A stretch of DNA of 64,000 nucleotides from positions 2,526,303 to 2,590,302 of the forward strand of contig CM082582.2 in assembly GCA_040954595.2 (NCBI GenBank), in the 5' to 3' direction. Position 1 is the stretch's first letter. Each line of letters opens with the position of its first letter. Below, piece by piece: positions 1 through 64,000 of the stretch. The DNA comes from Balanoglossus misakiensis (Eukaryota; Animalia; Hemichordata). A program made the translations under genes and the position numbers. The notes under the pieces were generated by a model, which was not told where the DNA came from, ran no database searches, and saw nothing but the letters and a program-made list of their open reading frames with translations.

Positions 1-907
1 TCCGTCACACTATGCGGAAGTGCGTTCTCAACAAGCAGGTCAAATTTGGCTGGCCTACGTCGCCTGTGAAAAAAGCCTTAGGGATTTTTGTGAACGGTAC
101 AAAATCTCTGTGTACAAAACATTGGATTTTTAGCGTTCGATCCAGTTACTGTGGTTACAGGACGCGCACGCTATCGCTGACCGCTGCTTTGCCGTATTAG
201 CGTGGCGGCCTATGGCCGGGCGGTAGCTGCCGTAAACATACTCAGACAGGGGGTGTGCACACAATCGTGCGTATTTTTAACTAGTTACAAGCCCCTTGTC
301 GGACGTTCATAACGGTTTCGATCAAAATTGAGTGTAGTGTCCTATAAAGGCCCATAGCAACGAGCAAAAAGATCCCAGGGACCCATCTTAATTGTACATT
401 TTTGGTTTCTCCTTAAATTAAATATGGCGTTTACTGTAATTTGAATCATGGGAAAAAAAGCGCCAGGACCAACTTCCGCCCACCATGGTGTGGGTGATAA
501 CATTCTCCGATTGGTGTCACTGGGCGACAGACTAGGCGTATTTTCATAGCTATTGTTTGTTCTTTGCATCAGTTGATAAACAATCATCAGCAAAGTCGAA
601 AATTTGTCATCTATTGACAGTTTTCATGAGCTATAACCCATGAAAAATATGCAAATACGCTTAGCTTGTGATGCAGTGATACCAATCGGAAAATGGTATC
701 ACCCACACCAAGGTGGGCGGAAGTTGGTCCTGGCGCTTTTTTTCCCATGATTCAAATTACAGTAAACGCCATATTGGAAATTCTGCCAACTTTCCCTAGA
801 TTTTGTAAAAAATCGCGCGACCTATACATGGCGAATATGTTTTTTTCTGAAAGAGTGACATCAAAGCTACCAAATTATGTAGAAATCAGCTACGCCTGAT
901 TTCTCCT
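1..907. mobile_element. Probable right end of a Kolobok-like non-autonomous DNA transposon
   Basis: Ends ...GATTTCTCCT|TTAA (908-911), i.e. TTAA-AGGAGAAA on the minus strand, a Kolobok-type terminus; internal palindrome; the other end is not in the window. Confidence 0.4.
421..775. repeat. Long imperfect inverted repeat (arms of ~100 bp) inside a DNA-transposon end
   Basis: 421-522 (AATATGGCGTTTACTGTAATTTGAATCATGGGAAAAAAAGCGCCAGGACC...) is the near reverse complement of 674-775; it explains the two near-identical short ORFs on opposite strands. Confidence 0.85.
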
Positions 908-1589
908 TTAATAGGATAACATGGTGAAAGCAGGCGATCTGATGTCAGATGAAGCAAATTTTTCATGGTATTTTGGAGTTACTGAATGAAGCTAGACTTT
1001 GAGGATTATTTTTCAGATTTTAGGTTTGCATTTAAAAACAAAACACTTTGTTCTTTGTCCATGTAATGTCTTTAATCATTTTATATGTTTTAAATAAAAT
1101 TACCTTTTAAGTGAATTTTATTATGTGAGCAGTTTTTTGTTGATGCACGATGGGAGGAAGTGTATCGGCTTGAAATATGCATTTACCGATTTGTTGCTAT
1201 TGATCTGCTTTGAAATGCAGTTGCATCTCAAAGCAGATTAATAGTAACAAATTTACAGCAAAGGTGAATAAGAAGGAAAGGTCAAATCCTGACAATGAAG
1301 GATGACCCCAGAATTGTGACCTTTGGGGTAATTTAAATATGACCCCAAAATTATTTTGCAAATATTTGCCAACAATGATGACATAATGTATGGTAATTTC
1401 TGGAAGGGTCTGAGTTAAATATACGTAAAAATACCAGGAATGTGAACTCAACTATGCAAATGTAAATGTCTGTGATGATGATGTAATGGATGCTAATAAC
1501 ACAGTCATGCAAATAGCAAGGAAGATATGCACTGAGAATGTGTACAAATACGTTGGAATGTTTATAGTGTGCACTTGATCTGCATTGGT

Positions 1590-1801
1590 CTGCGTTGTGC
1601 ACACCCGTGATCTTCATAGATATACGTGCACGTATACTAACACATTGGTATGTTCCATATACGTGAATATACGTCACATATACGTGGTGCAGATTGTAGA
1701 TGTACAACTGTGCAGACTATTGTATACTTGCGCATATTCCTAATCTACGTGTCCATATACGTGAAAATACTGAATGTATATCAACCTTTTTGCCCTGTGG
1801 G
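1590..1801. mobile_element. Fragment of a non-autonomous DNA transposon with TATACGTG subterminal repeats
   Basis: Repeated ATATACGTG motifs, ending TTTTTGCCCTGTGGG. Confidence 0.35.
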
Positions 1802-2912
1802 GGGTATTCCGAATGTGCCCTTCCTATGATAGCTGCAAAAATTGTAGCCTAGATGGGCTGGTTGATCAAGCCCGTCAGCGATCAACCAGCCCACCAAAGC
1901 TACAATTATTGGACCTATTCTTATGATAGCTGGATCCATAGGGTAAACTGTACAAAACAAATCATTGTCAGTATAAAATGTGGTAACTTTTGGCTTTTGT
2001 TTCTTCTCATTGAATTTCGACATCGCAAAGAAATTTTATATGTCAGTCAATACTTATAACATTGAAATATGCATGAAGTTGCACAGTTCATATAAATATT
2101 ACACCACTGGCTACTAAGCTATATCATGCCACTTTTATGACCCCTTTTGACCTCCTGATCCTGGAATTTTGTTGGTGTGAGTATACAATTTCGAGTTTAC
2201 CAACCACGCTATTAAATCAATGCATTTTTTCTCATCCTTGAACAAAACTGTTAAACATTGCCTGTGTTAGAAAGATTAGCTGTTGTATTTAACATTGAAT
2301 GATGAATGATGTCAAACCAACAAATCACCAGGATGTAAGGTCACACAGGGGTCATGAAAGAGGCCTGTAAGATACTCTTGTTCTCTGCCCACTTTCTAAC
2401 CCTGCTGTCACTACCAGCAGCAGGAATGGGACAGGGGTCCAGGCTATATCTATAGGACTGTTTGCTAACATTAAGTGTGTTTACTTGAGTAAGTTGGGTA
2501 CTATGATAGGAATTGTCACCATTACTGTAGGGGGAGACATGAGTCTACCTGGTTGATTTATATTTTACATGTTGTGCTTAGATTAATAGAAATAATTGAT
2601 GCATGGTTACTTAGGAACACTTCCATAACTAGTCTGCATTTTACCTCTGCCAAATAGTAAAGAAAAAAAAATCAGAGAATAGGCAGAGTAGAAACTAAGC
2701 TGCACTCCCCTAACAATAAAATGGTTTACCCGTAAGTCTAATGTGATGCATCGTGTCATTCAATTTGTGTCAATAAAATGGCAACCACTTCAGTGTTCAG
2801 TGCAAACAGTGTGTGACATACCTTTCCACCTGACCAAATCTATTAGAAACACATTTTTTGAAAAGAATTTGTTTTAAAGGGGCAGCTGCTATGACATTTG
2901 GGATATTAACTA

Positions 2913-3063
2913 CAGTAAAACCTGTCTGAACAGAACACTGAAGGCACTGAAGAAATTGTAAAGGTTCTTTTAATATGTGATTCTATGTCGAAGGGACTGA
3001 AACGGTGTTCAGTATAGACAGGTTTCAAGATTAGACAGGGTTTGGTTTTGACAGGTTTTACTG
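2913..3063. mobile_element. Tc1/pogo-type MITE
   Basis: TA|CAGTAAAACCTGTC ... GACAGGTTTTACTG, 14-bp TIRs; right TA degenerate. Confidence 0.75.
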
Positions 3064-6000
3064 AAGGTTGAAAATTAATTCTATGTAGCCACTGAAGTTT
3101 CTTGTGCTACTCCCAACAATATGTTGGAACCCACAATTTATGTATAAAATACCTTCCACTAAATATTCAAATGTCACCAAAAACATTTGACTCTAAATAA
3201 ATAAATAAATAAATATATTCAATAAACACATATTTTGAAGACAAGTTGCATATTTGCTTGTAAAAGTAGTAAAATCTGTGATAGCATTACACACCCACAG
3301 GCAATGTTGACAAGTGAAGTAAGGGTATATTAGCATGCTGTTTGGAGTTGTTTTTGTTGTTGTTGTTGTTCCTTCATTCCTCCTCGAAATGAGAAGAGTT
3401 ACATCAACACATTAAATTACAGAGGTACTACTATACTAAATTATATAAGACGGCTTCCGACAAGAAGCATTTCACGGTACTAAATTCAGTTCGCAAGGCA
3501 TATTTGTACAAGGTCCAGCACATTTTCTTGAAGAGTTGCTTGTTCACCAGACTCCTAGTAGTCAACCATGTAAATTCTATCTCCTAAAATATTAGCAATG
3601 AAGGCAAGATCATTTGAGTTGTAAAGTGTTGTAGAAACAGTAATGCTCATTTTGTCGAAAAGACAGTTCCAAAAAGAGTCCCTTGCTGTTGTTGTATGAC
3701 ATTATGACATATTAAGATAGACCAATCTAAGTTGTAAAATAAAATCATGAAAATAATGCAAAAGTGGCATCTCTTGAGATTTTATGCAAGGGCAATTGAC
3801 ACATGACCCACCACACACGTACTGATAAGAAAGGGAGTATATAAGAACCACGTTGGCAAACATTTTAAGGCAAATATTGACCAGCTGTCATAAAACCGTC
3901 AGATATTTTATTGCTCTTATAGAGAATGGCCTTCACCTGTATCTGATTACATGTTGGAGTCAGTGAGACTCCATGTGTACCAGCCTCCAGTGTGTAATTG
4001 TTATCAGCACCGCTCAAGTTAATTCATACTTATTGTATTAAAACTTAAACGTTTACTATTGTTCCTATTAGCCAACATCGATTGAATTGTTATTAATATC
4101 AGCGTGTTCACACTCACTCATGTACTAAGTAAAGAAGTGTAAATGACATCCCTGTCCACACAAGACCACTATAAAAGTCATAAGTTTGACCTTCCATTAA
4201 TTAGGTTTCTGTGACTATTCCCTAGGTATTGTTGTTTTTGATATTCTGATGGTTTAGTTTGAAGTTTATTGACATGCTGTCTGTTCAGCTTGATATGTAC
4301 AGGTACATATCAGAAGCAATTTACTATGAGTCTAAAAGATTAAATACTGTTTGTTATATTGGCTTTACGGGTATAGACTTTGACAGAAACCACTCAACAC
4401 ACTTAATTTATAGCTCAGAATGTTTGTTTAGTCGCTAGCAAATAAATAACACTCCACCACAATCAAGTAACAAACAAGCAAACACTTTTCTACCAGATCG
4501 CGTTAAAGTCAGGAATTATCATGAGCTACAGTTTATACAGCTTTTTGGCAAATATTGTCGCAACCATGGTCCTTTTAGAGCGATAGTTTCTGAATTGCCA
4601 TAAGAGGCTGTGGTATATTTGCATGTTTTAATTATTAATCAGGCAATTCAAGCTTCCGGGACACAGTACCATTCAGCACATGCGTCTCATAAATGTATGG
4701 ACATGTAAATTTTAAGTGTTACTTTGCCATGCCGATTGGCATAATTTTTTCTACTGCAGATCGCTGCCCTGCGTGAGTGTTGGGTGATTGATGGTGATTC
4801 CCTCCGCCGTTTCGGCTTTTCGTGTAAATCACAGTCGAGGAGTTTACGTGTATTTAATGCATGTTCGCGTGTCCGCTTATTATCCAGAGACTTCAGTGGA
4901 GTCGCCTAGGTGTGACTGTCATAAGGATACCGCTCGAACAAGTATACAGTAAATCATGACATGTTGAGTAGATATTGTATTTCAAGAGATATATTTTAGA
5001 AAATTGGGCCAATGTAGCCTCTACAGGCAGAATTGTGTGTATATTGGAGAGAAAAAAATCATTCAGACTATATTACAGTTCTGTATTCAAACCCATGTCC
5101 ACGATCCTATACATGCAGTGATAGGACAGGCATACATTTCAGGCTCTGTCACGTCACTGTGTCTACAGCACTTTATATAGCTATGTCAACCCAGCTGTCA
5201 CATATATTGTGAATGGCTAACGCCATAACGGCATCATCCCTGTATTCTGACTATTCGTAATGGTAATAAAATAGTAAAAGTACTGAAATGACTGGTACGC
5301 CATACAGCATTACAATCAACAAAAAGTAAAAAAATAAATAAAAAAGTAAACAAAAAAAACAGGAAAACATTTTAAAATACCAATAAAATTATGAAACTAC
5401 TAGAAGGGGTAACGGCTGAGAAAGCGGGTAGAAAGACTTGCAAATTAGACTTAGGTGGCGCAGCTTCACCAGCAAACGTCTTCACCCAAGCGCCATTGGA
5501 ATGCTAATCTCAACAACAGATTTTACCTCATTTCAAGCATCAGAATGAAAAAAAATAGCGTCAAGGACACTGTGGTCCCATTTGAGGATTATGCGGAAAC
5601 AGTGACACACCAGATAAAAATTACAGGTGACATTGCTATCAGATATGATCTTACCATATAGAAATATGGAATGTAAAAAAATTATTAAGGAACATGCCCA
5701 ATAAACTGTCATGTGTCATGGCAGTCTTACAACTGATGCTAGAAAAAAAATTGACCAAAAATTGTCTGTACAAACACAAATGAGAAGAAACTTCTTTCAG
5801 TCAGCCCTGGAACAGACACATGTGTTATGAAATTATATCCTAAATTTCAAAGCAATCAGAGAAAAAACTAATTTCAAAGCAATCCAACAAGCAGTTTCAC
5901 AGAAAATATTTGTTCAAAAGTGGCAAAACACAAATATGCAAATATCACCAAAATTTTGCAAATCTTACTTCAATCACTACAAGGAACATGCTGCCAAAGT

Positions 6001-6270
6001 TCAATGCAATATGACAAGCAGTTTCAGAAAAAAAAATTGACAAAAATTGCAAAAGTTTCCCCGATAACACATTTATGCAGATATCAATTTTTTTTACAGC
6101 ATATTACTTAGGTTACCCCTACGAACATGCCTACCAAATTGCAAAGCCATCTGGCATGCGGTTTTAAGGAAAAAAAAAATTGACCAAATATGGCAAATAT
6201 TGCTCAAAATAATAAATATGCAAATTTTGCAACAATTTGAACGAAACTATGGTTACTCAGACAACCATTA

Positions 6271-9148
6271 GATAGATAGATAGATAGATAGTTTTATTTC
6301 ACCAGAAAGATGCATTTTACATAACTGGTGCGGACCAGGGAAGTAGTTCTAGTGGAACTAGTCGTGTCCCTGGCCCTAAATACATACAAATCATTGAAAC
6401 AATTAATATAATTGCCAATTCATATCACAAAACAATAGTTGGTAGTCAAACAACGCAGTGACAAAGTAAACAGGTTTATAAAAGAGGTTAAATTAATCTA
6501 TGCTCAACAGATACATTTTCAGAGAGCTTTTAAATAAGTTCCTTGATTGAATTGATTTTATTTGTGTAGGAATTTCATTCCAATGCTTGGCAATAGAATA
6601 GTATAAATTATTTTGAGATGAAGTAAGTTTTACTTTGGGAAGCGTAAACTTATCAGTAGAGGCAAATCTTGTAAAATATTTGTGTGATACAAATGAAGCA
6701 TAGCGATCTAGTGAGTGGGCGTAATGCCCTGCCTTTAGATCATACGCAAAAACACAAGTTTGAAATTTACAGAGTTTGTAAACATTAAGAATTCCAAGTT
6801 GCTGAAAAAGTGGTGCGCTATGTGTATTGGGGCTAGAAAATGTTATAAGTCTTACAAGTCTCTTTTGCAATTTGAAAATACAATCTAAATAGGTTTTATA
6901 CGCATTTCCCTATATTTCGATACAATACATTATATGGGGAAGGATAAGACAATTGTATAATAATAAAATTATAGACTTAGGGAGATCATGGCGTACATAT
7001 GAAATAATACCGATTTTTTGGCTAACCTTCTTAAAGATAATGTTGATGTGAGACTTCCAGGATAATGATGAGTCAAGAGTAACTCCAAGATAAATAGCAG
7101 AAGAAACTTTATGTAATGGTAAATCAGAGACATATAAATCTCCCTCAGGCTTAAACTTCGCCTGGGCTGTTTTGAAAATAACATAGTTTGTTTTGTCAAT
7201 ATTAATAGTAAGTTTATTTGACTTACACCAGGTCTGTACTTTAGTTAGCTCAACATTCAGAGTGGCAATATCAATTTTGTCCTGCTTATCTGAACAAAAT
7301 AAATTGGTATCGTCAGCAAATAACCTGAATTGAAAATAGTCTGAGGAACTGCAGATATCATTTATATATACTAAAAAAAGAAGTGGACCTAGAATTGATC
7401 CCTGTGGAATCCCACAGGAGATCCTTTTCGCTTTTGAAGTGCAATTATTGACCTTGACATACTGCTGTCGGTCTTCTATATAAGTCTTAAACCAATTAAG
7501 TGTGGATCCCCTAATCCCATAGTGGCATAGCTTAGCTAACAAAATTGTGTGGTTAATCGTATCAAATGCCTTTTTAAAATCAATAAAGATACCAATGGTA
7601 AATATAGCTGCAAGCAGCGATGACGGGCCCAAGCTTAAGCCGAAGGTCAAAGGTCATAAGCGGTCACCCGAAATTTTGGCAAGAAATTTTGACCCCATAC
7701 TGGTCCGTGTCCCACAAGAACAAAATCTCTAGCCCTATTGGTTCGCCTACAATTAGGTATGCGCATAATTAATGAGATAAAGTGTAAGGCTCCATCAGGA
7801 GTTCCATCCCTCCAAATGCCAAGGCTGTATCTGCTGTGGATGCCGAGATATGGTAAATTAGGTCAAAGGTCACCTGAGGTCACCCAAAATTTGGGCAAAA
7901 AATTTTGACCCCATACTGGTCCATGTTCAGCATAAATCAAACCTCTAGCCCTATTGGTTAGCCTGGAATTAGGTATGCACATAATTAATGAGATAAGCAG
8001 GTGTCACAGGTGACCCCAATTTTGGCTTTTCAATTTTAGTCCCAACCCTCCAAACGCCAAGTCTGTACCTGCTCTGGATGCGGAAATATAGGAAAGTAGG
8101 TCAAAGGTCACCTGAGGTCATCCAAAATTTAGGCAATTTTTTTTAACCCCATACTGGTCCATGTCCCACAAGCACGAAACCTCTAACCCTACTGGTTAGC
8201 CTGTAATTAGGTATGCACATAATTAATGAGATATGCAGGTGTCACAGGTGACCCCCATTTTGGCTTTTCAACTTTAGTCCCAACCCTCCAAACGCCAAGT
8301 CTGTACCTGCTGTGGATGCCGAGATATAGGAAAGTAGGTCAAAGGTCACCTGAGGTCACCCAAAATTTGGGCAAGAAATTTTGACCCTATACTGGTCCAT
8401 GTCTCACAAGAACGAAACCTCTAGCCCTCTTAGTTAGCCCAGAATTAGGTATGCACATAATTAATGAGTTAAGCAGGTGTTACAGGTGAGACTAAACTTG
8501 TGCCTTTTATTTTGGTGCTATTGTGCTCACTGACCAATAGACAGTCACTGTACAGGACTATTGCACAGACCTGAATTCCACAATAAGACATAGACATAGC
8601 TTAACCATAGAGGTATAATTAAAGGTATAAATTTAATAAAAAAATTAATATAAAAAAATCGGTCGATTTTTCATATTATTTTTTTTCGCTTAAAATTATT
8701 GACAAATGCTAGGCTAGCTGCACACCAAAGTTGGAGATGGTCGGCCTAACAGATTTTGAGATATGTATGCATATTGATCCAAAATACGATGTGGTCATAG
8801 CTTTACTATGTGAAGTATAGGCCGATGGCTTGGGCGAAAAAAATATGAAAAATAATACTTAAAAATCTTCTTCTCATAATTGACATGGCCTATGGCCTTG
8901 ACATTTGGCATGTAGAACCCTGGCCATATGGCCCACAAAGTATCTTAACAGAATTTTGATATCTCCATTCATATGCAAATTAGGCCAAATTGAAAATTTT
9001 GCCCATATATGGTCATCAGGTCACATGACTAATTACACATTCACAAGGGTACTGCACCAGCTCTCATAGCCCTGCACCATTGTGCCAAATGTGAGATTTG
9101 TAGGTTCAGCCGTTTTCAAGATCTAGCTGGACAAAAAAACGACACAAG

Positions 9149-9180
<32 letters not shown>

Positions 9181-9796
9181 GAAGAAAAACCCCAGTAATA
9201 ACAATAGGGCCCAAGCCTGCTGGGCTTGGGCCCTAACAAGACCGTTATCAATGTGCTTTGATATTTCAGTTGTGAGATCTGCTAAAGCTAACTTAGTACT
9301 ATATTTCTTACGAAATCCATATTGGCTGTTAGTGAGAATATCAAATTTTTCGAAAAAAGAACACAGTTGCTTATTTACAATAGACTCATACAGCTTACTA
9401 AATATTGGCAAGACAGAGATAGGTCTGTAGTTTCCTATTTCATGAACACAGCCCTTTTTAAAAATTGGTGTTACTCTTGCCATTTTCAGTTTCTCTGGAA
9501 AAATACCCTGTGACAAGGAAATATTAACAATATGAGCAAATGGTTCTGTAATATAATCAGCTGCTTCCTTTACAAGTTTTGGATATATTTCATCAAAACC
9601 AGCAGCTTTACAATGGTCTAATAAATTAATTTCTCTGAGTATATCACCAGAATGCACAGGATGGAAAAAGAAAGAATTAAAATGACGAATACCAAGGTAA
9701 TCATTGAAATTAGTGCTACAATGTATTTGTGATGCTAGATTTTGTCCAATGTTGACAAAAAAAGAATTAAAAGCGTCAGCTATATCAATATTTTAG
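6271..9796 (-). mobile_element. CR1/L2-type LINE copy A (5'-truncated, RT region, interrupted at 7601-9235)
   Basis: RT motifs DFKKAFDT, GIPQGSILGP, FADD; (GATA)n tail at 6271-6290; nearly identical to copy B; in-frame stop at ~6910. Confidence 0.93.
7601..9235 (-). mobile_element. Non-autonomous Helentron (HINE) element 2 with four ~240-bp core repeats
   Basis: Precise insertion at T|T (minus strand) without TSD relative to the intact site GGTA|ACAAG in copy B; stem-loop GGGCCCAAGC..GCTTGGGCCC, (GAA)n microsatellite, subTIR GGGCCCAAGC near 7625, hairpin GCTGCAAGCAGC; core units start ~7643, 7860, 8098, 8336. Confidence 0.85.
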
Positions 9797-10633
9797 GAAG
9801 CTTCATACTAAATTTCAAAGAAGTAAGCCCATCACTTTGAGAAATGAAGACTTTTTATTGAATAACATGGAAAAATAAAAAAAAATGCATAAAAAATAGG
9901 AAATCGATAATATTAGCTCAAAACATACAGGACTGTATGAGGTTGATATAAGGTACATGCATACCAATTTTCAAATCAATATGACCAGTGGTTGTTGAGT
10001 TACCGAGTTTTGTCACATTTTCCCAGCTAATTTGCATATTTTTGGCAATGACAACTTCATTTGAACAAACTCCCATCTACAGCCCTGCCTGCATCTACAC
10101 ACCAAATATCAAGGTCATACGCGCTGTGGTTTTCAAGTTGTTGATGTGGACGGACATACAGACATACATCCATCCATACATCCATCCATACATCCATCCA
10201 TACATACAGACGCAATCAATCCCATAAGGTCCCATGGTACATACCAATGGGACCTAAAAACGTGATAGTGTAATGAAATTTGTCAAACTTGTGGTCATTT
10301 TATTTTATCAAATTTCTGCATTTTTATCTGATTGTGGTCTTACCTTCAAATCACTTGACAAGGTAGGCGACACAATGTTGCATGCTAGGAAGGTGACGAT
10401 TTTTGACTAAGAGCAGTGTTATGTTAAGCTTATTCCTATCTCAACTTATTCCAACACAATGTTCAATGAGAAGTTTTAATTGTAACAACTGACATTTCAC
10501 ATCAAAAGCAACACTGTTCTGGAAATGACGACAACTGTTATAAGAGGTTCATTTATGTATTTATGTATTTTGGACTGGAGACTGCTGTGCAAAATTCACC
10601 TCAATGGGCCTTAATATTAAATACACCATCAAA

Positions 10634-10890
10634 CACTGTGTGAAATAGCCTGAATCCACCAAGGATTGTTGTGGATTCTTTCGTGGATTCTTACAGAATC
10701 CAGTAGAATCCTGAGATATCCATCGTGGATACTCAGAGAATCCACATATAATCCAATAGTGGATTCTGTCAAATAGGGAACACTTTCAGAATCCACAATA
10801 GAATCCTTTACAGTATTTCAGTGGATTCTCTGTAACAGTTCCCAGAGAAATCCTTTGCTTGATTTTGATAGATTCTGCATGAGAGTAATA
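10634..10890 (+). mobile_element. Degenerate DNA-transposon end with GAATCC/GGATTC subterminal repeats (related end, inverted, at ~22960-23247)
   Basis: CACTGTGTGAAAT terminus followed by many GAATCC/GGATTC motifs; ATTTCACACAGTG with the same motifs at ~23235-23247. Confidence 0.45.
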
Positions 10891-11456
10891 ATCGTGGGGT
10901 TACGCCCATTCCCTCAAAATTTCCCATGTGACCTTGCAGCTAGAAAATGGCATTAAATATCACCGATATTTGCTGCCTTTAGTTTCAGAAAGAAAGCCAC
11001 TATAATAATTGAGATATACGATCGGAATTTTGTTCAAGCGTGCTCTAGTCATGCTCTTTTGCATTGGACACGGAATGTGTAAATTCAGAACTTTTATTCC
11101 ATTTACTGTTTTATTTCGATTAGGAGTACAATGGGACCTATTTGGGATGTAGTAATTTTAATTCATGTTTTATCTTTTTTATTAAGAAATGTATATGTTT
11201 GTGTTTGCAATTATGTTCGTGTTACACTAGGTTCCTTGATTCATAATGTATTCCGGGCCGGGGCCATTGTTTCTGAGTTGTAATTGTGGTCATGGCAAAC
11301 GCCCGTCTGCTTTTGAACTTTCACAGTTGAATGCTTCAATAATAAATTCCTGACTTTGGATGAACTTCTGTGCTTGAGTTTGTACTCCTTCCAGATGACT
11401 CATTCCCGTGGGGAAACAAATAAACATACATAATGATTACCTTTTGTTATTATGCA

Positions 11457-11550
11457 ATGCTTTAGCACCTCCAACTGGTCATGCCTTTTAGCACCTCCAA
11501 CTGGACATGCCTTTAGCACCTTCAACTGGACATGCCTTTTACACCTGGAA
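11457..11550. repeat. Minisatellite, ~25 bp x 3.5
   Basis: Repeats of ATGCCTTTAGCACCTCCAACTGGAC. Confidence 0.85.
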
Positions 11551-12130
11551 CTACATTTATGTGGAATTGACTTTTGTTCTGATGGAGGTCTCATGTTCCA
11601 TGGCTCTAGTCACTTCATGCATTTCAATACATTTTTGACAGGCGGATACAACTGGTCGAGAATTCTATGATCACAGTATTACATTGGTAAAGTAAATCTG
11701 ATAAGTTCTAGAGAACAGAAAATTCCTCAAAGTTGTTTTGTTTTTCTGATGAGACGGTTGTTTTACCACACAAGCATTCAACCAGTTGAGGCTAGAGCAT
11801 ACTTTAGCAGGAAAAAATGTTACATATATTACCTTGTTATAACTCCTGGCAAGCATTGGATAATTGAACGGCTGTCCTGAGCTGGTGAGACTTGATGCGT
11901 TGTGCCACAGATGATGATGATGATAGATAGTTTATTTCACCAGAAAGATGCATTTTACATAACTGGTGCGGACCAGGGAAGTAGTTCTAGTGGAACTAGT
12001 CGTGTCCCTGGCCCTAAATACATACAAATCATTGTAACAATTAATATAATTGCCAATTCATATCACAAAACAATAGTTGGTAGTCAAACAACGCGGTGAC
12101 AAAGTAAACAGGTTTATAAAAGAGGTTAAA

Positions 12131-14375
12131 TTAATCTATGCTCAACAGATACATTTTCAGAGAGCTTTTAAATAAATTCCTTGATTGAATTGATTTTATT
12201 TGTGTAGGAATTTCATTCCAATGCTTGGCAATAGAATAGTATAAATTATTTTGAGATGAAGTAAGTTTTACTTTGGGAAGCGTAAACTTATCAGTAGAGG
12301 CAAATCTTGTAAAATATTTGTGTGATACAAATGAAGCATAGCGATCTAGTGAGTGGGCGTAATGCCCTGCCTTTAGATCATACGCAAAAACACAAGTTTG
12401 AAATTTACAGAGTTTGTAAACATTAAGAATTCCAAGTTGCTGAAAAAGTGGTGCACTATGTGTATTGGGGCTAGAAAATGTTATAAGTCTTAAAAGTCTC
12501 TTTTGCAATTTGAAAATACAATCTAAATAGGTTTTATACGCATTTCCCCATATTTCGCTACAATACATTATATGGGGAAGGATAAGACAATTGTATAATA
12601 ATAAAATTATAGACTTAGGGAGATTATGGCGTACATATGAAATAATACCGATTTTTTGGCTAACCTTCTTAAAAATAATGTTGATGTGAGACTTCCAGGA
12701 TAATGATGAGTCAAGAGTAACTCCAAGATAAACAGCAGATGAAACATTATGTATTGGTAAATCAGAGACATATAAATCCCCCTCAGGCTTAAACTTCGCC
12801 TGGGCTGTTTTGAAAATAACATAGTTTGTTTTGTCAATATTAATAGTAAGTTTATTTGACTTACACCAGGTCTGTACTTTAGTTAGCTCAACATTCAGAG
12901 TGGCAAGATCGATTTTGTCCTGCTTATCTGAACAAAATAAATTGGAATCGTCAGCAAATAACCTGAATTGAAAATAGTCTGAGGAACTGCAGATATCATT
13001 TATATATACTAAAAAAAGAAGTGGACCTAGAATTGATCCCTGTGGAATCCCACAGGAGATCCTTTTCGCTTTTGAAGTACAATTATTGACCTTGACATAC
13101 TGCTGCCGGTCTTCTATATAAGTCTTAAACCAATTAAGTGTGGATCCCCTAATCCCATAGTGGCATAGCTTAGCTAACAAAATTGTGTGGTTAATCGTAT
13201 CAAATGCCTTTTTAAAATCAATAAAGATACCAAAGGTAACAAGACCGTTATCAATGTGCTTTGATATTTCAGTTGTGAGATCTGCTAAAGCTAACTTAGT
13301 ACTATATTTCTTACGAAATCCATATTGGCTGTTAGTGAGAATATCAAATTTTTCGAAAAAAGAACACAGTTGCTTATTTACAATAGACTCATACAGCTTA
13401 CTAAAGATTGGCAAGACAGAGATAGGTCTGTAATTTCCTATTTCATGAACACAACCCTTTTTAAAAATTGGTGTTACTCTTGCCATTTTCAGTTTCTCTG
13501 GAAAAAATACCCTGTGGCAAGGAAATATTAACAATATGAGCAAATGGTTCTGTAATATAATCAGCTGCTTCCTTTACAAGTTTTGGATATATTTCATCAA
13601 AACCAGCAGCTTTACAATGGTCTAATAAATTAATTTCTCTGAGTATATCACCAGAATGCACAGGATGGAAAAAGAACGAATTAAAATGACGAATACCAAG
13701 GTAATCATTGAAATTAGTGCTACAATGTATTTGTGATGCTAGATTTTGTCCAATGTTGACAAAAAAAGAATTAAAAGCGTCAGCTATATCAATATTTTTA
13801 GTAACAAAATTCCCAGGGTTTTTGTCATCTTTTATTTTTTGTGGAGCATTAACCTTTGAATTTTTGTTCAGGATTTCATTGATGACTTGCCATTTGTTGT
13901 GGTCCTTCCCAGAGGCTACAGACAGTTGCAATTTATCACGAAAATACTTCTTTTTTGCTCGTCGCATCAGCTTTGTTAACAGGTTGCGATAAAGTTTGTA
14001 CTCTTGATGAATAGATGAGCTTGCAGAATGGCGTTTTGTTTTGGAGAACATCTTATGCTTGTTTTTAATTGAGACCAGAAGTCCTTTTGTGATCCATGGT
14101 TTCCGTAAGCGCTTACGCTGGTTTGAACACCGTTTGACTGGCACATGTCTTGTTGCCATATCATGAAACAATTTGTAAAAGGTATTATAGGCAACATTCG
14201 GATCATTAGAGTCGTAAACATCCTGCCAAGAAATATTTGCAAAGTCATTTTTATAAGAAACTAGATCAAATGAAGAAAAATCACACTTGAAATCAGTTGT
14301 TTCAACATTGAATACATGGCGTAAATCCTTAAAGATGGCAAAGATGGGATAATGGTCACTTATATCAGTCTGTAT
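12131..14375 (-). pseudogene. LINE ORF2 3' part (end of endonuclease SDHYPIF + reverse transcriptase), +1 frameshift at ~13505
   Basis: Two overlapping ORFs; the A-run has 6 A here versus 5 A in copies A and C. Confidence 0.9.
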
Positions 14376-14953
14376 TATAACACACCATGCAGCGAACCCT
14401 CGATCGTGATTCGTCAATACGACGTCACGTGACATTAGTCATTTCGAACTGTTGCCTAGGGCATCAGTTCGATCGGTTTGGTGTGTTATAAAACACATGA
14501 TGACTGACATATTCGGGCAACAGTGTATTTTTAATGACCTCGGGACTGCCAGTCACACCAAAACAGTCTGTTTCCCTCGGGCTATGCCCTCGGGAAAACA
14601 AGACTGTTTTAGTTGTGACTAGCAGCACCCTCGGTCATCAAAATAATATAATATTCAAAGCCTTATTACTTAGCGGAATGATATAGCCTATTGTTATAAG
14701 GAATGGGTAAGGGTATCTTTTTAATAGGCTAAACCATGCGCAAAATAGCGTTAACAAGCTTTAGGGAGGGAGGGAGGGTCAGGCTAAATAAAGTACCTCC
14801 ACAACCCCACGCCTACCCCCAAATGTACGCGCTTCTACCGTTGTCTCTGAGTCTCCTCCGTTATCGAGTGACAAACTAAGTGTACCAATTATGTTGCCCT
14901 ATTTATACTCATGCCTTATGAATATTCATGAGATGCGTAAGGATATCGCTGCG

Positions 14954-14993
14954 TAATGAGGCTTTGAATAATATAATATTCAAAGCCTTATTA
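14954..14993. other. Circle-junction / recombinase site at the B1-A2 border
   Basis: TAATGAGGCTTTGAATA-ATATAA-TATTCAAAGCCTTATTA: 17-bp inverted arms (1 mismatch) with a 6-bp spacer. Confidence 0.8.
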
Positions 14994-15525
14994 CTTAGCT
15001 CAATGATATAGCCTATTGTTATAAGGAATGGGTAAGGGTATCTTTTTACCGTCCACATACTGCCTAAAGCGTAATAATTCTACCTAAACCATAAAGCACA
15101 CAACCCATACCTAAATAAATCAAAAACCTTTATTCAAAATAATTCCCCCATTCCTCATAACAATAGAAACATTCCCAGCAATTAACATATGAGAACATCA
15201 TTACATCCAAGGAATAAAAGTGGTAACCATACACATTCAAACTGAAAAATGGAGCAGATTCATCTCTAAAATAATCACATTGATATTTAATGAAACTAAT
15301 AGAAATTCATAGCAGTCTCCAGACACAAAATATCAGATGAACAAACAAGTGGCAAATATTCACCCTATACTACAGGTACATTGTACAGTCAAATTACAAA
15401 TCCAAATGTAACAGTTTTCACAGAAGAACCAGCTACTGATAAAAGGCTGGTCTACAAGAAGTTACAATATTCTCCAAATTTTCATATTTAAGAGTAATAT
15501 CATCACGAGTATCAATAGCATCTAT

Positions 15526-16731
15526 TTACCTAGAAGCAGGAGCCTCTGCTTTTCCAACCTTATGGAGCTGCATATAGTGGTTTGCAGTCTTTTCTGATCT
15601 CCAACCAACATGGTCCATGAGATCTGAGATCTGTGAACCTGCCAATGCTAAAATTATTGCACATGCACTCCTAAAGCTGTGAGGAGTTTCACCTTGGTCA
15701 ATATTTAACACTTGCAAATATGTTTTCAGACGTTGGTAAATAGCTTGCGAGGATATGGGTTTTTGCACAACTTGACCACATGGGGTTGTTGGACGAAAAA
15801 GATAACCAAACCGTAAATCTATATCAAAACTTCTCGCTAACTTAATGTATTCCTCTATCGTACTCACGGCGCATAACGTCTTGTCATTACACCGCTTTAT
15901 TGCGAATAAATTACTCTGTTCACCTCTTAAAGTTTTACCAAAAGTATGATTAAATATGAAACCAGAATTATCTGGCAACCTTAAGATTTCCTGAGTTTTG
16001 ATCTGGCCAAGATCTCCTGCCCTATCTCCGGACATCATTAATACCTTAAATATGGTAATATCTCTAGCATAGACGTATGCTGCAACACGTGAAGTGCTAG
16101 ACACTAGTTTACTTAAAATGTAATCTAGAAGGATCCTTATCTTATTAGTAAAAATCGGCTTGGCCTGTTTAGGAGTTATATGTGCTTTGGCCTGCTCTTC
16201 ACCGGATTTCTTAATATATCTGTCAACCAAGGTAGAAGCGATTGGGTTTGTCTTACATAAACCCAGATTTAGCATCACCCCATAAAAGGACTTTAATTTA
16301 GCAGCTATATTTTTTAAGGTGCCTAAACGTAGACGTTTAGGACATTCACACTGATCAAACTTTCTGGTAACACTACCCAGGAACGGACATGTATTTATAT
16401 GAACCTGAGTTCGAGCATGTTTGTCTTTATGGATAAGAAATCTGACAATATCTACTGGCATCGCTTGAGTAAGGTCTTTAGGCTGAGGGAGTCCACTTAA
16501 GAAAGATTCCAAATTTTGTACCAATTTATCTTTCTGGATTTCATAAGCTGATTTTGAACCCAGTAGATCATTCATTCGAGCATCGATGATATCAAGATCA
16601 ACCTGAGTGCGCCCCCTCTCGGACGGATAAGGAACTGAGCTGACTACTTTGGCTGAGCAAATATGGCACTGTTTTTTGTCCTCTTGACCAAGAGAATTGC
16701 AGAGTAACTGAGTACCACATAACCAACATTC
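15526..16731 (-). CDS. Tyrosine recombinase with N-terminal CxxC-CxxC ribbon and ALOG domain (exon opens at acceptor 16731; first ATG 16575)
   Basis: ALOG-like TQVHINTCPFLG..CECPKRL..GT; catalytic R (GDRAGD), HSFR, H/W (HVGW), Y (NHY); frame open 52 codons upstream of the ATG. Confidence 0.92.
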   Translation of the reverse strand, partial: ECWLCGTQLLCNSLGQEDKKQCHICSAKVVSSVPYPSERGRTQVDLDIIDARMNDLLGSKSAYEIQKDKLVQNLESFLSGLPQPKDLTQAMPVDIVRFLIHKDKHARTQVHINTCPFLGSVTRKFDQCECPKRLRLGTLKNIAAKLKSFYGVMLNLGLCKTNPIASTLVDRYIKKSGEEQAKAHITPKQAKPIFTNKIRILLDYILSKLVSSTSRVAAYVYARDITIFKVLMMSGDRAGDLGQIKTQEILRLPDNSGFIFNHTFGKTLRGEQSNLFAIKRCNDKTLCAVSTIEEYIKLARSFDIDLRFGYLFRPTTPCGQVVQKPISSQAIYQRLKTYLQVLNIDQGETPHSFRSACAIILALAGSQISDLMDHVGWRSEKTANHYMQLHKVGKAEAPASR

Positions 16732-16818
16732 CTAATGAAATATAAAATGTAGAAGTACACAACTTTAATCTTGAAACAGCTGTATTATTCAATAGATGGA
16801 GCTTTTAATAGTAATTGC

Positions 16819-18999
16819 CTAACTGCCAAAAGTTGCTGCAAATAACTTTCCTTTAGTTTTCGCGTGAACATAGCCATTTTTTGATGGGACAAGAATGAAA
16901 TTATCCTCTCCTTTAGACGCAACTTGCACACAGACTGATCCATGTTTCTTAACTAATGGCCACCATAAAGGCGTAAAATTGTGGACTTCTAATAGAACAG
17001 TGGCTGATAAACCTTCCGAAATTACATGTCTCACCACTGGCAATTGCAAGCATACAGGGGGAAATATGAACAACCTATCGGCTTCTTGAAACGTATGTGC
17101 AAAGAAATTGACCCCTTCACAATTAGGTTGGGGATAAGGAGCTACGAAACGAGACAATTTTGCGTTGGAACATATGGCCATCGCATCTACATCATATGGA
17201 CCAAACTGATCATTTATTCTCTGCCAAGCCGTACTAGTAAGGGTGGTGTCATTTTCGTTTACATTTCTCGATACATAGTCAGCAAGATTGGCTGCTGATC
17301 TAACATGGGATAAATTCAACCATACATTTCGTTCTACAGCTACGTGAAATATATTCTTGAGGATCTGATTGAGTTTTAATGACTTTGAACCAGGAGAACC
17401 ATTATTCCACGCTTGTACTAATACAAGTGAATCTACAGCCACATCTAATCGTAGATTATCTATTTTATCTCCAAGAGCTAACAAAGTGCGGTGTAGAGCT
17501 TCTGCTTCTTTTACGTTTATAGACTCATTCCGGAATGAATCCTCCCAGAAATCGCTTATTTCAACTGACATACTCTCGTTAACGGTGGTATCGGGATGTA
17601 AAACAGCCCCCCATTTATAAGCGCTAGCATCTGTAAACAATTTAAGAGCATAGTGTCTTTCTTTAAGCCATTTGAACGGACCTGCATTAACAATTATGTT
17701 TTGCCATTCCCTTAGCTCTTCTGCTAACTCTTGCCTTATTGGAACAAGAAATGTTGCTTTTCCCTGAGCTTTTGACACCGATAGAGCCATTTGACGAATG
17801 TATAATCTTGCAGATGGAATTGCAAGCGCGAAAGACATACACTTCCCCATAACTTTTTGAATCAGAGGGAGAGGGACTGCCCGTTTACTAAGAATATCAT
17901 TCGTTAATTCCAAAAATCTATCAATCTTAATCTGTGGAACAATAAACGCCTCTAAAGGCGAGTCGACCTGCATACCTAACATAACTAAAGACTTAACGGG
18001 TGTTAGTATACTTTTCTGTAACGCTAAGAAATAACCCGCCAGTACACAAATAGAGGCTAATATAAAAGCCGAAGCTTCTGCGCGTTCAAAAGGAGACAAT
18101 TTCCTTTCTAACCGGTCGTGACATACCAGTAAAGGTCCCGCATGGCGATCGTCAATATATTGGATACATGGAACCCCAAGCTTTCTAGCATAACTAGTGA
18201 CGGCGTAACCAACAGTATGATAAACATAAGCTGAAAGCTTCCACCCAAACGGCAAAGTATTACACACAAACCAAACTCCCCCCCATTGAAAACCAAAGTA
18301 TGTTCTATCCGGTTCATATACAAGAATGTGGTCATAACCACTTTTATCATCACACTTGACCTGATAGTCATCTTTGTGCAGGTAACGACTAACATCAACC
18401 AACTTGTCGAGCTTGAACGGAATATCTTGAATCCATAGATTTAAGTACCTCATGTCTATACACATCCTTGGCTTCTTGGGCTCAACAACGATTGGCATCA
18501 CAACATGAGGAGGAGGATCACGACCGACAATACCCCAAACCGAAACAGCACCTGTTTTTAATCGGTCAGCTATCGTCTTTGCTATAAATGGAGCAAAATC
18601 CTTGTTGCTAGGGGGATTGTTAAACTGTCTAGGAGGAGGCAGATCATGGAAAAACTGTTGTCCTTTAAAACCTCCTGAGAAATGGCGTAGATATGGAGAC
18701 ACTTTCACACCATTCGAAATCCAAGACATGATTTCATGTTTATTTACCAGATCCATCGTAAGCTCATTCCATGCATCTGGGTATTTGTGCAGCTCTCCAG
18801 CAATAAACTGATCTGGGTTTCTGAATGACATTTCACTAAGAGATACTTTTCTCAAACCATTGGAGACCAAAGATAACACTTCGAACATGTTACCATCAGG
18901 AGCCTGTCCGGGGGTGCCCCCAAGCGTTGTCCAATCATACGAAGTTTTTGGAAGTAGTTTGATATTGACAGGATTATTTAACTCCCAAACTTGAACAAT
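16819..18999 (-). CDS. pol: DIRS-type pol: reverse transcriptase, RNase H, adenine-methyltransferase-like C-terminus (exon opens at 18999; first ATG 18888)
   Basis: LPFGW, YIDD, FTDAS..WGA, INVKEAEA, NLADYVSR; MTase-like DVDAMA..NAK..FIFPP. Confidence 0.93.
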   Translation of the reverse strand: MVQVWELNNPVNIKLLPKTSYDWTTLGGTPGQAPDGNMFEVLSLVSNGLRKVSLSEMSFRNPDQFIAGELHKYPDAWNELTMDLVNKHEIMSWISNGVKVSPYLRHFSGGFKGQQFFHDLPPPRQFNNPPSNKDFAPFIAKTIADRLKTGAVSVWGIVGRDPPPHVVMPIVVEPKKPRMCIDMRYLNLWIQDIPFKLDKLVDVSRYLHKDDYQVKCDDKSGYDHILVYEPDRTYFGFQWGGVWFVCNTLPFGWKLSAYVYHTVGYAVTSYARKLGVPCIQYIDDRHAGPLLVCHDRLERKLSPFERAEASAFILASICVLAGYFLALQKSILTPVKSLVMLGMQVDSPLEAFIVPQIKIDRFLELTNDILSKRAVPLPLIQKVMGKCMSFALAIPSARLYIRQMALSVSKAQGKATFLVPIRQELAEELREWQNIIVNAGPFKWLKERHYALKLFTDASAYKWGAVLHPDTTVNESMSVEISDFWEDSFRNESINVKEAEALHRTLLALGDKIDNLRLDVAVDSLVLVQAWNNGSPGSKSLKLNQILKNIFHVAVERNVWLNLSHVRSAANLADYVSRNVNENDTTLTSTAWQRINDQFGPYDVDAMAICSNAKLSRFVAPYPQPNCEGVNFFAHTFQEADRLFIFPPVCLQLPVVRHVISEGLSATVLLEVHNFTPLWWPLVKKHGSVCVQVASKGEDNFILVPSKNGYVHAKTKGKLFAATFGS

Positions 19000-19416
19000 C
19001 TAATGAGGAACAAACAGAAACTAGGGCTATAATATAAACCAACAGTGCATTCTAGATAACATAAGGGGACACCCCCGGACAGGACCATGCGAAAGGCCGG
19101 CCTGCAAAATGCAGAGGGCACAGAGAGTGGCCCCCCTATCCGGGAGTTTATTGAACTATGAAAAATGGACTACTTTAAAGGTGAGCACATTATAAGCAAG
19201 AATACCCAAGACAAAACAAACACATTCATCATGTTAAACCCTTGTTTTATTATGCAAACATCAAACGTTATGAGACAAAGCTTTTTTTCTTTTTTTTTAC
19301 ATAGGCAAATTATCTTTTACACACTCATAACAATGACACTCTAAGTGAGAATCAAATACATCTGAACTGGCCAATTCACAATTCTGTACAAGTCAGTCAT
19401 TCCATCATAATTCAGA

Positions 19417-19866
19417 CTACTTCTTATCTGGACAATTTCTGGCTATATGACCTTTGTTTCCACAAACGTAACACTTAATGTCTCTTCCTCTGCCTTGAGG
19501 GCGTTGAAATTGATAAGGACGAGAATAACTGCGCGTGTTCTTTAGAAATTTGCCCACTTTTGACGCGATTTCTTCTTCCTCTTTGTTGCCAAGTAGAAGG
19601 AGGACTAACTTTCCCGCGTCACTCCCAAAATCATTACTCTCAAATTGTGCTAGCACAGCTCTGAAACGTTGAAGTTTCGAGTGATTCACCAAGGTAGCCC
19701 TGTCTACCAACACTCTCAGGGCATTGATGATAGCGTATCTCGATGCGCCAGAATGTGCCATATCCATAACTTTTTGCAGAGCTTCATCGACATTCGCAGA
19801 GTCTGCCGCTTTCTGTAGCTTTTCCACTTTTTCTTCCAATTGTTTCAAAGCACACGCCACTGGCAT
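19417..19866 (-). CDS. gag: gag-like exon 2 with CCHC zinc knuckle
   Basis: CYVCGNKGHIARNC; preceded by acceptor TATTTTTCAG|ATG. Confidence 0.88.
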   Translation of the reverse strand: MPVACALKQLEEKVEKLQKAADSANVDEALQKVMDMAHSGASRYAIINALRVLVDRATLVNHSKLQRFRAVLAQFESNDFGSDAGKLVLLLLGNKEEEEIASKVGKFLKNTRSYSRPYQFQRPQGRGRDIKCYVCGNKGHIARNCPDKK

Positions 19867-19969
19867 CTGAAAAATAGTGCATAAATTATTTCAACACGTG
19901 AGCAAGCATAACACTTCTTTTCATTTTAAAGTCATGCAATTACCCTTCTTAGCACCATTTTCACTAAAC

Positions 19970-20376
19970 AAGACCACTTGTTGCATACCTCAGCGTATGC
20001 AAATTTTACAAAGCAAGACCACTTGTTGCATACCTCAACGTATGCAAAATTTTACAAAGCGAGACTACTTGTTGCATACCTCAACGTATGCAAAATTTTA
20101 CAAAGCAAGACCACTTGTTGCATACCTCAGCGTATGCAAATTTTACACGGCAAGACCACATGTTGCATACCTCAGCGTATGCAAATTTTCACAAAGCAAG
20201 ACCACTTGTTGCATGCCTCAGGGTATGCAAATTTTCACAAAACAAGACCACTTGTTGCATACCTCGGCGTATGCAAATTTTTCACAGAGCAAGATCACCT
20301 GTTGCATACCTCAACGTATGCAAATTTTACAAAGCAAGACCGCTAGTTGCGTCCCTCAACGTAAGCAAAATTACAG
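19970..20376. repeat. Nine ~45-47-bp tandem units in the element's first intron
   Basis: Unit AAGACCACTTGTTGCATACCTCAGCGTATGCAAATTTTACAAAGC. Confidence 0.95.
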
Positions 20377-20985
20377 TTAAAAAAAAAAAGTAAAAATTGA
20401 GGGAAATAAAGATGGTGTCCCTGTAACGCTGAGCAAAAACCGTAACTTCGCACAGGTGAACAAAGACATAACTAAGGAAAGGAAAAAACTACTAACAAAA
20501 AGTATAAAACGCTAATCTACAACACCTAAAAGCACAGGTAACAAGCCGCTATATAACAACCACATGTATACAAAAAAACAAAAGAGAAAACTGAATGAAA
20601 AGGAAAAGGAAAAATAAGAATACGACAAGACAGAATACAAAGGTATGCTACAAAATAATTACTAACAAGAAAATAAAATAAAACAGGCGCTAAGGAGAAT
20701 TGCAAAATCGAAAAATTTTCAAACTTATCGCACACACCAATGGAACAAAGAGAAAAAAAATGAAACAACGTACACAGAACGACTACGATCGAATTAAAAA
20801 ACCAAACAGTTCAAAAACTGAAAACTCATGTTCTCAACGACGATAACAAATAACCGTGTCTCAACGTAACCCCAGAAACATTGAAACTTGGCCGACCGCA
20901 TATGCACGATAAAAAGGGGTAACTCGACAATCAGGCAATGTAAAACTTGAACAGAATGAAAGAAACACATGATATTGAGTCTCAC

Positions 20986-21195
20986 CTGAGATTCAGATTC
21001 TTTAGAGGTTGTTTCAGTAACTACTACAGGTGTAGGAACTTGTGCGCTGGTAGAAGGGTTTTGAGCCGGAGTCCTCGCAGCACCAGGATTGTCTTGAGTC
21101 GATACCTGAGTAGCAGCATTACCAGAAATTGAAGGACGGGACAAAGCCGAAGCAAAAGACCTGGTTGCATCTGCTATAGTGTTAGGACGATCCAT
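20986..21195 (-). CDS. Shared leader exon, 70 codons (S/T/P/A-rich, likely disordered)
   Basis: ATG at 21195; donor CAG|GTGAGA at 20986/20985 in phase 0; composition turns intron-like after the donor. Confidence 0.8.
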
Positions 21196-21234
21196 TCTGT
21201 CGTGTTACTGTGGCTCCTCCGTTATCGAGTGACA

Positions 21235-21290
21235 AACTAAGTGTACCAATTATGTTGCCCTATTTATACTCATGCCTTATGAATATTCAT
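21235..21290 (-). promoter_or_regulatory. Pol II core promoter in repeat A1 (TATA + Inr); identical copy in A2
   Basis: TATAAATA at 21268-21261, Inr TTAGTT with the A at 21238 (30 nt downstream), ATGAATATTCAT palindrome upstream. Confidence 0.7.
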
Positions 21291-21364
21291 GAGATGCGTA
21301 AGGATATCGCTGCGTAATGAGGCTTTGAATACACTGTTGCCCTCATTGTCAGTCATCATGTGTA

Positions 21365-22045
21365 TACTGTCTCACTTTCAATGAACTGGCCACGAAAATT
21401 TACATGACAATGATCTATTAATGTGGAGGTGTGAGTAATTATTCTGGTCGGTACATCCATGATTTGATAAAAATTATTACCACTAAGAGTAGCGATATAT
21501 TCATTAAAGACAGTGTTATCGCCATCTATATTTATATTGAAATCCCCTAGTAAAACGCATTTTTTGTTGGTAATGCGTAGATTATCAAGACAATCTGATA
21601 AACTGGTTAAAAATTCCTGAGTAGTTGTATTTGGTCTGCGATATATAACACCTATGATGACCTTGCTTTTTTCAAGTAGGATTTCAACAAAAAGACATTC
21701 GCAATGTTGGAGAACAACTGAGTCTATTATAGAGTATGATAACGACTCGTGTAAATAGAGACCAACACCTCCTCCTCTGGAAACAGCTCTACATTTATGA
21801 ACAAAGTTGTATGAAGGGAAGTTATATAATGATGCATCAACACCTGGGTCTAGCCATGTTTCACTGAGGGCAATGACAGAAAATTTGCATTTCAATAGCG
21901 ACAGAACAACTGACAAGTCATCAAAGTGACGTCTGATCGATCTAATATTCAAATGAAGAGTTGAAAATGACTGCAGAGTCAGAAGGGAATCGTTTGCATT
22001 AAATTCGTCCAAAGTATAAGACTTACAATTATAGTTACTTTTCAA
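21365..22045 (-). pseudogene. LINE ORF2 5' part, APE-like endonuclease
   Basis: HLNIRS, LSETWL, GGGVGLY, IYRRP, GDFN, TLIDH motifs. Confidence 0.92.
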
Positions 22046-22112
22046 GAAGTGGTCTGTGGTTTCGCCGATGATGAGTTTGCTTGTACACTATGATGTAGTA
22101 GTTAAAGGACGC

Positions 22113-22595
22113 CTAGCAGATTTTGGCGAGACTTTCCTCATTCGGAATGTAGACAGTTGGTGACCCGTCGACTTTCTTTGTCAGGATTTTTCCGTATTGC
22201 GTCCACAAGTATTTCCATCCATATTCTTTTCTTCTGGCATTTACCTTTGTGAATAAAGATCTTCGTCCTGGTGTCAGATTTTCGTTGATGTATATCTTGT
22301 TTTCTACTTGGTAGCCAATGTCCGATGTTTTGAAGCGAGACATATTTTTGCGTTGCTTGTAGACCGCGTCACGAATTTTTCTTCTGGTGAAACGCACAAT
22401 GATTGCGGCAGGAAACCGGGTATTGGTACCGTGGTCAATGTGTTCATTGCCGAGTGCTTGACGTTTCTTGATTCGATGTGACACGTCAATATCTGAACTG
22501 GTTATGTCTTTTTCTATGAGTTGGATGACTTTCAGGGCTACTGTATCAGTATTTTCATTTGGCAATTCTGGTATGCCTCTTATTTCAAGATACAC
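22113..22595 (-). CDS. LINE ORF1 C-terminal part (RRM-like + C-terminal domain); N-terminal coiled coil appears missing
   Basis: LEIRGIPE..DIDVSHR..IIVRF..IYINENLT..WKYLWT pattern typical of CR1/L2 ORF1. Confidence 0.8.
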   Translation of the reverse strand: MYLEIRGIPELPNENTDTVALKVIQLIEKDITSSDIDVSHRIKKRQALGNEHIDHGTNTRFPAAIIVRFTRRKIRDAVYKQRKNMSRFKTSDIGYQVENKIYINENLTPGRRSLFTKVNARRKEYGWKYLWTQYGKILTKKVDGSPTVYIPNEESLAKIC

Positions 22596-24427
22596 CTACG
22601 AACCTCTCAATTTAACCAAGCTATTGTGCATTTCTCGACCAAGCATACAAAATTAAACAATATGCGTTGTAACACACCAAAGCGGTAGAGTCCAGGACTG
22701 AACCAAGAGCACAGAGAATTTAAATGTTTAAATCAATTACTACTTAGAGAGAAATCATGGCTTAATCTCAGTTCAAATTGCATATTAGTGCTGAACGTCC
22801 ACTTTAGCTTAGACATCGCAACCATTAGCATGAAGCCCGAGTAATTAGTCAGTTATGTGAAAAATACAATGTTTCAAACTTTTAAGATTTTTAAAATTTT
22901 GTTGGTGACCCTTCCATGTTGCTATGCTCAACTTCGCCTTTGAAACCCAAAATGCATAACGGCAACAGAATCCAATGGTTTGAATGATGGATTCTCGCTC
23001 TTACTGTTAGACAGTAATACCGCAATGCATTGTGGTAACAGTATCCAGCGGTATCCACAAAGGATTCTGAAATGTATTCTCAAATACCAAAGATTTGTGG
23101 ATACTGTGAGAATCCATTGTATATTCTTATGCTGGATACCATGTAGAGGATATCGAAGGATTCTCTGTGGATTCCATTGTATATTGTAAGAATCCATCAA
23201 AATGGATTCTGTTGTAACTCGATGGATACGGAACATTTCACACAGTGAAAACTTGTGCACATGTAAAGTGGGGAAGAATATTTTGACACATGACTTATGG
23301 ATATCATATGTATAAACTTGCAGCAAGTTATTTGTAATGTCAATGGAAGAAAGAACAGGACGAAGATACTTTAGCCATCGCCCAAGAAATCTTATCATCT
23401 TACTGTTAAACACCACATACCGAAATAGAGAATAATGTATATGTATTACACGAAAAATTAAACTGTATTTACTAAGTGAACATCTACAAGAAAAGTAATT
23501 GCTGTTAGAAATTAGCAAATGGTTATTTCGAGTATAACACGCAACCGGCCCGGGCGACGATGCATTTCAAGGCTCAGGTAGCCAGAGCCTATCGCAACAC
23601 AGTAAGTGCACGATATGTGCACACATGGATATTTCTCTGTCAATTAATGTGCAGTTGCGCTATATGCTAACAGAGAGGTCCCAAAATAGGCGTACATGAT
23701 TTCAGAGATGCTAGTTTATTAAATTTTTATCGAAGCTTCTCCATGCAACTGGAAAACATCTTTGTTGGCCTTGTAACTGTCATAAGTCGCTGGCTATGAA
23801 ACAGACACTCTATTCGACAAAAGTGCATTTTCCGTCATTAATCTCTATAATAAAACTGGCACAACTATCTGTAACTTGTGACTATTTTGTCAGTTTTATT
23901 GTTCTGTGTGTAAACCATGGTTTCTTGTTCGGCTCCCTATATCAGGATTAGTATTTGTCTTCTCAACTCTACCAGCATGTGTTTTTGTTGACAAAAAATG
24001 CATTCAAGCCCGGACTTGAATGCATTTCTTAATAGTAAGAATGGTCTACACACGTAAACATGACTTGTTGACTCATAGACATTTTGGGATAAATTCCAGG
24101 CAGGAGAACAAGAAAATGTGTGATGTGGTTGAAACATAAAACAAAAATTCTGAGAGAATAACCAGATTCAAATAAATGCCCGTTAATGCATTTACTTAAA
24201 CCAATTTGAGAAAAAATGAAACAAATAACGCAAGTGAGGTTGAACTATTAAGCTTAGAATATTTATTTCCAGGTAATTGTCATATGTAAATGGCTTCAGT
24301 GTGATATTTTTGCATCCTGCATCGTATCATGGACAGTCATCTCAACATATAACTGTTATGTCAGAATGAAAGTCAGGATGAAAATTACTGTTAGGGACAT
24401 TTTTAAAGAAAAACGCATGTATGATCA

Positions 24428-25734
24428 TGGCTAACCTTCTTAAAAATAATGTTGATGTGAGACTTCCAGGATAATGATGAGTCAAGAGTAACTCCAAGAT
24501 AAACAGCAGATGAAACATTTTGTATTGGTAAATCAGAGACATATAAATCCCCCTCACGATTAAATTTTGCCTGGGCTGTTTTGAAAATAACATAGTTTGT
24601 TTTGTCAATATTAATAGTAAGTTTATTTGACTTACATCAGGTCTGTACTTTAGTTAGCTAAACATTCAGAGTGGCAAGATCGATTTTGTCCTGCTTATCT
24701 GAACAAAATAAATTGGTATCATCTTCAAATAACCTGAATTGAAAATAGTCTGAGGACCTGCAGATATCATTTATATATACTAGAAAAAGAAGTGGACCTA
24801 GAATTGATCCCTGTGGAATCCCACAGGAGATCCTTTTCACTTTTGAAGTATAATTATTGACCTTGACATACTGTTGTCGGTCTTCTATATAAGTCTTAAA
24901 CCAATTAAGTGTTGATCCCCTAATCCCATAGTGGCATAGCTTAGCTAACAAAATTGTGTGGTTAATCGTATCAAATGCCTTTTAAAAATCAATGAAGATA
25001 CCGTTATCAATGTGCTTTTTCAGTTGTGAGATCTGCTAAAGCTAACTTGGTACTAAATTTCTTACGAAATCCATATTGGCTGTTAGTGGGAATATCAAAT
25101 TTTTTTAAAAAAAGAACACAGTTGCTTATTTACAATAGACTCGTACAGCTTACTAAAGATTGGCAAGACAGAGATAGGTTTGTAATTTCCTATATCATGA
25201 ACACAACCCTTTTTAAAAATTGGTGTTACTCTTGCCATTTTCAGTTTCTCTGGAAAAATACCCTGTGACAAGGAAATATTAACAATATGAGCAAATGGTT
25301 CTGTAATATAATCAGCTGATTCCTTTACAAGTTTTGGATAAATATCATCAAAACCAGCAGCTTTACAATGATCTAATGCATTAATTTCTCTGAGTATATC
25401 ACCAGAATGCACAGGATGGAAAAAGAAAGAATGAAAATGACGAATACCAAGGCAATCATTGAAATTAGCGCTACAATGTATTTGTGATGCTAGATAGCGC
25501 TACAATGTATTTGTGATGCTAGATTTTGTCCAATGTTGACAAAAAAAAGAATTAAAGGCGTCAGCTATATCAATATTTTTAGTAACAAAATTCCCGGGGT
25601 GTTTGTCATCTTTTATTTTTTGTGGAGCATTAACCTTTGAATTTTTGTTCAAGATTTCATTGATGACTTGCCATTTTTTGTGGTCCTTCCCAGAGGCTAC
25701 AGACAGTTGCAATTTATCACAAAAATACTTCTTT
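24428..25734 (-). mobile_element. LINE copy C, older internal fragment with frameshifts
   Basis: Same family as A and B, more diverged; short tandem duplication at ~25466-25523. Confidence 0.9.
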
Positions 25735-25773
25735 GTGTGGTTGAACTATAAGGCTAAGAATATTTATCTCCAA

Positions 25774-25979
25774 GTACATGTGTATATGTAGTGAATGAAC
25801 GCTCAACCACAGACAACTTCCATCCCACTTGTAGATACGAGAGTGAAAAATCACGCCAATATAAATAATTGGTCTCTACCATCAATTCATGTTGGGTGAG
25901 GTTCTACTCTCTTATCATACAAGCAGGATGGAAGTTGTGTGTGATTGAACGTCCATTCACTACATATTCACATGTACAT
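25774..25979. mobile_element. Palindromic MITE (related partial copy at ~41028-41185)
   Basis: GTACATGTGTATATGTAGTGAATG..CAACTTCCATCC / GGATGGAAGTTG..CATTCACTACATATTCACATGTAC. Confidence 0.7.
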
Positions 25980-26029
25980 TAACATAAACGGTATCTTGTA
26001 TCAAACATAATTGATGGAAAAGGGCAGCA

Positions 26030-26225
26030 AGAGAGAGGACTTTGTCCCTTTAAGATTACATAACAACGGAAAATGGTCAGATCCAAACACTGTAGGGATT
26101 TCAAACCGAGTGATATACAGAAACAATCTTGTTGAAATACAACAATAATTCACTGTACTTCTACCTCTGTTTGCTATACAAGTACAGTTACCATCCTCGT
26201 CTCCGGGAACTCTCCCATTTAAACA
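26030..26225 (-). pseudogene. Non-LTR retrotransposon endonuclease C-terminal fragment (different family)
   Basis: LNGRVPGDEDG..STVNY..SDHFPL. Confidence 0.6.
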
Positions 26226-26368
26226 AAATGAACAGAAAGTGTACAACACAATGATATCAAACTTAGACCGAATTTTTTTAGTTTTATCTTTTGACTGTCG
26301 TGGGATTGTATAGTGAGACTTTCCCTCTCTGAGACCTCTCGCCGCAGCAGAAGTAATTTTGCATGTAT

Positions 26369-29300
26369 TAGTCCATGGGCCAGACAAGAATTTGGTATCA
26401 GAAAGATGGACAAAGCCTCATGTGGTTTTTTGGAAAGGCCTATATCTCTAGATTATGAATTGGGGTGATAGCCCTGCCTATCGAGTAGCTTTCTGCATTT
26501 TTTCCCTCAAAAACTAATGTAAGAACATAAAAATTTCCGACCCAAATTTTGGGGGTAGGGGAACTTTAAATTGCTGTAACTCCAGCAAAACTAAAGCCAG
26601 AACAGTCATTTCCACTCAAATTGTGTGTTTTTTAGAACTCTACCAATATAATATATTTTAGTGGTAATTCGTTTTGAATTGAGGTCAATAGAGGTCAAAA
26701 GGTCATGAAATTTGGGTCATTCTGAAAATTTGTAGTATGACTATTTCTTGAACGATTTTTTTGAACGTAAGTCTTTAAATGTCATTTAGAAGATAAAATA
26801 CTCTCCCAGAATCTATTTCAAACCAATAGAAAACCTTATTATTCATTTATGACTAGAAAAACACAAATAAGGAGAAACGACAGAAAGACATCCAATTTTC
26901 CACTCAGTTTTAAGGGTAGGGGAAACTTAAGTTCTTGTAACTCCGGCAAAAATAAAGCCAGAACAGTCATCTAACACTCAAATTGTGAAGTTTGAAGCAT
27001 TCTATCGAATGATACAACTTTATGTCAGTTATCTGTAAAACAACAAAGGTCAACAAAGGTCAAAAGGTAAAAAAATTGGGCCATCAGTGCCCAAAATTGG
27101 CCGTATGACCATTTCTCACATTATTTTATTGACTTCATGGTATCAAATGTATTAAAGAAAGATAAAATACTGTAGCAGAAGCTATTTTAAACCAAGTGAA
27201 GTCATATATAAAAGAAAATAGAAACCATGTAGTTATATATTTTCTTCTTGGTGTCAAATTTCATTTGTTCTGGACCTTTTTTAATCGACATCAGGATCAC
27301 AGTCCATATCAGAACAGTCAGAATCATTCTCAAATGTTTCGTCGTCAACCTTTTGATTGTCACATGTCTGTAAGCGGCACATGTAAGTGCATTTGAGGCC
27401 ATTTACCATACATGGGCAATCTCCGTGTACACATTTTCTCTTGCACTGGCATGCCAGAAGCTCCAGTACAGCATCAGGAGCCACCTGTCCGTGTATCCAA
27501 TCCAAGTCAAGGCCCCCATCAGCTCTATGTAGCCATCCATGGCCATTTGGTTCAGGAATGTCAGGCATTGGTAGCAAAGCCCTCTTCCATACCCCAGCTT
27601 GAAAATTTGCACGTTCTATGTGTTGCTTGAGACTGTCCCCACAAGGAGGGAGTGTGCTGGAATCAACTTCTCCTCTCTTTGAAAGAAAGATTTCGTGACG
27701 GAGAATGTTCACGTCACATGTTTTTGAAGAAGCAGCATACATGCGACACGTGAACTCTTCCAATTTTTTAATTATCGATTGATCCACATTCCAGGATGTC
27801 CCAAGCTGTATAAATGCATCAATTGCCACATCATCCTTTGTCAATTTTTTCCATGGTCCTGTCTTCCCTCGGCCAGCAAATGCACTTACGGAATCACAGC
27901 CTGTAAATGCATGGAATGCTATCAAAGCCTGCGACAACTTATCACCTAACACTATCCGCAATTTCCCTATGTCCATGTATCTTACTCTAGCTTTGGTTCC
28001 TCTTTTCTGATACAGGGAAGCACGGATTTCCTTTGAAAATGCTATGCAGAGTATAAATACGTCAGTGTCCTCGGACACAATTATGACTGACGTATATCCA
28101 TGGTCAGATGCATGCTTTGCATGCAGAAGCATCCTTGTGTCTGCTTCTTCTTGAGAGGAAATCAGATCATCAACCAGGGACACTCCCGTCTGATCAATGC
28201 GAAAACACTGAATACCACATGTAACAAACAGTGTTTTTTTGTCAATGATAGATCTGCTCTGCTCCGACATCCATTCTTCTGTGATGAATGCAATGAGCAT
28301 GGTCTTGTTTTGGGCCTCTGAGAGGAAACTTCGCCACTGTTTGACCTTATGACCTGCAGCAATACTTTTGAACTTTACACCAGTCCCAGAGCCTCGATTC
28401 ACTCGTTCTGCATCTTTAATTGAACCTTCTTGATAAACATCAAACACAACATCAACCCTGTCACTTTTGTCTCCTTCTCGAAGAACTCTCTTCAATACAG
28501 TCTTAGCAATGTCACCAAATGTTTTTTGGTTACCTTCCACTTTCTGCACAATGCTCATACCATCAACAATGCATGCCGATTTTTCAGAGAAAACTTCAAG
28601 CACTGGGACATTCTGCGCTATGTCGTTCATGAAATTTGCCTTGTTAGTTTTTCTGAGTGACCCATCCGCATTGGCCAGTGCCCAGGGAACTGGGCCAAGT
28701 GGATGACTTAGAACCTGTTGCATCTCAAGTTGCCTTGTCTCAGCAACAACAATGATATGTCCAAAGAGATTCCTGTCAGCTTTAAGGACTATTTCTTTTC
28801 CTTTGCGCATCACTTTCTTTGCGTACACATCAGTGAAGGTCTTCAATTTCTGCTTCTTCAGTGTGGCAAAGAAGTCAACTGTACCCATTTCAAGACGTTT
28901 AGTTCTGAATTCCTTGAATGCCTCTTCGCCAACCTTTAAAGCATTCATCAGATCATCTGCAATTTCAGTGGGTGGCATAGCTGCTGTGGCCAGATTTATG
29001 AGGCTGTTTTGGTCAGACCTGAATGGGTTAATCCAGCTTTCCTCCATCAGGTTGACAAGGGACTGGACGTCTGACTCGTCCTTTAATATCCTGGTGTGTT
29101 GTAAATCTGAGTGGTTCAATTGAGAGCCCGCAAGGCCAACCATTTCCCTTAGCTGTCTAAGAAAGAGGCTCCTGTATTCAGCATTCAGATAGTACTTCTG
29201 CACAGCCCCACTTTTCAAACTGAAACCTTTTGTACCACCATCAGTTTGGGTGTCCTTATTGATGGTTTCTTCGATGGTTTGATCAAAAGGTATCTTGCCA

Positions 29301-32300
29301 AAGGGATTGCTTGGACCAAGTTGTACTGAAATTCCTCCATGCATGAAGTGTTGATACACATCTGGATAGTCCATTCTCAGACGGCACATGGAAGAAAAAT
29401 AGTATGAAAGGTACCGTGCGTAGTTCAGTCGGTCGTAGGCAAAACACCATGGTATCATATATCTGATACACATAAGGTGGTCCTCAAAATTTCCTTCCCT
29501 GGATGCACGGACAAGCCCGAGGACAATCTCCACCATATCCACGTATGACATCCAAAAGTTAGACAGATCACCATTTCCAGTTCTCAGAAAGTCCAAGTAT
29601 TCTTGAAATCGCTGTAGTATATGAGAACAGGAGTGTATGTCCTGGAACTTGAGCCAGGTTTCACCAGATATATCCTCTGCGAATTCGTTCACATGGAGCA
29701 ATGCTTCAGCCAGCTTGTTTTTGTCTCCATCCCCCAAGCATGCTTCAAACCCACTCCATGCTAAGCGAAGGAGAGACTCATACATCAGTTTATGTAGCCG
29801 AATAGCTCGGTTGTATTTCTTACCATCCAAAACCATCCCTATCGAACCATCAGCAATCACACCTGATTCTACCGATAGATCTCGCAGCCCTGCATCACCA
29901 AATCGTTTTCCAATCACTGCAAGCATGGTGCAAATGGTATGAAAGACTCCCATTCTCAGGACAATGGGCTGAAAAGTCCGTGGGTTCTTCCATATTACCT
30001 CACAGGCCTTGGCATAAAGTGCTTGGTCAAAAACACACACAATCACATTCAAATTGAGGGCTTGCATCATTTTTAGAGACCGCAGAAGAACTTCATAAAC
30101 TGTTCCCAAATCAGTGGCTGGGGCGTTCACTGTCGGTAGGTATGCAATATTGTCTTCAATAATGTCAATGCCACTTCTCAGTTTGATGTTGAACCCAGTC
30201 CAGCTGCTGACTTGCTGAGAATGCATGTTGGCCAGGCGGGACAATACCCATGCAATGTTCTTTATATGTGTGGCGCGTACAATGTTTGGTAACTGAGTGT
30301 CAACTGATTCTATTGGTTTAGGTCCCACGCGTTTGCCAGCATTGTATATGGGAATATCATGACTGTCTTCTGAGATAGAGCGTTGTTTTGTCTTTGGTGC
30401 TCGAAGTGACACCCTTTGCTCAGCATCCTCATCGAGTTCCTTCTGTTGTATAGCGATTCCATTGACTCGATGCGAGGTGCCCCCTCCACTGAGAGTTTCC
30501 TCCAAACGGTCTATATTGTCCCAAACCAACGTTGTGAAAACACCAGGACGCAAGTCTGTTGGTAATGGTACTTCATCTCCGGATGACAACTTCCGCAAAC
30601 AAAGTGCTGTATCAATTTGCTGCATCATGGAATACGAAATACTGTGACCAAGGCGATTCAGGGTGTGTATCAGTTCAACATTCCCAGTAAGTGATTTGAC
30701 AGCATAAGGTATTAGAACATGTTTTGCTGTTTTTTCATTTCCATTGGTAACAGCATAAACCACATCTTGAGCAAAGGAGTTGCTTAATCTTGACACTCGC
30801 TCAGTCTGGACATCACAGTTGGGTTCCCCACTCAAAAGTACTTTGTAAAACTTGGACAAGGGCGCTGGAATATTTAGAGATTTAGTATCAGGGGGCCAAT
30901 CATCGCTTACGCCCCTAGATAATATATCCTTCCGCAGGATTAGAGCAGATGTGGTGATGATACTTTCATCTGTTTGTTTTTCTGCTGCAAGAAGTTCTTT
31001 TCTTACAGCATTGTACTTCAGGATAACAGTACCAATATCTAGTGATGACGGATATACAAGCACCCTACCATTTACATCATTCAAAAAAATCAATGTCCCT
31101 TTGAATTCCGTATTTAGCGTACGCTGCAAGTTTTTTTTGGTGGAATTGTTAACCTGTTTAACACCAAGTTGGAGCATTTTGGTAACTAACTTGTTTGATA
31201 GATCAGTCAGGGGAACTACCTCAGGGTTTGTGAACAAATCATTTCTGATAAAAGAAAATAACTCTTCTTGAGCAATTTGCAGGACATCCTCATAACTAGT
31301 ATCTTGATCATGTTGACTTTCATCAACCTCCATATGACTTGAACCTGCTTGAATATCAGGCCTTGTATACTCCCTATAACACTTTCTATGATAGTGACCC
31401 TCAGCAGCAACCAACTCACGACTGAGAAGTGCAAGAATTTTACTGTCATTTTTTCTTGTTGCTGCCTCCCTTAATGTGTTGTCCGCACGCAATTGCTGAC
31501 AACGAACTAAAGGAGCTCTTGTCCTACTTCCCTTCATGTACTTGGTGGTGGAGCAAAATAGGCAAATATGATCGTACACCCGAGACCCTTGTATGCTCGA
31601 CCTCTTTTCACGTTCCAGTGTATTGGTTCCTTCAGATGATGACGACTGCTCATTAGAAAGGATAGATTCAAGAGCCTTTTTCATCGTAAAGAGACTTCTG
31701 CATTTCCGATGGTACTGCACCTGAGGAATTTCACCTTCGCCCAAACCAATGGCGAGGTCCTGAATTGGTTTGTATTTTCGTATGTTAGCTGCATTCAGCA
31801 AAGTTATCCAGGAGGCGTGATCTTGTAGAGTGACGAGGCTTGCTTTGCGGTCGGATTCATGACAGTCGAGAAAACAATCCCGTCGAGCCCTCTTGTGTGG
31901 AATAGAAGATGGGTTTGCCATTTTGTATTTATTATACTGGACCTGAATATAAATAGATCATGCACATATTGTGTTGAGGAAAAAAATAAGCAGATTTTTG
32001 AACCTTTGCTTGGCTTGTCATCTGCTGTGCCTGTACACTGTAGGATGGTATCCAACAATAATACGCAATCAGAGCTACAATGCTATAATAACCCTTCTCG
32101 TAGTATTGTTAGGGATCTAGTCATCATACAAGTACAGTGCACATGAGCAGCATGCAAAGGTTCACAAATCTGCACACCCGTTCTCCTAAACACCATATGT
32201 GCATGATCAGTTGGGTGTATACTTACCTGTTAGATGGCCAAACCTACCCCAAAATCCGTGGGAAATTGTTTGTTATTATCCTGTTTCTCTACTAATTTTT

Positions 32301-33058
32301 TTCTGATTGTAATTGAATACCATAAGTGTTCGAAATTACCCAAATCTAGTGATCTTTTGACCTCTTTGACCTAAATTCAAAATAAAATTGCAACAAATAC
32401 ATATACAATCGCTAGAGTGCTAAAAATACACAATTTGAGAGGTAGATGACTGTTCTAGCTTTATTTTTGCCGGAGTTACAAGAACTTAAGTTTCCCCTAC
32501 CCTTAAATCTGAGTGGAAAATTGGATGTCTTTCTGTCGTTTCTCCTCATTTGTGTTTTTCTGGTCATAAATGAATAATAAGATTTTCTATTGGTTTGAAA
32601 TACATTCTGGGAGAGTATTTTATCTTCTAAATGACATTTAAAGACTTAAGTTCAAAACTATCGTTCAAGAAATAGTCATACTACAAATTTTCAGAATGAC
32701 CCAAATTTCATGACCTTTTGACCTCTATTGACCTCAATTCAAAACGAATTACCACCAAAATATATTATATTGGTAGAGTTCTAAAAAACACACAATTTGA
32801 GTGGTAAATGACTGTTCTGGCTTTAGTTTTGCTGGAGATACAGCAATTTAAAGTTCCCCTACCCCCAAAATTTGGGTCGGAAATTTTTATGTTCTTACAT
32901 TAGTTTTTGAGGGAAAAAATGCAGAAAGCTACTCGATAGGCAGGGCTATCACCCCAATTTATAATCTAGAGATATAGGCCTTTCCAAAAAACCACATGAG
33001 GCTTTGTCCATCTTTCTGATACCAATTCATGAAAAATCGGGTCCTGGCCCATGGACTA
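26369..33058 (-). mobile_element. Academ DNA transposon (XPG-containing type), full length
   Basis: TAGT...ACTA termini, 3-bp TSD TAT (26366-68, 33059-61), ~620-bp TIRs with an internal ~360-bp duplication. Confidence 0.93.
27281..31921 (-). CDS. Academ transposase fused to XPG/PIN-like nuclease and C-terminal Cys-rich (CXC) domain, 1546 aa, uninterrupted
   Basis: WDNID, FDQALY, MGVFH, DQTIEETIN; IVDGM, EEADTRM, DTDV, TGCDSVS; CQCKRKC..CPC..CTYMC..C. Confidence 0.92.
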   Translation of the reverse strand: MANPSSIPHKRARRDCFLDCHESDRKASLVTLQDHASWITLLNAANIRKYKPIQDLAIGLGEGEIPQVQYHRKCRSLFTMKKALESILSNEQSSSSEGTNTLEREKRSSIQGSRVYDHICLFCSTTKYMKGSRTRAPLVRCQQLRADNTLREAATRKNDSKILALLSRELVAAEGHYHRKCYREYTRPDIQAGSSHMEVDESQHDQDTSYEDVLQIAQEELFSFIRNDLFTNPEVVPLTDLSNKLVTKMLQLGVKQVNNSTKKNLQRTLNTEFKGTLIFLNDVNGRVLVYPSSLDIGTVILKYNAVRKELLAAEKQTDESIITTSALILRKDILSRGVSDDWPPDTKSLNIPAPLSKFYKVLLSGEPNCDVQTERVSRLSNSFAQDVVYAVTNGNEKTAKHVLIPYAVKSLTGNVELIHTLNRLGHSISYSMMQQIDTALCLRKLSSGDEVPLPTDLRPGVFTTLVWDNIDRLEETLSGGGTSHRVNGIAIQQKELDEDAEQRVSLRAPKTKQRSISEDSHDIPIYNAGKRVGPKPIESVDTQLPNIVRATHIKNIAWVLSRLANMHSQQVSSWTGFNIKLRSGIDIIEDNIAYLPTVNAPATDLGTVYEVLLRSLKMMQALNLNVIVCVFDQALYAKACEVIWKNPRTFQPIVLRMGVFHTICTMLAVIGKRFGDAGLRDLSVESGVIADGSIGMVLDGKKYNRAIRLHKLMYESLLRLAWSGFEACLGDGDKNKLAEALLHVNEFAEDISGETWLKFQDIHSCSHILQRFQEYLDFLRTGNGDLSNFWMSYVDMVEIVLGLVRASREGNFEDHLMCIRYMIPWCFAYDRLNYARYLSYYFSSMCRLRMDYPDVYQHFMHGGISVQLGPSNPFGKIPFDQTIEETINKDTQTDGGTKGFSLKSGAVQKYYLNAEYRSLFLRQLREMVGLAGSQLNHSDLQHTRILKDESDVQSLVNLMEESWINPFRSDQNSLINLATAAMPPTEIADDLMNALKVGEEAFKEFRTKRLEMGTVDFFATLKKQKLKTFTDVYAKKVMRKGKEIVLKADRNLFGHIIVVAETRQLEMQQVLSHPLGPVPWALANADGSLRKTNKANFMNDIAQNVPVLEVFSEKSACIVDGMSIVQKVEGNQKTFGDIAKTVLKRVLREGDKSDRVDVVFDVYQEGSIKDAERVNRGSGTGVKFKSIAAGHKVKQWRSFLSEAQNKTMLIAFITEEWMSEQSRSIIDKKTLFVTCGIQCFRIDQTGVSLVDDLISSQEEADTRMLLHAKHASDHGYTSVIIVSEDTDVFILCIAFSKEIRASLYQKRGTKARVRYMDIGKLRIVLGDKLSQALIAFHAFTGCDSVSAFAGRGKTGPWKKLTKDDVAIDAFIQLGTSWNVDQSIIKKLEEFTCRMYAASSKTCDVNILRHEIFLSKRGEVDSSTLPPCGDSLKQHIERANFQAGVWKRALLPMPDIPEPNGHGWLHRADGGLDLDWIHGQVAPDAVLELLACQCKRKCVHGDCPCMVNGLKCTYMCRLQTCDNQKVDDETFENDSDCSDMDCDPDVD

Positions 33059-33314
33059 TATGCCTTAGGTGGGATATTGTGGTATAGGATAACGTTACAT
33101 CGTACCTGAATTCGATACAATGTGCTGATGGCGTAAACATGCTACGAAACTCGATGCTTTATTCTTCTGTGCGGCACGCGAATTCTATCAGCCATCTGGT
33201 GCGTGCACAGAACAACTCACATTCGCGTTTGGTATCTTCACTAACAACCATCCACCCCCTTGCAATTGTCACGAGATTTGCTCGACATTTCCGCAGTTTA
33301 CACGTCTCCCAAGA

Positions 33315-33840
33315 TATATCTAATGCCAACATCAATAAAAGACTTGGACACACCCCTTTGTCTATATATGGGAATATACAAATTAGAAGTATTGTATTCC
33401 TTTAAATTCAGTACTACATTCTTGGTTTCCGACGATTAAACAAGCATGTTTCTTCCAAAATATATCTAATAACAACATCAATAAAAAACTTGGACACACC
33501 CCTTTGTCTATATATGGGAATATACAAATTAGAAGTATTGTATTCCTTTAAATTCAGTACTACATTCTTGGTTTCCGACGATTAAACAAGCATGCTTCTT
33601 CCAAAATATATCTAATAAAAACATCAATAAAAGACTTGGACACACCCCTTTGTCTATATATGGGAATATACAAATTCGAAGTATTGTATTCCTTTAAATT
33701 CAGTACTACATTCTTGGTTTCCGACGATTAAACAAGCATGCTTCTTCCAAAATATATCTAATGAAAACATCAATAAAAGACTTAGACACACGTTGTTTAC
33801 CATATATGGGATTATTTAAATTAGAGGTTGATTATTCTTT
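33315..33840. repeat. Tandem repeat, ~146 bp x 3.5
   Basis: AACATCAATAAAAGACTTGGACACACCCC recurs at ~33328, 33474, 33620 and 33766. Confidence 0.92.
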
Positions 33841-33842
33841 TA

Positions 33843-33928
33843 CCCCTTTCACCACTATAGTCCAGTCCAAACCAGTTGTTTTCCATGGGAAGGTTGGACA
33901 TCTATAGAGGGTTCTGGGCTTGAAAGGG
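33843..33928. mobile_element. Tiny piggyBac-like MITE
   Basis: CCCTTTCA...TGAAAGGG|TTAA; left flank TTTA. Confidence 0.55.
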
Positions 33929-34090
33929 TTAAATTCAACACATGCAGTACTCTAGAGGCAATTGTACATAAAGTCGATCGAAAAAACATGACGCCTATTG
34001 TATGATGGAATAATCTTGTGCGCACATGAGAGAAGCGGTTTTAAAGGCGTGGATATACCACGTCACACACGTCACTATATTCGCTCAACA

Positions 34091-37000
34091 ATGGGACAAC
34101 TACATCGATGGCTGTGCTACTTTAGTATTGTATCCGTGGTAATTTTCTCACATACCGAGGTGACAGTGAACGGTATTGTAGACAATTTTCATGTTTTTCA
34201 CTTTAATGTATTCCTGATGGTAATCTCAGTATAAGAGTAGCAGTGTTTAACAACTTCATTATCTTGCCATAGACATGTCATTTCGAGGAAAGTGACAATG
34301 ATCACAAATCATAACAGTTTTGAATTCTGTTATTAAATGTCAGAATATACGTTCAATCTATGTACCATCAGTTGCCAACACTATAAATACTTGAAGTTAA
34401 TGTAGACAATACACGTTTTTAAATTAACGTGCACATTCTAGTTCAGATTTAGAACTGTACTGCCAACACAAGATCTTAATCATGTTTGTAAATGCCATGT
34501 GTTTCAGCCCAAGAGCTTATATCCCTGATCGAAAATGAGTTGAAACTTTCCAACTATGAAACAACGTGGCTGGAAGCAAAAAGAGCATGTGAGCAGGACA
34601 GTGGGCATCTGTTGAGGTTTTACGACCAAGAGACCATGAATATAGTTGTCAGCTTTATAGCGTTATTGGTTTGGCGAGGTGATGTCCTACCACATTCCGG
34701 TAAAGAGTAATAGAGTACCCAACTTTGTCATTACTGCTTGTTCATACGAACGATGTCTTCTCACTCAGAAGTATAATTGTTGTAATAATCAACATGACTT
34801 TTAAAGTAAACAAATCTACATGTATTACTCAACGTTCAACATGCTTTTCCTCTTTGCAATGGTTTACAGAATTCGTTTGGATCGACGCCAATGATAGAGA
34901 GACGATTGGTCACTTTGTTCACTCAGACGGTTCGAGTATAGATAGAAGTATCGCAGTAATGGATTTGGTGTTTGGAACAGACACCAATTACGGTGCACAT
35001 TGTGGTGTAATATAGTAATGTTGTTTTAATTTTAAAGGGGTCTGACCTGACCTGCGTGTTGTGCGATTTATATTTGCAACGAGATCTCTATTGGCGAGGC
35101 CTTTGATGTAGAACGGCTAATATGACAGAACCCCACGACCAGATGGATCAAGCGCGGTATTTGAACGAGTGCTGGTGGTGTATTCTGTTGCAGCACGATC
35201 TCGCCATCGGGTTCTGTTATTATTACATATGATACTCCCATTTTAGACGAAAACATCGAAAACACCATAAGAACACCATCCGAAAATTAAATAAACGAGA
35301 TCAGGCAACGATATTGGTTGTTTCGTGGACAGGTCACACTACGATGATATCACAATTTTTTATAGGCTAGTTACACCACACTCCCATCTTTCATTGGACA
35401 ATGTTGTTTACTAGTCATACAACTAGTGGCACCCAGAAATGTATACATCGCCATGCCAGAGGAACATACATTGTATAACGACATAACAAGATAATTGAAA
35501 AGATTCCTACAACACAACCTGAAAAACCTGTCCTAAATATCAGCAAGTAACCTAGCACAACGACTGCGACTTTCACAGATGTCGGCATCAGTATGTCGCA
35601 AACAGGATACTGCAAGTGTCAGATGAAGAAACGGGGTGTAAACGTAAACGGCAGGCCATATGTAATATATGTAATATAGCTTTATCAATACCAGTGAATT
35701 TTGAGACGTCATAGCTATACATTATTACTTATAATGTATCGTGTTATTCGATGGACGCGCGACGCGCCCAAGAACCAGTGGACGTGTACAATTTCCGACT
35801 GAATAACGGAGGATTTCGAACAATGCGAACATTTTAAGGGGTAAAAAAAGAAATGCAAACATAAACAGAATAAATACGGCGATATTTATTAATTTCCAAA
35901 CCCGACCTCGAACGGCGATTTGTTTATTTTTTTCTTCCTACTGCGTCGGTACATGTCGTCTGCTCTTGAATCACGCGCAGTCAACATGGCTCGCTCACGC
36001 ACGTAAAGCAAACCTCTCGATGATGATGCTGGATTTGACATTCGTTCACCATACATACCGTGTACCATGTACCAAGCAGTCATGTCAACGAAGCTATACG
36101 TAAAAAAATTATGCCGCAAGTGTCACTGTCATGTTGTCTACGTGGTACGGAAGGTCGATCGAGGGCGAGTTTGTTTATGTATTGCAACCTTCGGAGCGCC
36201 CGTATACGTGAACTTTCCCGAGAACGCAAACGAATTTTTACTCGTTGCGGATTTAATTTTGAAATTCAGGAAAACGGAATTTGAAAACAGGTAAAAAGCA
36301 ACATGCTTTACTAAAAAAAAAACGGTTATCCATTCCACTTTTTGTTGCATCCACTATAAACTAAACCTATCACAAGCAAGAAGTCATAGTTGTCCGGCCT
36401 GACATCAATTCTATTTTTTACGTCAATAAAGGTTTTCTGTAAAGAGTATTGTGGATAGATGGTATGCATTTGCATACAGAGGATAAATGGACGCACTATG
36501 ATGGGACACCACTGACTTACTTACCATGGGCGGACCACCAGCCATACGGTAGCCCTTGGAGAACATGTATTCGAGCGGATTTGTAATTATTTATTTGTCT
36601 TCACCAAACCATGTTTCCCTAGCAGAATATTGGTGAATGTAACACCATCACAATTAGACACTCTAACGCAATGTATCCACAGTAAACAGTTTCGTCTGGA
36701 TAAGGTGTACTGCTATGTTAACTAGAAAATGTACAGTGACTGCGCGTCCGTGATCTGTTGTCTCCATCTATAAGTAGAGCACATATGTGCATCAAGTTGA
36801 GTAAGGATGTGTAGCTTAGGCCGACGATCATCTTATGCGCATGTGCGTACTTTCGTATGTACAAACAATACGTCCAACCCAAATGTTCTGCAAAGTTTGC
36901 CTTTGGCACATTCAAATAGTTGGCTGCATCCGCATCCTTTCTTATTGCATGGGCGCCGAATATGAGACTTTAGATTTGTCCCTTCGTTTAATCCAATTTG

Positions 37001-38662
37001 TTGTCTGTTCCTGATCTCCAACACAGACTAGTCTCCGCCATCTTGTCTGTTGTTATAACAGCATACTGCCCGAGTCTCTAGTTTGGCTCATGCGCATAAG
37101 GCGTTCGTCGCCCTTTAATGAAGCCTAAGGAATGTGACACAATTCAGATTCAGCTGATAACATGTTTTAATGATTTTTCCTGATAATCGTATTGAACAGA
37201 ATTAGTAACGATTTTTTATTGTAATTTTTTAGAGCCACAAAATTGTACATTTTGGATGATTGTCTACTTTATCGAAGATTTGTCTGTCGATATGGTAGGT
37301 GTATATGTTAAACTTTATCAAATCGTTCAACAGTAAACCAGAGACTCCCATGCAAATTGGTTAAGCAATACTTTTTGTATGAAGTAAAGACGAATGGCGA
37401 CCTTTTAGGATTTTGGTCGGGTTTCTAATGTGTGCAGTTTCATTGTATTGCAAAGTTGTGGCGTAATAATTGTACCATGTTTGTTAATATGTTGAACTCT
37501 AAATAGATGTAACTTGAGTCACGAACGGTTGCGACATGCAAGTACTGAAATGTCGCCATCTCAGAAAAGAACTGCATCGCCACTTCTTGTATTGGTTCTC
37601 TCTTGCGTGTCTAATAAAACCTTCGTCGCGAGAACGTTACATTATCCACATTACCGGCAGACAAAATAAGTGTAAACGTCCTCCAAAAATAAACGGGAAA
37701 CCCGTTTTACTAAGAGGTGTATCCGATCTGCACCATCGATTTATTGCAGTTTGAATGAATGATGTTACCAGAAATTGCAATATTCAGCGTGGCAGTTTCT
37801 TGTCAGATATGGACCTAACATGCTTCAATGAATCACTAATACAAGCCGAAGTAAACATGGCGCCCTTTTGTGACCCAACGCTTCTTTGAATACCACTTAT
37901 CCTAAACCAGTTATATCTTGTGGGTTTTACATTACAGGTGAACCAGTGTCGAATACACCTGGGTATACAGACCATGTTAGCTCTGATGTTACTGACACCA
38001 GTTATTCAAAAATGTCAACAGATGTCACAGAAGATACTGGCGCTGATGCTAAATCTGAAACTAGAATGACTGAAACAGAATCCTCGTTAGAGTTAACCGT
38101 AATGCAGCGATACGAAACGACAGATAACGAAGTTCTGACAGACATCCCTGATTACAAGGGCACTGAGAGCGTGTCTGGTTTCATCTTGAAGGAAAACCCT
38201 ACTATAACGGCTACAACTGTAGTGCATGGGGGGGGGGGGATTTTGGCGCTACATAACTTTGTTGCTTGATTGATTGATTGATGGGACTGAACCAGACGTT
38301 GAGGGAGACCACACTGATTCTGTCTCCATATCAACAGATACAATCGACGCCAGCATCTTCTCTCAACATACTGCATGTAAAGGTCCACTGTGCCAACATT
38401 TCCCAAGCATTAGTGTTGTCGATGGCTATTCGAAAGTGCCCCGCTGTAAGTATAGGCCCACTGTGCTTCACAATCACAATTGTAGAAACAAAACACAATC
38501 AAATAATATAAAATGAGACTGGGCGGCCTTAATATTTTTGAAACACCTGCATGATATCACTTCTTTATTTTGCCAGAGGTCCGTGCATCCTTCTTTCATG
38601 GTTTTGTCTTCTGGCTGCATTTATGGTTGTCTGTGCTAGGCCACGCTGTGCTGCTGATGTTG

Positions 38663-38710
<48 letters not shown>

Positions 38711-39110
38711 TGTGGTTTTTGATTGGCCATTTACCAGTCAATGGTAAAATATATTTGCCTAGTGATTTTATTGAATATATAGATGGTTATGCTCGCAAAT
38801 ATATAATACTGTATTTCATAAGTAACCTGAATGGATCCTGCCCACGTCACAAGTAACCCGAATGAATCCTGTCCACGCCTATAGCCCAAGGCCTCATATT
38901 CTGCACTTTAAGCTTTTTTGCTATCAATTTTTTTTCTTGACAGGTGACGAACTCGGTAACAATGACAACACTTTCATGGTTCTAGTCCTAGGCTTTTTCG
39001 CTGCATATCTGGCTGTGCATATTGTGTTGATCCTCGGGATTTCGCGTTTTGTAAGAAACCTAGACCCTGCTCCGAAGTTGAAAAATGACAGAATACTGTT
39101 CTGGCTTTGA
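34091..39110 (+). pseudogene. Host gene: type I membrane protein (signal peptide, C-type lectin domain, Ser/Thr-rich stalk, TM). Exons 34091-34172, 34508-34699, 34870-~35004/35014, ~37233-37294, 37938-38445, 38944-39110; disrupted in exon 5
   Basis: CTLD motifs TWLEAKRAC, FVWIDAND..GHFVHSDG, DDC..RFVC; phase-1 GT-AG junctions; hydrophobic TM FMVLVLGFFAAYLAVHIVLILGI; exon 3/4 junction unresolved. Confidence 0.75.
38231..38280 (+). mobile_element. 50-bp 5'-truncated LINE/SINE 3' end inserted in exon 5
   Basis: TSD ATGGG (38226-30, 38281-85); GGCGCTACATAA..(TTGA)n tail; removal restores VHG|TEPDV. Confidence 0.8.
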
Positions 39111-41884
39111 GCTTTATCCGTGTTATTGATTCAATGATCGAATGCAAAATATTATTTATGATTGTTAGTTAGGTTTCTCTTACATTAAGCGCAACACTGT
39201 CGATTTATTACATTTAATAATTAAGATTAAGCTAAATAAAAAGGTCAGCATTTAAACCGTATTGGAATTGAATTGTAACTACATTTATTTTTGAACAAAT
39301 GTGACACAGGTGTATTAATTATCGTAGGTTTCCAATGTATAGAGGACATATTCACTATGGACCTAGGTAGTTATTATGTGCACATGCGTACATTCAACTA
39401 CTGGAGGATATCTTTTTGGACTTACTGTAATACCTGTGCTGTATTGTGTTGTGTTTGTCTGTACAATATGCCATATAAATGTGATAATTGATTGAATATA
39501 TTTGGAATATGGATGGATATGATCGGAATTATTTGATTATGATTAGTGTTATTTTAATAAACGTACATACTTTCTTTCGCTATCACTTATAACTTCGCAT
39601 ATGTGTTGTTGTTGTTTTTCCTGGAACGGAATTCGAAATACCGCCCAAGGCAGTAGTTGATGGTTGTGAGGTAATTGCAATAGTTTTGTTTGTCCCGATC
39701 GCCATGTTCCAGTGGGGCGTACAAATTTCGGTCTGTCCTTCCTTCACATGCGGAGATGAATTTCATTCAAATCTTGCAACACAAATGTCTATAGTGCTGC
39801 ATGTTTATCGTGAATGTCAGAGAACCATATGATTTGTTTACATTGCTCAAATCTGTTAAAAAGAACAATCCATCTCTCTTTGATCCTCTTGTTATACCCA
39901 GTACTCGCTAACCGAAATTTACTTTATCATCTTAATCTGTGGACGGGGCACACAGATTAAGTTGTTTGCAGGTGCTTAATTGGAAATGTGATAGCTTTCA
40001 TTTTGGATTAGCAAATAACAAGACAGGTGGGGAAAATGCAGATCGGAACTCCCCCATTTATAACTTTAATGTTTGCAGCCCCCCTGTCATATCATCCAGT
40101 CATATTTTCAACCCTTTGTACACGTTCGTACGCCGCACTGATTGGGAAGAAATGTGTTAACACACTATTTTTGGATCTGGTGGCTTTAATAGTGGAGTGA
40201 TGGAAATTATATTGGTCAATTTCAAATAACATAACATGAAACTATATTTCCCCACCCTGGTATAAAACCCTCTTCAGGTTGGGAATGGCTTGCCACATTG
40301 CCAAATTTTCTTTCTGGGACGCAGGTGAGCAGTTGAGCACTTAGATTGATGTATGTAAATTTGGCACTAAAATAACAACCGGTAATTCTTGAATTATTAA
40401 AACTGGATTATAATTACATTATGATACTTTTATTTTAATACCTATCTGAAATCACATTACAAGTATAATAAATAACTTTTGCATTACAATTTACATAAAC
40501 TGCCTACCGATCTCTACTATTGTGAATCAAGACAATGTCAATGACCCTAATACACACTTCACACTACTACACATTTTATACTGATTCAGGGATCCTCTGC
40601 TATCTGACATTCAACAGGCTTCTAGTCTAAAAATATTCAACCAATAGAATTTGAGCTTTCTTTTTACAGCACACTCATTATCATACCAATGGCCATCTGT
40701 GCGTCCACATTGATTAGGTATTCTTGGCGGTCCAAACATATTACAGTCTTCCCCCCCCCCCCCGCCTCTTCCAGCTCAGTTGTAAGATTATCGACTGTGT
40801 ACATTTAAATTAACCAATGATAAAACATGTCCAATTTTGTCTCTGCCATACACTGTTGAGGAGAAATGTTTGATAGCTGATCGTTATTTTTGCCTGCACC
40901 TGTACTTTCAAACATTCTTGACTCGGACAGGACATGCGGCTGTACAACATTAAAGGGACAAAGTCTCTCTCTCGCTGCCCTTTTCTATTAATTATGTTTG
41001 ATACAAGACATGGATTATGTTATTCTACATGTGGACATATAGTGAATCAACATTCGCCACACACAACTTCCATCCCACTTGTAGACACCAGAGTGAAAAA
41101 TCTTGCCAAAATGAATAATTGGTGTTAATTTTTTTTTCGGCCAGATTTTTACTCTCATGTAAACAAACAGGATGGAAATTGTTTACAGTTAATTAATGGT
41201 GACGTCAAAACATAGAGGGCGTCCATGGTAACTATACACTCTTTCCAATATTTATTGTTGGCTGGTTTTACTGTCAATCATGACAAAGTGCTCCCCAAAA
41301 AGCCTCAAGAACTGCCACTGTTTACATTATGTTCATTACTTTATTATCCCACTTTAAATAGATTGGTACATACTATAAGGCAAACATGAACATCTCATCG
41401 ACGCACAATTATGGCTGTATTTTGCAAATTATTCACATTATATATTTAATGTGTGCCGCACCCATTTCATCAGCCTCCATACAAACAGTACACTGCAGCT
41501 AACGTGGTAAGTGTCTCCAATAGAAGACAAACTGATGCAAATACAAGTTATATGACTTAATGCTGGGGATTTTAAATGATATTTGAAGTATTTTATTGTG
41601 GAAAAAAATGGGAGAAATTTGACAGCTCTGGAGTCTTCAAACGATGTGTATATAGGAAATGTTCATCATTATCGGGAACTGAATTATATTAAAATGAAAA
41701 TGCTTATTGTGGATTTTCTAGCTGAGCAATTTTAAACTTAGAATTAAGACCACTTATACTTAAAACCCATCTTTTTATGAAAGCATTTATACACTAATTC
41801 TTTTACACTTTTTACAACTTTTATATACCTTTTTAGCGTTTTTATGTCGAATTTTTTAGCTTGTATTTTTAGTGTACTTTTCAT

Positions 41885-41960
41885 CATGTAGTAAAGCGCA
41901 TTGAGATTTTAGTCCATTATGTAATGCGGTATATAAGAAATAATAATTATTATTATTTTC
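41885..41960 (+). mobile_element. L2/CR1 3' tail remnant
   Basis: GTAAAGCGCATTGAGA..GCGGTATATAAGAAAT(AAT/TAT)n. Confidence 0.5.
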
Positions 41961-42077
41961 ATTATTTAGTAAAAACAACAGAAACATAATTAACTCAGGA
42001 TTTGTTTTTCCTGCTTTTGTTAAATACTTCACAGAGAGCAATATTATCTAGGCGTTTTTATTAATGGTGTAATCGAC

Positions 42078-43265
42078 TGAGGTGAAATTTCCGACTTTTC
42101 GAGTACACATCGTGATGGCGAAGGGTTCAGGAAGGCTAACCTTTTACCTGAAGGTGTCAACTGATGTTGGTTCGAGACCATTTTTTTTTCTATTTTTTTT
42201 TTTTGAGAACTTTTAACGACATTACCATTGTAATTTTTATCATTTTCATAAATCCAATTCATTTCAATATCTACGCTGCGTGTTTTATCTGTCGGGTATA
42301 AGAAACATGCAGGGAAACTTGGTCATTTTTTGTCGCGGTTCACTTGGGCATGTCTGAATACGGAGTGCTCAGCAGAGAGAAAGATAAACTAGCTAAAACC
42401 GTGTCTTTCCGTCCGCATGACCAACCAAGGAGCGAAAACGTCGTTATTTAGGCCGTAATAAAACGTTTTTGTCCCCGAGGAGTGAATAAAGAACGGTCAG
42501 ACCGTTGCGGGGTAGGGAACTCTTCTTCGCACCGCTGCGGTGCAGGGAACTCGTATTGCCCGCTGCAGTGCAAATAAGATCATTGGAGTTATGCTGCAAT
42601 ATAGTGCGGAAAAATTCCGACTTTTTCGAGTACACATCGTGATGGCGAAGGGTAGAGGAAGGCTAGCCTTTTTACCTGAACGAGTCAACTGATGTTGGTT
42701 CGAGACCACTTTTTTTTCTATTTTTTGTTGAGAGAACTTTTAACGACATTGGAGTTGTAATTTTTATCATTTTCATAAATCCAATTCATTTCAATATCTA
42801 CGCTGCGTTTTTTATCTGTCGGGTACAAGAAACATGCAGGGAAACTTGGTCATTTTTTGTCGTGGTTCACTTGGGCAAGTCTGAATACGGAGTGCTCAGC
42901 AGAGAGAAAAATAAACTCGCTAAAACCGTGTCTTTCCGTCCGCATGACCAACCAAGGAGCGATAAGGTCGTTATTTAGGCCGTAATAAAACATTTTTGTC
43001 GCCGAGGAGTGAATAAAGAACGGTCAGATCGTTGCGGGGTAGGAAACTCTTATTCGCACAGCTGCGGTGCAGGGAACTCGTATATGCATCGCTGCGGTGC
43101 AAATAAGATCATTGGAGTAATGCTGCAATATAGTGCGGAAAATTTCCGACTTTTTCGAGTACACATCGTGATGGCGAATGGTTTCAGGAAGGCTAGCCTT
43201 TTACCTGAAGGTGTCAACTGATCTTGGTTCGAGACCACTTTTTTTCTATTTTTTGTGTGTGAGAA
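42078..43265. repeat. Tandem repeat, ~527 bp x 2.3
   Basis: TTCCGACTTTTTCGAGTACACATCGTGATGGCGAA recurs at ~42088, 42614 and 43142. Confidence 0.9.
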
Positions 43266-45891
43266 CAACACACCCTACTCATGCTAAGTTGTTACCAATT
43301 CCAGTTTCAGGACCCTGGGACCGACTGGGTATGGATATTGTGGGACCCCTCCCTAGAACTTATGATGGTCATAAATACATCTTAGTACTTACTCATTACT
43401 TTACTTCTTAGTACTTACTCATTACTTTACAAAGTTTTCATTAGCATATCCATTACGTAATGCACGAGCTGAGACAGTTGCTAAGATCTTGTTTGATGAA
43501 GTAATTGCTACTTATGGAAGCCCCAGAGTTTTGCTGAGTAATGAGGGATCGATTTTTTTTATCCCAGGTAGTTCACGAAACCTGCAAATATTTCAACATT
43601 CAGAGTAAAGTTTCTACCCCTTATCGTCCACAGACCAATGGCCTTACAGAACGTTTCAATGGTTGCCTAGTCGACATGCTGTCCATGTTTGTCGATAATA
43701 AACAGAAAGATTGGTATCGGTACCTAAGTTCAGTGCTTTTCGCGTATAGAGTTAGTCCTCAAGAGTCCAGTGGGTTCAGCCCGTATTATGTGTTATAAGG
43801 TCGGCATCCCACATTGCCCATGGATGTTGAATTCCAGCTAGTTGAGGGGAGGACAAGAAATATAGATACACACCTTAAACATTTAGCTGCTAAGAGGGAG
43901 ATAGCTCATAAAATCGCCAAAGAGAATACAGATCGATATCAACAGAATATGAAGGACCGTTATGATAAAAATATCCAACGGTCGCAAAATCTTAAAGTGG
44001 GGGATCCTGTATATTTATACACACCTCCTGTTAAACCAGCAGTTAATAAGAAATTCGTACATAAGTGCAGTTGTTTTCAGCGTACTATGCAACACGTGTT
44101 ACGCAATATTATGTGGCAATATGTGCTTTGTTATATTGATGATATTATTATATTAAGCAGCTCTTTTGAGGAGCATCTACAACACATTGATACTGTCCAA
44201 ACCAGGTTACGTCAAGCTGGATTGAAATTAAAACCCAGCAAATGTCAATTTATGAGAAAGAGTGTTAAATTTTGGGGTCATGTTATCAGTAAGCAGTAGG
44301 ACAAACCTCCAAATTTAGCGACTTGCGTATGCGCAACTAATTAGCTACTTAGTGTTTAGCTCCAACGCGCATGTGCGATATGACGTGATTGCCGGAAGCT
44401 GAACAAAGGTCACGTCATCTGACCCAGGTTATGTTATGGAACATCACATGGCGGTCGACGGTCTATCTTCTGTTGCGTGGATAATCGACCCAGTCTTTAA
44501 TCCCGGGCAGGATAATGGAGCAACCATCAACGGTAATACATTTTCATGATAATTTGAATTGGTCGTAGTGTGTTTAGAACATGCATTGATTGTGTTTTTT
44601 GTATTATCTGGAAGAAATGGAGTGCCATCGAAATGAAATGCCAGTGTGTACATACACTGTGTTCGCGGAACTTTGACATGCGAACACAATACCGTCACTA
44701 GGAGCAACTTTTCACACGTTTCTAAGTCCGGTTGAATAGCATTACACAAAGTTTTCGCCATAGTTATAGCCTGAAATACCTGGGTGTACGTTGATAAACA
44801 AAGCATGTGATCAGATAATTACCATGACCATGTCAGCATCGTCCAGTGAGCAAAGTTGTTTGTCCGCATCATCATATACTAGTATTTGAACATAATAACC
44901 TTGTTGACGCTGTTCACATATTTATATTTACACCTTATTATTTACTGCATGTGTGTCAAGCGCATTAACAACGTCTTTACACTTTTCACCTTCAGTCAAA
45001 TGAAAAGACACCAGACAGGAATAGTGAAGTGGGGAATAAGAAGACTTACGGCAAGAAGAAGTTAAAGATAGAATATTTAGTGAACAGCGACGCCGTCTAA
45101 ATTATGCTAGCAAACACATTTACATGAGTAGAATCAATGATGGGGGAAGGGGGCTGATCAAAAATGAATCAAGAGACCATATTTTTTATTAAAAGTTGAA
45201 AAATTTATTCATGTTTATACACACTTATTTGTTTGTTTGTTGCCAGGTTTTAAGAAATAAAGATTTAAATATATTCATGTGACCGGGGGTTGATTTACCT
45301 ACTTACCTGTGACAGGGGGGTTGACTTACTTACTTACCTACATATGTTGAGGGCGTTATACACCTGGGTCAGGGGGTTGACTTGCATACTTACCTGCACA
45401 CGTTGAGGGCGCTATACACATATATATAGGCACGCACTTCCATACTAGGTCATTCATTATCTGACCCGTGCTCTTTCATTTTGTTACCTGTATGTGTAGG
45501 TGAGTTTACCTTTTACAATCCACTTTAGATAGTGCTAAATATAAGCCATCCAAATATTTGAATACCTGGTATTGCTTTAGTTGATATTTATAGTTGTAGT
45601 GGGGGAATTTAGTTTATTCTTCTTTAGTTATTTATACTTGTTTTTGGCATTTAAAAAATGTGGTGATGTGTGCTTCATGACCGATTCAACTTAACTCATG
45701 TAACAGTTTCATTATCTGACCCGTGCTCTTTCATTTTGTTACCTGTATGTGTAGGCCTACCTGTGCTGTACTATATGTAATGTATGACTTATACGGCCGA
45801 AATAAAAAGTTGAACTACCAGAAGTGACAACCACAATTTTTTCCGAGCATGGTGTATTATTTGCTGACCCTATATTGGCAAGCTTCACAAA

Positions 45892-45909
45892 TGGTGACCC
45901 CGACGTGAT
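45892..45909 (+). promoter_or_regulatory. Primer-binding site, tRNA-Trp
   Basis: TGGTGACCCCGACGTGAT, 2 nt after the 5' LTR, complementary to the 3' end of tRNA-Trp. Confidence 0.85.
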
Positions 45910-47064
45910 CCTGGTTGTATCTTGGCCGTATTGGAGAGTTTGGTGCCTGTTTCCGCTTCTGCATTGGTGACGAGAATTTGCTGCCTGGATGGTGCACGCC
46001 GGAGGAATATTGCAGAGGATAGCCGGATCGCTATATTCAGCATTGGTGTGGGTGTGTGTGCTGGGAAGGAAGAAAGTGGACCGGGACCTGCAACGTTCAG
46101 TGAGGTCAACGCTACCTGGGATGGAATCCAAGCTCCATATACATCGCCGAGGTGGGTTGCCGATGCAAGTTGGAAACTGACTGGATACGAACGGTGCTGT
46201 TGACTGTACGGTTAGACATTTTATTTTGGGTGCATATAAAAACACCCAACTATTTCATGTGTTGCTCATGTGAATATGATTGGTCAGAAATTGTTGCTGT
46301 AACTATTTATTTTTTCATGACAAAGTATCGTGTGTGAACAACAATTTTGATGTTTGTAGAGCCGGAACTTGCGTCGTACTGATTTTTTTTGTATGTTGGC
46401 TATCAGGACCATATACACACTTCATAGAATTGGTCAACTGACTTTTTTTTTGACAATTCTTTAGCGTAATTGATGTGTGCCACTGCTGTATGTCTCAGCA
46501 CAGCGGGTTTTTTTTTTTTTTCTACCTGTTTAGTGGATACATTTTTTTACATGCGTGTTAAGTATCATTAATTATTCTTGTGTACGTCCATGTGGGATGT
46601 GTAGGTAAAGAAGCCCTGCAAGTGGGTACTAAATGCGTTGGATGTCCCACCACAAGGTTTTGTAATTGCCTATATGAACATTTATGAATTTGTTAGCGAT
46701 AGCCGGTTGTTTATACTTATTTATTTGTTTATTTATTTAGCATAAGCTACTTATTGATTACTTTATTCATCTAGTTATTATTATAAAGAAAATGAAGGAA
46801 TTTATACAATTGAGTTAATCCGCCACTCATTCCTTTATTTGCATACTTACCCAATTATTCTGTACCAGGAAGTGCCAATTGAGGCATTCATATACGTCTC
46901 TGCCATTTTTTGAAGCTGTTACATTTATTGATATTTGTGATAGTTGAGCAACTGCAAGGTTGCGTATAGCGTGTTTGTTCTTACCTTTCTTTTTGCATTG
47001 TTGATGCGATAGTTAATCCTTATTTATTATATGTCACTTATTATACTTACTTGACATCATTATC

Positions 47065-48174
47065 ATGAATACTGGTGATAGTCCGGGAATTCCGCTCCAT
47101 CAGGTTGATCCTGAATTAGGACTTAGACCAGCTAGGTTTAAAAAGGATAGCGAGCTACCTCCCACACAAGGTAATATGCAGCCAGCTACACCTATGGGCA
47201 CATTGGGTCGACAATCATCTCCCTTTCCCACTCACCTTACACCACAGGCATCTCAGTACACCCCTGTACCTCATACTTCTATGACTTCATCACACCAAAT
47301 CAGAAATGTGCCACTATTTACTGGGGGACCTGAATGTAAAATTTTAATTGAGGACTGGATACGGGATATGCAATATTTACTGAATGCAGGGGGTATGCCA
47401 GCACACTTACAGTTCATGACTATAGTACGAAATTTGGGAGGGGAGGCCAGGAAATTGGTTTTGAACTTACCAGTGAATGAGCAGTCACCAGAAAGGGCAT
47501 TCGAGGAACTCCGTGCTGAGTATGGGGATGTTCGCTCATTAGACCCCATGGCTGATTTTTACTCGCGCTTCCAACAACCAGGTGAATCACCCTGTTCATA
47601 TGCCATCTCACTGGAAGCTGTGTTACGTACAATAGAAGAAAGGCAGAATAGGGGATATACGTTTCCTGATCGCGATTATCGTCTTACTCATCAGTTTATG
47701 AGGGGACTACGAGATGATGTGGTGTATAATCGTATTTATCCTATGCAGCCATGGAACCTAACTTTTAGTGATTTGCGCACTCATCTACGCCGGTTGGCAA
47801 GTGAAAGCAGAGCTGTTCCATTAACGAAGCCCAAGAAATTCCATAGTCAACCGGTCCTCGTCCCAAAGACGGATACGAATGATGATGTCGGAAAGTCTAA
47901 GCCAAAACAAGAAGATGTGATGACATCCCAATTTAAAGAACTGACTGCATTGATGAAAAAGATGGCCACCAGTCAAGAGGAACAGGCGAGGAAGATGCAC
48001 GACCTGGAACAGAGAGTGGAATCCATGACAGCAAAGCTGAATAATAGTCCAAGTCAAGGAGGGATTGCTCAGGTACCGTATACCAATCGTTCTCGTTTCA
48101 AAGCAGGCCCTATTACTTGTTTCAAGTGTGGAAAAGAAGGCCATATCAGTAGACGGTGTCCATTAAACGAATAG
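47065..48174 (+). CDS. gag: Gypsy gag (PNMA-like capsid + CCHC knuckle)
   Basis: FTGG..IEDW, QQPGES..Y, QFMRGL, CFKCGKEGHISRRC. Confidence 0.93.
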   Translation: MNTGDSPGIPLHQVDPELGLRPARFKKDSELPPTQGNMQPATPMGTLGRQSSPFPTHLTPQASQYTPVPHTSMTSSHQIRNVPLFTGGPECKILIEDWIRDMQYLLNAGGMPAHLQFMTIVRNLGGEARKLVLNLPVNEQSPERAFEELRAEYGDVRSLDPMADFYSRFQQPGESPCSYAISLEAVLRTIEERQNRGYTFPDRDYRLTHQFMRGLRDDVVYNRIYPMQPWNLTFSDLRTHLRRLASESRAVPLTKPKKFHSQPVLVPKTDTNDDVGKSKPKQEDVMTSQFKELTALMKKMATSQEEQARKMHDLEQRVESMTAKLNNSPSQGGIAQVPYTNRSRFKAGPITCFKCGKEGHISRRCPLNE

Positions 48175-51100
48175 GGCCTGTTGCTGAAGGGCAGGCGACA
48201 GGCACTGAAGAAATGTTCAGCCCTATTGAGAAAAACTCGAAGAATGACTCTTTAAAGTCACGGTATCGGTGTAGTCAAGAACAGCCATTACGTGCAGTTA
48301 ATATGCCAGATGCCAGCCACCAACAGCTGATTGGCCCAGCAAACGAAGATGAAGTGATTGTAGATGGTGTACCCTGTAGGGCTCTAGTTGACACCGGATC
48401 GCAGATTACATCTATTTCAAAAACCTTTGTTCAGCAGCACCCCATATTACGTAATCAACCTATGCGGACCAGCAATATAACTATCGAAGGGGCATCAGCC
48501 GAAACAATTCCGTATGACGGCGTGATCTCTCTGGACTTGGAGTTTCTTGGTCAACGTTATAGTGATGTTCCAGCCTTTGTCATGCCGGATACTGATTACA
48601 GGAGGGAAGTGCCAGTTCTGATTGGAACAAATGTGATTCGGGCAAGTCGCATACATATGAGAAATACTCATGGGGCATGTTATCTTACCAAAGTGAAGAA
48701 AACATCGGCAGTCTGGCATCGAGTATATAGAGACACTGGGCGAACTGAAATTGGTGGACATGATGGACGAATTGGTGCTGCCAAATATACAGGACGTCGG
48801 CCATACATTATTCCCCCCAGAAGTGAGGTATGCATAAATTGCCGTGCCCCAAGAACTTCAGCGGAGAAGCCCTATACTGTCCTGGTGGAAGGTCCAAGCT
48901 GCAGTGGAGACTTGAATAATATTGTGACGGCTAGAAGTTTGAGCACAGTGGAGAATGATCGAGTCATTGTTAGAGTTTGTAATCTGTCTGCGAAACCCGT
49001 GAGGATATATCGCAATACAGCACTTGCCGATCTACACATCGATGCCAAAGTGAAGACTGTGTTGACTGACATGGTATGTACAGACAGAGGGAGACCAAAA
49101 ACACGAGTTCAATCCACTAGTGAAAGTAAACGCGCCAATGGAAACAAGTGTAGAAGATGGTATAGGTCACCAGCTCCACATCGTCCGGTCTCAGCTCAAG
49201 GAAGAGTGAAACCAGTATCTGAAGACATAGATTTCAGTAACTCTGCCTTTAAAACTCGGAAAGAATTAAAACAGTTACAAGCCCTACTGGATCGGAACTC
49301 GGATGTCTTCTCTCAACATCCTCTCGACTACGGGTGTACATCAACAGTGGAACATGAGATACCCCTTATAGATGAAAAGCCATTCCGGGTGCCACATCGA
49401 AGGATACCGCCTGCCCAGTATCAGGATGTACTCAAGCATCTGAATGATATGGAGGACTCTGGTGTGATAAGGCCAAGTAAATCTCCTTATGCATCCCCTA
49501 TAGTGGTTGTAAAGAAAAAGGATGGTAGCCTTCGGATATGTATTGACTATCGACAGTTGAATCTACGATCAGTCCGGGATGCATATCCATTACCAAGGAT
49601 GGACGAGGCTCTGGAAGCACTGGGGAAAGCAAAGTTCTTTTCATCGCTGGACCTTACTTCTGGATATTGGCAAGTGAAAGTGGCGGAGAAAGACCGACAC
49701 AAGACAGCGTTTACTACTCCCATGGGTCTCTATGAAACGAACCGGATGCCATTCGGCTTAATGAATGCGCCCGCAACCTTTTCTCGCTTGATGATGTGCT
49801 GTCTGGGGGATCAACACTTTGCAACTGTTCTTATATACCTAGATGACATAATCGTGTTTTCACAAACATTTGATGAACATCTTCGTAGACTGCAGATGGT
49901 GTTTGATAGACTAAGGCACCATGGATTGAAGTTAAAGCCATCGAAATGCTCGTTTCTGCGTCAAGAGGTTAAATACCTGGGACATATCGTGACAACCAAT
50001 GGTGTCCGTACAGACCCGGAGAAGATAGACAAAGTCAAGGCGTGGAAACGGCCCACAACTAGAAGGGAAGTCCTGCAGTTTCTTGGTTTTGCGGGTTATT
50101 ATCGCCGGTTCGTGAAAGGTTTTTCAAGAATTGCTGCTCCATTGAATCGGTTAGTGTCTGGTGATGCAAGAAAGAAGAAAGGTAGAAATCAACAGGTGAA
50201 ACTACCCCCCTTTGAGTGGACGACTGACTGTGAATCTGCTTTTTCACTTTTAAAACAGAAGCTCACCACTGCACCGATCCTGGGATATCCGGACTTTACC
50301 CTCCCTTTTATACTACAGGTGGATGCCTCCATTAGTGGTCTTGGCGCAGTTTTGGTACAACGGCAAGATGGAACAGATAGAGTAATTGCTTATGCTAGCC
50401 GTGGACTTACCCCTGCAGAAAGTCGCTACCCAGCCCACAAGTTAGAATTTCTCTCCTTAAAATGGGCGGTCACGGATAAGTTTAAAGATTATCTCTATGG
50501 AAATAAATTTACTGTGCTGACGGACAATAATCCTCTTGTTTATATAACCACCACAGCCAAACTGGATGCTACTAGTCAGCGATGGATCTCCCAGCTGGCC
50601 GTGTTTGACTTTGACATTAAATACCGCCCGGGAAAAAGTAATGCAAATGCCGATGGGTTGTCCAGGATGCCGAGAGAAGCCGTTGCATCTGCACTGAATG
50701 TGGTGAGCTCAGTCATCAGAAAGGAAGTCAAAGATTCCAGAGGTGAGCACCAATCTGTCCCCTGTAACCCTGTAGGTGATGGAAAGGAACCAACATTGGG
50801 AATCAACTACCTTAGTGGCACACCAGCCCTGCCAAACAAGTTGTCTGGGGAAATAGACCAGCTCCAGCGAAGTGATCCTGCCATTGGGAAAGTACTTAAA
50901 TTCAAGGAACGACAAACTATACCCACTAGACGCCAACGATCCCATGAGTCTAAGGAGACTAATTTGCTTCTGAAACAGTGGGAGAGGTTGGATGTTAGAA
51001 GTCATGTATTGTATAGATCCACCCGTGACCGAGAAGGAAATGTCTACTGGCAGCTGGTCTTACCTGAAACCTTGAGAGAACAGGCACTGATGGGACTCCA

Positions 51101-52724
51101 TGATAATCAAGGACACTTGGGGTTTGATAGAACCATGGACTTGGTGAGACGGAGGTATTATTGGCCAAATATGCAGTCATTTGTGAAAGAGTGGTGTAAC
51201 AGTTGCAAGCGTTGTGCCTTGAGGAAACTACCTCCCATGTCGACCAGGGTACCACTAGTTAACATTCGAACAACCGAACCGTTGGAGCTGGTGTGTATTG
51301 ACTTCTTGTCACTTGAGAAGTCCAAGGGAGGAGAAGAAAATGTGCTAGTGGTGACTGACCATTTCACAAAGTATGCTCAGGCCTATGCAACAAAGGACCA
51401 GAAAGCAAAGACAGTGGCGAAGGTGCTATGGAAACAGTTCTTCTGCCATTACGGTTTTCCCAAGAGAATTCATTCTGACCAAGGGAGGAACTTTGAAAGT
51501 GCTTTGGTTCGAGAACTGCGTACAATTACTGGCATCCAGAAAAGTCGGACCTCTCCTTATCACCCACAAGGAAATGGTATGAATGAACGCTTCAATCATA
51601 CGTTGCTGAACATGTTAGGCGCATTGGATCCATCTCAGAAGCAGGATTGGAAGGAATATTTGGAATGTCTTACCCATGCTTATAACTGTACCCGTCACGA
51701 TTCAACGGGACACTTGCCTTTCTTTCTGATGTTTATGAGACACCCACGTCTACCAGTTGATTTGGCTTTTGATGTGTCGGAGGAGGTCACTACAGAACCT
51801 AATTACTCGGAGTATGTGGAAAACCTACGCTCTAAATTAAGATGGGCATACCATGAAACCGTTCTCCGGACAGACGTTGCTAGGAAAAGACAAAAGAGGA
51901 ATTATGACAAAAAGGCAACGGATGATCTCGTTCTCCAACCGGGTGATAGAGTGCTTGTGGTGGACAAAACCCCAGTTATAGGAAAACACAAATTACGTGA
52001 CAAATGGGAACCCACTCCATATGTGATCATCTCAAAGAAGCCTGAAGTTCCAGTGTACGTCATCCAGTCTGAAGAAGGGTCAGCACAGCGTATCCTTCAC
52101 AGAAATATGCTTAAACCCTGTACATTTTTGACCCCCACAGATTCTCCAACTAAAATACAGTATGATGATAAAGACTGTGATGTTGATGAGGACAGCGATA
52201 CTAGCAGTGTCAGTAGCAGTGAAGATTGGATTGACATCCCAGTGGTTGGACGGGAAACCAGAACTCTTAACTATGAAGCAGATGAACCTGATGTGTCCGC
52301 CGATGTGTCCATGGGTAGCGAACGAAGAACAGGCCCTGAGATATTAGAACCAACAATTGCTGAACAAACGGAAGAATTCACTGCAGTAACCCTTCCTGAA
52401 TATATCATTGACGAAACCCATCAAGAAAAAGACATACTTTATCTGACAGCAGTTTCAAATGTGGAAGACGCTCTAACTACAATACCAGAACAGGAAGAGA
52501 TGTCTGCTAACCAGGGAAGGACGGAAGAGGGGGCCAGCGAACCGGAAGCCGCTGGATCGGACTCTGTTGATGTCGATGAACACCAAGAGAGCCCTGAAAA
52601 AATTGCCAGCGAGGCTCCAGAATCTACGGAAACTACTAGGAATGATGACCAGTCCAGATATCCAAGGAGAATGAGAAAGCCGCCTGATAGATTTGTTTGC
52701 ATGCATTGTTCACCGATAAATTGA
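48156..52724 (+). CDS. pol: Gypsy pol (protease, RT, RNase H, integrase), in -1 frame relative to gag
   Basis: LVDTGS, YLDD, VDAS, HHCC zinc finger, IDF..SDQG..ERFN; ATTAAAC just before the gag stop is a likely slippery site. Confidence 0.96.
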   Translation: MSIKRIGPVAEGQATGTEEMFSPIEKNSKNDSLKSRYRCSQEQPLRAVNMPDASHQQLIGPANEDEVIVDGVPCRALVDTGSQITSISKTFVQQHPILRNQPMRTSNITIEGASAETIPYDGVISLDLEFLGQRYSDVPAFVMPDTDYRREVPVLIGTNVIRASRIHMRNTHGACYLTKVKKTSAVWHRVYRDTGRTEIGGHDGRIGAAKYTGRRPYIIPPRSEVCINCRAPRTSAEKPYTVLVEGPSCSGDLNNIVTARSLSTVENDRVIVRVCNLSAKPVRIYRNTALADLHIDAKVKTVLTDMVCTDRGRPKTRVQSTSESKRANGNKCRRWYRSPAPHRPVSAQGRVKPVSEDIDFSNSAFKTRKELKQLQALLDRNSDVFSQHPLDYGCTSTVEHEIPLIDEKPFRVPHRRIPPAQYQDVLKHLNDMEDSGVIRPSKSPYASPIVVVKKKDGSLRICIDYRQLNLRSVRDAYPLPRMDEALEALGKAKFFSSLDLTSGYWQVKVAEKDRHKTAFTTPMGLYETNRMPFGLMNAPATFSRLMMCCLGDQHFATVLIYLDDIIVFSQTFDEHLRRLQMVFDRLRHHGLKLKPSKCSFLRQEVKYLGHIVTTNGVRTDPEKIDKVKAWKRPTTRREVLQFLGFAGYYRRFVKGFSRIAAPLNRLVSGDARKKKGRNQQVKLPPFEWTTDCESAFSLLKQKLTTAPILGYPDFTLPFILQVDASISGLGAVLVQRQDGTDRVIAYASRGLTPAESRYPAHKLEFLSLKWAVTDKFKDYLYGNKFTVLTDNNPLVYITTTAKLDATSQRWISQLAVFDFDIKYRPGKSNANADGLSRMPREAVASALNVVSSVIRKEVKDSRGEHQSVPCNPVGDGKEPTLGINYLSGTPALPNKLSGEIDQLQRSDPAIGKVLKFKERQTIPTRRQRSHESKETNLLLKQWERLDVRSHVLYRSTRDREGNVYWQLVLPETLREQALMGLHDNQGHLGFDRTMDLVRRRYYWPNMQSFVKEWCNSCKRCALRKLPPMSTRVPLVNIRTTEPLELVCIDFLSLEKSKGGEENVLVVTDHFTKYAQAYATKDQKAKTVAKVLWKQFFCHYGFPKRIHSDQGRNFESALVRELRTITGIQKSRTSPYHPQGNGMNERFNHTLLNMLGALDPSQKQDWKEYLECLTHAYNCTRHDSTGHLPFFLMFMRHPRLPVDLAFDVSEEVTTEPNYSEYVENLRSKLRWAYHETVLRTDVARKRQKRNYDKKATDDLVLQPGDRVLVVDKTPVIGKHKLRDKWEPTPYVIISKKPEVPVYVIQSEEGSAQRILHRNMLKPCTFLTPTDSPTKIQYDDKDCDVDEDSDTSSVSSSEDWIDIPVVGRETRTLNYEADEPDVSADVSMGSERRTGPEILEPTIAEQTEEFTAVTLPEYIIDETHQEKDILYLTAVSNVEDALTTIPEQEEMSANQGRTEEGASEPEAAGSDSVDVDEHQESPEKIASEAPESTETTRNDDQSRYPRRMRKPPDRFVCMHCSPIN

Positions 52725-55700
52725 TAACGACAAGGGTGTCGTTTACTTTATTAGGGGGGAGTATGTGACCGGGGGTTGATTTACCTACTTACCTGTGACA
52801 GGGGGGTTGACTTACTTACTTACCTACATATGTTGAGGGCGTTATACACCTGGGTCAGGGGGTTGACTTGCATACTTACCTGCACACGTTGAGGGCGCTA
52901 TACACATATATATAGGCACGCACTTCCATACTAGGTCATTCATTATCTGACCCGTGCTCTTTCATTTTGTTACCTGTATGTGTAGGTGAGTTTACCTTTT
53001 ACAATCCACTTTAGATAGTGCTAAATATAAGCCATCCAAATATTTGAATACCTGGTATTGCTTTAGTTGATATTTATAGTTGTAGTGGGGGAATTTAGCT
53101 TATTCTTCTTTAGTTATTTATACTTGTTTTTGGCATTTAAAAAATGTGGTGATGTGTGCTTCATGACCGATTCAACTTAACTCATGTAACAGTTTCATTA
53201 TCTGACCCGTGCTCTTTCATTTTGTTACCTGTATGTGTAGGCCTACCTGTGCTGTACTATATGTAATGTATGACTTATACGGCCGAAATAAAAAGTTGAA
53301 CTACCAGAAGTGACAACCACAATTTTTTCCGAGCATGGTGTATTATTTGCTGACCCTATATTGGCAAGCTTCACATTCATTTCTGTACATCATGTGTTTG
53401 TGTAATTTATTGAGAACAATGGAATTCAGAAAGGGCTTCATAGTCTCTGTGTAATGTAAATAGCAACTGAACCACACATTACTAACATGAAATGAAACTA
53501 GAAATGCAGCTGACAGAAGGCTACCATCATAGTACTGTTTTAAATCATAACATCTCACTTGAGGAGGTAACCAAAGTTGTTAATCACTCCAAACTTAGGA
53601 AAACTGTAGGAAGTGATAAATTACCATATCAGGTTTTCAAAAATCACGTTGATAACTTGGCCACTAGGACCACGTGTAGTTGGACCTGTTGGGGAAGAAA
53701 GAGGCACGGTTCAGAAAGCAACGTCACCTACCCGATCCTTTCAAAACATTGGAAAACAAGTTCAATTGAAATAGGTACATGCATGTACCTATACCCGTAC
53801 ACGTGAAAACGCGCTTTGACAAATCTAGCACACCGGAAGTGAGCAAACCATTCGCAAAAACCGTCCTCCATTGTCCCCCATTAGATAATCTGCTGTTTGA
53901 AGACATTGTTTCATTCAACATGACTTAAACTAGGTATAGAAGGTTCAGATCGATGATTTTTAAACTGGTACGTTCTATTGCTTGTTATGTCGATTCGAAT
54001 CATGGCGGGCAAATGGTCACACGGACATCGATTTTCATGAAATTCGACTGAATTTTTTTACTTACCCTGTTTACACGACACCATGCTGGAAGGGAGGGTG
54101 TGACGTACAAGTTCAAACCGAAAATACCCGAAAGTCGATGTACATAACATCAAAAGCAGGCCGATAACATCCAAGAGCGAACTTCGACAAATACTTCCGC
54201 ATTTCCATGCCAGGGACGTCAGTATATGCAAATACAGGGTGTGAGCATGCGCAGACATATTGTAGGCAGTCGCTAAATTTGGAGGTTTGTCCTACTGGTA
54301 AGGATGGAATTGCGGCTGACAAGAGTAAAGTAACAGTTGTTAAAGAATATCCCCGTCCTCATACTGTCACACAGTTGAAATAATTTTTGGGTTGGCCCAA
54401 TTATTTTAGAAAGTTTATAAAGAATTTCTCGATCATTGCTAGGCCTATACATAAATTGTTGGGAAAGGACACGAAATTTGAATGAGATGATAGATGCGAA
54501 CATGCATTCGAGAAATTAAAACATGTTCTGTGTCAAGCACCAATTCTAGGGTATCATTTTCATAATTTGTGGTTTCTGGGACACCGTTTTCTTCACACGA
54601 CTCATCAGATGAGGATGAGTCAAAGTCGGAGTGGTGCAAATAAGCTCTTTTTAGTCTATTCACATGTATGACTTTGCGATAATTCCTGGTGCTATATATG
54701 AAACGTAACTTGTAATTAACAGGACCCACCTTCACAGAAATAATGTAAGGACCTGTCCATGGGACTATTTCGCAACCCCTGGGCAAGTCTCCTGTATTGA
54801 TATAAACCTTGATGTGTGACAAAAGCTGTTTTTGGTGTACTCTCTTCATCTAATTCCAATTGAAAAAATCCTGACTGTAAGTCTAGCGTCGAAAAATACT
54901 GAGGCTTATTCTTGCCTAACATTTCAAGATATTCGTCCGTTCTGGGTAAGGGAAACGAATCAGGCACTGTAATATTTTTTAAATGACGGAAATCTGTGCA
55001 AAAACGCCACGAACCATCAGGCTTTTTGACTAAAATTATTGGACTAGCAATCGGTGAAGTAGACGACTCGATAATATTTAGTTCTAACAGCTGATCAACT
55101 TGTCGCTCAAGTTCACGTCTTTTCTCAAGCGTTACTCGGTAAGGTCGACGGAACGGGGCAGCGCCCTCTTGTAATCGTATTCTATGTTTGATTACATCAC
55201 AGTTACCTAAACGACCACTAGACTCAACAAAAGCTTCTATATTGTGCAGTAAAACATCTCTAAGCTGTTTACGCTGAGCCTTAGTTATCTCTAATTCATT
55301 AAGCTTCAATTGACCCATCAAATAATCCGTCTCTTTCTGTGTATGGGGCCCTTCAGGTAAGACAAAATTAATGGCATTATTATCGAGTGGGATTATTCGA
55401 CTATTACAGGGCAAGGGCGAAAACTTTCCAACAACACTGTTTTTCTTAATTTTGACCACTGTATCCAAAGTGTTTACAACTCGCATGGGAAGAAAATTCT
55501 TATTCGAATAGGCCAACACCTTAGCTGCCAAAATACCCGGCGTTAATCGTGTTCGTTTATCAGAAATAAAATCTAAAACTCCAGTAAAATATTTATACGG
55601 CACTTTCACTGGAATAACCATTTCACTTCCAGGTGATCCATGGAGACACGTACCTGATCCACGTTCATTTATTATCCATAATTATTATAGTACATCAAAT

Positions 55701-57840
55701 ACGCCCAGTAAAGTACATGAGGAAGGGAACGAACTCAGTAGCCTGAGGTACTCCCATCTCCCGTTAGATTATTCTCTTCCATCTTTGGAAACAAGGGGAA
55801 ATCAGCTGGTTAATTAGATTGTGTTAGACAGGTTGTGATAACTAAGTCCTCAAGAAATTATGTGCTGCGGTGGGCTCATGATTGTGTTTTAGCGGGACAT
55901 TTAGGATACACTAAAACGTTGGGAGTTTTAAGACAGAGGTATTTTTGGGAAAGGATGCCCCGGGATGTTGACATGTACGTAAAGACATGCGCACATTGTC
56001 ACACACGAAAGAGAGCCACACCCCCTACTCATGCTAAGTTGTTACCTATTCCAGTATCAGGACCCTGGGACCGACTGGGTATGGATATTGTGGGACCCCT
56101 CCCTAGAACTTATGATGGCCATAAATACATCTTAGTACTTACTCATTACTTTACTAAGTTTCCAGTAGCATATCCATTACGTAATGCACGAGCTGACAGT
56201 TGCTAAGATCTTGTTTGATGAAGTAATTGCTACTTATGGAAGCCCCAGAGTTTTGCTGAGTAATGAGGGATCGAATTTTTTTATCCCAGGTAGTTCACGA
56301 AACTTGCAAATATTTCAACATCCAGAGTAAAGTTTCTACCCCTTATCGTCCACAGACCAATGGCCTTACAGAACGTTTCAATGGTTGCCTAGTCGACATG
56401 CTGTCCATGTTTGTTGATAGTAAACAGAAAGATTGGGATCGGTACCTAAGTTCAGTGCTTTTCGCGTATAGAGTTAGTCCTCAAGAGTCAAGTGGGTTCA
56501 GCCCGTATTATGTGTTATAAGGTCGGCATCCCACATTGCCCATGGATGTTGAATTCCAGCCAGTTGAGGGGAGGACAAGAAATATAGATACACACCTTAA
56601 ACATTTAGCTGCTAAGAGGGAGATAGCTCATAAAATCGCCAAAGAGAATATAGGTCGACAGAATATGAAGGACCGTTATGATCAAAATATCCAACGGTCA
56701 CAAAATCTTAAAGTGGGGGATCCTGTATATTTATACTAACCTGATGTTAAACCAGGAGTTAATAAGAAATTCGTACATAAGTGGACAGGTCCTTACATTA
56801 TTTCTGAGAAGGCGGGTCCTGTTAATTACAAGTTACGTTTCATCAATAGCACCAGGAATTATCGTAAAGGCATACATGTGAATAGGCTAAAAAGAGCTTA
56901 TTTGCGCCCCTCAGAGTTTGACTCATCCTCACCAGATACCAAAAATTATGAAAATGGGACCGAAATATGTCCTAAAGCAGACATAAATGAATCAGAGAAT
57001 GGTTCTGATCAAATTGAGGGATTGGAATTGAGAGATTTGTCGTCAAGGACAAATCCCAGTGCTATCGATGAAACTAATAACAATTGAAATTGTCAGAACA
57101 AAGCTTCTGAGCCATTTACGAAATAGAAAATGTGTTGAAGGGTCGACATAGAAATGGGAAATTACAGTATTTGGTTAAGTGGAAGAATAATTCAACCAAA
57201 CATAATACGTGGGAGGATGAAGACAATTTGAATGAAATTGCAAAAGAGTATTTGATGAGAAATCCTGTAAAGATAAAGGGGAAACGGGTTATAGCACATT
57301 TGCACATTTAAATCTATGGACAGAGAAATATGCGCGTAACAAAAAAAACACGGAAAATGGAGACACGTGGTTGACTGAAATGAGAGTTTGAACACGACTG
57401 AGAGGTATGAGTGTTGGCCAGTCTGTATGAGTGAGAATACGATTGGCGTGTCCCTTGATTCGTTTAAATGTTACGCAAGTTGTCGAATGACATTTTTTAT
57501 CCGTTGTTTGCTGAGTTTAGTTGTATGTGCTATGCAACCTGGTTCCCGTGTCACTCTGTTTAAATGTGTTGATGTATTTAAGTTATAAAGAAATTACCAG
57601 TGAAGTTTGAAGTTGCAGAGATTTTAACACTGGAGAAAAATGTTTTGAGTTGAATTTTTCGTTCGTTTGATGACCTAAATAGTTGGCCCAGTTTGTGTAA
57701 ATAGTCCCTTGTAATGGCTATGTGTTTGTATAAAGAAACCACAGAGATAACCGATTTAGCAAGTTGTATTTTATTGCATTATCTTCTTAATTAAGAAACT
57801 TGTGTCCAATGCGGGACGCATTGCTTTAAAACAAGGGGAG

Positions 57841-58334
57841 TGTTATGATCTGTACAAAGGTCAAATATGATTTTAAGGGTCAATTATACTTAAAGCTCGG
57901 GAATGTCAATGTTTGATAGTATTTTTATTTTATGTATTTGAAGTAGATAGGGGGAGCTGGTGTTTAATTGACTGCTCTGAGTGTCAATCATCATCGAACT
58001 GACTTTATTATATAACGCTCTATGTAATTTGGTACGTATATAGTTGAATTGATGCCTTATGAAATTGTAACACATTGTATTTGTGATATTTGACATGATT
58101 AACCACGCCTTGAGAAAAGTAATTATAAGAGAACTTTGTTTGCAAAGTTGGGGGAGGAGAATAATCTAACGGGAGATGTATGTACCTCAGGCTACTGAGC
58201 TCGTTTCCTTCCTCACATACTTAACTGGACATATTTGATGTACTGGAGTAATTCTCGACAATAAATGAACGTGAATCAGATACGTGTCTCCGTGGATCAC
58301 TGTTCTCGTCACAGGCCGTTACCTCATCGCTACA
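57841..58334 (+). repeat. 3' LTR of Gypsy family 2
   Basis: PPT AAAACAAGGGGAG then TGTTATG...CGCTACA; AATAAA at ~58260; diverged inverted partial copy at 55634-55790. Confidence 0.75.
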
Positions 58335-58339
58335 ATGTC

Positions 58340-59300
58340 CCTGATGTATGAACTACAATAATATTCCAGCGGTAGTACGACTCTGAAAAGTATGCACTAC
58401 TGATCTTACTTGACCTCTCCGCCGCATTCGATTCCATTGATCACGGGATACTTATTCGTAGACTATCGAACCTTGGCATTACAGACACAGTATTAACATG
58501 GTTTAACATCTTACATTCAAAATAGATACCAAACTGTAATCATCGAAAACACTGCAAGTTCACATTCACCTATCGTATTGGGCCTACGCGGCTCTGTCCT
58601 TGGCCCTCTGTTCTTCGCCATTTATATAGCCCCACTTTGTAAACTGAATCGTCACCACAACCACAATTTCATCAGTACGCCGATGATAAACTACTATACC
58701 TTGCTTTTTCTCCGCAAGATCCACCCTCTATCGTCCAATCTCTGGAGATCTGCATCGAAGGCATGGATGACACTGAATAAACTACAGCTTAACAAAACCG
58801 AAGTCGTTGATATTCGCTCATCTTCTTGATCCTATTCCATCCTCCAACATGGGCTCTGCATCCATCTCTCTGGTAACAGCAACGTGTAATCTGGGAGCTG
58901 TCTTTGATAGTATCCATATTTATAACCAGCCCATCAAGAATACATGTATGTCCACGTTTTTTTTATCGTCGACACATCGGATCAATACGAAAGTACCTAT
59001 CTTCTAAGGATTGAATTCGTGTAGTTCTTTCAACCAAACTTGAATACTTCAATTCGTTACTGTTTGGTCTTCCTCAATCTGCAGTAAATCTACTTCAGTG
59101 ATTACAAAACACAGCAGCAAATATCATCACCCGGTCGAAGAAGTTTGAACACATCACTCTTGCCCTCATCACTCTGGATTGGCTACCAGTTTGTGCCAGG
59201 ATTGATTACAAGATATTGCTTCTTAAATACAATGCCATTCATGGCCTTACCCTGGAGTACATCAATGCCATTCATGGCCTTACCCTGGAGTACATTTCTA
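58340..59300 (+). pseudogene. Degenerate L2-type RT fragment
   Basis: [33 protein letters not shown] spread across frameshifts. Confidence 0.8.
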
Positions 59301-60659
59301 ACATGGTTAATCGATTTACCCCTTCACACAACTTATAGTGTCTGTGTTATGCCCTTACACACAACACGCATAATCACTCTTTTGTGGTGCAGTTGAAGTT
59401 TGTTGCCGTCTAGAATCTCATATGAGGTAATATGCTTTAATATTTTCAAGCAAAAGTGCAGGGTGGCCGTGTAATCCAAATCCAGCCCAGTCGACTTTTT
59501 TTCGCCTTTCCGAACTTCAAGTTAGAATCGCTCGGTGATTATTTCCCGCCAAATATGCTAATTTTCACCTGAGAGGTCTTATATCCGCAACCAAATACCC
59601 TCGCTAGCCGTTTATAACCTCTAAACGATGCCCAAACCATACCATACCATATTACCGTGTTTCATGTATAGTCAAATTTCCAGAAGATTGTTTTGACAGC
59701 GGAAGATAATTAGGGGTTATTACACTAAATTTGGTCGATGGTCAAAATTCGTGTAATAACCCCTTTATCATACATGCCTACCTATAAAACAATACAATTT
59801 GCGAAAATGCGTCGAGAAAAACAATTTCACGGCCAGAAATTTGAACCGGGCGCCCTTGGATCACGGAAGGCACCCATAGCCAAGTGAGACAGGGCGATGC
59901 GATCAGGTGATCAACGTGTAGGCCGTAGTATTATTCTCAGGGGGCTGGCAGCTTTCATTACGATGGGCACATCTGCATTCTAAATACAATTGCCTACGTT
60001 CTCTTTCAAAATATCATGTTAACGATTATTTCGCATTGAGAATTCCGAAGAAGTAAATGTGATACATTCAACATGACAAAAAACTCCAGCTTTGAAAACT
60101 TTATTACAGCTTCTAATAACCCAATTTTACAACATCCCTCTCCACTAAAGTCCTATGCCCCGTACGTCGCTCGCGCGCGCAGCGAACTATCACGCCGATC
60201 ACCTAGTCAACGCTGTGTGAGGATTTCAGCGCATTCTCCTAAATAGTTCAAGACGGGGTATATCACTGAGTGAAATACCTACCGTATAATACAGTCGCAT
60301 CGATGACCCATATTAGGAGTTGCTTATTAGCATAAAAATTAACATATCGTTAATATGTAGAACGCGATCTGACAAATGACTTCTTTGGAAATACGTCTTT
60401 TCCCGCTCTTTGGTATGAACATTACGACCTTTTTATTCAAATGTAATTTTGGGGTGAAATACGCTGGGGATATCCCGTCAATTAAAAATACGAAAGTACG
60501 AGTCAAACTTGCTTCCTGGTCAATAAGAAAACATTTCACCAGTGCTTTTTAAAAATAATAAATTTTGATTTCGGCGCCTACACTATTTTTGACGACAGCG
60601 ACACAACAAGCCCCGCACAACCGAAAAAGCAGGCGAGCGAACACCATCACCAGGTCATC

Positions 60660-60815
60660 GTGTCACAATACTATACTCTTCAGAGAATGCCTTCACTCAT
60701 CGTACACCAAGTACTGGCAGTGGCGATGCACCACTATAAAGGTGCACTTACTGTCGGTGCTGGGTATCGCCTTCTGCGGGAGAAATCCAACCCATACGAT
60801 CAGAACGCCGTCAAA
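60660..60815 (+). pseudogene. HIRAN-like domain fragment
   Basis: AMHHYKG..YRLLREKSNPYDQNAVK matches the HIRAN L.REP.NPYD.NAV motif. Confidence 0.5.
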
Positions 60816-61171
60816 CCTCAAATGACATTTGGCTTATGCTCTTGGACAAAGTTTCATGTACTTCGTCATGATGAGTCAGGAGTTTTTAAACCGTTATTTT
60901 CGATCAAGGTAGGGAATAATTGGTATTTGTGTATGGATTAATTATTGATCTAGAAGCATCGGGGGAATCGGCCAGATAACCTGACAGTAAAACGGTGAAA
61001 TCAAATGAAAATTCTGCAACTTGAACCGCCGGTGATGTTTACGTCGAAGCGCTTTATATTGTGGTAGGTTTACAAATTATATCCCGGACATCTGTCATAT
61101 ACACATGGTGTTATTTATGTTATACAGTTTCTTCAGTCACCGAGTATAGTTAATTTGTCTTAACTCATATT

Positions 61172-61393
61172 TCAGTGTTTCATTTAGGATGGCATCAACA
61201 GGGGGGATACGTCCCCCATTGCCAGAATATTTAGGGGGGTTTCCACTCTCCAAGGCAGACTGTAATATCTCCAACATGTACACAGCATCATTTTAAGGGG
61301 CATTGCCCCCCCCCCCCCCCCCATGACAAGTTCCTAAGGGGTGCTATCATGTCAACAAGGGGGTGAATCCCCCTCCCCCTAGATGAAACACTG
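61172..61393. mobile_element. Small hAT-like MITE
   Basis: CAGTGTTTTCATTTAGG...CCTAGATGAAACACTG; no convincing TSD. Confidence 0.5.
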
Positions 61394-62899
61394 ATGTTTC
61401 TACTGCCAAGAAATTAAAATTACATTGCATGATGTTGCCACTTTCGTAATTTGTTTTATTGAAATGACTGTATTTTTGAAAAAAATTAATTGTATAAATG
61501 CATAATTTTGTAAACTTCCAATTGTCAAAAAGCTAAAATAAAAATGGCATGAAATTGAAATAAATGACTCCTCACAACTGACCACTATTTGAGATTATCA
61601 AATTTTTATTACAAAGAACTAAAAAATTCATATAAAATTACATTCAATTCATGATTATTATAACAATGCACAAAACTCTCTCTCAACTTTATCAACCCCT
61701 AACCCACACAATCCAACCCCATACCCATTAACAAATCAACTCCCATAATTTATAAATAATGATAAAAGAAAATAACACTGGAATCCAATTTGGCGAAAGA
61801 AATGATTGCTGTATTTAAATAATATATGAAACCAAGTTTATTATAAAAAAAAATTAAATGACACTCAATATTTTGCCAACAAATAAAAATTAATCGTAAA
61901 AGAATAAATAAACCTAAAAGATAATAAAAATGTAATTAAAGCATAAAATAAAAGTAAAACATTGCACCTGAAGTGTTAGTTGAATAGGTTTCTAAATAGG
62001 AAAAAAAAATGTGTCATGATTTTAAACAAATGAAATTCGGAAATGATCATAATTTGAATTTTTATCACATGATTGACTGGAATAATGTTTCAATGTTGGG
62101 TTATAATATAAAACGTAATTCATTTGTTTCATTCCTATTTAGAAACCTTCAAATAATTTTTCAATAAAAATATAATTAAAAAAAATATATAAATTCTGTT
62201 GATTAGAATATAGAAAATCAATAATCTCCTCACCTGGTCAGCAAGTACAGTGGCAGTAGTTTTCAGTGACAGCTGCTCCTCAAGAGGACTAAACATAATT
62301 GAAAAAAAGATACACACAAAAACGAGATTAAATCATGGAAAGTAAAAAAAAGAATAGAGATACATGGTAAACTAATAGATAAACTGTGAAATATGACCAA
62401 AAAAAGATTTTTTTTATAAATCAATAAAATCTGTAGCCACTGTAATTCAATTGTGTACTGTGCAGTGTATTTCTGTTTTGCCAATACTGTGTTTTGTGCA
62501 CAGTTAATATGATAGACAAGGGGAATGGGTGTTTGAATTTGAAATACACTAATAATTTTACTGTTGCATTTCAAATTCAAACACTTCTGTAATAGCCCCT
62601 TATAAATCATGCACACTGTGCAGTAATTCCAGGAGCTTGGATTTGTTTGTTGCCCGTCGTAGTTGTGTATGCAGTGATGTTCTGTATGTTAACGGTAGTG
62701 TCTGAATTATGTCGTTGCATTCGTGTCGAAGTGTGGCATTTGTTTTTTTTTCTTCTCTTTCAATTTCTGCTCTTTCTTTTTCTGTAACAAGTAGTATTTT
62801 TTTTGCCAGTGCCTGGAGACTTACCTTGGCAGATGATACTTACCAGGGAACGTCTTCTTTCTTCGGCATTGATGTTATAATTGCCAATGTGTCTATCCA

Positions 62900-63610
62900 T
62901 AGCATCTCCTGAGATGGTAATAGGAGACCGACCATCCTGATACTTGACATAAGATGTCTGTCTCAGTCGTCCCCTGAAACCCGTCAAGTCGTTAGAGTAG
63001 CCTGGGCGACTCGGGGTTTACAAGGCTAACGACTGAGAAGACTATCTTTCTCAGACTGGCCAGGGCATCATGCCTGCTACAGATGACAACCCACTTACCT
63101 GAATCGGGCACTGGAGGAGCTCAGGCCTTGTTGTTTTAGTCGTACTCCTCCAGGACGGCGTCCGCACCTTGATGGGCATCAGGCCTACCAGATCGTGAAA
63201 TGGCCTCGTACTTCTCCAGAGTTTGGAGAAGTATTGGTGGATACCGGGCACGGTCGGTCTCGTCATAGACATCAATCATTTGGTAAGTGGGGTGATTCCG
63301 ACCGTGCCACAGGGTGCGAAGGAGATGTCGTCAAGCCCGTAGGTAAGTGGGTGAATTGAAGCTCGTGCCCTGTCGAAAGAGGAAAATTCCTTGTAAATGT
63401 TGTAGAAGAATATTGTAAATGAAATTCATGTGAGAGTCTGTCACTGCTGCTGCATTCAACCAGCCAAAAAACAAACTGGTGGATGCATCAGCAGTGGGAT
63501 TACTCACATCATGCACATGAAATTCCTGTAGCAATTCGCTCCACAGACAATCTCTGAATTTGCAAAGAAGGTCAAATGAAATGTGATGATCAGAACACTT
63601 CTTCACACAT
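62900..63610 (-). pseudogene. Decayed transposase-like ORF remnant (possibly a distant Academ relative)
   Basis: Across frameshifts: KCSDHH..LFRQG..GRNHPTYQ..SRSG..HQGADAVLEEY; loosely parallels ASREGN..NYARY..DQTIEETIN in the Academ protein. Confidence 0.45.
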
Positions 63611-64000
63611 TCTAGAGATCTGCCTCAGGAGAATCCCTGAGATATAGCAAAGTCCCTGTAAATCCCAATACATAGAAACAAATACACAGGTTTCATAAGT
63701 CTAGCGCCCTCTTGTGGCTATCATGAATTTGACCTCAAAGCGAGGCCACTGGGTGTACGCCCCTGATGAGTTGATGACAGCTCATAAACACAGGCTCAGC
63801 GGTTTGTTGACGGAAGTGGCGACGCCGATAAAACTTTTCAAGGTAAGAATTTCTCGAATTCGCAGCTGTATTTTTGTTTTCAGTCATATTTTAAGCACCT
63901 TCTTGTTTAGCTTCTGAGATATTATAGCAAAAAAAGTGTGAATTTTTGCGATCTCAAATTTTTTTCTTGGAGCGACCGATATAGCGCACGGTTAGCTGGA

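Follow-up and report, generated by a model that had tools for sequence, protein, structure and literature searches.

A PAT-like retrotransposon of Balanoglossus misakiensis likely expresses Gag, Pol and recombinase by alternative splicing of one coding leader exon

Results

Overview of the element and its splice sites

A retrotransposon found in a window of 64,000 nucleotides from Balanoglossus misakiensis (contig CM082582.2) likely uses a single promoter to express Gag, Pol and a tyrosine recombinase (YR), splicing a common 70-codon first exon in alternative ways and reaching the YR through a second donor located in pol. One-promoter alternative splicing is judged likely for this element group because spliced contigs have been seen and distant relatives keep the same acceptors. 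A preliminary description, made from the letters only, had proposed direct joins of the leader to three acceptors. Its TATA box, Inr, ATG at 21195, 70 codons, donor at 20986 and acceptors at 19866, 18999 and 16731 all hold, the three leader joins are open in frame (phase 0), and the pol (18999-16819) and YR (16731-15526) reading frames are each bounded by the acceptor TAG. The features are listed in Table 1.

Table 1. Features of the retrotransposon and of its insertion site, with positions in the window.
Feature	Positions	Strand	Remarks
Repeat A1 (split direct repeat)	21214..21331	-	118 bp; 118/118 identical to A2; contains the TATA box and the Inr-like site
TATA box	21268-21261	-	TATAAATA
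Inr-like TTAGTT	A at 21238	-	in repeat A1
Coding leader exon	20986..21195	-	ATG at 21195; 210 nt = 70 codons; phase-0 donor CAG/GTGAGA at 20986
Intron 1	19867..20985	-	1119 nt; GT..AG; T-rich
gag exon	19417..19866	-	149 codons; C-terminal CCHC zinc knuckle (zf-CCHC); 219 aa with leader
Two AATAAA hexamers, gag-pol spacer	19147..19251	-	at 19251 and 19152; putative poly(A) signals for gag mRNA
GC-rich multi-branch RNA fold (predicted)	19067..19147	-	flanked by the poly(A) hexamers and the pol acceptor
pol ORF	16819..18999	-	726 codons counted from the acceptor; YIDD-bearing RT, motifs of RNase H, C-terminus MT-like
Shared pol/YR exon	18748..18999	-	84 codons; internal phase-0 donor CTG/GTAAAT
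Alternative intron	16732..18747	-	2016 nt; GT..AG; takes RT, RNase H and MT out of the YR mRNA
YR exon	15433..16731	-	N-terminal zinc ribbon, ALOG (Pfam), Phage_integrase; R, HxxR, HVGW and Y motifs
Repeat B1	14967..15048	-	80/82 identical to B2
Repeat A2	14853..14970	-	B1/A2 overlap = TATT
Repeat B2	14642..14723	-	3' end of the element; terminates in TATT
Remnant of small palindromic element	14500..14641	.	arm that received the retrotransposon; other piece 21332-21356

The element, a PAT-like retrotransposon that has an ALOG recombinase and split direct repeats, spans 21331-14642 on the minus strand; its likeness to PAT elements is judged from published descriptions. It contains gag, RT-RNase H and YR genes, its repeats are arranged as A1 at the 5' end and B1-A2-B2 at the 3' end, and no target-site duplication was found at its ends, as expected for PAT-like integration. 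The split direct repeats had been missed in the preliminary description. A TATT junction core opens the 5' end (in A1) and is present at both element ends and at the B1/A2 junction, with a single TATT in the empty arm of the palindromic host element, which itself interrupts a LINE ORF2 (22087-21356 and 14438-12131).

The YR is 99% identical to RefSeq proteins of Ptychodera flava. Its ALOG domain (PF04852, E 1.3e-17) is N-terminal to the catalytic domain (PF00589, E 3.5e-12) and is preceded by a zinc ribbon that can be aligned through its two CxxC pairs to the ribbon found in homologues, the spacer being longer in this element. In pol, the RVT_1 match reached 29.3 bits against a cut-off of 29.6, and a Pfam Dam match at pol 592-684 (E 0.011; 15.9 bits against a cut-off of 28.1) is weak, at the position expected for the MT domain. 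Strict DIRS1-like elements, with inverted terminal repeats and an internal complementary region, were rejected as a class because the termini here are direct repeats. The repeats also fit Ngaro elements, which have split direct repeats without MT, whereas a weak MT-like match and an ALOG domain in the YR were found here. Neither LTRs, nor protease, nor DDE integrase were found in the element, the likeness to retroviruses being one of expression only, and no relatives were found among viral contigs.

The leader peptide is of low complexity and rich in S, T, P, A and Q. An ATG directly follows the gag acceptor at 19866; the first Met of pol is codon 38, after 37 open codons from 18999, and the first Met of YR comes after 52 codons from 16731. 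The ribbon of this copy begins 1 codon after the acceptor, and a premature stop (15528-15526) ends its YR 31 codons short of the RefSeq models of other copies. Both this stop and the phase-0 donor at 18748 had been overlooked previously. Among the best 120 of 217 matches no near-identical full-length pol protein was present. Substitutions between this copy and the run contigs are few, 15 of the 26 listed being synonymous. AlphaFold2 applied to a single 586-aa model gave a mean pLDDT of 33.6. For the spacer fold, an Rfam search gave no match (three chance-level hits), and with RNAalifold a consensus structure was not found in eight hand-picked spacer segments.

Intron 1 contains a 46-bp tandem array of 9.1 copies (19957-20372) and several sites that outscore all three acceptors, and a pyrimidine tract followed by YAG occurs at 30 of the 6665 positions of the element. 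Because acceptor-like sites are so common and those of intron 1 score higher, the sequence alone is suggestive, not decisive, and the case for splicing was decided by reads and relatives.

Splice junctions in contigs and gene models

Eight of 24 listed sequencing runs were compared, seven RNA-like (labels that are guesses) and a probable DNA run (X1); three RNA-like runs were compared with the full element and four with its 3' part only. The data are contigs, which carry no strand, start, end, level or single transcript across three exons. The leader-to-gag join (20986>19866) was present in contigs of three of the seven RNA-like runs, from two studies. In X7 (depth 10.8) and X12 (depth 47.7) the joint 19866/20986 had CT..AC ends, the shorter side covering 26 and 30 letters respectively. 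An X10 contig comprised 540 nt of gag followed by 140 loose letters; among the first 30 of these, 29 agree with the leader end. The joint was absent from X1, which derives from the sample of X7 and covers the element at a depth of 430-500. Contig depth over leader and gag was higher in X7 and X12, a measure that cannot rank genes. A joint in X1 (19102>19694, TG..AG) was rejected as a splice, its ends being non-canonical and its stretch common to other repeats.

The proposed use of the YR acceptor at 16731 was supported in one run, X4, by a joint from pol (16730/18747, CT..AC) on one 58-nt contig with sides of 28 and 30 letters, below the 31-letter bar of the tool. All eight members of the RefSeq cluster join the same 18748 donor to 16731, reading MDL/ECW. 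Five of them read leader, 84 pol codons and YR, beginning leader/IVQV, and three start at an internal pol Met. These models are predictions, possibly derived from the same RNA data.

The direct leader-to-YR join (20986>16731) of the preliminary description is unsupported for this family, where the donor lies 84 codons inside pol. It was detected in none of the three RNA-like runs compared with the full element and in none of the eight models, and the four runs compared with the 3' part had no loose end at 16731. A strict scheme in which a single donor serves three acceptors and most YR comes from this direct join is therefore unlikely here, even if the join is in phase and contigs drop rare forms. 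In relatives the direct join may be the rule, because a strong early phase-0 pol donor is missing in 14 of 16 groups and the YR acceptor is kept.

The leader-to-pol join (20986>18999) was present in the five leader-bearing RefSeq models and in none of the seven RNA-like runs (three against the full element, four against the 3' part). One X9 contig (depth 2) stops at 19001 with two unaligned letters, which is compatible with the join and too little to count, and contigs of X4, X7, X10, X12 and X13 continue unspliced across 18999. These contigs, the three models starting at a pol Met and a Met located 2-4 codons past the pol acceptor in some relatives would fit a leader used by gag only, with Pol and YR started at internal Met codons (through other RNA starts or reinitiation) and a pol acceptor little used. 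This reading is nevertheless improbable: the pol codons before Met38 match the WE..(F)xP..W..G motif conserved in relatives, most intact relatives have the acceptor TAG as the in-phase boundary of their pol ORF, and the leader is joined to pol in the five models above and, without gag, in RefSeq models of amphioxus (P0155) and mussel (P0271). In oyster, gag and YR proteins have their first 161 residues in common.

A shared 70-residue N-terminus on all three proteins, as first proposed, is supported for the gag and YR products; for Pol it would follow from the leader-to-pol join of the gene models. The claim that the zinc ribbon is translated only through splicing also needs a distinction: splicing is needed, but not strictly the leader, because Met38 can start the pol-to-YR spliced RNA, as it does, ribbon included, in two of the eight models.

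Conservation in relatives

Comparison with relatives of about 40% identity bore out the proposed phase-0 acceptors. A pyrimidine tract with YAG precedes the YR zinc ribbon by exactly 14 codons in 27 of 34 groups, against a background of 2.5%. Counted by loci, 50 of 64 carry a YAG exactly 42 nt upstream of the first Cys in the ribbon, and a tract with YAG within 30-54 nt of the ribbon is in phase 0 in 59 of 64 and in other phases in 1 of 64. An in-frame Met precedes the ribbon in 11 loci and is missing in the other 53. It is extremely improbable that the splices are cryptic or host-driven events diverting element RNA, with no role in the life cycle: this T-rich element has many acceptor-like sites and the YR of this copy is truncated, but the YR acceptor keeps one position and phase across 27 of 34 groups at such low protein identity, and without splicing the ribbon would have no start codon in those 53 loci.

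A phase-0 pol acceptor was found in 21 of 26 loci (12 of 16 groups), with acceptor-like sites distributed by phase as 13:4:6, a weaker signal than that of YR. Most gag matches have a phase-0 acceptor at their N-terminus, often without an early Met, and leader exons of 41-74 codons with a phase-0 GAG/GT end are present in five families (L019/L062, L020, L027, L078 and L081). None of 29 relatives has a GT at the position of the internal pol donor; one related pair of groups has a different phase-0 donor 39 codons into pol, and no conserved donor within gag was seen in 13 loci. Because the phase-0 acceptors of YR, pol and gag are all kept in relatives, as is a short leader exon that closes with a phase-0 donor, the use of a single coding leader for splicing looks clade-wide, with a variable route into YR.

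Discussion

In the scheme considered likely, the leader would be joined to gag and the first 84 codons of pol to YR, as in the contigs, and the leader-to-pol join of the gene models would complete a product of leader, 84 pol residues and YR (586 aa). The Pol mRNA would use the leader-to-pol join and ignore the internal donor (796 aa), and the gag mRNA would probably end at an AATAAA of the gag-pol spacer. The copied genome would be the unspliced RNA, from repeat A1 to B2, and both introns would therefore be kept in genomic copies. Splice choice could put Gag far above Pol and YR and let one exon yield either RT or YR but not both, and the shared N-terminus would provide the start codon and may also aid entry of the enzymes into the Gag particle. 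Gag, as a counterpoint, has its own ATG here. Integration by YR at the TATT core without duplication would follow the known model for this order.

Foamy viruses express pol, and avian sarcoma-leukosis viruses env, from a spliced RNA of its own, the unspliced RNA being the genome, with a few Gag codons shared through splicing in the avian case. Unlike these viruses, the element has no protease, integrase, env or LTRs, Gag also needs a splice, the shared exon has 70 codons and a further donor swaps RT for recombinase. The plant Ty1/Copia element EVD produces a spliced, prematurely terminated gag RNA (PMC5580714); splicing, probably with early polyadenylation, gives a Gag-only RNA there and would do so here, setting the ratio of structural to catalytic proteins. 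In the EVD account, however, the enzymes are one polyprotein from unspliced RNA, whereas in this element a separate splice is likely required for each enzyme.

The closest architecture is that of the ALOG-domain DIRS1-type retroposons (Iyer and Aravind 2012, PMC3537659), described with a Gag zinc knuckle, RT-RNase H, a methylase-like domain, terminal direct repeats, marine invertebrate hosts and a YR formed by N-terminal zinc ribbon, ALOG and catalytic domain. The ribbon spacer is longer here and the ribbon lies 1 codon, not 14, after the acceptor. In that paper the strings splic, intron and exon have no matches, and metazoan copies were inferred to be inactive; here, in contrast, A1 does not differ from A2, gag and pol have open reading frames, and RNA-like contigs with splices are present. 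PAT-like (Pat1-like) elements, as far as presented in PMC4157794 and PMC3266345, have in common with this element the A1...B1-A2-B2 arrangement, an MT-like domain, a downstream YR in the same orientation, a short junction core and no target duplication, but their ORFs are given there as separate or overlapping, with no scheme of splicing, and the ALOG insert in YR is found here. No description of a shared-leader splicing arrangement was found in the literature searched, older subscription papers being outside its reach. Nor was an explanation found there of how the second and third ORFs of the DIRS order, without protease and often without start codon, are expressed.

A conserved splice programme answers this last question. 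The element is a retrotransposon that would retain introns by copying unspliced RNA only, in parallel to complex retroviruses. For annotation, the true N-termini of Pol and YR, zinc ribbon included, lie upstream of the first ATG, and copies called inactive for a missing start may be intact. More tentatively, alternative splicing of one leader could be the ancestral and general expression programme of ALOG/PAT-like, perhaps of all tyrosine-recombinase retrotransposons, with Gag too made from spliced RNA, a shared exon tagging RT and recombinase for co-packaging with Gag, and an RNA structure retained only with the gag-pol spacer marking the genome for export or packaging. If this general programme were true, many start-less ORFs taken as dead would be live genes.

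Structure of the element

The element is a PAT-like retrotransposon encoding gag, pol and a tyrosine recombinase (YR), with repeats in the order A1 ... B1-A2 ... B2. A1 and A2 (118 bp) are identical, B1 and B2 agree at 80/82, and TATT was found at either end and at the B1/A2 junction. Since a single TATT is present in the intact arm of the palindromic element that it entered, the insertion shows no target duplication. Three insertions are nested here. A LINE ORF2 is split by a small palindromic (MITE-like) element, one arm of which holds the retrotransposon.

In Pfam, the open reading frames match the RT, ALOG and phage-integrase domains as well as a zinc knuckle in gag, and there is a weak Dam-like match. 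The element matches the ALOG-domain retroposons, which also bear an N-terminal zinc ribbon, in the sections consulted of Iyer and Aravind (PMC3537659), and the PAT structure in passages of PMC4157794. The window YR was 99% identical to RefSeq proteins of the acorn worm Ptychodera flava, found on at least six scaffolds of differing length; at its premature stop, 6/6 covering runs differ from the window sequence.

Features of the retrotransposon, its relatives and the rest of the window
Feature	Position	Strand	Remarks
Retrotransposon, whole element	21331-14642	minus	repeats and TATT ends
Palindromic (MITE-like) pieces	21356-21332 and 14641-14500		flank the retrotransposon
TATA	21268-21261	minus	TATAAATA
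Inr-like TTAGTT	21238	minus	
Leader exon	ATG 21195	minus	70 codons, ends CAG/GTGAGA
Intron 1 tandem array	19957-20372	minus	46-bp unit
gag acceptor	19866	minus	pyrimidine tract and YAG, phase 0 with ORF
GC-rich multi-branch RNA fold	19147-19067	minus	5' of pol acceptor
RNA fold in relatives (L018, L019, L030, L039, L056, L064, L081)	-160 to -40 from pol acceptor		
pol acceptor	18999	minus	pyrimidine tract and YAG, phase 0 with ORF
Internal pol donor CTG/GTAAAT	18748	minus	252 nt (84 codons) past pol acceptor, phase 0
YR acceptor	16731	minus	pyrimidine tract and YAG, phase 0 with ORF
Premature stop in YR	15528-15526	minus	31 codons short of RefSeq models' end, 3' of catalytic motifs
Tandem arrays in intron 1 of relatives, unrelated	L082 1-1373; L043 50-360; L020 1270-1770		
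Gypsy-like LTR retrotransposon	47017-52724	plus	gag (385 aa) and pol (1523 aa) both open
Open frame, 1558 codons	27281-31957	minus	no Pfam match at E 0.01
Frame of 151 codons	60486-60941	plus	weak HIRAN match (E 7e-4)

Splice junctions in sequencing runs and gene models

All coordinates of the preliminary description were present in the sequence, and 37 (pol) and 52 (YR) open codons precede the first Met; the internal pol donor was absent from its list. Tract plus YAG sites occur at 30/6665 element positions, with higher scorers in intron 1 than the chosen acceptors, so outside evidence was needed.

Eight of the 24 listed runs were compared with the element, throughout as assembled contigs; seven were guessed to be RNA, and X1 is probably DNA. 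The leader-to-gag splice was seen in 3/7 RNA-like runs, from two studies. In X7 and X12, 1119 nt are skipped (CT..AC on the plus strand) with short sides of 26 and 30 letters, the tool asking for 31; in X10, the only junction-bearing run reaching this bar, 29 of the first 30 letters of a 140-letter loose end match the leader end. The join was absent in X1, from the same sample as X7, despite an element depth of 430-500. A single 58-nt contig of X4 (28 and 30 letters either side of joint 16730/18747) skips 2016 nt, also CT..AC, from the internal pol donor to the YR acceptor. Several contigs traverse the pol acceptor unspliced.

The eight RefSeq models of the P. flava cluster, predictions that may share data of the RNA runs and are perhaps not independent, all contain the protein join MDL/ECW between the first 84 pol codons (pol84) and YR. 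Five open with the leader and then pol codons 1-84, two of them full-length at 586 aa each (70+84+432); two others start at pol Met38, and one at a Met just 5' of the internal donor. The leader-to-gag and pol84-to-YR junctions were seen in the runs, while leader-to-pol (20986>18999) is modelled, being present in those five models but in none of the seven RNA-like runs (three compared over the whole element, four over its 3' part). The direct leader-to-YR join (20986>16731) originally proposed was found neither in these runs nor in any of the eight models, YR being reached instead from the donor 84 codons into pol.

Conservation in related elements

The YR-alignment scan comprised the best 80 of 276 metagenome loci plus two genome-collection loci (32-52% identical). 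A zinc-ribbon profile built from stored proteins matched 68/82, and four of these were set aside because their upstream DNA was short. The distance from the end of an upstream YAG to the first Cys is exactly 42 nt in 50/64 loci and 27/34 sequence groups (background 2.5%). Between 30 and 54 nt, the site was in phase 0 in 59 of the 64 loci, in another phase in one and missing in four; an in-frame Met precedes the zinc ribbon in 11. Two loci, L081 and L082, are bacterial genome bins with whole or near-whole eukaryotic-type elements, probably host contamination.

The pol anchor motif occurs in 29 loci, three being excluded for short upstream DNA. A phase-0 acceptor site, usually the ORF-bounding TAG, lies 140-250 nt upstream in 21/26 loci (12/16 groups), and acceptor-like sites were distributed by phase as 13:4:6. 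Window codons 5' of pol Met38 align with a motif conserved in homologues. Matches to gag start mostly at a phase-0 tract plus YAG, often without an early Met, a tally that is not a blind count because the seeds were hand-picked. A leader-like exon (41-74 codons, P/A/Q/N-rich, ending in phase-0 GAG/GT) was found in 6 of 10 loci viewed at the 5' end, representing five families; of the other four, one locus is cut, another carries a stop at the donor, and in two the leader lay out of view. Among proteins, the RefSeq models of amphioxus and mussel carry a leader on pol, with gag absent.

Both the acceptors and the leader are therefore clade-wide. Phase 0 is conserved as well, but the window's internal pol donor is not, a GT occurring at its position in 0/29 relatives. 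L008 and L025 have a phase-0 CAG/GTAATG 39 codons into pol, and oyster gag and YR proteins have their first 161 residues in common and then diverge, so that the oyster YR models likely use a donor within gag. These models (P0049, P0053, P0055, P0056, P0259, P0260 and P0263) share this N-terminus with Gag P0261 and lack the zinc ribbon. The donor feeding YR appears to differ among relatives.

Proposed expression scheme

No published account was found in which a DIRS, PAT or Ngaro element is spliced; supplements and Repbase entries may bear on this novelty. Goodwin and Poulter in 2004 reportedly mentioned spliceosomal introns in a fungal element of the DIRS1-like kind, which would set a precedent for introns and not for a shared leader. 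The words splic and intron give no matches in the available text of PMC3537659, PMC3266345 and PMC3783388, the 12 of 20 mentions examined in PMC7192593 refer to an engineered reporter intron, and splicing of such elements is absent from passages of PMC4157794, PMC6681497, PMC12477816, PMC8226300, PMC5718144, PMC3212892 and PMC10294476. The kind of element is known, and its expression scheme is without description in the literature searched.

AATAAA/ATTAAA is found in the gag-pol spacer of 10/13 loci versus about 1.2 per kb overall (region picked post hoc; two pairs related), an enrichment suggesting that gag mRNA may end there, as does the early-ending gag RNA of plant copia elements in passages of PMC5580714. 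The RNA fold before the pol acceptor reached z <= -2 in 8/14 families and in 0/14 in each of two control stretches; it had no Rfam match, and plain alignment gave no consensus fold. This fold is a candidate for a role in packaging or export, or for a splice/poly(A) switch. Runs X1 and X18 contain other repeats that share the core of the fold (19061-19102). The low complexity and poor conservation of the leader would be compatible with either a functional tag or a mere start codon.

The outline first proposed, a leader donor shared by phase-0 acceptors with unspliced RNA as the presumed genome, stands with one step corrected. A single promoter in repeat A would produce the unspliced genome RNA and three mRNAs, predicted to encode leader-Gag (219 aa), leader-Pol (796 aa) and leader-pol84-YR (586 aa). 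Two junctions and strong conservation support this scheme.
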